Under the pieces are notes generated by a model that worked only from the letters and a program-made list of their open reading frames with translations, was not told where the DNA came from and did no database searches. A stretch of DNA of 32,000 nt, taken from positions 196,824-228,823 of the forward strand of contig NZ_CAAJGK010000107.1 of assembly GCF_900996245.1 (NCBI RefSeq), written 5' to 3'. Both the position numbers and the translations under genes were made by a program. Position 1 is the first letter of the stretch. Each line of letters starts with the position of its first letter. The stretch is from Paraburkholderia sp. BCC1886 (GTDB lineage Bacteria; Pseudomonadota; Gammaproteobacteria; Burkholderiales; Burkholderiaceae). Of the stretch, positions 1 to 32,000 are shown piece by piece.

Positions 1-1
1 G

Positions 2-892
2 GTCGACCAGTTGCTGCAGGCCGTGCCGTCACTGTCGACGCTCGCGCGCATCGTGCCCGAGCAGATAGCCAGCGTGGACAGCAAGGACATGACGTTGGCG
101 CTCTGGACCACACTCGCGCAACGCATCAACACGTTGCTGGCGACCGACGACATCGACGGCGTGGTGGTGACGCATGGCACCGATACGCTGGAAGAAACCG
201 CATATCTACTGCATCTGACCGTCAAATCGGACAAGCCGGTCGTGCTGACCGCGGCAATGCGTCCGGCCTCCGCCCTGTCCGCCGACGGTCCGTTGAATCT
301 GCAGAACGCGGTCACCGTGGCGGCGCAAAAAAGCGCGCGCGGGCAGGGCGTGCTGGTCGCGTTCAACAACCGGATTCACAGCGCACGCGATGTGGTCAAG
401 ACGAGCACCTATGCGGTGGATGCATTCCAGTCGCCGGAGATCGGCGCGCTCGGCTGGGTCCAGGATGGCCGCGTCGAGTTTCAGCGCGGCGTCGTGCGCG
501 CACATACGCTGGCGACGGAATTCGTTATCGGCGCGAACTGGCCGAACGTGGAAGTCGTGGTGAGCTATGCGGGCGTGTCGCGGATCGTCGTCGACGCGCT
601 GGTTGCGGCGGGCGTGCGCGGCATCGTGGTGGCCGGTACGGGCAATGGTTCGATTCATGCGTCGATGCAGCAGGCGCTGGCCGATGCGGCGTCGCAGGGT
701 GTGGTCGTGGTGCGGGCTTCGCGTGTGGGCTCGGGGCATGTGATGCGCAACGGCGCGGCCGCCGACGACGCGCTGGGTTTTGTCAGCGCGGGCTCGCTGA
801 ATCCGTACAAGGCGCGCGTGTTGTTGATGCTCGCGCTCGCCGCCGGCGGAACCGGCCCGGTCGCGCTGCAAAAGATATTCGATACGTATTGA
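2..892 (+). CDS. L-asparaginase / glutaminase-asparaginase, 5'-truncated by the window edge
   Basis: The frame is open from base 2 (the track start at 11 is an internal TTG). Family motifs 'VVTHGTDTLEETAYLL' and 'GIVVAGTGNGS' are present, with a typical C-terminal domain. Confidence 0.85.
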   Translation, partial: VDQLLQAVPSLSTLARIVPEQIASVDSKDMTLALWTTLAQRINTLLATDDIDGVVVTHGTDTLEETAYLLHLTVKSDKPVVLTAAMRPASALSADGPLNLQNAVTVAAQKSARGQGVLVAFNNRIHSARDVVKTSTYAVDAFQSPEIGALGWVQDGRVEFQRGVVRAHTLATEFVIGANWPNVEVVVSYAGVSRIVVDALVAAGVRGIVVAGTGNGSIHASMQQALADAASQGVVVVRASRVGSGHVMRNGAAADDALGFVSAGSLNPYKARVLLMLALAAGGTGPVALQKIFDTY

Positions 893-945
893 CGGTGTGG
901 GAGATAACGTTGCGCATGCGCCAGGCGCACGCGCAACGCTTTGCA

Positions 946-1443
946 TTACACCGCCGGAATGACCAATACCTGACCCGGATAAATCTTGTCCGGGCTCTTC
1001 AGCATCGGCGTGTTGGCCTGAAAAATCACGTCGTTCTTCGCGCCGCTGCCGTAGTACTTCTCTGCGATCTTCCACAGATTGTCGCCCGATACGACGGTGT
1101 GAAACTGCGTGGGTGCGGCGGCGGGTTTCGTGACGGTCAACTGGTCGTCGACCTTGTCGACGTTGTGCACGTTGCCGGCGGCAACCAGGATCTTGTCCTT
1201 GGTCGGTTGATCCGCGGCTTCACCGGACACGGTGACGGTATGGTTCGTGCCGTCGTAGGTGACGGACAGATTGGTCGCGTCGAGACCTTGCGTGCGGATA
1301 TACGTGGCGATGGCGTCGCCGGCGGTTTTATTCAATGCGGCAAGGTCGGGTGCGGCGGCCGGTGCGGCGGCGGCTTGTGCGGGGGCAGAGGCTGCGCCGA
1401 ACAGCTTTTCGCCGGCGTCCTTGATAAAACTGAGAATACCCAT
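946..1443 (-). CDS. kbp: BON + LysM domain protein (Kbp/YgaU-like)
   Basis: The N-terminus 'MGILSFIKDAGEKLF' matches the YgaU/Kbp start. The C-terminal LysM reads 'HTVVSGDNLWKIAEKYYG...IYPGQVLVIP'. I chose the ATG at 1443 over the track start at 1452. Confidence 0.85.
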   Translation of the reverse strand: MGILSFIKDAGEKLFGAASAPAQAAAAPAAAPDLAALNKTAGDAIATYIRTQGLDATNLSVTYDGTNHTVTVSGEAADQPTKDKILVAAGNVHNVDKVDDQLTVTKPAAAPTQFHTVVSGDNLWKIAEKYYGSGAKNDVIFQANTPMLKSPDKIYPGQVLVIPAV

Positions 1444-1865
1444 TGATGACACTCCTGACGTGACGGCGCAGGCGGCAAGCCTGGAAGCTGAGCGATTGAA
1501 ACGCCTGCGACCGGAGTCAACGAGTGTAGGAGAAAAGCGCGCGGCGATGTGTCAAAAATGGTCGAGGGATGCGCGCGCAATTGCAAGCAGATGTGAGCGG
1601 CGGCACGTAGCGGCACGTAGCGGCAAGCGCAGTTCTGCGTAACGATTCGCGTGAATGCACGCTCGCAGGCACCCGGCAGGAAGACGTGCGGACGACTTGC
1701 GCGAATGTCTTCGTGCGAGAGATTGGCGGATAAAGCATGGCGATGAAATCCGACAGCCGGACACCCGACGACGACGTCTGACCGACCAAGGCTTCCCCGG
1801 CGTCGCCGGGTGCCGCTGCGGACCCTGCCTGGCCACTCTCAGCCCAGAGCGGCCATTTTGCCCAT

Positions 1866-1890
1866 GATGTCACGCACTTCGCGTGACATC
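1866..1890. repeat. Perfect 10-bp inverted repeat (gatgtcacgc / gcgtgacatc, 5-nt loop) downstream of glxR; function unknown
   Basis: Read directly. A second hairpin (agagcggc/gccgctct) lies at 1908-1934. Neither is followed by a U-tract on the minus strand, so neither is a classical intrinsic terminator. Confidence 0.5.
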
Positions 1891-1943
1891 ACGAGCGCCC
1901 CACCTTCAAGAGCGGCCGCCTTGCACAGCCGCTCTCTCTCTTA

Positions 1944-2852
1944 TCAGGCCGCTTTCGCTTCGGCGCCCGGCGCCTGTGCCACTTCGTAGTTCGCCATGAT
2001 CTCGAGCGCGCGCACCATCGCCGAGTGATCCCACGCCTTGCCGCCGTTCGCCGCGCATACGCTGAACAACTGCTGCGCGCTCGCCGTATGCGGCAACGCG
2101 ATGCCCAGCTTGCGTGCGCCGTCGAGCGCGAGGTTCAAATCCTTCTGATGCAGTTCGATGCGAAAGCCCGGCTCGAACGTGCGCTTCGTCATCCGTTCGC
2201 CGTGGACTTCGAGAATGCGCGACGAAGCGAAGCCGCCCATCAACGCACGACGCACGCGTTCCGGATCGGCGCCCGAGCGCGACGCGAACAGCAGCGCTTC
2301 CGCCACGGCCTCGATGTTCAGCGCGACGATGATCTGGTTCGCGACCTTGCAGGTTTGGCCTGCACCGTTATCGCCGATCAGCGAGATGTTCTTGCCCATC
2401 AGTTCGAACAGCGGCTTCGCCTGCGCGAACGCGTGCTCGGGGCCGCCGACCATGATGGTCAGCGACGCTTCCCGTGCGCCCACTTCGCCGCCGGACACCG
2501 GCGCGTCCAGGTAGTCCACGCCGAGTGCGTTGATCTTGCGGGCGAATGCCTGCGTGTCGAGCGGCGAGATCGAACTCATGTCGATCACCAGCTTGCCCAT
2601 CGTGAGGCCCGCGGCGACGCCGTCGTCGGCGAACAGGACATTGGCCACGTCCGGCGTGTCGGGCACCATGATGACGACGATGTCGGCAGCCTGTGCGACT
2701 GCGGTGGAATTCGCGACGACGCTCGTGCTCTTTGCCAGATCGTCGGGGACCGGATACGCGCCGTTCACGAACAGCGTGTGACCGCCCTTGATGAGATTGC
2801 GCGCCATGTGCGCGCCCATGATGCCGAGGCCGATGAAACCGATCTTTGCCAT
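1944..2852 (-). CDS. glxR: 2-hydroxy-3-oxopropionate (tartronate semialdehyde) reductase
   Basis: The NAD-binding N-terminus is 'MAKIGFIGLGIMGAHMARNL', of the 3-hydroxyisobutyrate dehydrogenase family. It is the last gene of a gcl-hyi-glxR arrangement. Confidence 0.85.
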   Translation of the reverse strand: MAKIGFIGLGIMGAHMARNLIKGGHTLFVNGAYPVPDDLAKSTSVVANSTAVAQAADIVVIMVPDTPDVANVLFADDGVAAGLTMGKLVIDMSSISPLDTQAFARKINALGVDYLDAPVSGGEVGAREASLTIMVGGPEHAFAQAKPLFELMGKNISLIGDNGAGQTCKVANQIIVALNIEAVAEALLFASRSGADPERVRRALMGGFASSRILEVHGERMTKRTFEPGFRIELHQKDLNLALDGARKLGIALPHTASAQQLFSVCAANGGKAWDHSAMVRALEIMANYEVAQAPGAEAKAA

Positions 2853-2895
2853 GAGAGTGTGTCTCCAGAGTCGTTGGGGGTGAGGGCCTGTAGGA

Positions 2896-3693
2896 TCAGG
2901 CGGCGGCGCGGGCTGCGTCGCGGGTTTGTCCCAGCCAGGCGAGGCCGGCGGCAGTCGTCGTGCGCGGTTTGTATTCGCAGCCGACGTAGCCTTCGTAGCC
3001 GAGCGTGTCGAGCAGATCGAAGAGGAACGGATAGTTGATCTCGCCCGTGCCCGGCTCGTTGCGCCCCGGGTTATCGGCGAGCTGGATATGCGCGATCTGC
3101 AGCAGATTCTTTTTGATGGTCGCCGCGAGTTCGCCTTCCATGCGTTGCATGTGATAGATGTCGTATTGCAGGAACAGATTGTCCGAGCCGACCGCGCGAA
3201 TCACGTCGAGCCCTTCGCTGGAACGTTTCAGTGCGAAGCCCGGAATGTCGTACGAGTTGCACGGCTCGACCAGCAGCCGGATGTTCGCGCGGTTCAGTTC
3301 GGCCGCGGCGAAACGCAGGTTCTCGACGATCGTCGTGCGCGCCTGGTCGGCGTCCACGTTCGCGCCCGGAATGCCGACGAGGCAGTTCAGTTGCGGCACC
3401 TTCAACGCCTTCGCGTATTCGATTGCATGGCCCACGCCGTCCCGGAACTCGCTCACGCGATCCGGCAGGCAGGCGATGCCGCGTTCACCCGCTTCCCAGT
3501 TGCCGGCGGGCAGGTTGTGCAGCACGAGTCGCAAACGGTTCTGCTGCAGACGTTCGCTCAGCTCGGCGATTTTATACGGGTAGGGAAACAGGAATTCCAC
3601 GGCGTCGAAGCCCGCATCCGCAGCGGCCGCGAAACGGTCGAGGAACGGCACTTCGTTGAACAGCATCGTGAGGTTGGCAGCAAATTTCGGCAT
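2896..3693 (-). CDS. hyi: Hydroxypyruvate isomerase
   Basis: 'MPKFAANLTMLFNEVPFLDRF' is the typical Hyi N-terminus, with TIM-barrel xylose-isomerase-like motifs. The start is moved to the ATG at 3693, giving 265 aa. It lies between gcl and glxR. Confidence 0.85.
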   Translation of the reverse strand: MPKFAANLTMLFNEVPFLDRFAAAADAGFDAVEFLFPYPYKIAELSERLQQNRLRLVLHNLPAGNWEAGERGIACLPDRVSEFRDGVGHAIEYAKALKVPQLNCLVGIPGANVDADQARTTIVENLRFAAAELNRANIRLLVEPCNSYDIPGFALKRSSEGLDVIRAVGSDNLFLQYDIYHMQRMEGELAATIKKNLLQIAHIQLADNPGRNEPGTGEINYPFLFDLLDTLGYEGYVGCEYKPRTTTAAGLAWLGQTRDAARAAA

Positions 3694-3741
3694 GGTGCGA
3701 AGGTCTCTCTGGTCGGTCGGATGAAGGGATGAAACTTGGTC

Positions 3742-3783
3742 TTGCAATCAGTCGTGCAATCAGTCTCGCAATCAGTCGTGCAT

Positions 3784-3789
<6 letters not shown>
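3742..3789. repeat. 12-bp tandem repeat x4 (ttgcaatcagtc / gtgcaatcagtc / tcgcaatcagtc / gtgcattcagtc)
   Basis: Read directly. It fills the gcl-hyi intergenic space, and the last unit contains the gcl stop codon (3784-3786). Confidence 0.9.
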
Positions 3790-5559
<1,770 letters not shown>

Positions 5560-5706
5560 GAATGTCTCCTGACTTGTCGGGGAATGTCTTTGGGAATCGG
5601 CGTTTCGAAGTGTTGAACGAACTTTAGGCGTCACGGAAAGGTTTGATAAGATCAGCCCGAGTCGCTTATTTCGAAACAAAAAGTATGGAATGGCGGGAGA
5701 CACGAG

Positions 5707-6621
5707 ATGGACCGTTTCAAGCAGATCGAGACCTTCGTGCGGGTTGCCGATGCCGGCAGCCTTGCGGCGGCGGCGCTGGAGGAGGGTGTGTCGCCGGTCA
5801 TACTCGGGCGGCGCATCGACGCGCTGGAAAAGCGCCTTGGCGTCAAGCTGATGTACCGCTCGACACGGCGGCTGGTGGTGAGCGAAGAGGGCGCCGCGTT
5901 TCTGGAGCGCTGTCGCGGTCTGCTCGGCGAGTGGGATCAGGCGGAAAACGAATTGAGCGCCGGGCGGCGCGCGATCAACGGGCATCTGATCGTGTCGGCG
6001 CCGGCGGCTTTCGGGCGCAAGCACGTGGCGCCGTTGGCGCCGGCCTTCCTCGCCGATAAACCGGAGTTGCAACTGTCGTTCAACCTGACCGATCGGGTGG
6101 TCGATCTGGTGCGCGAGGGCTACGACCTGTCGATCCGGATCGGCGGGTCGGTCGATCCGAACTTCGTCGCCGTCAAGCTGGCGTCGAACCGGCGCGTGGT
6201 GTGCGGCACGCCCGCGTACTTCCGCGCGCACGGCAAACCGAAGACGCTGGACGATCTGCCGCGCCACAACTGCCTCGCGTTCAACCTGCAAGGCGGACAG
6301 AACCGCGGCTGGTATTTCCGGCGTAACGGCAAACTGGCGACGGTGCGCGTGGGCGGCACGCTCGATTGCAACGACGGCGAACTGCTGCACCGCTGGGTGT
6401 CGGAAGGACTCGGGCTGGGCTGGCGCTCGACGTGGGAAATCCAGCAGCAACTGGCACGCGGCGAACTGGAAACGGTGCTCGACGAGTACGCGCTGCCCGA
6501 CTACGACATCCTCGCGGTGTATCCACAGCAGCGCTACGTGCCGTCGCGGGTACGCTACTTCATCGATTATCTGAAAGAGGTGTATTCGAGCGACGACTAC
6601 TGGAACCGGCCGTCCTATTAG
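5707..6621 (+). CDS. LysR-family transcriptional regulator, divergent from gcl
   Basis: The N-terminal wHTH is '[48 protein letters not shown]', followed by a LysR substrate-binding domain. The 147-bp divergent intergenic region contains two TTTCGAA half-palindromes (5603-5609, 5669-5675). Confidence 0.85.
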
Positions 6622-6695
6622 TCGGCCTTGCAATGGCCGGGCGGCGTAAATCGTTGAAAACGCTCTGGTTTCAGGTGTTCGATTATCGGGATATC

Positions 6696-6724
6696 TTGCA
6701 ACCCGTCCCTTTACGGGTTATAGT
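6696..6724 (+). promoter_or_regulatory. Candidate sigma70 promoter of the rpsF operon
   Basis: The -35 is TTGCAA (6696-6701), followed by a 17-nt spacer and the -10 TATAGT (6719-6724), about 75 nt upstream of the rpsF ATG. The spacer itself is a hairpin (acccgt...acgggt). Confidence 0.5.
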
Positions 6725-6798
6725 CTTGGGCTTCTCACTTGCCACACCGGTCCGACGCCCGGGTGGCTTTAATCCATAAGTCAGCACAAGGAGTGAAT

Positions 6799-7173
6799 AT
6801 GCGTCATTACGAAATCGTATTTATCGTGCATCCGGATCAGAGCGAGCAAGTGCCCGCCATGATCGAGCGTTACAAGAGCACGATTACCTCGCACGGTGGC
6901 CAGATCCACCGCATCGAAGACTGGGGCCGTCGCCAACTGGCCTACATGATCGAGAAACTCGCGAAGGCTCACTACGTCTGCCTGAACATCGAATGCGACC
7001 AGACCACGCTCGACGAGCTGGAACACGCATTCAAGTTCAACGACGCAGTTCTGCGTCACCTCATCGTCAAGCTGAAGAAGGCCGAAACCGGCCCGTCGCC
7101 GATGATGAAGGAAGTGCAGCGCGAAGAAGCCAAGAAGTCGGCTGCTACGCAACCGTCCGAAGCGCAGGCTTAA
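6799..7173 (+). CDS. rpsF: 30S ribosomal protein S6
   Basis: '[26 protein letters not shown]', with an acidic C-terminal tail. The RBS AAGGAG lies upstream of the ATG at 6799. Confidence 0.95.
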
Positions 7174-7223
7174 GACACACTATTTAAGCTACCAGGTCGA
7201 GCGTCGCGCTCGTCAAAAGGCTC

Positions 7224-7523
7224 ATGAACCGGCTGCAACTTACGGCCAGCGTCGTCGAACGCGAACCGGTGCGGTACACCCCCGCCGGCGTTCCGATTGC
7301 AGGTTGCACGTTGCAGCACCGCGCGGAAGTCGTCGAAGCCGGCATTACCCGGCAAGTCGAACTGACCATGCAGGCGGTAGCCGCAGGCGAGGCGAGCGGT
7401 AAGCTGGAAGGCTGTCAGATGGGCGTGGAAACGCTCTTCACCGGCTTCCTGGCAAAAAAGCACCGCAACGCAAGAACACTGGTATTTCACATCACAGCAT
7501 TGCAGGACATTGGAAAGGACTGA
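7224..7523 (+). CDS. priB: Primosomal replication protein N (PriB)
   Basis: A ~99 aa OB-fold protein in the conserved rpsF-priB-rpsR position. The N-terminus is '[25 protein letters not shown]'. Confidence 0.85.
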
Positions 7524-7525
7524 AC

Positions 7526-7801
7526 ATGCCCCGCCCGACTGGTAAGAAATTCGACAAACGTCGTCAGCAACAAAATCCGCTCTTCAAGCGCAAGAAGTTC
7601 TGCCGTTTCACGGCCGCTGGTGTCGATCACATCGACTACAAAGACCTCGATACGCTGAAGGACTTCATCGGCGAAAACGGCAAGATCACGCCGGCGCGTC
7701 TCACGGGTACGAAGTCGCATTACCAACGCCAGCTGGATACGGCAATCAAGCGCGCACGTTTCCTCGCGCTGGTGCCGTACACCGACCAGCACAAGGCCTA
7801 A
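7526..7801 (+). CDS. rpsR: 30S ribosomal protein S18
   Basis: '[41 protein letters not shown]' is the S18 signature. Confidence 0.95.
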
Positions 7802-7828
7802 CCCGACGACGCGATAAGGAGCATCCGA

Positions 7829-8281
7829 ATGCAAATCATTCTTCTGGAAAAAGTCGTCAATCTGGGTAACCTGGGCGACATCGTGAAGGTCAAGGACGGT
7901 TACGCACGTAACTTCCTGATCCCGAAAAAGCAGGCTCGTCGTGCAACGAAGGAAGCGCTGGCTGAATTCGAAGTTCGCCGCGCTGAACTCGAAAAGACCG
8001 CCGCTGAAAAGCTGGCAGCCGCTCAGGCTCAAGGCGAAAAGCTGGCAGGCTCGACGGTGCAAATCGGTCAGAAGGCTGGCGTCGACGGCCGTCTGTTCGG
8101 CTCGGTGACCAACGCCGACATCGCCGACGCTCTGGTCAAGCAAGGCTTCGCAGTGGAAAAGGCGCAAGTGCGTCTGCCGGAAGGCCCGCTGAAGATCGTG
8201 GGCGACCACGCAGTTCAGGTCTCGCTGCACACCGACGTTCTCGTCGAAGTGACGGTGGCCGTGCTGGGCGAACACGTCTAA
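7829..8281 (+). CDS. rplI: 50S ribosomal protein L9
   Basis: '[32 protein letters not shown]' is the L9 N-terminal signature. Confidence 0.95.
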
Positions 8282-8329
8282 AGACGCAAAGCAGCTGCCA
8301 GCCGGGTTGCTGGCAGATGGCTTAAGAGA

Positions 8330-8363
8330 GGCAGGGGCCGGGTGACCGGCCCCTGCCTTTTTT
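8330..8363 (+). terminator. Rho-independent terminator after rplI
   Basis: A 12-bp GC stem (ggcaggggccgg / ccggcccctgcc) with a 4-nt loop is followed by T6 (8358-8363). An additional upstream hairpin lies at 8295-8316. Confidence 0.75.
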
Positions 8364-8438
8364 CATGCCCGCCTGGCGTACATCGAAGTGCAGGTTTTTT
8401 GTTTCCTCCCGCGCGCTTTACCCCGATAATTCCCCTCC

Positions 8439-9827
8439 ATGAACGCACCGTCCAAAGATCCCCAACTCGAGTCGCTAAAAGTCCCGCCGCATTCGATCGA
8501 GGCCGAGCAATCGGTGCTGGGCGGCCTGCTGCTCGACAACGCGGCATGGGACCGCATCGCCGACTTCCTGTCGCAGAGCGATTTTTATCGCTACGACCAT
8601 CGGCTCATTTACGAACACATCGGCAAGCTGATCGCGGCCACGCGCCCGGCCGACGTGATCACCGTGTACGAGTCGCTCGGCACCGCGGGCAAGGCGGAAG
8701 AGGTCGGCGGGCTCGCCTACCTGAATGCGCTGGCGCAAAACACGCCGAGCGCAGCCAATATCCGCCGTTACGCGGAAATCGTGCGCGATCGTGCCGTGTT
8801 GCGCCGGCTGGTGTCGGTAGCCGACGAGATTTCCGCCGACGCGTTTAATCCGCAGGGCAAGGAAGTGCGCCAGTTGCTGGACGAGGCCGAATCGAAGGTG
8901 TTCTCGATTGCCGAAGACGGCGCGCGCGGCACCCAGGGCTTTCTCGAGATTGGACCGTTGCTGACCCAGGTCGTCGAGCGTATCGACACGCTATATCACA
9001 CGGCTAATCCGAGCGACGTGACCGGCACGCCGACCGGCTTCGTCGATCTGGACCGTATGACGTCCGGCATGCATGGCGGCGAGTTGATCATCGTTGCAGG
9101 GCGTCCGTCGATGGGTAAGACCGCGTTCTCGATGAATGTCGGCGAGTACGTTGCAGTTGAATACGGTTTGCCAGTAGCGGTGTTTTCGATGGAAATGCCC
9201 GGCTCGCAACTGACCATGCGGATGCTCGGCTCGGTTGGCCGGCTCGACCAGCACCGGATGCGAACCGGGCGATTAACCGACGAAGATTGGCCGAAGCTGA
9301 CACATGCCGTGCAGAAGATGAGCGAAGCGCAGATTTTTATCGACGAGACCGGTGGTTTGAATCCGATGGAACTGCGCTCCCGCGCGCGCCGGTTGTCGCG
9401 GCAATGCGGCAAGCTCGGCCTCATCATCATCGATTACCTGCAGTTGATGAGCGGTTCGTCGTCAGCCGGTGAAAACCGGGCGACCGAGATCTCGGAAATC
9501 TCGCGCTCGCTCAAAAGTCTCGCCAAGGAACTCGATGTTCCGGTCATCGCGTTGTCGCAGTTGAATCGTGGACTGGAACAGAGGCCGAACAAGCGGCCGA
9601 TCATGTCGGATCTGCGTGAATCCGGCGCTATCGAGCAGGATGCGGATGTGATCCTGTTCATCTATCGCGACGAAGTCTACAACCCTGATAGCCCCGACAA
9701 AGGCACTGCGGAGATCATCATCGGCAAGCAGCGGAACGGCCCGATCGGCCCTGTTCGACTGACTTTCCATGGTCAATACACGAAGTTCGATAACTTTGCG
9801 GGCGCGCAAAACTTCTACAGCGATTGA
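8439..9827 (+). CDS. dnaB: Replicative DNA helicase DnaB
   Basis: 'PPHSIEAEQSVLGGLLLDN' is the N-terminal domain motif. Walker A is 'GRPSMGKTAF'. Also present are 'IIIDYLQLM' and 'LSQLNRGLEQRPNKRP'. Confidence 0.95.
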   Translation: MNAPSKDPQLESLKVPPHSIEAEQSVLGGLLLDNAAWDRIADFLSQSDFYRYDHRLIYEHIGKLIAATRPADVITVYESLGTAGKAEEVGGLAYLNALAQNTPSAANIRRYAEIVRDRAVLRRLVSVADEISADAFNPQGKEVRQLLDEAESKVFSIAEDGARGTQGFLEIGPLLTQVVERIDTLYHTANPSDVTGTPTGFVDLDRMTSGMHGGELIIVAGRPSMGKTAFSMNVGEYVAVEYGLPVAVFSMEMPGSQLTMRMLGSVGRLDQHRMRTGRLTDEDWPKLTHAVQKMSEAQIFIDETGGLNPMELRSRARRLSRQCGKLGLIIIDYLQLMSGSSSAGENRATEISEISRSLKSLAKELDVPVIALSQLNRGLEQRPNKRPIMSDLRESGAIEQDADVILFIYRDEVYNPDSPDKGTAEIIIGKQRNGPIGPVRLTFHGQYTKFDNFAGAQNFYSD

Positions 9828-9980
9828 TCCGCCAAAGCAGACGACAGCGTCAAGGGAACTGCAAGCAGTAACTGCGGCTCATGTTGTAACGACGCTGTCA
9901 AAAGTGCGGTAGCGATCCCGGACCGGTACAATGTGGCGGTTTTATGTCAGCCAAAAACGTGACTTATCTCCGGGATCCCA

Positions 9981-10018
9981 ATGTTCGGTCGATTCATGCC
10001 CACCGCGGGCAAGTTTCT
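9981..10018 (+). repeat. Left copy (attL-like) of the 38-bp imperfect direct repeat: orphaned native 5' end of the DUF47 gene
   Basis: The left copy atgttcggtcgattcatgcccaccgcgggcaagtttct matches 18803-18840 at 32/38 positions. The identical 13-bp core ttcatgcccaccg sits at 9993-10005. The stub encodes MFGRFMPTAGKFLGKTSR-stop (9981-10037). Confidence 0.8.
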
Positions 10019-10205
10019 AGGGAAAACTTCGCGATAGGCGCATTCCTATCATGCAGTCCCCGTTTTTAAGACCTTGAAAAGTCTAGATTTTTTGAGAAAG
10101 TGCGATTGGAGCATCTGTAACGCACGAGTCACAAGTACGTATTTTTTACGTACGTACGCCCCTGAACTTCGGTTACTTTGCGTACGCAAAACCACCGGGG
10201 GCCAC

Positions 10206-10722
10206 ATGACATCAAACCTGAAATTCAAGACCGCGCGGGCCAAGCTGGAACCGCGCCGTGCCCCTTACTGGTCCGCCTAAGCTTGGCGTACTTATCGGCT
10301 TCCGAAAGGGGGCAGCAACAGGCGGAACGTGGATCGGTTGCACTCGCGACGCCAGCGGCACGTACCAGTTCACGTCACTGGGAAGCGACGCCACGAAGGA
10401 ATACGACGAAGCCAGCCGGGAAATCGCCAAGTGGGCGGAGGAACTGGCTAAGGGCGTCCAGAACGACCGGAAATTGACGGTTGCCGACGTATGCCGCGCC
10501 TATGTCGCTAATCGCCGGATCGAGAAGGGCGTTACCACGGCATACGACGTTCAGAAGCGCTTTGAGCGATATGTATTCTCGGAGACATGCGCTATCCGCA
10601 AAGGGGAAAAGATGCCCAGCGGACGGAAGAAGCACGTTGAGGCGTTTGTGTATGACCGACGTATTGGAGATATCCCGTTCGCCAAACTTCAGCCGGGCGA
10701 CGTTCAGCAGGATCAACTATGA
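10206..10722 (+). pseudogene. Tyrosine-recombinase (phage-type integrase) N-terminal remnant, frameshifted and 3'-truncated
   Basis: Frame 1 reads 'MTSNLKFKTARAKLEPRRAPYWSA-stop' (to 10280). It continues in another frame as 'KLGVLIGFRKGAATGGTWIGCTRDASGTYQFTSLG...', resembling arm-binding and N-terminal integrase regions. A frameshift lies near 10278 and a stop at 10722. There is no room before 10918 for a catalytic R..HxxR..Y domain. Confidence 0.6.
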
Positions 10723-10744
10723 ATAACCCACAAGAAGCCCTTAA

Positions 10745-10918
10745 AGCAAAAAACTCACTAAGCCTCTGTCTGACGAACTGGTTCGCGTGAACATCGAAGT
10801 CACACCGCAAATGCGCGAAGACCTGAAGGCGTACGTGCGCGCGAATAACGCGACCATCGCCAAGGTATTGCGCGCGATGTTTGAACTTCACCTATATCCG
10901 GAAAATCCGGTGCAGTAA
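10745..10918 (+). other. Short open frame with ribbon-helix-helix-like sequence; possible gene fragment
   Basis: 'KPLSDELVRVNIEVTPQMREDLKAYVRANNATIAKVLRAMFELHL' has a beta-strand/helix/helix pattern typical of CopG/RHH proteins. There is no ATG before 10811; possible starts are GTG 10787 or CTG 10766. It is not in the ORF track because it is under 60 aa. Confidence 0.3.
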
Positions 10919-10940
10919 TGTTCCAGCCCACACGACCGAC

Positions 10941-11291
10941 CTAGTCAGTCTTGGGTATCTTTCGCAAGGGAACGAAATGCTCGCCGTCATAAGCGTTGGT
11001 AACAGCATGTCCGTCACTCTTTCGCATTCGCACGAAAAAGAGTGTTGGTGAAGTATTGGTTGCGCCGCCACATTCCGCTGAATGATTTTCGCGGACGCGC
11101 ACCTCGTAACTCTTGCCTTGGTCGAACGTATCGAAGAAGAGGCATTCGGTCCTGTCCGTCGAGAGCTGATATTTAGTAACCAGCTTTGAGGCTAGTAACG
11201 CTGCTGCATTGTCGTCCGGCACCGCCAGCGGTTTTGCGCAGGCTGACGCGCAGGTAACAAGGAGCGCAACTGCAACCGTCCATCGGGTCAT
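10941..11291 (-). CDS. Small exported protein (signal peptide or lipoprotein), candidate cognate partner/immunity of the upstream GH73 hydrolase
   Basis: The N-terminus 'MTRWTVAVALLVTCASACAKP' is a signal peptide with possible lipobox Cys. Its ATG overlaps the stop of the GH73 gene (ATGA at 11288-11291). I recognise no domain. Confidence 0.6.
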   Translation of the reverse strand: MTRWTVAVALLVTCASACAKPLAVPDDNAAALLASKLVTKYQLSTDRTECLFFDTFDQGKSYEVRVRENHSAECGGATNTSPTLFFVRMRKSDGHAVTNAYDGEHFVPLRKIPKTD

Positions 11292-11791
11292 TGCGATTGC
11301 CCCGCATCGTACTGGTCGAGATTGTGCGCGCGGATTATGGCATTCAGTTTCGTTGCGTAGTGCTGGTCAGTCGCATAGCCGCCGTGCTGAAGCGCAATAG
11401 CGCACTTGCTGGCACTCCGTTGCGTGTAGCAAACCCGGAATTTCGGGTTGCTGCTGATGGTCCGGGCGTAATCGTCTGCGGCATCATCAAAACCTGTGTA
11501 TGCGCGGAACGTTCCCTGTATCTGTACGGACGCCCCATTCAGAATTTCGTGCGTGGTGAACGTCGCTGAACTTCCGTCCGGTGCGCGCCCCTTCACGCCG
11601 AAATAAGCGTTGCCAACTACGCGGCGTCCCCAGTTCGTTTCCAGCGCAGATTGCGCGAGGACGATTCCCGCCGGGATGCCAAATCGCCGCTGGATCGCTT
11701 GCGCCTTGGCAAGATGATCGGCAATAAACGCGGTTACGTAAGCCGGTGAAGACGGTGCTGCCTTGGATTTATGTGCGTGGTGTTCAGGCAT
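11288..11791 (-). CDS. GH73 family peptidoglycan hydrolase (FlgJ-type N-acetylglucosaminidase domain), no signal peptide
   Basis: 'GIVLAQSALETNWG...NAYFGVKG...FRAYTGFDDAADDYARTISSNPKF...GGYATDQHYATKLNAII' matches the glucosaminidase/GH73 pattern, including the catalytic Glu context. The start is set at the ATG at 11791 ('MPEHHAHK'), giving 167 aa. Confidence 0.8.
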   Translation of the reverse strand: MPEHHAHKSKAAPSSPAYVTAFIADHLAKAQAIQRRFGIPAGIVLAQSALETNWGRRVVGNAYFGVKGRAPDGSSATFTTHEILNGASVQIQGTFRAYTGFDDAADDYARTISSNPKFRVCYTQRSASKCAIALQHGGYATDQHYATKLNAIIRAHNLDQYDAGQSQ

Positions 11792-11984
11792 TTGGCAATC
11801 CCACTGAAAGCAAATAATACAAAGACTGTAGCAGAGCGGTTGGTTTGACGAAACTAGGCTAGCGCTCCGTTTCCCCACTTAATGCGTAGTGAATAGCTAG
11901 CCGTGCGGTACCCCAACTACATCCAAATAATTCGCTAAGGTATTTTTTTGGGCAGCTCGAATTCCGTATTTGTTTTATGCCTTG

Positions 11985-12578
11985 TTACCCCCAACAATCA
12001 CAATCTGCGCCGCAGCCTGGGGGCATTGAGCATTCATATGCAACCGGAGGATTGCTTAAATCGGTTGCCTGATACCGAACTCTGCCGCTATCAATTGGAG
12101 GTTCCCACGAATAAATAACTCCTTTGTCACGTTCGTGGCAGTGGTAACAGTGCATGTATTGATTAAATTTTTCATAAAGGAAATCATGAACTATCTGTTT
12201 AGCAAAGAACGAATTGATAGAAAACCACTCGGTTTTCCGGCCCGTACGGGGATGCCTCATCCGCTCATAGTCCCGTTCAATCATTTCATGCACAGCACCT
12301 TCTATTAACTCAATGGTGCTTGGATGTACACCATCCCTGATCTTGAAAGCACATAGCAAGGCATAGTACCGGTTCTGAGTGCCACCGGCTCTTGATCCGG
12401 GCGTGCCAATGGTCCGCCCAATCTTCGCCTCACGATCATTCCGTGTGTCCAATCCGATGTAAATCCAACCAACATTCGAGTTTTCTTGCCGGAGGCGTTC
12501 TCGTTCAACGTGCGCCTCCTTGAGATCATCATAATCGTTCTCGTCGAAGTCGTCTTCCCAATACTTATTTATTGCCAT
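11985..12578 (-). CDS. T5orf172 (GIY-YIG superfamily-like) domain protein with a Cys/His-rich C-terminus
   Basis: 'GWIYIGLD...AKIGRT...IELIEGAVHEMIERDYERM...GRKTEWFSIN' fits the T5orf172/MUG113 pattern. The N-terminus is acidic (WEDDFDENDYDD). The C-terminus reads 'HCYHCHERD...ECSMPPGCGADCDCWG'. The ATG at 12578 is preferred over the GTG at 12599. Confidence 0.65.
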   Translation of the reverse strand: MAINKYWEDDFDENDYDDLKEAHVERERLRQENSNVGWIYIGLDTRNDREAKIGRTIGTPGSRAGGTQNRYYALLCAFKIRDGVHPSTIELIEGAVHEMIERDYERMRHPRTGRKTEWFSINSFFAKQIVHDFLYEKFNQYMHCYHCHERDKGVIYSWEPPIDSGRVRYQATDLSNPPVAYECSMPPGCGADCDCWG

Positions 12579-12870
12579 TTCGATACCCCAGATTGACACG
12601 GCATATTATATCGAATGAGTTGATTATGTGAGGCTGGGACGCCCAAATGGAACATCTCTCTGGTAACTATGATCCTCGCCTTGGGCGGAAACTAAACTTT
12701 TGATTTTATACAATAATTTTAGTGTTCAAATTTTTCCAAGGCAAGCAAAGCGCCGGTTTGCTCAAATTTTTCGGGTGACCTCTAAAGAAATGGTCTCATG
12801 TTGCCGTAATGTCGGTGGGGCCAGCAGGTTCATTCAATCAACGAAAAATATTGAGATAACGAGGGAACGC

Positions 12871-13956
12871 ATGGAAGTTATGAACGGAACTACTCCGCGA
12901 ACCACAGTGCACGCAATCGGGGACCACGCTCTTCACCGCAATTTACATCAAGCGCAGACCCGTTCTGCTTTTGCCGCGTACCTACTCTGGTTTTTCCTTG
13001 GCTCTGTCGGTGCACACCTGATGTACACGCGCCGCTGGGTCATGCTCACCGCCCATTACCTGTTACTGATTCTGGTAGGTTTCGGTATTGGAATGGTCGT
13101 GCACGGTAAAGAAATTCAAAACGTATTCTTCGGATTGGCAGCAGTATGGGGCGCAATTCTGCCGTTCGGAATCTTTAGCTTCCTCGGCATGTGTATCTTG
13201 TTTGCGCAGGTGAATTACTGCAACGAAGATTCTGCGTTGCGGCTGGCTGGAATCAAGCCGAAGCTCACGCGCGTGACTGAGCGTCTAGTTATCATCGTGT
13301 CAGTCGGTGTTTTTCTGATGTTCGCTGTGATCATGTCGTATTTTCCGGACGCTGTTGTTCGAGACAGTGTGTCCACGACGCCTGACACTGTTACGGCTCC
13401 TTCGGCACAGACACCTTCGGTGCAACCATCGAGTCCTGAGGTCAGCAGCGCGCCTGCCGCGAACGTCGAGCAGGGTAATGTTCAACCCCAAGCAACTGTG
13501 GCAGAAGCGACTTCACAAGTAGCGGCGGTGGCAGAGGCAGCGCCAGCACAAGACCAGCAAGCACCGGCACTGGCACCGGCACAGCCTACGCAGGACAGCG
13601 CTACTCAATCGTTAGACCCTGCTACGGATTTGAACACAACGCCAAATCAGATGTATGGAACAAGTTTCGATTGCGGCAAAAGCCACTCACAGAATGAGTA
13701 TCTGATTTGCCACACGCCGGCACTTGCTATCGCAGACGTGAAGCTTGCTAACTCGGTAACTGCAGCTAAAAACGCAATTGCTCCGACAGACTTGGATGCT
13801 TTCAAGGATCGGATGCGTGGACAATGGAACTTCCGAGAAAAGCACTGCAATGATGTCGCTTGCTTGAATACGTGGTACCAGTATCAAACTAGTACGATGG
13901 CACTCATTGAACAAACCCGGAACGCGGCGGCTCGCGTGGATACTCCACAAAACTGA
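12871..13956 (+). CDS. Multi-pass membrane protein: N-terminal TM2 domain, Pro/Ala/Gln-rich linker, C-terminal LprI/DUF1311-like Cys domain
   Basis: The TM2 motif is 'AAYLLWFFLGSVGAHLMYTRRW'. There are 4-5 hydrophobic helices and a low-complexity linker (APSAQTPSVQPSSPEVSSAPA...). The C-terminal domain reads 'SFDCGKSHSQNEYLICHTPALAIADVKLA...RMRGQWNFREKHCNDVAC'. The start is at ATG 12871, after the RBS GAGGGA. Confidence 0.65.
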   Translation: MEVMNGTTPRTTVHAIGDHALHRNLHQAQTRSAFAAYLLWFFLGSVGAHLMYTRRWVMLTAHYLLLILVGFGIGMVVHGKEIQNVFFGLAAVWGAILPFGIFSFLGMCILFAQVNYCNEDSALRLAGIKPKLTRVTERLVIIVSVGVFLMFAVIMSYFPDAVVRDSVSTTPDTVTAPSAQTPSVQPSSPEVSSAPAANVEQGNVQPQATVAEATSQVAAVAEAAPAQDQQAPALAPAQPTQDSATQSLDPATDLNTTPNQMYGTSFDCGKSHSQNEYLICHTPALAIADVKLANSVTAAKNAIAPTDLDAFKDRMRGQWNFREKHCNDVACLNTWYQYQTSTMALIEQTRNAAARVDTPQN

Positions 13957-13985
13957 TCGTCAATCAGAGTTAGCGAAAGGCGGAC

Positions 13986-14528
13986 ATGCACACCATATTC
14001 CGGCAGGGACCCACAACGGGAGTCAGTCTAGGGCTTTATGATTTTGAAAGAGATTTCAAAAATCTATGTCACCAGCACATGCGGGAGAAACGCGCGCGGG
14101 CCTTCGCCTTCATTTTTTACAATATGAGCGATGGGCCGGTCCGAAAAGCTTTGAAGGCGGATGGATTCAAGGTGTTAAACGCCGCCTCCGGCAAAGACGT
14201 CACCATATATTATTTGCACGAAGGTGCTGAATTCCAGATGAATCAATTCAATCGGCAATTTCTGCGAGTCTTAAACATCAGGGAGCAAGCTTCGCCTCCG
14301 TGTATGGCGTTCTTTCGCGTGAGTGGCGAGTCTATCGAAGACGTTGATATAAAAACCATTGAGCCTAGCTTGCTTGATTCGCACATAATTGTGCAGCAAA
14401 TGGAGCAGCACATACGCGACTATATAAAAGCGTTGAACAGCGAAGGCGATCTGACGGGCATAACTCCTGTTCCGCTTCCGGCTCTGTTCAGGTTGATGGG
14501 GATGATGAGTCGCGCCACTCCGTACTGA
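13986..14528 (+). CDS. Hypothetical protein (180 aa), probably co-transcribed with the TM2/LprI-like gene
   Basis: The ORF lies 29 nt downstream of the previous stop, with an AAAGG RBS. I recognise no domain. It is followed by a hairpin. Confidence 0.55.
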   Translation: MHTIFRQGPTTGVSLGLYDFERDFKNLCHQHMREKRARAFAFIFYNMSDGPVRKALKADGFKVLNAASGKDVTIYYLHEGAEFQMNQFNRQFLRVLNIREQASPPCMAFFRVSGESIEDVDIKTIEPSLLDSHIIVQQMEQHIRDYIKALNSEGDLTGITPVPLPALFRLMGMMSRATPY

Positions 14529-14560
14529 CTGAAATGTAGCGATTCTGCACCGCGCAAGAG

Positions 14561-14587
14561 CCCCGCCTTGGCGGGGTTCCTCAATTT
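14561..14587 (+). terminator. Weak candidate terminator hairpin
   Basis: The stem is ccccgc / gcgggg with a 4-nt loop. It is followed by a T-poor tail (ttcctcaattt). Confidence 0.35.
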
Positions 14588-14775
14588 GAAATATCAAGTA
14601 ATCAACAACAGGGTTTTAACCTTGCCTTCAATCCAGCTAAGCGGCCTGTCGCGCCCGAATCCGCCCGCAACCGGCTCGTTCCTAGCTAGTCCCGGATGCT
14701 AGTATTTCTAGGGGCGTGTTTCCCCCGATCATCGTTCTGGTAAAGTAAACCCGTAAAAACTACACGCTACTCAAA

Positions 14776-14973
14776 ATGCCGATCAAAAAACCGGGATTCC
14801 TTCCTTTGCCGACTGGACGGCTGCCCAGCGGCGCAAGGCCTGTAGTTGGCCCCGTCATCATCACTCCTGGTAGCAAAGCAACGGCGGGTGTCATTGGTCA
14901 ACGCATGCAGCCGGTCCCGAAAGGGAATGGCGGCAATGGGAGCGGCGGCAAGTCTGGTGGCGAGAAGAAGTAG
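14776..14973 (+). CDS. Possible small Pro/Gly-rich protein (65 aa); doubtful
   Basis: An ATG ORF ending 8 nt before the GTG start of the next gene. It has no obvious RBS and a low-complexity sequence (…KGNGGNGSGGKSGGEKK). Confidence 0.25.
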   Translation: MPIKKPGFLPLPTGRLPSGARPVVGPVIITPGSKATAGVIGQRMQPVPKGNGGNGSGGKSGGEKK

Positions 14974-14981
14974 ACCCAAGC

Positions 14982-15665
14982 GTGGCAACTCGACGGGTAC
15001 GGGGCGAAATTCGCGAGTCGTCCGGACAAAAGGATGCGAGGGAGCGCGCAAAGGAGCGCACGCGTATTCACGAAAGGGAGCGCGACAACCTCGCAAAACT
15101 GCGTATATCAAATGCGGAAAACCTAGATAAATCGGTTTTGACTTACTCGGGCGCGGGGCTTGGGTTGTCGCTAGGCTTTCTCAAGGACTTCATTCCCATT
15201 CGGGAAGCCAAGCTTGCTTGGGCGCTGTATGGTTCGTGGATTGCATTCACTGTTGCGATGGTGTTGGTTATTGCTTCGTACGTCGTCAGCCAGATGGCGG
15301 TCGAAGTTCAGTTTGACCGTGCGGAACGTTATTACGAGGACCGCGAGGAAGATGCGCGCGACGAGTGGACCAAGACCGAGAAGGTCGCGCAGCATCTGAA
15401 CGGATGGATATACGCGACGGCATTTGGAGTCGGGCTGTCGCTGACGATTCTCTTTGTGTCAGTCAACTTGAATGGGGCCAACATGGCGAACAAAAGCGAG
15501 AAGGGCGGAAACTGGGCCTTTGCCCAAGATGGGGCAATCGGCACGAAGATGCAGCGAGCTGAGAAAGGTGTCACGGGCGGGAAATTGCAGCCAGTAAGTC
15601 CTGCCACACCGAAACAGCCGACGCCCCAGCCGCAAGCAGGCAATGCACCTCAGAATAAGAAGTAA
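14982..15665 (+). CDS. Three-TM membrane protein with an Arg/Glu-rich N-terminus and a Pro/Gln-rich tail, unknown function
   Basis: A GTG start is the only in-frame start before TM1. Hydrophobic segments are 'VLTYSGAGLGLSLGFL', 'LAWALYGSWIAFTVAMVLVIASYVV' and 'WIYATAFGVGLSLTILFVSV'. It lies 37 nt upstream of the DUF4263 gene on the same strand. Confidence 0.55.
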   Translation: MATRRVRGEIRESSGQKDARERAKERTRIHERERDNLAKLRISNAENLDKSVLTYSGAGLGLSLGFLKDFIPIREAKLAWALYGSWIAFTVAMVLVIASYVVSQMAVEVQFDRAERYYEDREEDARDEWTKTEKVAQHLNGWIYATAFGVGLSLTILFVSVNLNGANMANKSEKGGNWAFAQDGAIGTKMQRAEKGVTGGKLQPVSPATPKQPTPQPQAGNAPQNKK

Positions 15666-15702
15666 TGCTCTGCGACCGTAGCGCTCTACTCGGGGTATTT
15701 CG

Positions 15703-16344
15703 ATGAAACCGAGGCTGGCCTCAGAGGTTTGGGACGAGATTCGCGCGCGTGATCCTCTTCGCGACTTTTATAGCCGCTGGGATACGGTGGACGAATCCGA
15801 CATTGACGCCTTGAGTGATGCGCTGGATTCGGCTACGCGTGAAGAAGATATCCAGCAGTTCCTTCAGGCCAACCCCAAATACCTAATTCAACATCTTGGC
15901 GGGGGACATGGCCGTTGGATCATTCCGAAGCAGCGCCTTGGCGTGCAGCATGTGACGGACTTTATGATCGGAGAACGGGATTCAATGGGTTTCCGCTGGC
16001 AAGCGGTGGAGCTTGAAAGTCCATTGGCAAAGATGTTTACGAAGTCTGGCAATCCGTCTGCCCCTCTAACTCACGCGATCCGCCAGATACAGGACTGGCG
16101 CATGTGGCTCGCGGTGAATCAAAATTACGCTGCACGCGACAGGGGCGAAGACGGCCTAGGCCTCACGGAGATTCATCCGGACGTGCAAGGGTTGATTATC
16201 ATGGGGCGGCGGGCGACAGAGTCTGAAGATACTCGGCGGCTTCGTCGGCAGATAGGGCGCGATAGCAAGATTGAGATTCACACGTTTGATTATCTTATTG
16301 AATCGCTTATTGGACGTGTGAAAAGTCTCAAAAAGTCACTGTAA
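15703..16344 (+). CDS. Short DUF4263 / Shedu (SduA)-like PD-(D/E)xK nuclease-fold protein
   Basis: By-eye match to the DUF4263 pattern: 'EEDIQQFLQANPKYLI', 'HVTDFMIG...WQAVELESPLAKMFTKSGNPSAPLTHAIRQIQDW' and 'GLIIMGRR...IEIHTFDYLIE'. The usual E-x-K reads E-L-E here. Confidence 0.6.
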   Translation: MKPRLASEVWDEIRARDPLRDFYSRWDTVDESDIDALSDALDSATREEDIQQFLQANPKYLIQHLGGGHGRWIIPKQRLGVQHVTDFMIGERDSMGFRWQAVELESPLAKMFTKSGNPSAPLTHAIRQIQDWRMWLAVNQNYAARDRGEDGLGLTEIHPDVQGLIIMGRRATESEDTRRLRRQIGRDSKIEIHTFDYLIESLIGRVKSLKKSL

Positions 16345-16352
16345 CAATACCT

Positions 16353-17480
16353 CTAGAACGGAATGTCGTCGTCCATGAACGGGGGGGGTTGGGTATGGCG
16401 CGGCATTGCGTCAAATCGGCTGTGCAGATTTGCGATAATGATTTCTTGCTTTTCGCGTGAGGCCTTCCTGAAAAGCGTAAGAAAATTTTTCAAAGTATTG
16501 ACTTCGAAATTAGCGCGTTTGCTGTATTTATATGCCCCATTAATAAAGCAGCTTGAAATGGCTGTCGGATTGGGTAGGAAATCTTCAAGCCTTACCTTGC
16601 GATAAATTTCCTCAAGTTTGGTTGCTATGACCGAGGCCGGAGAATGGTATTTTGCGTCTGCCTCAATGGATCTCAGTAGATTGGAGAGGCTATCTGCAAA
16701 TTCAAGATAGCTGTTCCGCTCGCCAGATGAGAAATCGCTGTCAAAATCTGTGGCAAGAATCGCACTTTTCGCTTCGGAGAATGAGCCAATTCGTCCATTC
16801 GGCTCAATCCGGCACATACAATCTAAAAGATCGCCGTGCTTGAACGCTTCAATATGCAGCTCCCGGATGATTTTCTCGAATAGTTTTCCGACAAAGTAGA
16901 CTTCGGTGCGAAAGTCATAAATCGATTCTTTGAATTCGTTGGGTAAGTCGCACCACCAATTCAAGGAAATGCTTTTGTTGTAGTCGCCATCTGAGGTTGC
17001 TTGCTTCCCAAATCCAAAATCTATTATTTTGACGACGTTGCCGGAAGTGATGAGAATGTTGCTTTCCCGGATATCGCGGTGCAATATTCCATTTTTCTCA
17101 AGATAGGCGAAACCATCTATTGTTTGTGTGAAAATATCGTTAATGTTATCTGATGATATGAGTAAGTGCGTTCCAATATCCATGCCGCTCACGTATTCCA
17201 TCAAAATATAGCCAGTATTTTGCTTGGGAAAGAGGTGATAATTGAACACCCGCACGATATTCGGATGATTCAGTAGATGGAGTAGTTTTATCTCTCGGAC
17301 GAAGAGGTCAAAGAATTGAGGGGCGTGTTCTGAATTCGCCGGTTCGTATTTTTTGCAGGCGAAGCGCTCGTTGATAACCGGATCGTGAAGTAGAACGGTG
17401 TTGCCCGTTGCGCCTTGGCCAAGGCGTTTTTCTAGCACGAAATCCTTTTGCCGCACAAATTTGACCACTTGGTTATCCAT
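16353..17480 (-). CDS. Hanks-type Ser/Thr protein kinase with an uncharacterised C-terminal domain and an SSB-like acidic C-terminal tip
   Basis: Kinase motifs present: G-loop 'LGQGATGNTV', 'FACKKY', alphaC 'FVREIKLL', catalytic loop 'HRDIRESN', and 'DFGFG'. The final residues are 'PPPFMDDDIPF-stop', verified codon by codon at 16353-16388. The ATG at 17480 ('MDNQVV') is preferred. The gene is very AT-rich. Confidence 0.85.
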   Translation of the reverse strand: MDNQVVKFVRQKDFVLEKRLGQGATGNTVLLHDPVINERFACKKYEPANSEHAPQFFDLFVREIKLLHLLNHPNIVRVFNYHLFPKQNTGYILMEYVSGMDIGTHLLISSDNINDIFTQTIDGFAYLEKNGILHRDIRESNILITSGNVVKIIDFGFGKQATSDGDYNKSISLNWWCDLPNEFKESIYDFRTEVYFVGKLFEKIIRELHIEAFKHGDLLDCMCRIEPNGRIGSFSEAKSAILATDFDSDFSSGERNSYLEFADSLSNLLRSIEADAKYHSPASVIATKLEEIYRKVRLEDFLPNPTAISSCFINGAYKYSKRANFEVNTLKNFLTLFRKASREKQEIIIANLHSRFDAMPRHTQPPPFMDDDIPF

Positions 17481-17844
17481 CTTCAGCACCCCCCGCCTCA
17501 ATACACATGTTATCCGGGTATTATCCGCTGGTTTGGCCCTAATGTGTCAGGCTCACATAGCTGCTGTCAGTACCATTGAAAGCCGGGCGAAGGTCAGTCG
17601 TGCCCGCTCCGCGCCTTGTCAGTGCTCTTTGCGTGGGAAGCATCGAAACGGTCTGCGAGAGGGCTAGCAGTTGCGGGGCGCGGGCTTCGCGCGACTAGCT
17701 GTCTTGCGCTATCAAACCCTTGCTGGCGACTGCGGCCGATGGCTAGTCAGAATTATCTAAAATGACCTGACTCCAGTCCGAAGATGGTTGGAGTGTCCGG
17801 ATTGCCTGTGAGGCTTTAGACAGGCCAGTCGATGACGAAACGAA

Positions 17845-18594
17845 ATGAACGAGGTATGGATGGAAACCTGCGCGCACAGCAATCTGGCGCTATCGCTCGA
17901 TCGGTGGCAGGAGTGTCACTGGTATCTACACCAGATGGAAGCGAATTACCATGAGCCGGAGCCATTCCGCTATTCATGCAATTCGTTCCTTCGTGCTATC
18001 AAGGAAGTCCCCCAAGCCTTGACTAACGACTTGCAGCGGCATCCCGGCGAGAAGTCAAAAATCAAGCCGTTGCTGGACGCAGTTTCCTCAAACGCCCTCA
18101 TGCAGACGCTTGGCAAGCGACGCGACTTCGTTGTTCACCACGGTGCTCTTCAGCTGAAAAGTCATGGTCGGATTGGAACGACGGAGGGTGCGACAATTAA
18201 GGTCGTCATTCCGTTCGCTGTCTACCCGACTGAGACGTCGGATGAAGCGTATGAGCGTTACAAGGCTATGTGCAAAACGAACAAGGTGCTTCGCGGCTTC
18301 GGGCCAGACTGCGACTCCGCGCCTGCGCTCTGGCGCACTTGGATGATCCCGCAATTCCCTGACCGAGACCTGCTCGACGTAGCGGTTGAAGCCTGGAGGA
18401 CGCTCGGCGAATTGCTTTCCGGTGCTATTGAGGCGTTCGGCGGCGAAAAGCTCGACCTGAGCTTGCCCTGCCGTCATGATCCGGCCCAGGTGCAGATCAA
18501 GCGCTTCAGCCAGTATGAATTCTTCTTGAGTGTCGATGGCATCGACCTGAAGGAGGAAGAGCGGAAATGGCGCGAGCAAGAGGCTAAGGGGTGA
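17845..18594 (+). CDS. Hypothetical protein (about 245 aa) with an Rx4H motif; possible HEPN-like
   Basis: A long ORF with plausible coding composition. An alternative start at ATG 17860 is preceded by GAGG. The motif 'GKRRDFVVHHG' fits Rx4-6H. I recognise no other domain. Confidence 0.55.
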   Translation: MNEVWMETCAHSNLALSLDRWQECHWYLHQMEANYHEPEPFRYSCNSFLRAIKEVPQALTNDLQRHPGEKSKIKPLLDAVSSNALMQTLGKRRDFVVHHGALQLKSHGRIGTTEGATIKVVIPFAVYPTETSDEAYERYKAMCKTNKVLRGFGPDCDSAPALWRTWMIPQFPDRDLLDVAVEAWRTLGELLSGAIEAFGGEKLDLSLPCRHDPAQVQIKRFSQYEFFLSVDGIDLKEEERKWREQEAKG

Positions 18595-18802
18595 CCGACG
18601 CGTGATAGACACGCGTTGCGGGCATCTCTACGTGCCAACGCGTGCGCGCTTTCCGTTAGAATCGCGCATTGTCACGAACCCGACACATAACTTCGGGCCG
18701 AAGTGGATTTACGTACAGATTACGTACTAGGTCTTTTTGATTTCGTGATTGGCGATGTAAGTTGTTGATTTTACACGCAAAATCAGATTATCCGGAGTTA
18801 AA

Positions 18803-18840
18803 ATGTTTGGTAGGTTCATGCCCACCGAGGGCAAGTTCTT
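18803..18840 (+). repeat. Right copy (attR-like) of the 38-bp imperfect direct repeat, forming the functional 5' end of the DUF47 gene
   Basis: The right copy is atgtttggtaggttcatgcccaccgagggcaagttctt, with the 13-bp identical core at 18815-18827. The upstream 18728-18802 is AT-rich island DNA carrying the RBS GGAG. Confidence 0.8.
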
Positions 18841-19429
18841 TGAAATTTTCAATGCGCACGCAACGTGCATCGTCTCGGCGAGCCACGAACTCGAACTGCT
18901 GATCGACAATCTGCAGGATGCCGAAACCCACAAGCAGAATGTGCAGAAGGCCGAAAAGGCCGCTGACAAGCTCACGCACGAAACCATCGATCTGCTGCAC
19001 AAGACTTTCATCACGCCGCTCGACCGCGACGAAATCCACAAGCTCATCACCACGATGGACGACATCCTCGACCTGATGGAGGACGTCGCCACGGCTATTT
19101 CTTTGTACGACGTGCAATTCGTCACGTCCGAGGCGAGTCAGCTGGCGCACATTTGCACGGCGACTTCCGAGCGCGTGCAATACGCGGTGAGCCTGCTGTC
19201 GGACATGAAGCAGGCCAGCCAGATCCTGAAGGCCTGCGAAGAAATCGACCGCCTCGAATCGGAAGCCGACCGGGTGCTGCGTTCGGCCATGTCGAAGCTC
19301 TTCCGCGAAGAAGACAACGTCAAGACGCTGATCAAGCTGAAAGCCATTTACGAACTGCTCGAAACGATCACGGACAAATGTGAGGACGTAGCGAACATCA
19401 TCGAAGGCATCGTGCTGGAAAACGCCTAA
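18803..19429 (+). CDS. DUF47 / PhoU-like phosphate transport regulator (Pit accessory protein)
   Basis: 'MFGRFMPTEGKFFEIFNAHA...' is typical of the TIGR00153/DUF47 family. Its stop overlaps the pit ATG (TAATG). Confidence 0.85.
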   Translation: MFGRFMPTEGKFFEIFNAHATCIVSASHELELLIDNLQDAETHKQNVQKAEKAADKLTHETIDLLHKTFITPLDRDEIHKLITTMDDILDLMEDVATAISLYDVQFVTSEASQLAHICTATSERVQYAVSLLSDMKQASQILKACEEIDRLESEADRVLRSAMSKLFREEDNVKTLIKLKAIYELLETITDKCEDVANIIEGIVLENA

Positions 19430-20439
19430 TGCAATCGATCCAACTCGCTATCTGGGTCGTCGTCGGTCTCGTCGCCGTGGCGCTGATCTTCGACTTCATG
19501 AACGGTTTTCACGACGCGGCGAATTCCATCGCCACGGTCGTTTCGACCGGCGTGTTGAAGCCGCAGCAAGCCGTCGCGTTCGCGGCGGCGTTCAACGTCA
19601 TCGCTTATTTCGTGTTCCATCTGAAGGTGGCCGCTACTGTCGGTAAAGGCACGATCGACCCGGTCATCGTCGACCATTACGTGATTTTCGGTGCGCTGGT
19701 CGGGGCGATCGGCTGGAACATCATCACGTGGCATTACGGCATTCCGTCCAGTTCGTCGCATGCGCTGATCGGCGGTCTGGTGGGCGCCGCGCTGGCCAAA
19801 TCGGGTTGGGGGTCGCTCAACATCGATGGCTTGCTAAAAACAGTAGCTTTCATTTTCATCTCGCCGCTGCTTGGTTTCGTGCTCGGTTCGTTCTTCATGC
19901 TGGCGGTGTCGTGGATCTATTTCCGCACGCCGCCGAGCAAGGTCGACCGGCGCTTTCGCCGGCTGCAACTGGTGTCGGCGGGGTTGTATAGCCTGGGACA
20001 CGGCGGTAACGACGCGCAGAAAACCATCGGCATCATCTGGATGCTGCTGATCGCGACCGGCTATGCGTCGTCGCTTGCCGACGCGCCGCCGCTGTGGGTG
20101 ATCGGCGGCTGCTATCTGTCGATGGGCGTGGGAACGCTGTTTGGAGGCTGGCGCATCGTCCGCACGATGGGGCAGAAAATCACCAAGCTCAAGCCGGTAG
20201 GCGGTTTCTGCGCGGAGTCGGGCGGGGCGATCACGCTGTTTACCGCTTCGTGGCTCGGCATTCCGGTGTCCACCACGCACACGATTACCGGCGCCATCGT
20301 TGGCGTCGGCGCGACGCAAAAGCTCAGTGCAGTGCGCTGGGGCGTGGCCGGCAACATCGTATGGGCGTGGATTCTGACGATTCCGGCCTCCGCGGCGCTC
20401 GCTGCGGCCGGCTGGTGGGTCGGCCACCGGTTGATGTAA
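19429..20439 (+). CDS. pit: Inorganic phosphate transporter, PiT family
   Basis: The 'FDFMNGFHDAANSIATVV' signature is present, with a second half 'GHGGNDAQKTIG'. It is a multi-pass membrane protein. Confidence 0.9.
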   Translation: MQSIQLAIWVVVGLVAVALIFDFMNGFHDAANSIATVVSTGVLKPQQAVAFAAAFNVIAYFVFHLKVAATVGKGTIDPVIVDHYVIFGALVGAIGWNIITWHYGIPSSSSHALIGGLVGAALAKSGWGSLNIDGLLKTVAFIFISPLLGFVLGSFFMLAVSWIYFRTPPSKVDRRFRRLQLVSAGLYSLGHGGNDAQKTIGIIWMLLIATGYASSLADAPPLWVIGGCYLSMGVGTLFGGWRIVRTMGQKITKLKPVGGFCAESGGAITLFTASWLGIPVSTTHTITGAIVGVGATQKLSAVRWGVAGNIVWAWILTIPASAALAAAGWWVGHRLM

Positions 20440-20444
20440 ACCGA

Positions 20445-20473
20445 AAAGCGGGCGCCCGGTCGGCGCCCGCTTT
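20445..20473. terminator. Bidirectional terminator hairpin between pit and the SDR gene
   Basis: aaagcgggcgcc / ggcgcccgcttt forms a 12-bp stem with a 5-nt loop. A-run and T-run flanks are contained within the stem ends. Confidence 0.7.
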
Positions 20474-20484
20474 GTGACGATCGC

Positions 20485-21291
20485 TCAAATCAGCGGCGCG
20501 CTGCCGCCATCCATCGGGACAATCGCGCCCGTCACGTAACTCGCGCGGCTACTGGCCAGAAACAGCGCGACATCCGCAATTTCCTCCGGCTTCGCATACC
20601 GCCCCAGCGGCACTTTCGCTTGACCGCGCGCGAGCGCATCCGCGCTGTCGATACCTTGTTGCGATGCCTCCAGCTTGACCGCTTCCTCGACGCGTTCGGT
20701 GAGCGTCGAACCCGGGTTGATCGCGTTGATGCGAATGCCGTAGCGCGCGTAGTAGTGGGCGAGGCCCACGGTGGCCAGCATCAGCGCGGCGTTCGCGGCG
20801 CCACCTGCAATATGAATGTCGCTCGCGATCTTGCCGCCCATGCCGATGATGTTGACGATCGTGCCGGGCGCGCCGCCCTGACCGGATTTCGCCCGTTCGG
20901 CCATGCGCCTCAGCACTTCCTGCTGCGGGTAGATGTAGGGGAAATACTTGGCTTCCATGGTCGCGCGGAACGCGTCGGCATCGAGCGTCTCCGGGTCGTA
21001 GCGGCGAGCCGCGCCGGCGCTGTTGATCAGCACGTCGATCGGGCCCACGGCCGTGCTGACTTCTTCGACGATTTCGGCGGCGCTATGCGATTCGTGCAGA
21101 TCGGCGCGGGTCCGGTGCACATGCAAGCCTTCCTGTTTCAACTGCTCGTAGGCGCGCGCCAGATTGGCGGGATCGCGCGACACGATCGCGACTTTGGCGC
21201 CCTCCGAAGCGAAAGCCCGCGCGCACGCGAGCCCGATGCCTTTGCTGCCGCCTGTGATCAACACCACTTTGTCTTTGAGACCGAGATCCAT
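20485..21291 (-). CDS. Short-chain dehydrogenase/reductase (SDR) family oxidoreductase
   Basis: 'KVVLITGGSKGIGLACARAF' is the TGxxxGxG motif, and 'NSAG' and a C-terminal 'YVTGAIVPMDGG' are present. The ATG at 21291 is preferred over the GTG at 21300. Confidence 0.85.
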   Translation of the reverse strand: MDLGLKDKVVLITGGSKGIGLACARAFASEGAKVAIVSRDPANLARAYEQLKQEGLHVHRTRADLHESHSAAEIVEEVSTAVGPIDVLINSAGAARRYDPETLDADAFRATMEAKYFPYIYPQQEVLRRMAERAKSGQGGAPGTIVNIIGMGGKIASDIHIAGGAANAALMLATVGLAHYYARYGIRINAINPGSTLTERVEEAVKLEASQQGIDSADALARGQAKVPLGRYAKPEEIADVALFLASSRASYVTGAIVPMDGGSAPLI

Positions 21292-21390
21292 TGTCACCAC
21301 CCGCTGTCGGAAGAATACCGGTGAAGATAGCAGATCGACGGGCTGGCCGTGACGGGCTCGCGGGTAGGTCGCAGCGATCCCCGAGCGATG

Positions 21391-22479
21391 TCAGAAGTTG
21401 CCGTTCGCGAAACGGGCGATGGGGTCGTCGGTGGTCTGCGTGGGCGCGGGCATGCCGCGGGAAGCAGTGGAGGCGCGCATGATCTGCACTCCGCTGTCGG
21501 TGGAGTCCGCCGCCTGCGCTTGCCGCGCCTGGCGAGCTTGCCGCTCGGCCAGCGAGGCGCTCGGCGGCGGCGGCTCGAAAGCGTCGGCGGCGGCATCGAT
21601 CGGATCCGGTGCGCGGGCGACGGCGGCCGGCAGGGCGGGCGCGCGCGCTGTCGTCGCCGATGGCTGGACTGGAGCGGTGGCTACGCTGTAATCAAGCGTT
21701 CGAGCCGGCACGACCGTCGGCGCAACGGCACCCGCTTCGCGGGCCTGTTGCTGAGCGGCGGTCAAGGCGGGTGGCGGAGGCTCGAAGGAATCGGCTTGAA
21801 CGCTGGTGTTGCCGACGCTGCCAGTAGCGCTTGCCGCAGCCAACGCCGGTCCCTGAGGCACGGTAGGCACCGTCGGCACTATCACCGGTTGCGGCGCCGC
21901 AGCCTGATAAACCGGCGTATCGAAAGGTGCAGGCGTGGCCGCCGGCGCGGCCATCCGCCGGATGCCGTCGAAGCGTTTGGCCCAATAAGGATTGGTCAGA
22001 TAATCGAGCCGCACGGTCCCGCCCGTCGACGGCGCATTGACGAAACGCAGCTTGCCCACGTAGATCCCAACGTGCGAATGCGCGCGTCCCGTCGTGTTGA
22101 AGAACACCAGATCGCCAGGCGCGATCTCGTTCGGTTCCACCGACTCACCACGTCCGCTCATATCCGCGGTAGTCCGCGGCAGGTTCACCGAAGCCGCGCG
22201 CAACAGGACGTAGCGAACCAGACCGCTGCAATCGAAGCCGCTATCAGGCGTATTGCCACCCCAGCGGTACGGAATGCCGACGAGACCCATCGCCTGAATC
22301 GAGATTTCCTCGCGGCCGATGCTGTGATCGACGAAATTCGGGAAACCCGGCGGTGGCGCGTGATAAGCGCCGTTCGCGACGACGATCGAGCCGCCCGCGC
22401 GCGACGACGTCTTCTGTGGCGCACCGGCGCAAGCGGCGAGCAGCAGGACGGTCAGCAGCGAAAAGGCAAGTCGGCGCAT
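21391..22479 (-). CDS. NlpC/P60 family peptidoglycan endopeptidase lipoprotein with a long Ala/Pro-rich C-terminal region
   Basis: The lipobox is 'LLLAACAG'. The catalytic region reads 'GIPYRWGGNTPDSGFDCSGLVRYV...HVGIYVG'. The C-terminal ~190 aa are low complexity. Confidence 0.85.
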   Translation of the reverse strand: MRRLAFSLLTVLLLAACAGAPQKTSSRAGGSIVVANGAYHAPPPGFPNFVDHSIGREEISIQAMGLVGIPYRWGGNTPDSGFDCSGLVRYVLLRAASVNLPRTTADMSGRGESVEPNEIAPGDLVFFNTTGRAHSHVGIYVGKLRFVNAPSTGGTVRLDYLTNPYWAKRFDGIRRMAAPAATPAPFDTPVYQAAAPQPVIVPTVPTVPQGPALAAASATGSVGNTSVQADSFEPPPPALTAAQQQAREAGAVAPTVVPARTLDYSVATAPVQPSATTARAPALPAAVARAPDPIDAAADAFEPPPPSASLAERQARQARQAQAADSTDSGVQIMRASTASRGMPAPTQTTDDPIARFANGNF

Positions 22480-22623
22480 GGACGAACAGCGAGCGTAAAC
22501 ACTCGTTTAATGGCGAACGGTGGTCGGATGGTAGCCGGTCCCATCAGGCTTCGGCAAGATTTCTTGACAATTTACTTGAAGTTCATGTGCTAAGTGTGGC
22601 AATAACCCGCTACGCCGCTAATG

Positions 22624-22660
22624 AAAAAAAGCCGCGCCGGTGTGACCCGGCGCGGCTTTT
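22624..22660 (-). terminator. Rho-independent terminator of the PIN-PhoH gene
   Basis: The stem gccgcgccgg / ccggcgcggc (10 bp, 6-nt loop) is flanked by A7 and T4 on the plus strand. This gives a U7 tail on the minus-strand transcript. Confidence 0.75.
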
Positions 22661-22684
22661 TGCGGCAAAAAAACGCTATAGAGC

Positions 22685-24586
22685 TTAAAGGATTTCGGAC
22701 GCGTAATCGGCCAGGCGCGACCGCTCGCCGCGCGCCAGCGTGACGTGTCCGCTGTGCGCCCAGCCCTTGAAGCGATCCACCACGTACGTCAAACCCGAAC
22801 TGCCTTCGGTCAGGTACGGCGTGTCGATCTGCGCAATGTTGCCCAGACAGATGATCTTCGTGCCCGGACCCGCGCGCGTGACCAGCGTCTTCATCTGCTT
22901 GGGCGTCAGGTTTTGCGCCTCGTCGATAATCAGATACTTGTCGACGAACGTACGGCCGCGCATGAAGTTCATGCTCTTCACCTTCAGCCGCGAACGGATC
23001 AGTTCCTGCGTGGCGGCGCGACCCCATTCACCGGCCGCATCGTCGGTTTTCTGCAGGACTTCGAGGTTGTCGTCGAATGCACCCATCCATGGCTGCATTT
23101 TTTCCTCTTCCGTACCCGGCAGAAAGCCGATGTCTTCGCCGACCGGCACGGTCGCACGCGTCACGATGATCTCGTTGTAGCGCTTGTCGTCCAGCACCTG
23201 CGCGAGACCGGCCGCGAGCGCGACCAGTGTCTTACCGGTACCGGCCTGGCCGAGCAGCGTGACGAAATCGATTTCCGGGTTCATCAGCAGATTCAGCGCG
23301 AAATTCTGCTCGCGATTGCGCGCCGTGATGCCCCACACGTTGTTCTTGTGGTGACCGTAGTCGCGCAAGGTTTGCAGCAGCGCCGTCTTGCCGTTCAGTT
23401 CGCGCACCAGCGCATGGAACGCCGGCTCGCCGTTCTGCGGCTCCAGATAAACGAACTCGTTGACCAGCATCGAAGCGCACAGCGGACCCGTCACCCGGTA
23501 GTACGTGGTGCCGGTTTTGGTGTCCTGCCAGCTCTCCATGCCCTTCGCGTGCTTGACCCAGAAATCCTGCGGCAGCGCGCGAATGCCGGAGTACAGCAGA
23601 TCGCTGTCTTCGAGCACCTGGTCGTTGAAGTAATCTTCGGCGGGCAGCCCGAGCGCATGCGCCTTGATGCGCATGTTGATGTCTTTCGACACCAGTACGA
23701 CCTGGCGATCGCTGCGGTCGCGCTGCAAGGCGCGCACCACGCCGAGAATCTGGTTGTCGGCCTTGCCTTCCGGCAGACCTTCCACCGGCTCGATGGCCGT
23801 CAGCTTGGTCTGGAAGTACAGACGCCCGGATGCCTCGCGGCTACCCAGACGCGCCAGCGAAATGCCGTCCGACATATTGCCGGCGTTCGCCACCAGCGCG
23901 TCCAGCGTGCGGCTCACCTGACGCGCGTTACGCGCGACTTCCGACATGCCTTTCTTGTGGTTGTCGAGTTCTTCCAACGTCATCATCGGCAGATAGACGT
24001 CGTGTTCCTCGAAACGGAACAGGCAGCTCGGGTCGTGCATCAGCACGTTCGTGTCGAGCACGAACAGCTTCTGCATTTCGACCGGGTCGGTGGCCGCGCC
24101 GCGTTTTTTGGTGGTGCCGCGCGTGCTGGGCGCGGCGGCGGGTTTGACCGCGTCGGCCTGCTTCGCGCCGGGCGCACGGGCGACCACGGGTTCTGGCTGC
24201 GCAACCGGCTGCGCAGCCGGCGTGTTCGCCTCGACTTGGGGACGCGCTGCGGGAACCGGCTGCAACAGGGCAGCGGTCTGTTTCGATTTGCGGCTGGGCG
24301 AACCTGTGCGGCGGGTGGGTTCGGCCTGATCGGCAACAGATGCGCTGGACGTAGCCGCGGCGCTCGACGGCACCGGCCGCAAGGTCGTGGCGGCATTGGC
24401 GGCGTGCGCCATCGGCGTGGCGACGTTGGCGCGGCCGTAATCTGCCGGTTCGGCGCCCGTTGCTGCGGCATCGCCTTCATTCGCCTGTTTCTTCGCGGCG
24501 GAGCGCGCCGGGGTGGCGGCTTTGGCCTTGTATTCGTCAGGCGGCAGGAGATTGCCGAGCTTGCTGGGGGGGGTAGGCAAAGGCAT
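22685..24586 (-). CDS. PhoH-like ATPase with an N-terminal PIN domain (PhoH2/YlaK-like), preceded by an Ala/Pro-rich extension
   Basis: The PIN domain reads 'LFVLDTNVLMHDPSCLF...LPMMTLEELD'. Walker A is 'LLGQAGTGKTLVALAAG', and 'IIDEAQNLTP' is present. The start is set at the ATG at 24586, after the RBS GAGGGAAACC. Confidence 0.85.
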   Translation of the reverse strand: MPLPTPPSKLGNLLPPDEYKAKAATPARSAAKKQANEGDAAATGAEPADYGRANVATPMAHAANAATTLRPVPSSAAATSSASVADQAEPTRRTGSPSRKSKQTAALLQPVPAARPQVEANTPAAQPVAQPEPVVARAPGAKQADAVKPAAAPSTRGTTKKRGAATDPVEMQKLFVLDTNVLMHDPSCLFRFEEHDVYLPMMTLEELDNHKKGMSEVARNARQVSRTLDALVANAGNMSDGISLARLGSREASGRLYFQTKLTAIEPVEGLPEGKADNQILGVVRALQRDRSDRQVVLVSKDINMRIKAHALGLPAEDYFNDQVLEDSDLLYSGIRALPQDFWVKHAKGMESWQDTKTGTTYYRVTGPLCASMLVNEFVYLEPQNGEPAFHALVRELNGKTALLQTLRDYGHHKNNVWGITARNREQNFALNLLMNPEIDFVTLLGQAGTGKTLVALAAGLAQVLDDKRYNEIIVTRATVPVGEDIGFLPGTEEEKMQPWMGAFDDNLEVLQKTDDAAGEWGRAATQELIRSRLKVKSMNFMRGRTFVDKYLIIDEAQNLTPKQMKTLVTRAGPGTKIICLGNIAQIDTPYLTEGSSGLTYVVDRFKGWAHSGHVTLARGERSRLADYASEIL

Positions 24587-24933
24587 GGTTTCCCTCGAAA
24601 AAATCGAAGCACATATCGTGCGCCGCCTGTCGCATTCTGCCGGTGCCGAAGCTCGCGCACGCAGATTGCGCCCGGAGGCGCGCATTCGGTCTAGAGATGC
24701 CGGTTCGCCTGGTCTTCGATCGGCTCCTTAACGGGAGCGCGCAACCCTGTGAACGAAAGGCCGCGCGCAATTGAAAAAGCCGCCGCCCCGGCGTACGGGG
24801 CAAGCGGCTCGCCTACTGTGTTCGCGGTGCGGCTCACGACTCCGACGAAACCGGCAAACCGGCCGTCGAGTCTGGCGCAGCGAAGAAGAGTTTGGGATGG
24901 ACAGGCACTCATTGCGGGCCAATATAACGTGCC

Positions 24934-25395
24934 TCAAAGCGCTTGTACAGCCTCCAGAATATCGTCGACGTGGCCCGGCACTTTCACGCCGCGCCATTCG
25001 TGACGCAACACGCCTTCGGCGTCGATCAGGAACGTCGAGCGCTCGATGCCGCGCACTTCCTTGCCATACATTTTCTTCAGTTTCATGACGCCGAACAGCG
25101 CGCACAGCGTTTCTTCCGGATCGGAGATGAGCGGGAAGGGCAGGTCGAGCTTGGCCTTGAAATTGTCGTGCGAGCGCAGGCTGTCGCGCGATACGCCCAG
25201 CACTTCGGCGCCGGCCTTGCTGAATTTCGGATACAGATCGCGGAATTGCAGACTTTCGGTGGTGCAGCCGGGCGTGTTGTCTTTCGGATAGAAGTACAGC
25301 ACCACCTTTTTGCCCTGCAGCGCTGACAGCGTGATCTCGCCGCCGGTAGCGGGCGCGGTGAAGTCGGGGACGGGTTGGTCGACTGCGATGGGCAC
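24934..25395 (-). CDS. bcp: Thioredoxin-dependent thiol peroxidase (peroxiredoxin Bcp)
   Basis: 'KKVVLYFYPKDNTPGCTTE' is the peroxidatic Cys motif, and the 153 aa length fits. Confidence 0.9.
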   Translation of the reverse strand: MPIAVDQPVPDFTAPATGGEITLSALQGKKVVLYFYPKDNTPGCTTESLQFRDLYPKFSKAGAEVLGVSRDSLRSHDNFKAKLDLPFPLISDPEETLCALFGVMKLKKMYGKEVRGIERSTFLIDAEGVLRHEWRGVKVPGHVDDILEAVQAL

Positions 25396-25529
25396 GAGTT
25401 TCTCCGGTTGTTATGGCTGGCGCCGCGCAACTAAGGCGGCGGCCTGGCGTCGAGGCTTGGGGAGGTCGACCGTTGCGCGGCGGATTCTCGCGCGACGGCC
25501 GGTCGTCAGAGCGGCGGTGCTTCGTCCAG

Positions 25530-26423
25530 TCAACGCTGGATGATCAACTCGCCGGAACGTCCTGGAATTTCACCCCATGTAACAGGGTACGATGGCAGCG
25601 TGTCGCGGTCTAGCGTCGCGTAGTAATCGCCCATGGTGGCAAACGTGTGGCCTTGCGCGCGCCAGCCTTGCAGCAACTGTTCGAAGATCGGCGCGAGCTT
25701 CTGGCCTTCGAGTTCCGCGTGCAGCGTGAACACCTGATCGTGCGGATTGTTCTCGGTGCGTGCGAGCATCCACGCGGCCACACTGTGTTCGTCGATACCG
25801 TCCACGCCGAGCACTTCGTCGAGCGTGGGCAGCGTGGTCGGCATCTGCACGTGAGCGAGCGTCCGGCCGTTCAGCACCGGTAGATAAGGGGAGTGGCCAC
25901 GGCCGTCGGACGCGTACTTCATACCCCATGCGTCGATCTGTTCGAACGCGTGGCCGTTCATCTGCCAGCCCGCCGCGCCGTGCGTCGAGGGCGGTGCGCC
26001 GAAGATCCCCGTGAACCGCTCGTAGCTGCGCTGCATCTGCTTGCGGGTCCACGCTTCGTCCTGCTTCCTGACGTTGTCCTGCCAGTACACATGATCCCAG
26101 GTGTGAATACCGCACTCGAAACCCGCTTCGTGAATCGCGCGCATCTCGGCCGCGCTCTTCACGCCGATATCCGGCCCCGGCAGCAAGACGCCGTACATCA
26201 ACTGCCGGATGCCGTAGTGCTCGACCACCGAGGTGCGCGACACCTTCTTCAGAAACCCCGGCCGCAATACGCGGCGCATGGCCCAGCCGGTGTGGTCGGG
26301 TCCGAGGCTGAACAGGAAAGTCGCGCGCGCCTGGAAGCGATCGAAGATGCGCGCAAGGTTCGGCACGCCTTCGCGCGTGCCGCGCAGCGTGTCGACGTCG
26401 ATCTTCAGGACGATACGGGCCAA
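25530..26423 (-). CDS. arnD: 4-deoxy-4-formamido-L-arabinose-phosphoundecaprenol deformylase (polysaccharide deacetylase family)
   Basis: 'IVLKIDVDTLRGTREGVPNL...ATFLFSLGPDHTG' is the ArnD/NodB-like pattern. It is the last gene of the arn operon. The start is uncertain; the TTG at 26423 with an AAGG RBS gives 297 aa. The long track ORF overlaps arnA out of frame. Confidence 0.75.
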   Translation of the reverse strand: MARIVLKIDVDTLRGTREGVPNLARIFDRFQARATFLFSLGPDHTGWAMRRVLRPGFLKKVSRTSVVEHYGIRQLMYGVLLPGPDIGVKSAAEMRAIHEAGFECGIHTWDHVYWQDNVRKQDEAWTRKQMQRSYERFTGIFGAPPSTHGAAGWQMNGHAFEQIDAWGMKYASDGRGHSPYLPVLNGRTLAHVQMPTTLPTLDEVLGVDGIDEHSVAAWMLARTENNPHDQVFTLHAELEGQKLAPIFEQLLQGWRAQGHTFATMGDYYATLDRDTLPSYPVTWGEIPGRSGELIIQR

Positions 26424-26433
26424 GTGACGTGCC

Positions 26434-27480
26434 TTATTGCTGTTCGACGAGCGCGCGCGCTTCGCCGACGTGACCGCGATACGCTTCGAAAATCTTGCGC
26501 AGCGCTTCGTCGAACGTGGTGACCGGCGCCCAGTCGAGTTCCTGCATTGTGTTGTCGATTTTCGGCACGCGATTCTGCACGTCCTGATAGCCCGCACCGT
26601 AATACGCGCCCGACGAGGTTTCGATCAGCTGAACCTGCTTGGCGGTGTCCGCGTATTCGGAGAATTCGGCGGCCAGATTCAGCATCTTGTGCGCAAGCTC
26701 GCGCACCGAGAAATTGTTGGTCGGGTTGCCGATGTTGTAGATCTTGCCCGACGCCACGCCGTCTTTATTTTCGATGATCTTCATCAGCGCGCCGATGCCG
26801 TCGTCGATATCGGTAAACGCACGTTTTTGCGCACCGCCGTCCACGAGGCTGATGTGCTCGCCGCGCACGATGTGGCCGAGGAACTGCGTGACCACGCGCG
26901 AGCTGCCTTCCTTCGGCGTGTAGATGGAGTCGAGGCCCGGGCCGATCCAGTTGAACGGGCGGAACAGCGTGAAGTTCAGACCTTCCATGCCGTAACCCCA
27001 GATCACCCGGTCCATCAACTGCTTGGAGCACGCGTAGATCCAGCGCGGCTTGTTGATCGGGCCGTACGACAGTTGCGATTCTTCCGGATCGAACTGCTCG
27101 TCGGTGCACATGCCGTAGACCTCGGAGGTCGACGGAAACACCAGATGCTTGCCGTACTTGACCGCCGAACGCACGATCGGCAGGTTCGCTTCGAAGTCGA
27201 GTTCGAACACGCGCAGCGGCTGCTTGACGTACGTGGCGGGCGTGGCGATCGCGACCAGCGGCAGGATCACGTCGCATTTCTTGACGTGATATTCGACCCA
27301 CTCCTTGTTGATCGTGATGTCGCCTTCGAAGAAGTGCATCCGCTCGTGATTGATGAGGTCGCCCAGACGTTCCGTCTGCATGTCCATCCCGTAGACTTCC
27401 CAGTCGGTCGTCTCGAGAATGCGTTTGGACAGGTGGTGGCCGATGAAGCCGTTCACACCCAGAATCAGGACTTTTTTCAT
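26434..27480 (-). CDS. arnA: UDP-glucuronic acid oxidative decarboxylase (ArnA C-terminal dehydrogenase domain encoded as a separate gene)
   Basis: '[23 protein letters not shown]' is the NAD Rossmann motif, and '[12 protein letters not shown]' is the SDR YxxxK. The ATG at 27480 overlaps the upstream stop (ATGA). Confidence 0.85.
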
Positions 27481-28421
27481 GAATGACGGGGAGTTTGAAT
27501 GAGCTGGGCGAATCCGGCCGGAGTAACGGCGGCGTCTTTGCCGTTCTGCGAGTGCCGCAATTCGTGGATGGCGATGGCGCGGCCGTCGCCGCATATCGCA
27601 AAAATGGCATTATCGCTTACGTGCAGGCCCGGGGGCAAATCCGAGCGGAGCGCGCCGGGCGGCGCCAGACGGGCGCGCGCGACGATGAAACGATGGCCGT
27701 CGAGATCGGTAAACGCGCCGGGATAGGGCGGCGCGACCGCGCGGATCAGGTTGTAGACCTGCTGCGCCGTTTGCGTCCAGTCGATCCGGCCGTCTTCCGG
27801 CTTGCGCCCGCCGTAATAGCTGCCTTGTGTCAGGTCGTTCGGCAGATGCGGCGCCTCGCCGGCCAGCAAGGCCGGCAGCACGCGCCAGAGCGTCTGTTCG
27901 GCGGCGACGGTGACCTTGTCGAACACTTGCGCGGCGGTGTCGTCGGGCAGAATGGGTACCGGCGTTTGCGCGATGATCGCGCCCGCATCGGGCTTCGCGG
28001 CCATTTCGTGCAGCGTCGCGCCGGTTTCGTTCTCGCCGTGTATCACCGCCCAGTTGGTCGGCACCCGGCCACGGTACTTCGGCAGCAGCGAGCCATGCAT
28101 GTTGTACGCGCCGCGGGTGGCGAGCGCCAGCAGCTCGACGGGCAGCATGTGCCGGTAATAGAACGAGAAGATGAAATCCGGCCGCGCGGCGCTGAGGGCC
28201 TCGTGCAGTTCCGCGCTCTTCGGGTCGGCCGGCGTAAGCACCGGAATGCCGTGCTCCGCTGCCACCGACGCGACGCTGCCGAACCAGATGTTCTCGGTCG
28301 GACTGTCTTCGTGCGTGACGACCAGCGCCACTTCGACGCCGCGTGCCAGCAGCGTCAACAGGCAGCGCACGCCGACGTTGTGATACGCGAAAACGACCGC
28401 GCGTGGCTTCATGAGGGGGTG
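27477..28421 (-). CDS. arnA: UDP-4-amino-4-deoxy-L-arabinose formyltransferase (ArnA N-terminal domain encoded as a separate gene)
   Basis: '[18 protein letters not shown]...' and '[20 protein letters not shown]' form the formyltransferase HxSLLPxxRG motif. The product is 314 aa. Confidence 0.85.
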
Positions 28422-29452
28422 TCCTGATCGAGCAGCGGCGCGGCTTGCACACCGTGCACCACGGTCTGACGCGGCGCTTCGGTCACGGTCGTGCCGTCGC
28501 GTTGTTCGAGGATGGTTTGCACCAGATAACGCGGCCGCGCGCGCACCTGCTGGTAAATCCGGCCGATATATTCGCCGAGCAGCCCGAGCGCGAAAATGAT
28601 CACGCCGAGCAGGAAGAACGTAATGGCGAACAGCGTGAACACGCCTTGCACTTCCGCGCCGATGATGAAGCGGCGAATCAGCAGCAGCACGAACAGCGCG
28701 GCCGAGCCGAGCGACAGGATCACGCCGATGAACGACAGCCACTGCAGCGGCACCACCGAGAAACCGGTGACGAGGTCGAAATTCAAACGGATCAGCGAAT
28801 ACAGCGAGTATTTGGATTCGCCGGCAAAGCGCTCTTCGTGTGCGACTTCGATTTCGACCGGATTCTGCGCGAACGTGTACGCCAGCGCCGGAATGAACGT
28901 GTTGATTTCGCCGCAGCGATTGATCGTATCGATGATGTGCCGGCTGTACGCCCGCAGCATGCAACCCTGGTCGGTCATCTTGATGCGGGTGATGCGCTCG
29001 CGCAGACGGTTCATCACGCGCGAGGCCTTGCGGCGCCACAGGCTGTCCTGGCGTTGCAGGCGGATCGTGCCGACGTAGTCGTAGCCTTCGCGCATCTTGT
29101 TGACCAGCTTGCTGATTTCTTCGGGCGGGTTCTGCAAGTCGGCGTCGAGCGTAATGACGATGTCGCCGCGCGACTGCTCGAAGCCCGCCAGAATCGCCAT
29201 GTGCTGGCCGTAGTTTCCATTCAGCAGGATCACACGCGAGGTGTCGGGCCGCGCGCGGAACTGCTCCGCGAGCAGGGCGGCGGATTTGTCGCGGCTGCCG
29301 TCGTTGATGAAGATCACTTCATACGACGTGCCGAGCGCGTCGAGTGCCGGGTAGAGGCGCGCGAACAGCGCGGCCAGCCCGGCTTCCTCGTTGTACACCG
29401 GGATGATGATCGACACTTCCGGTGTGACGGCGCGATGTTCCGAATAACTCAT
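28409..29452 (-). CDS. arnC: Undecaprenyl-phosphate 4-deoxy-4-formamido-L-arabinose transferase (GT2)
   Basis: 'VSIIIPVYNEEAGL...FINDGSRD...TLDADLQNPPEE' is the GT2 DxD pattern. Two C-terminal TM helices are present. Confidence 0.9.
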   Translation of the reverse strand: MSYSEHRAVTPEVSIIIPVYNEEAGLAALFARLYPALDALGTSYEVIFINDGSRDKSAALLAEQFRARPDTSRVILLNGNYGQHMAILAGFEQSRGDIVITLDADLQNPPEEISKLVNKMREGYDYVGTIRLQRQDSLWRRKASRVMNRLRERITRIKMTDQGCMLRAYSRHIIDTINRCGEINTFIPALAYTFAQNPVEIEVAHEERFAGESKYSLYSLIRLNFDLVTGFSVVPLQWLSFIGVILSLGSAALFVLLLIRRFIIGAEVQGVFTLFAITFFLLGVIIFALGLLGEYIGRIYQQVRARPRYLVQTILEQRDGTTVTEAPRQTVVHGVQAAPLLDQDTPS

Positions 29453-29458
29453 GTCCGC

Positions 29459-30610
29459 TTATTTTCCGTATTGTTCGCAAATTTCGTTGACCGCCTGGCA
29501 GACCCGCGCCACGTCGCTATCGCTCAATTGCGTGAAGAGCGGCAACGTGACCGTGCTGGCACCGTAATGCTCGGCGTGCGGGAACATGCCTTCGCTGAAA
29601 CCGCGCGCGCGGTACAGCGAGAACAGGTGAATCGCAGGATAGTGCACGCCCGAACCGATGCCGCGCTCTTTCAGGTGATTCATGAATTCGGCGCGGGAAA
29701 TCGACAGCCGGTCGAGCGGCAGCGTGACGAGGAACATGTGCCAGTTGCTGTTCTCGAAATCCGCAAGCGGCAGGCCCAGCCCCAGTTTCACGGCTGCGCC
29801 GCCTTCGAGGCCGGCGAAATACGCGCGCGCCAGCTTTTTGCGCTGCGCGGTGAAACGCTCGATGTGCTGCAACTGCCCGAGGCCGACCCGTGCGGCCACG
29901 TCCGTGAGGTTGTACTTGCCGCCGAGCAGCTCGCAGTCCATGCCGTCGAAGCCGGTGCGCACGATGCCTTGCAGACGGTATTTCTGCGCCAGCACCGCTT
30001 CCTCTTCGTTGTTCAGAACGAGGGCGCCGCCTTCGATCGACGTCAGATTCTTGTTGGCGTGGAAGCTGAACGACACGATGTCGCCCAGCCGGCCGATGCG
30101 CTCGCCGCGCCACGTGGCGCCGAACGCCTGCGCGGCGTCTTCGATCACGCGCAGCTTGTGCGCGCGGGCGATTTCGTACAGACGGTCCATATCGACCGGC
30201 AAGCCCGACAGATACACCGGAATCAGCGCCTTGGTGCGCGGCGTAATGGCTTTTTCGAGCAGGTCGAGGTCGATGTTGCGGGTCGCCGGGTCGATGTCGA
30301 CGAACACCGGCGTTGCGCCGACTTCGTAAATCACGTTGCTGGTGGACACCCAGGAAGCGGGCGTCGTGATGACTTCGTCTCCAGCGCCCACGCCCGCGAT
30401 GCGCAGGCCGATTTCGAGCGTCGCCGTGCCGGAATTGAAGGTGCGCACCGGGCGGCCGCCGCAGTAGTCCGACAGCGCGGCTTCGAACTTCTGGTTCTGC
30501 GGTCCGGTGGTAATCCAGCCGGAGCGCAGCACGTCGACGACGCCCTGAATCGTTTCTTCATCGATTTCGGGTTTGACGAACGGCAGGAACGGGACTGATG
30601 ACTGGCTCAT
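29459..30610 (-). CDS. arnB: UDP-4-amino-4-deoxy-L-arabinose--oxoglutarate aminotransferase (DegT/DnrJ/EryC1 family)
   Basis: 'FLPFVKPEIDEETIQGVVDVLRSGWITTGPQNQKFE' and 'SFHANKNLTSIEGG' (PLP Lys) are present. The ATG at 30610 gives 383 aa. Confidence 0.9.
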   Translation of the reverse strand: MSQSSVPFLPFVKPEIDEETIQGVVDVLRSGWITTGPQNQKFEAALSDYCGGRPVRTFNSGTATLEIGLRIAGVGAGDEVITTPASWVSTSNVIYEVGATPVFVDIDPATRNIDLDLLEKAITPRTKALIPVYLSGLPVDMDRLYEIARAHKLRVIEDAAQAFGATWRGERIGRLGDIVSFSFHANKNLTSIEGGALVLNNEEEAVLAQKYRLQGIVRTGFDGMDCELLGGKYNLTDVAARVGLGQLQHIERFTAQRKKLARAYFAGLEGGAAVKLGLGLPLADFENSNWHMFLVTLPLDRLSISRAEFMNHLKERGIGSGVHYPAIHLFSLYRARGFSEGMFPHAEHYGASTVTLPLFTQLSDSDVARVCQAVNEICEQYGK

Positions 30611-30802
30611 GAATACGTCGCTCGATTGAGAGGGAAACAGGCCGAGGAGGGCGCGCAGTCGCACACACCACGCGCAAACTCCGGGCCGCGGCCGGGGAAG
30701 ACAGAATCGGCGGAACCCGCACCCGCGCAGGCGAACCGCAGTCGATGGACACAAATGGTAATCAGCGCGGCGGGATAACGCGAGCCCCGCCACACCTGCC
30801 GC

Positions 30803-31174
30803 CTAGCTGCGCGCCAGCACCACCACGCCGATCAGGATCACGCCGATGCCCACCAGCTTCTGCACCGACATCACTTCGCCGAACAGATACCACGCGGCGA
30901 ACGCGTTGACGACGTAACCGAGCGACAGCATCGGGTAGGCGATCGACACGTCGACGCGCGACAGCCCGACTACCCACACAGCCACGCTGATCACATAGCA
31001 GGCCAGCCCGCCGATGATCGGCGGCTGCGTGGCGAGCCGGAACGCGATGGGCAGAATGTTCGCACGGGTGAATTCGAAGTGTCCAACGGCATTCGTGCCC
31101 GCTTTGAGCAGCAACTGCGCGCCGGCGTTCAACGTGACGCCGGCGAGGATGCAAAAGAGCGAAATCGGGTTCAT
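30803..31174 (-). CDS. Small 4-TM SMR/EamA-like membrane protein, ArnE/ArnF-like Ara4N-undecaprenyl phosphate flippase subunit
   Basis: A 123 aa hydrophobic protein immediately downstream of arnT. Its position and size fit ArnE/F, but I cannot assign the subunit. Confidence 0.65.
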   Translation of the reverse strand: MNPISLFCILAGVTLNAGAQLLLKAGTNAVGHFEFTRANILPIAFRLATQPPIIGGLACYVISVAVWVVGLSRVDVSIAYPMLSLGYVVNAFAAWYLFGEVMSVQKLVGIGVILIGVVVLARS

Positions 31175-31199
31175 CGGGCGGACGGGTCCTCAGATGGGG

Positions 31200-32000
31200 T
31201 CATGACTGGGGTTTTTCTACGTGTGTAGCAACGTGCGTAGCGACGGGCGTAGCGGCGGGCGTAGCGACGCCCGCCGCAGGCGCTAAGGGCGTGGCCGCCG
31301 GACCGGCGAGCGGCTTCATCACCACCACGCGGCGCGAATCGCGCGCGATCAGCTGCATCGGCAACTGTTCCTTCAAAAAGCGCTCGTAGGTTTCCGGCGG
31401 CAGCAGCGCCAGCGCGTAGCGGTCGGCCTTCCAGATGGGAATCCATGCGGCGATCGACGGCACCCATTTCTGCGGCTCGACGGACACGCCGAACGTAAGT
31501 TCGTCGGCGTGCTCGACCATGATCGTCGTGTGATCGACGTAGAAAGGCAGCGTGTGATCGAGCACGCCGACCGAGTAGAACGGCGTGTCGGGCGGCAGCT
31601 TCGCGAGCTGCGCCTTGATGGCGGGCGCGAGCAGCACGCCGGAGCTTTGCCGGCCGAACACGTCGTGCCCGGTACCGGCGATGCTGCCGAGCAGCAGCCA
31701 CGCCGCACCGAAAGCCGCCACGGCGCCGAGACTGCCGTTACGGCTGCGGCGGTTCGCCCAGAGCGCGGCGAGCGTGAGCACAAATGCCACGCCGAGCGCG
31801 GCCAGCACCCATCCCCGGAATTCCGCGTACAGCGCGGCCGGGTTGCGCTCGCTGCCGAAGCGCGTCATGAACAGCGCGGCAAACGCCGCCACGACCAGAA
31901 ACAGCGCGTAGCCGGCCAGATGACGCCGCCACTGCTCGCGCGTGACGAGCGGCAGATACATGCCGATCAACAGCGCGATGGGCGGCGCGATCGGCAGTGT
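31200..32000 (-). CDS. arnT: 4-amino-4-deoxy-L-arabinose lipid A transferase ArnT (GT39-like), C-terminal part; 5' end lies beyond the window
   Basis: The frame stays open to base 32000. TM helices are followed by a periplasmic C-terminal domain ('FYSVGVLDHTLPFYV...'). The call rests mostly on arn cluster context. The tail contains a tandem VATP/AATP/VATH/VATH repeat. Confidence 0.75.
   Translation of the reverse strand, partial: TLPIAPPIALLIGMYLPLVTREQWRRHLAGYALFLVVAAFAALFMTRFGSERNPAALYAEFRGWVLAALGVAFVLTLAALWANRRSRNGSLGAVAAFGAAWLLLGSIAGTGHDVFGRQSSGVLLAPAIKAQLAKLPPDTPFYSVGVLDHTLPFYVDHTTIMVEHADELTFGVSVEPQKWVPSIAAWIPIWKADRYALALLPPETYERFLKEQLPMQLIARDSRRVVVMKPLAGPAATPLAPAAGVATPAATPVATHVATHVEKPQS
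31221..31268. repeat. Imperfect 12-bp tandem repeat x4 inside the 3' end of arnT
   Basis: The units are gtgtgtagcaac / gtgcgtagcgac / gggcgtagcggc / gggcgtagcgac. On the minus strand they encode VATP-AATP-VATH-VATH. Confidence 0.8.

Follow-up and report, generated by a model that had tools for sequence, protein, structure and literature searches.

Positions 10006 to 18814, approximately, of the 32,000-nucleotide stretch of Paraburkholderia sp. BCC1886 DNA analysed here (the window) very probably constitute a decayed integrative genomic island that was inserted by a site-specific integrase. It is an ordinary kind of genomic island, with phage-defence-type genes, and its site has been used repeatedly within the genus. 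The attachment site, for which a literature search found no description, comprises roughly the first 30 nt of the DUF47-pit operon by dnaB; ten or more Burkholderiaceae species use it, among them the model strain P. xenovorans LB400.

Borders and empty site of the island

The left chromosomal flank contains dnaB (8439 to 9827, + strand; Pfam DnaB_C, 2.5e-108, and DnaB N-terminal domain, 1.1e-35), which is syntenic in all congeners, followed by the native dnaB-DUF47 spacer (9828 to 9980, +). This spacer aligns with the empty-site spacer of congeners, and its conserved motifs include TACAAT and one of the GTTTTATGWCRGC type; promoter prediction gave no consensus sigma-70 match in it, and it is now severed from its operon. 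On the right, the DUF47/PhoU_div target gene is intact (18803 to 19429, +; Pfam PhoU_div, 2.8e-31; 90-91% DNA identity to congeners) and precedes pit, the PHO4-family phosphate transporter gene that is second in the operon (19429 to 20439, +; Pfam PHO4, 2.7e-96). No tRNA lies at the integration site, where attB coincides with the beginning of a protein-coding gene.

Direct repeats at 9981-10018 and 18803-18840 bound the segment, with 32/38 identity (six mismatches in 38 nt) and a 13-bp block, TTCATGCCCACCG, that is identical in both copies (9993-10005 and 18815-18827). The coordinates, the identity, the block and the ATG that opens each copy had all been given in an earlier sequence-only reading and proved accurate. 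Allowing up to one mismatch, the TTCATGCCCACCG 13-mer occurs at just these two places in the 32-kb window; in 100 shuffled sequences matches averaged 0.09, and two never occurred together. A repeat search over 8000-21000 ranked the att pair first (47 nt, 81% identity, spacing 8822 bp). The left ATG opens an 18-codon stub (9981-10037), and the right copy is the true start of the 208-aa PhoU_div/DUF47 gene.

Comparison with relatives lacking the insert, which that reading had set as a test beforehand, gave the predicted arrangement: in 22/24 same-genus genomes (other species, at 78-86% DNA identity, from which the empty site is inferred), DUF47-pit comes immediately after dnaB and the sequence is present once. 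Left of the 13-bp block this single copy is identical to attL, and right of the block to attR, as expected of the proposed crossover within a short core, and joining attL-left, core and attR-right in silico regenerates the single attB of these 22 congeners. The island-free relatives do not carry both repeats, nor is the segment found genus-wide, in synteny and with native composition. The lower, mosaic GC content noted between the repeats is also real: 51.8% for 10006-18814, compared with 62-63% outside (flanks 61.7% and 63.5%; genome 62.9%), with the kinase gene at 44.9% and the T5orf172 gene at 47.3%.

The empty site assigns each half of the repeats to its origin. attL (9981 to 10018, +) consists of the native ATG plus 8 codons up to and through the core, then element-derived sequence; attR (18803 to 18840, +) consists of an element-supplied ATG plus 3 codons, the core, then native sequence. 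All six repeat differences fall on the element-derived sides, and the native sides (attL left, attR right) match the genus consensus, with no changes in the native 12 nt of the attL stub. The three differences left of the core in attR are all synonymous (TTC to TTT, CGA to AGG), so that MFGR is kept. A further claim, that the element carries a 35-45-nt mimic of the region upstream of the target, could not be sustained: when the 45-80 nt preceding each ATG were aligned locally with gaps, the top score was 12, a value equalled or exceeded by 41-82% of shuffles and by 62% of 60-mers from the island. Only the 12 nt adjoining the ATGs match weakly in register (7/12, P about 0.0125), and over 20-60 nt P is 0.07-0.11. 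No attP form or excised circle came to light, the attP variant of the window having no match in 400 family genomes, metagenome contigs or viral contigs.

Integrase remnant, arm motifs and cargo

The integrase remnant proposed for the left end is genuine by both tblastn and BLASTP homology. Delimited by tblastn with the integrase of G009, an intact relative, and by reading frames, this tyrosine-integrase pseudogene (10206 to 10722, +) begins at an ATG at 10206, is frameshifted near 10270-10280 and retains homology to about 10710. What remains is only about residues 13-193 of a protein of some 408-436 aa. It lacks the catalytic domain and, with it, the R-K-H-R-H/W-Y catalytic residues of PF00589, and no Pfam match was obtained. 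In BLASTP, it shows 41% identity to the G009 integrase (2e-32) and 47% to that of G102 (4e-44), and its nearest kin are DUF47-type integrases, of which the intact ones occupy the same site. These intact relatives, e.g. G009, match Phage_integrase (Pfam) above threshold, and their ARPGE, RHT and NYG positions are invariant in the alignment. Fused to the broken integrase is the 3' part of a DUF2274-like small gene (10716 to 10918, +), with 81% DNA identity to L089:8173-8360, which lies within a 108-aa DUF2274-like gene that follows an AAA_25 gene in G123. This fusion, defined by the homology to G123, is the deletion junction. A search of the island's own genome for other members of the integrase family (E ≤ 1e-20) returned only the remnant itself.

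Both ends retain a conserved arm architecture. The left doubled arm motif, CGTAY-N6-CGTAY (10138 to 10153, +), is a candidate arm-type integrase binding site within a CGTAC-rich stretch (10130-10186) and has just 38 occurrences in the whole 7.68-Mb genome. Its distance from the ATG is +158 here and +140/141 in six intact relatives. On the right, CGTAC-N6-CGTAC (18712 to 18727, +) lies at -91 from the ATG, a position held at -90 or -91 in 5/6 intact relatives. The right arm also contains a conserved box, TTTCCnnTAnAAT (18650 to 18662, +), at -153 from the ATG; five relatives have it between -151 and -153, and a sixth at -142. No consensus promoter was called at this box.

The cargo is a mosaic of modules that are scattered over other loci in other species of the genus. 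At its left end are a 116-aa protein (10941 to 11291, -; module 84% identical in G123) without a Pfam, PADLOC or NCBIfam match and a GH73 glucosaminidase-domain protein (11288 to 11878, -; Pfam Glucosaminidase, 1.5e-25). The T5orf172-domain protein that follows (11985 to 12599, -; 25.5 bits vs a Pfam cut-off of 20) falls in a gap of the homology to the G123 array. That homology is resumed by a membrane protein with a weak TM2 match (12700 to 13956, +; 1e-05, 26.1 bits, just under the Pfam cut-off of 27.9; module 77% identical in G123) and, in a module common to G123, by a 180-aa protein (13986 to 14528, +), to which Pfam, PADLOC and NCBIfam assign no family. Next, a 227-aa protein with sub-threshold Pfam matches only (14982 to 15665, +; module 79% identical in G154) lies upstream of a short Shedu-type nuclease-domain protein (15703 to 16344, +; Pfam SduA_C/DUF4263, 1.8e-15; PADLOC SduA, 3.3e-23). 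Its domain match places the latter among Shedu proteins, defined as SduA with a DUF4263 nuclease domain; at only 213 aa, it is therefore essentially the C-terminal domain alone. A Ser/Thr protein kinase (16353 to 17501, -; Pfam Pkinase, 9.9e-32) scores against the kinase-containing PADLOC models mad6 (1.9e-32) and PD-T4-6 (2.4e-26). The last gene encodes a 249-aa protein (17845 to 18594, +) with no family match in Pfam, PADLOC or NCBIfam and 73-85% identity at other loci in G090, G022 and G131. The Shedu-type nuclease, the kinase and the T5orf172 protein suggest that this cargo may have a defence function.

Islands at the same site and their tRNA-Arg(CCG) relatives

Intact integrases of the same clade occupy the same site in eight other Paraburkholderia species and in Burkholderia sola. 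Counted by genomes, a clade integrase lies beside the dnaB/DUF47 attL in 9/213 species genomes of the genus (window included), in addition to Burkholderia sola. The six islands mapped at both ends measure 8.8, 14.5, 14.8, 36.5, 45.7 and 47.1 kb, and the integrase is their sole common content. The cargo is otherwise unrelated; that of the G009 element includes a C5 methylase, an AAA_15/21 ATPase, a resolvase and a SIR2_2 protein of 1213 aa. In P. xenovorans LB400, a 47-kb island occupies about 2.211-2.258 Mb of chromosome 1. This island and its counterparts in P. phenazinium, P. dilworthii, P. strydomiana, P. oxyphila and Burkholderia sola share with the window the attB, the integrase clade, arm motifs at the same distances and an int gene immediately inside attL. 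They differ from it in possessing an intact integrase (the P. dilworthii copy contains one TGA), a perfect 29-32-bp repeat and a larger, unrelated cargo; the perfect block, counted from the ATG, is present in 7/7 other elements with a readable attL. A literature search found no published description of a DUF47-start attachment site. Because variable, defence-type cargo accumulates there, the site is useful for island finding and defence-gene mining in these large genomes.

The sequence-only reading had called the use of this operon's 5' end as an integration site unusual, but integration into a coding gene is not: in a TIGER/Islander survey, 43.4% of mapped islands sit in coding sequences (PMC12424338). 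Among the closest parallels are islands and prophages with dusA-specific integrases (Farrugia et al. 2015, PMC4482086), in which a tyrosine integrase likewise targets the 5' end of a conserved coding gene, direct repeats are imperfect and semiconserved, and cargo is variable. There the element as a rule supplies a new 5' end and leaves the old one at the other junction, and the same arrangement is found here, with the ATG and 3 codons of attR derived from the element and the displaced start at attL. Unlike dusA islands, the present element targets DUF47/PhoU_div before pit, with a crossover within the first 10 codons, and the copy in the window is decayed. In elements that integrate within icd and other genes, an attP copy of part of the target gene likewise keeps that gene functional, and the block of identity extends beyond an exchange region of roughly 7 bp (PMC10111431); they differ from the present element in their targets, in which part of the gene is replaced and in integrase lineage.

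The nearest relatives of the DUF47-site integrases are those of tRNA-Arg(CCG) islands (45-49% identity). In a tree of 25 integrases, rooted at the midpoint only, the DUF47 group (100/100) falls within a 99/98 clade with tRNA-Arg targeters, and targeters of Val, Glu and other tRNAs lie outside. The DUF47 core matches the tRNA-Arg(CCG) anticodon arm at 12-13/15 positions, compared with 10 for the next-best tRNA. The look-alike reads TGCC, 7 nt, GGCA, and its identical positions include CCG. The anticodon-loop subsite of tRNA genes is class 'A' of Islander (PMC4383910). Islands at tRNA-Arg(CCG) in Paraburkholderia and other Burkholderiales share with the DUF47 site a doubled CCGTAC arm motif beside int, an identity block ending 0-2 nt past GAGGGC, and a core with a 4-bp inverted repeat around a 7-nt spacer. 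Unlike those islands, which restore the 3' half of a tRNA gene lying antisense to int, the DUF47 elements restore the 5' end of a protein-coding gene co-oriented with int. On balance, a slight preference goes to the view that the DUF47 start became an att site by imitating the tRNA-Arg(CCG) anticodon stem-loop, a tRNA-anticodon-loop integrase lineage having switched once to the look-alike and then radiated over Paraburkholderia and Burkholderia. In the resulting geometry, the upstream region that belonged to the host operon would point into int and the operon would be read from the right arm of the island, so that integrase expression could become coupled to the regulation of phosphate transport. 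The tRNA-Arg(CCG) link, with its retained core similarity, offers a concrete, testable case of an integrase lineage moving from a tRNA to a protein-coding gene, and such a move bears on predicting or re-targeting integrase specificity.

Proposed history of the insertion and its alternatives

In the preferred scenario, a tyrosine integrase whose N-terminal region binds the arms would have recombined attP with an attB formed by roughly the first 30 nt of DUF47/PhoU_div, the gene that follows dnaB directly. The exchange of strands would take place in or next to TTCATGCCCACCG, a placement that, like the chemistry, is inferred. Since attP brings its own ATG and first codons, the protein product of the target is unchanged and the DUF47-pit operon lies behind island DNA, from which it is probably now transcribed. 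The native spacer and start codon stayed at attL, as the 18-codon stub pointing into the integrase gene. A later frameshift broke the integrase, and an internal deletion then joined its middle to the middle of the DUF2274-like gene, removing the catalytic domain and everything in between. With no other integrase of this family in the genome, the island is therefore most likely fixed in place and presumably immobile, and its frameshift and internal deletion document how such fixation occurs.

Alternatives concern the event itself, its location and the age of the mismatches. Almost no probability attaches to an ancestral segment, or one born of a local duplication at the DUF47 start, that other species later lost: beyond the bare existence of a repeat, nothing favours it, and it is already refuted by the single-copy site in 22/24 congeners. 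A GC content 10 points under that of the genome, the integrase pseudogene and conserved attP arms at the ends, and the unrelated islands bounded by the same sequence in other species also contradict it. Arrival of the island in pre-integrated form, within a larger dnaB-island-DUF47 fragment acquired from a related strain through homologous recombination, would explain why the island is present although its integrase is dead, and the spacer of G000 does differ from those of sampled congeners at several positions. However, similarity and composition show no break in dnaB or pit, which makes this route improbable, and it would alter only the place of the site-specific event, not its nature.

A more serious contender, though still an unlikely one, is integration with a perfect block of about 32-38 bp, the six mismatches having arisen by later mutation, so that the 13-bp block would not mark the crossover. 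The perfect blocks of the seven other elements agree with this, as do an island old enough to have lost its integrase and an attL stub no longer under selection. A further point in its favour is repeat position 26 (A/C), which lies inside the 7-nt spacer equivalent to the anticodon loop. Should this spacer be where the overlap lies, attP and attB were not identical there, a kind of difference that integrases tolerate poorly; alternatively, this mismatch arose by mutation after integration. Against later mutation as the source of all six differences, every one lies on an element-derived side, for which random chance over the four flank segments is about (1/2)^6; the attL stub, free to drift, is unchanged in its native 12 nt; and six changes in 76 nt would amount to about 8% divergence since integration. 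Crossover within the short core remains the preferred reading, under which the imperfect repeat of this copy narrows the possible place of strand exchange.

The integrated element and its empty site

The insert is a genomic island integrated at the start of the DUF47-pit operon, and the sequence-only reading was correct on this main point, as shown by empty sites, an integrase remnant and composition. In this genome (7.68 Mb, 62.9% GC), the gene order around the repeats runs rplI, dnaB (8439-9827), the left repeat, the 8.8-kb insert of lower GC, the PhoU_div/DUF47 gene (18803-19429), whose start forms the right repeat, and pit (19429-20439). Sequence comparison of the two 38-nt stretches (9981-10018 and 18803-18840) reveals six differences and the identical block TTCATGCCCACCG (9993-10005 and 18815-18827), exactly where the earlier reading had placed them. 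The pair is the top-ranked direct repeat of the region (8822 bp start-to-start), and the 13-mer, with at most one mismatch, has no third place in the 32-kb window (mean of 0.09 matches over 100 shuffles). The insert has a GC content of 51.8%, against 61.7% and 63.5% in the flanks, bearing out the lower GC noticed before; the lowest values are those of the kinase (44.9%) and T5orf172 (47.3%) genes.

The empty site was sought in 24 same-genus genomes, using the dnaB 3' end, the spacer and the left repeat as query. In 22 of them, as predicted for relatives lacking the insert, dnaB is followed by a homologous spacer, a single copy of the repeat sequence and DUF47 directly. This copy matches the left repeat through the 13-bp block and the right repeat from the block onward, so that all six mismatches lie on the insert-facing sides. 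An attB x attP exchange in or beside the block would leave such a layout, in line with the crossover proposed at the outset. The three right-repeat differences (TTC to TTT, CGA to AGG) are synonymous and the DUF47 protein start, MFGRFMPTEGKF, is thus unchanged, while the left repeat reads as an 18-codon stub. An exact look-up of the DUF47 protein returned no conspecific genome without the island.

The integrase remnant reported at the left end is the frameshifted N-terminal part of a tyrosine integrase. An ATG at 10206, just inside the left repeat, opens the homologous frame, which is shifted near 10270-10280. Homology runs to ∼10710, corresponding to about residue 193 in a protein of 408-436 aa, and the remnant lacks the catalytic domain. 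The DNA beginning at 10716 shares 81% identity with the 3' portion of a DUF2274-like gene, itself preceded by an AAA_25 gene, in another species with similar cargo (G123), which indicates that an internal deletion fused the middles of both genes. No other member of this integrase family was found in the genome at E <= 1e-20, and the island is probably immobile.

Two further claims did not hold. The gapped similarity over 35-45 nt upstream of both ATGs, taken as a mimic of the target's 5' region, is at chance level: local alignment of the 45-80 nt before the ATGs does no better than shuffles or island 60-mers. Counted in register, the two sequences agree slightly more than expected only over the final 12 nt (7/12, P about 0.0125), and other elements of the family carry unrelated sequence upstream of the ATG. 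Copying of the promoter region was therefore rejected; the element copies the coding start. Nor is a coding-gene target unusual, since a TIGER/Islander survey places 43.4% of mapped islands within coding sequences (PMC12424338), and in dusA islands the element characteristically supplies a new 5' end (PMC4482086).

A recurrent attachment site

One of the 24 congeners, P. phenazinium LMG 2247, carries a different insert at exactly the same place. Its repeat is a perfect 32-bp copy from the ATG (L033:1547-1578), and its integrase, immediately inside attL, is intact (408 aa, with a Pfam Phage_integrase match above threshold) and shares 41% identity with the remnant in the window. The cargo of this island (locus L033 of contig G009:C46, 3150-13232) is of the defence type, comprising a C5 cytosine methylase, a 606-aa AAA_15/AAA_21 ATPase, a resolvase, a P63C-domain protein and a 1213-aa SIR2_2 protein. 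The relative G010 (L035, G010:C1:218000-225000) has a hipBA-like pair between dnaB and DUF47 (∼2916-4910), made up of a 94-aa HTH protein (L035:3219-3503, -) and a 418-aa HipA-like protein (L035:3510-4766, -), both assigned by eye from the translation. The DNA just upstream of its DUF47 ATG resembles the right arm of the island in another relative, G216, and there is no attL copy; the insert looks like another island at this site that has decayed in a different way.

The integrase family is present in 20 of the 213 species genomes of the genus and adjoins the dnaB|DUF47 attL in nine of these, the window counted; Burkholderia sola likewise has an integrase at this attL. Islands with both ends mapped (six genomes) measure 8.8, 14.5, 14.8, 36.5, 45.7 and 47.1 kb, the largest being on P. 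xenovorans LB400 chromosome 1. What islands at the site have in common is the integrase and the att arms only; the cargo is unrelated, with the integrase alone shared in tblastx, and Pfam gives almost no annotation for two small intact islands. The DUF47 start is an integration hotspot, used repeatedly in Paraburkholderia and Burkholderia, and the window's feature is a decayed member of an otherwise typical integrase-borne island family, previously undescribed as far as searched. Literature searches found no paper linking DUF47 or pit to an integrase site, and none on the site of the LB400 island. A pseudogenised integrase near the G216 type, with seven stops in the matched frame, was also observed in Paraburkholderia sp. 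SIMBA_030 (L076), with no DUF47-start motif within 4 kb.

Kinship with tRNA-Arg(CCG) integrases

Every other integrase of this family in the genus (45-49% identity) lies beside the 3' half of tRNA-Arg(CCG). In these elements the identity block stops within the anticodon arm, and int is again preceded by the doubled CCGTAC motif. More distant homologues, from other families within the order, occupy anticodon loops, namely those of tRNA-Arg(CCG), tRNA-Val(CAC), tRNA-Glu(UUC) and another tRNA; this corresponds to the anticodon-centred subsite described by Islander (PMC4383910). In a maximum likelihood tree of 25 integrases, rooted at the midpoint only, the DUF47-targeting enzymes form one group (100/100), nested in a clade with the tRNA-Arg(CCG) targeters (99/98), while the other tRNA targeters fall outside.

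The targets themselves are alike. The DUF47 core, TGCCCACCGAGGGCA, resembles the tRNA-Arg(CCG) anticodon arm in having a 4-bp inverted repeat around 7 nt. With the orientation set by the integrase, 12 of 15 positions are identical, a quality of match reached in this genome at 2.0e-5 per position. In the tRNA sense orientation, the match with tRNA-Arg(CCG) is 13/15, and the next-best among all 63 tRNA genes is 10/15. Islands of either class have an identity block that stops 0-2 nt past GAGGGC. The simplest reading is that the target switched once, the tRNA-Arg anticodon arm giving way to a similar sequence at the DUF47 start; that the tRNA came first, and that the shared positions act in recognition, is inferred. 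The descent of this attachment site would thereby be traceable to a tRNA anticodon arm, which is what the finding adds. P. oxyphila (L056, L048) carries a DUF47-type and a tRNA-Arg(CCG)-type integrase of this same family, so both specificities coexist in one cell.

The anticodon loop is thought to be the overlap region. If the corresponding 7-nt spacer of the DUF47 core, CACCGAG (repeat positions 21-27), plays this part, the A/C difference at position 26 would fall inside it. The attP of the window's element may already have differed from attB at this base, the heteroduplex then being resolved, or the base may have changed after integration, in the now functionless stub. No second copy of this attP variant turned up in 400 family genomes (one mismatch allowed), metagenome contigs or viral contigs.

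Attachment arms, host operon and cargo

Distances of the arm features were taken from the A of the ATG, for the window and for six intact elements. The right arm holds a doubled motif, CGTAY-N6-CGTAY (11-bp phasing), at -91 in the window (18712) and at -90 or -91 in five of the six intact elements; in the left arm, before int, it lies at +158 (10138) and, in all six, at +140/141. The box TTTCCnnTAnAAT is found at -153 (18650), compared with -151 to -153 in five intact elements and -142 in one. The window's island thus retains the family attP arms despite its dead integrase. The doubled motif has only 38 occurrences in the whole genome, both strands counted, and is a candidate arm-type integrase binding site, by analogy to doubled attP motifs known from other integrase clades (PMC10111431).

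A consensus scan called no sigma-70-like promoter at either junction. The sole terminator-like match at attR (18819-18833, TGCCC-ACCGA-GGGCA plus a T-rich run) falls among the first DUF47 codons; it is the att core's own inverted repeat and need not be a terminator. The native dnaB-DUF47 spacer (9828-9980 in the window; L004-L027 in empty sites) contains a conserved TACAAT, together with the motif GTTTTATGWCRGC once or twice (twice, 22 bp apart, in one species subgroup); these may be the promoter and an operator of the DUF47-pit operon. The window's spacer is now turned towards the stub and the dead integrase. At attR, the window and G216 islands supply GGAG at -10 to -7; in the sub-lineage of G009 (P. 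phenazinium), G226, G147 and G064 (L034, L060, L064, L063), no Shine-Dalgarno motif can be recognised in the element-supplied DNA immediately before the DUF47 ATG.

Pfam and PADLOC identify one cargo protein with a GH73 glucosaminidase domain and one with T5orf172, and a membrane protein matches TM2 weakly. A 227-aa protein of unknown family lies ahead of a 213-aa Shedu-type nuclease domain, and a Ser/Thr kinase (16353-17501) matches kinase-containing defence models; several further proteins are of unknown family. The kinase matches (mad6, 1.9e-32; PD-T4-6, 2.4e-26) cover the kinase domain alone. These family matches suggest a defence role. In other species the modules turn up apart from one another, at different loci (70-85% DNA identity), in keeping with the mosaic composition put forward in the earlier reading.

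The G123 locus has the most cargo in common with the window's island. It was rejected as the same island elsewhere, being away from the DUF47 site and having no integrase of this family. Its homology is otherwise collinear over 10926-11862 and 12728-14657, and the matchless gap between (11862-12728) is occupied by the T5orf172 gene (47.3% GC). G123 has a different T5orf172/MUG113-type gene elsewhere (L089:8389-9147), so T5orf172 genes may be moving on their own within islands of this kind.

Follow-up and report, generated by a model that had tools for sequence, protein, structure and literature searches.

The window analysed here, i.e. the whole 32,000-nucleotide stretch of Paraburkholderia sp. 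BCC1886 DNA, carries on its minus strand an open reading frame spanning 16353..17501. Read from the ATG at 17480, it codes for a protein of 375 aa that matches P0001, an NCBI 'protein kinase family protein' from the same organism, at 100% identity and equal length. The C-terminal sequence of this protein is ...HTQPPPFMDDDIPF, followed directly by TAG, and only 8 nt from its stop lies a convergent gene for a Shedu nuclease. The two genes comprise the following features:

15703..16344, plus strand: short Shedu nuclease consisting of SduA_C only, 213 aa (Pfam SduA_C 1.8e-15; PADLOC SduA 3e-23)
16353..17480, minus strand: kinase-CTD-tether-SSB-tip gene, 375 aa (stop codon TAG at 16353-16355; other possible start TTG at 17501)
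16746..17453, minus strand: Hanks-type protein kinase domain, residues ~10-245 (Pfam Pkinase E=9e-32; AF2 pLDDT 76-92)
17394-17423, minus strand: G-loop LGQGATGNTV, residues 20-29 (read from the sequence)
Within the kinase domain, minus strand: FACKK, residues 40-44, with Lys residues 43/44 (read from the sequence)
17058-17081, minus strand: catalytic loop HRDIRESN, residues 134-141 (read from the sequence)
17013-17021, minus strand: DFG, residues 154-156 (read from the sequence)
16395..16745, minus strand: CTD, residues 246-362, a compact alpha/beta domain of 117 aa (AF2 CTD-only model, pLDDT 85.7)
16377..16394, minus strand: flexible tether TQPPPF, residues 363-368 (low information content, falling pLDDT)
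16356..16376, minus strand: SSB-Ct mimic MDDDIPF-COOH, residues 369-375, equal to the last seven residues of the Burkholderiaceae-type SSB

Several elements of this layout had been claimed in a preliminary description of the DNA and were confirmed here: the complete Hanks-type kinase core with the motifs LGQGATGNTV, FACKK, HRDIRESN and DFG; the MDDDIPF-stop end, which is read directly from the sequence; the tail-to-tail placement with a Shedu-like nuclease, recognised by both Pfam and PADLOC; and the standing of the kinase gene as the most AT-rich of the island (GC 0.445 vs 0.60 in the window). The kinase domain is recovered by the Pfam Pkinase model over residues 15-199 with 110.9 bits against a cut-off of 31.7. 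Across 36 diverse homologues G23, K43, K44, E63, H134, R135, D136, R138, N141, D154 and G156 are invariant, and the characteristic kinase positions taken together (G21/G23/G26, K43/K44, E63, H134-R135-D136, N141 and D154-F-G156) are invariant or nearly so; from these intact catalytic motifs the kinase is predicted to be catalytically competent. The replacement of the catalytic-loop Lys by Arg (HRDIR), earlier taken as reminiscent of Tyr kinases, is indeed present in the window protein and the Arg is invariant across the close family. However, because a separate kinase clade with the canonical HRDLKPxN bears the same CTD and tip, this Arg says little on Tyr specificity.

The region past the C-lobe of the kinase, which ends at about residue 245, had been described as ~170 aa of helical sequence. 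This has to be revised: the AF2 model instead has a 117-aa domain of mixed alpha/beta character, the CTD, followed by a 13-residue disordered tail. Neither Foldseek searches with the CTD against PDB and BFVD (at E<0.5) nor sequence searches against Pfam and PDB returned a match, and in the same Foldseek comparison the fold is unlike that of any known SSB-tip-binding domain. CTDs have a median pI of ~7 and a median net charge of 0; with a net charge of about 0, a basic DNA-binding role for the domain was rejected. A scan of the whole library recovered CTD homologues in 252 clusters at 50% identity. Among 150 distant representatives found by the CTD alone, at identities down to ~27%, 136 retain an [ILVM]PF end, such that CTD and tip co-occur across the breadth of the family. 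The domain N-terminal to them is less constant: P0226, P0265/P0272 and probably P0216 combine PIN_12 with the CTD and tip in the absence of a kinase (P0272 being a full-length gene on real contigs), and further architectures are DnaG Zn-ribbon+kinase+CTD+tip and AbiJ_NTD5+kinase+CTD+tip. The conserved unit thus appears to be the CTD plus the tip, portable between kinase and PIN nuclease.

Within the C-terminal third of the family's proteins, the tip itself is the best-conserved stretch. As in SSB, an acidic D-D-D-[I/L/V]-P-F stands at the extreme C-terminus of a disordered segment, which by AF2 is exposed (pLDDT block mean of 60 over residues 361-370, <50 from residue 368). It is kept as [acidic]-[I/V/L]-P-F in all 120 of the closest homologues (50-100% identity, many phyla; exactly DDDIPF in 69) and at 78 of 80 genome loci taken from the 185,579 species genomes scanned, the remaining two being frameshifted copies that still encode it; this conservation, together with that in the distant representatives, bears out the earlier proposal of an SSB-type tail. 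Information content at positions -1 to -6 is 4.3, 4.3, 3.8, 3.8, 3.3 and 2.6 bits, and 0.4-1.0 bit at positions -8 to -16 in the tether, whose sequence and length (~5-15 residues) vary across the family. The P and F of the tip are invariant in 79/79, although each of the four Pro codons and the two Phe codons occurs among them. A fortuitous, functionless match or a recent fusion to an ssb fragment could be hinted at by the window gene's final 25 codons, which have a GC of 0.59 vs 0.35-0.51 elsewhere, as if the tail were foreign. Against this, the tail is conserved, with synonymous codon turnover, across >250 sequence clusters down to ~27% identity, and both the OB-fold and the SSB linker are absent: the window protein has no PF00436 match in Pfam, and phmmer with the E. 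coli SSB matched none of the ORFs in the window or at the other loci examined. Because the tail codons vary among loci, the tail is not a recent DNA copy. The homologue survey refutes the chance-tail reading, to which we assign a practically negligible probability. A recent copy of the 3' end of ssb was considered separately and rejected, as the likeness to the end of a Burkholderia phage ssb is no more than the shared peptide demands.

The same conservation profile bears on another reading, namely that the C-terminal [I/L]PF is a protease degron, which would keep a toxic effector scarce until proteolysis is perturbed. Strict invariance is limited to P-F and the preceding hydrophobic residue, as such a tag would have it; further, the LPF of SsbA acts as a ClpXP degron in some Streptococcus mutans strains, and in S. 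mutans UA159 LPF by itself is enough to send GFP to ClpXP (PMC5143411); in mycobacteria, ClpX is contacted by the SSB tail (PMC7847540). However, recognition of LPF depends on the strain and does not occur in E. coli or in other streptococci (PMC5143411), and the mycobacterial tail activates ClpX, with SSB itself not being degraded (PMC7847540). Moreover, positions -4 to -6 are conserved as acidic and lineage-specific residues are conserved out to -7 or -12, a pattern that suits the pockets of SSB partners better than it does a degron of 3 residues. We hence consider a degradation tag very unlikely.

Bacterial genome maintenance has the SSB tip as its central recruiting peptide. At least 17 partners dock on this peptide (PMC10018359, PMC7145534, PMC5872125), and the ends of SSBs differ between lineages: DLPF in Flavobacteriia, DIPF in gamma-proteobacteria and DVPF in Desulfotalea (PMC3991886). 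The tips of the family appear to follow those of the host lineage. MDDDIPF ends 90 of 120 Burkholderiaceae-type SSBs and likewise the window protein and 14 related kinases. All 20 of the Bacteroidota kinase-clade members, with DDLPF in the Bacteroidota kinases, and those from Ignavibacteria, Chlorobiales and Zixibacteria end in LPF, as do a Flavobacterium phage SSB and 101 of its 120 relatives. In some cases the likeness extends beyond the tip, with two proteins (L038 and L078) terminating in GGFDDMDDDIPF, a 12-residue SSB tail, and two more (L040 and P0117) having the last ~10 residues (GFDDMDDDIPF) of the same tail. One fragment ends in DDEPPF, the mycobacterial SSB tip, and some beta-proteobacterial kinases have F instead of M at -7. 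In these comparisons the kinase tips were set beside lineage-level SSB sets; the SSB tips were sampled with phage SSBs as seeds, and an E. coli SSB query on plasmids gave enterobacterial matches only. As the Bacteroidota kinases make up a single clade, phylogeny in part confounds this apparent tracking of the host by the tip.

The family shares with SSB a C-terminal acidic-acidic-acidic-[I/L/V]-P-F-COOH on a disordered tether, the same gradient of conservation (P-F invariant, the hydrophobic residue next and the acidic residues last) and the same lineage variants (MDDDIPF in Burkholderiaceae, DDLPF in Bacteroidota, DDEPPF in actinobacteria). Unlike SSB, it has no OB fold, tetramerisation core or long Gly/Gln/Pro-rich linker; instead, the peptide is joined to an enzyme, either kinase or PIN, via another folded domain and the short tether. 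The claim of the preliminary description that this is a kinase linked to the SSB interactome by a mimic of the SSB tip is accordingly well supported at the sequence level as regards a tip that is conserved and appears to follow lineage SSB tips; the interaction itself we infer.

The genomic distribution is that of an accessory gene. The family is found in 170 of 185,579 species (~0.09%), sporadically and over >10 phyla, with gene GC below that of the flanks at 73 of 74 loci (median -11 points). The ORFs around 80 loci, compared by all-vs-all BLAST and phmmer clustering, yielded no conserved neighbour outside Burkholderiaceae, and outside a Burkholderiaceae subclade the kinase gene stands alone. 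At various loci the neighbours include SduA, type IV DinG, DpdF, UG/DRT reverse transcriptases, PsyrT, AbiJ_NTD4 proteins and integrases. A defence-island setting of the homologues, raised in the preliminary description, stands in part: some neighbours are defence genes, but these make up only ~9-11 of 143 immediate neighbours (~6-8%, false 'mad2' matches excluded), so the contextual signal is moderate. The 'mad2' neighbours, which might have suggested a MADS link, are ordinary SAM methyltransferases or EgtB/D-like (ergothioneine-type) genes. Among 50,697 phage and 72,556 plasmid records there was no full-length relative, and the 2.9 million contigs of IMG/VR contained just one; a phage or plasmid origin was rejected on account of this absence from the phage and plasmid records.

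Numerous copies are flanked by housekeeping genes only, with no defence neighbour, and the tip points toward repair and replication enzymes; some relatives also possess the DnaG-type zinc ribbon. These features would fit a housekeeping or stress regulator which, like B. subtilis YabT, acts as an accessory regulator of the DNA-damage response or of replication; the tip would bring it to SSB partners, or it would compete with SSB, so as to tune repair, with no immune role. However, the presence in only ~0.09% of species scattered over >10 phyla, the AT-richness relative to the flanks, the swapping of kinase for PIN nuclease, the AbiJ N-terminal fusions, the occasional frameshifted copies and the want of a conserved operon partner all run against this. 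Rarity, AT-richness, domain swaps and the lack of an operon partner mark accessory conflict genes, not core regulators, and we hold a housekeeping role to be quite unlikely. Rather, the proteins are predicted to be horizontally mobile, self-contained components of conflict systems.

The gene next to the window kinase carries the Shedu nuclease domain: its SduA_C (DUF4263) region scores 57.9 bits in Pfam vs a cut-off of 27, and its product covers the short-form Shedu models PDLC00396/00397 end to end. The kinase-Shedu pair recurs at 5 Burkholderiaceae loci (the window, L001, L002, L003 and L035), where the two genes co-diverge; their spacing is -4 to +8 nt in four of these and 315 nt in L035, the locus with the frameshifted kinase. 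The pair is absent at the remaining 76 loci, and a family-wide two-gene kinase-Shedu system was rejected on the grounds of this restriction.

We consider it probable that the family represents single-gene anti-phage or abortive-infection effectors that use the mimic of the SSB tip to dock on SSB-tip-binding proteins. Under this proposal, the Hanks kinase would be the effector, with the PIN nuclease taking its place in some relatives, and the conserved CTD, which has no known fold relative, would link the effector to the tethered tip. The tip, as a copy of the host SSB C-terminal tip with its acidic residues, I/L/V-P-F and free carboxylate, would enter the hydrophobic, basic-rimmed pocket of SSB-tip-binding proteins; such pockets may belong to ExoI, RecQ, PriA, RecG, RecO, chi and further SSB-interacting enzymes of the host, or to phage proteins exploiting the host SSB. 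Docking would couple the CTD-effector unit to the ssDNA-processing machinery, whereupon the kinase may phosphorylate docked or neighbouring proteins, or the PIN domain cleave nearby nucleic acid, with a block of replication or recombination as the predicted outcome. Binding of the tip to SSB-tip pockets, the putative anti-phage role and the trigger of the enzyme are in this scheme all inferred from the features described above. Constitutive binding of the tip to host SSB partners would call for a separate infection signal.

On the sequence evidence, the tip may serve either for recruitment or as bait. In a possible though clearly less probable version of the latter, the CTD and tip constitute an 'integrated decoy' of the host SSB tail, captured by phage proteins that need the host SSB tip, e.g. 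oligomeric recombinases of the RecT/Red-beta/Erf type, or phage helicase, primase or polymerase accessory factors. Multimeric captors would cluster the kinases, resulting in trans-autophosphorylation of these RD-type kinases, or in assembly of the PIN domains, and thereby in abortive infection; monomeric host SSB partners would cause no clustering and hence no triggering. Were this so, it would be the first case of an immune sensor that works by mimicking a host short linear motif from the replication hub, and would account for the tip apparently following the SSB of each host.

The co-occurrence of CTD and tip on a short tether of ~5-15 residues, as against the ~56-residue linker of SSB (PMC7145534), would also suit an autoinhibited protein, in which the CTD is itself a receptor for SSB tips and holds its own tip in cis, or in trans in head-to-tail oligomers, keeping the effector off. 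Dense arrays of host or phage SSB tips, borne on ssDNA accumulating during infection, would then displace it and turn on the kinase or PIN domain. Such a model likewise predicts a tip that follows the host SSB, and it finds parallels in DARNA, Retron-Eco8 and Hna, which are triggered by SSB-coated ssDNA or phage SSB. Further, the conserved basic and polar CTD residues K277, R338, K344 and R361 are of the type that lines SSB-tip pockets, and the last four residues of the CTD-only model lie outside the segment with pLDDT<50. However, AF2 gives no confident docking of the tip (pLDDT is <50 for residues 368-375 of the full-length model and averages 53 over the final block of the CTD model), the CTD is not basic overall, and its fold resembles no known SSB-tip-binding domain. 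These points make autoinhibition by the CTD unlikely, and docking of the tip on SSB-tip-binding proteins remains our preferred reading.

The genes of this family are presently annotated just as 'protein kinase family protein' or through partial matches to PD-T4-6 or mad6. The tip they encode suggests a reuse of the SSB peptide by bacteria, as a means of directing effector enzymes to the machinery of replication and recombination. Should the family be immune in function, mimicry of a host hub motif would be a new principle of sensing or targeting, and one with a ready experimental handle, as the terminal Phe can be deleted and tips can be swapped between lineages. The CTD is a newly defined domain, and the family may add a class to the kinase-based defences, the triggers of which, to our knowledge, are mostly not known. 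The preliminary description knew of no described kinase with an SSB-type tail; in agreement, our literature search found no description of an SSB-tip kinase family, and no report of the SSB tip on proteins other than SSBs.

Among known defence systems, the best PADLOC matches of the window protein are to the kinase parts of mad6 and PD-T4-6. The E. coli Ser/Thr-kinase anti-phage system PD-T4-6 is, like the present family, a single-gene standalone Hanks-type kinase of accessory regions. Its models (PADLOC PDLC04039-04062) match the kinase domain with a best E=2.4e-26, but not at full length: residues ~11-200 of the protein align to the first ~160-200 of 292-510 model positions, leaving the CTD and SSB tip uncovered. 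The top match, mad6 (E=2e-32), and NCBIfam antiphage_MADS6 (2e-19) are equally confined to the kinase domain, the latter scoring 69.4 bits vs a cut-off of 460. MAD6 (MADS) and PglW (BREX) belong to multigene systems, whereas no MADS or BREX partners lie near the window kinase. Stk2 of Staphylococcus is a eukaryote-like kinase that is activated by a phage protein (PacK) and phosphorylates host and phage proteins, such that replication stops and abortive infection ensues. It supplies the logic of an infection-triggered kinase proposed here, a likeness that pertains to the described logic only: Stk2 lacks an SSB-tip tail, and PacK, which triggers it, has no relation to SSB. YabT of Bacillus subtilis, a Hanks kinase that is activated by ssDNA and targets RecA along with other proteins of DNA metabolism, offers a precedent, by description only, for a bacterial Hanks kinase tied to ssDNA metabolism; unlike the present family, it is anchored in the membrane, binds DNA itself, passes by vertical inheritance and lacks the SSB tip. 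Finally, Retron-Eco8, DARNA and Hna sense infection at the SSB/ssDNA node. They share no component with the present family, and whereas they recognise SSB, its members display the SSB peptide itself.

The kinase gene of the window encodes a protein with 100% identity to an NCBI 'protein kinase family protein' of Paraburkholderia sp. BCC1886:

16353-17480, minus strand: kinase gene, ATG start, 375 aa (upstream TTG at 17501)

The preliminary description had claimed a full kinase motif set and an SSB-like end, and both are seen in the ORF: Pfam Pkinase covers residues 15-199 (E=9e-32), the G-loop, FACKK lysines, alpha-C Glu, HRDIRESN and DFG are each present and invariant across 36 diverse homologues, and the protein terminates in HTQPPPFMDDDIPF-stop. 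The helical region of ~170 aa placed after the kinase core has instead to be redrawn: AlphaFold models and alignment extend the C-lobe to about residue 245, followed by a compact 117-aa alpha/beta C-terminal domain (CTD, residues 246-362) and a disordered 13-residue tail. An invariant Arg replaces the catalytic-loop Lys in HRDIRESN (17058-17081), and in the activation segment (residues 168-183) an invariant, unusual K-S-I-S-L-N-W-W-C...P-x-[E/D]-F replaces the usual P+1/APE region. The last 25 codons (16353-16430) have a GC of 0.59 and a GC3 of 0.72, the remainder of the gene lying at 0.35-0.51; the tail codons ATGGACGACGACATTCC match a Burkholderia phage ssb at its 3' end across 17 nt, too few to distinguish recombination from codon constraint.

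Homologue searches of 5.8 billion proteins recovered a tight full-length family, whose 120 best matches (50-100% identity) derive from Burkholderiales, Gallionella, Acidobacteria, Chrysiogenes, Melainabacteria, Thiodiazotropha and others. All 120 of these end in acidic-[I/V/L]-P-F. In 69 of them the end is precisely DDDIPF, and the residue before it is usually F, which is also the case in E. coli SSB. Across 185,579 species, each represented by one genome, a scan identified 170 carriers; 78 of the 80 loci retrieved keep the tip at the end, while the remaining two are frameshifted with the tail still encoded. With the CTD alone as query, a whole-library HMMER scan yielded 252 clusters, and [ILVM]PF occupies the extreme end in 136 of the best 150, down to ~27% identity. 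Thus, the tail first noted in the window protein is kept in close and distant homologues alike. Information content from position -6 to -1, counted from the C-terminal residue, is 2.6, 3.3, 3.8, 3.8, 4.3 and 4.3 bits, with the linker below 1 bit. The Pro and Phe of the tip are invariant in 79/79 genes, which use all four Pro and both Phe codons; since the residues are constant while their codons vary, selection acts on the peptide. On this sequence evidence the match to the SSB tip is not a chance one, an explanation whose probability we regard as negligible. The two frameshifted copies (L029, 8001-9125; L035, 8001-9121), in which a downstream ORF retains the tip end, are either decaying genes or MAG assembly errors.

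Moreover, the kinase tip appears to be matched to the SSB tip of the host, the SSBs compared being from genomes other than those of the kinases. In published SSBs, the tip of two Flavobacteriia is DLPF, that of gamma-proteobacteria DIPF and that of Desulfotalea DVPF (PMC3991886). Among the kinases, LPF ends 20/20 members of the Bacteroidota clade, a single clade, which partly confounds its value as evidence of host-tracking, and also members from Ignavibacteria, Chlorobiales and Zixibacteria; IPF is found in most proteobacterial and acidobacterial kinases and VPF in those of Desulfovibrionales. A Flavobacterium phage SSB ends in DDLPF, as do 69/120 of its relatives (LPF in 101/120), and a Burkholderia phage SSB in GGGFDEMDDDIPF; MDDDIPF ends 90/120 Burkholderiaceae-type SSBs, many from multi-megabase chromosomal contigs. 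The window kinase shares Met at -7 (as MDDDIPF or a close variant) with 14 related kinases, and all seven in this set with a named organism are from Burkholderiales; Phe occupies -7 in most other kinase lineages and, as a caveat to the host match, in some beta-proteobacterial kinases. The kinases of L038 and L078 end in GGFDDMDDDIPF and are thereby identical to SSB tails over 12 residues, those of L040 and P0117 have their last 10 residues, GFDDMDDDIPF, in common with SSB tails, and one family fragment ends in the mycobacterial SSB tip DDEPPF. A 1.7-kb contig of a 'Fluviicola' MAG (L012) is probably misbinned, because its tip is the beta-proteobacterial type MDDDIPF instead of the Bacteroidota DDLPF. 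A 6-kb contig of a 'Halobacteria archaeon' MAG (L010; tip DDEVPF), which would be an archaeal carrier, reflects either misbinning or cross-domain transfer.

The CTD, overall not basic, is modeled confidently by AF2 (pLDDT 85.7); Foldseek against PDB and BFVD returned no match to its fold, nor did Pfam, NCBIfam and PDB searches to its sequence. CTD and tip form the conserved unit of the family, with five arrangements:

1: HRDIR kinase + CTD+tip
2: 140-aa N-terminal domain of no recognised kind + canonical HRDLKPxN kinase + CTD+tip (P0194, P0220)
3: DnaG-type CHC2 zinc ribbon + kinase + CTD+tip
4: AbiJ_NTD5 + kinase + CTD+tip
5: PIN_12 nuclease, without kinase, + CTD+tip (P0226; P0265/P0272, L081-L084 8001-9314; probably P0216)

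Contigs as long as 542 kb carry the PIN form as a genuine, full-length gene; PIN relatives have an [I/M]PF tip and are solitary genes from human-gut and other metagenomes. N-terminal additions (CHC2 zinc ribbon, AbiJ_NTD5 or unrecognised ~140-aa domains) occur in P0151, P0171, P0195, P0194, P0220, P0185 and P0247.

Through its acidic residues and the carboxylate of its terminal Phe, the SSB tip docks into pockets of 17 or more genome-maintenance proteins (PMC10018359, PMC7145534, PMC5872125). As the family keeps the same docking determinants at the extreme C-terminus, apparently host-matched, the simplest inference is binding of the tail to SSB-tip pockets. Such docking would link the effector, kinase or PIN, to proteins that process ssDNA, either those of the host or of phages exploiting host SSB, and we consider this reading, with a role in defence, a reasonably probable one. 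The family shows features typical of conflict systems, namely effector swapping on a constant sensor or adaptor, AbiJ-type domains, sporadic spread and AT-richness; that the kinase is a repair regulator we hold to be improbable. Within the docking reading, the tail may recruit the effector to host partners or act as a decoy for phage SSB-binders, the latter of which would constitute a new sensing principle. That the CTD is itself a receptor for SSB tips and is kept blocked by the tail of the same protein seems doubtful, given that AF2 models the tail as disordered and docks it on its own protein without confidence. Less likely than either is a ClpXP-type degron: an LPF degron is known in some S. 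mutans strains, but its recognition is absent in E. coli (PMC5143411).

The kinase gene belongs to a low-GC island flanked by dnaB and a TIGR00153/Pit pair:

8439-9827: dnaB replicative helicase gene, island directly downstream
11288-11878, minus strand: glucosaminidase-domain protein
11985-12599, minus strand: T5orf172/GIY-YIG-like protein
12700-13956, plus strand: 418-aa TM2-domain protein
15703-16344, plus strand: SduA_C (short Shedu) gene, convergent with the kinase gene, 8 nt apart

The remainder of the island (10258-14528) also holds several ORFs without a family match. The tail-to-tail placement with a Shedu-like nuclease gene was correctly recognized at the outset, as was the kinase gene as the most AT-rich of the island (GC 0.445). 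Compared with its flanks, the kinase gene is lower in GC in 73/74 loci (median difference 11 points), whatever the host (gene GC 0.26-0.57). No neighbour conserved family-wide was found around the 80 loci. A Shedu gene of the short form (207-281 aa, SduA_C only) adjoins the kinase in just five Burkholderiaceae loci (window, L001, L002, L003, L035), which rules out a family-wide kinase-Shedu system and makes the pair a local two-gene cassette. In four loci the two genes converge with -4 to +8 nt between their stop codons, against 315 nt in L035, whose kinase is frameshifted; the two proteins diverge in parallel (81/85, 62/72 and 59/62% identity). Flanking genes beyond the pair differ among the five genomes, so that the cassette looks mobile. 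Whether homologues sit in defence islands receives a mixed answer: elsewhere, some immediate neighbours are defence genes (SduA, type IV DinG, DpdF, UG/DRT reverse transcriptases, PsyrT, AbiJ_NTD4 proteins), whereas others are housekeeping genes and integrases. PADLOC 'mad2' neighbours (L005, L027, L028, L054, L058) are false positives, the matches being class I SAM methyltransferase and DinB_2+FGE-sulfatase (EgtB-like) genes, and exemplify false defence calls from this model. One full-length relative was found in IMG/VR and none in the phage or plasmid collections searched.

Full-text literature searches found no description of a kinase or defence protein with an SSB tip, in agreement with the preliminary description. 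The kinase domains of mad6, PD-T4-6, PknB and PglW resemble that of the window protein, but no family model spans its CTD or tail and its scores stay below the family cut-offs. SSB itself is an OB-fold protein; the window protein lacks this fold and is therefore not an SSB. Set against these systems, the family is classed as putative kinase effectors that stand alone in accessory genomes and carry an adaptor module not described before.
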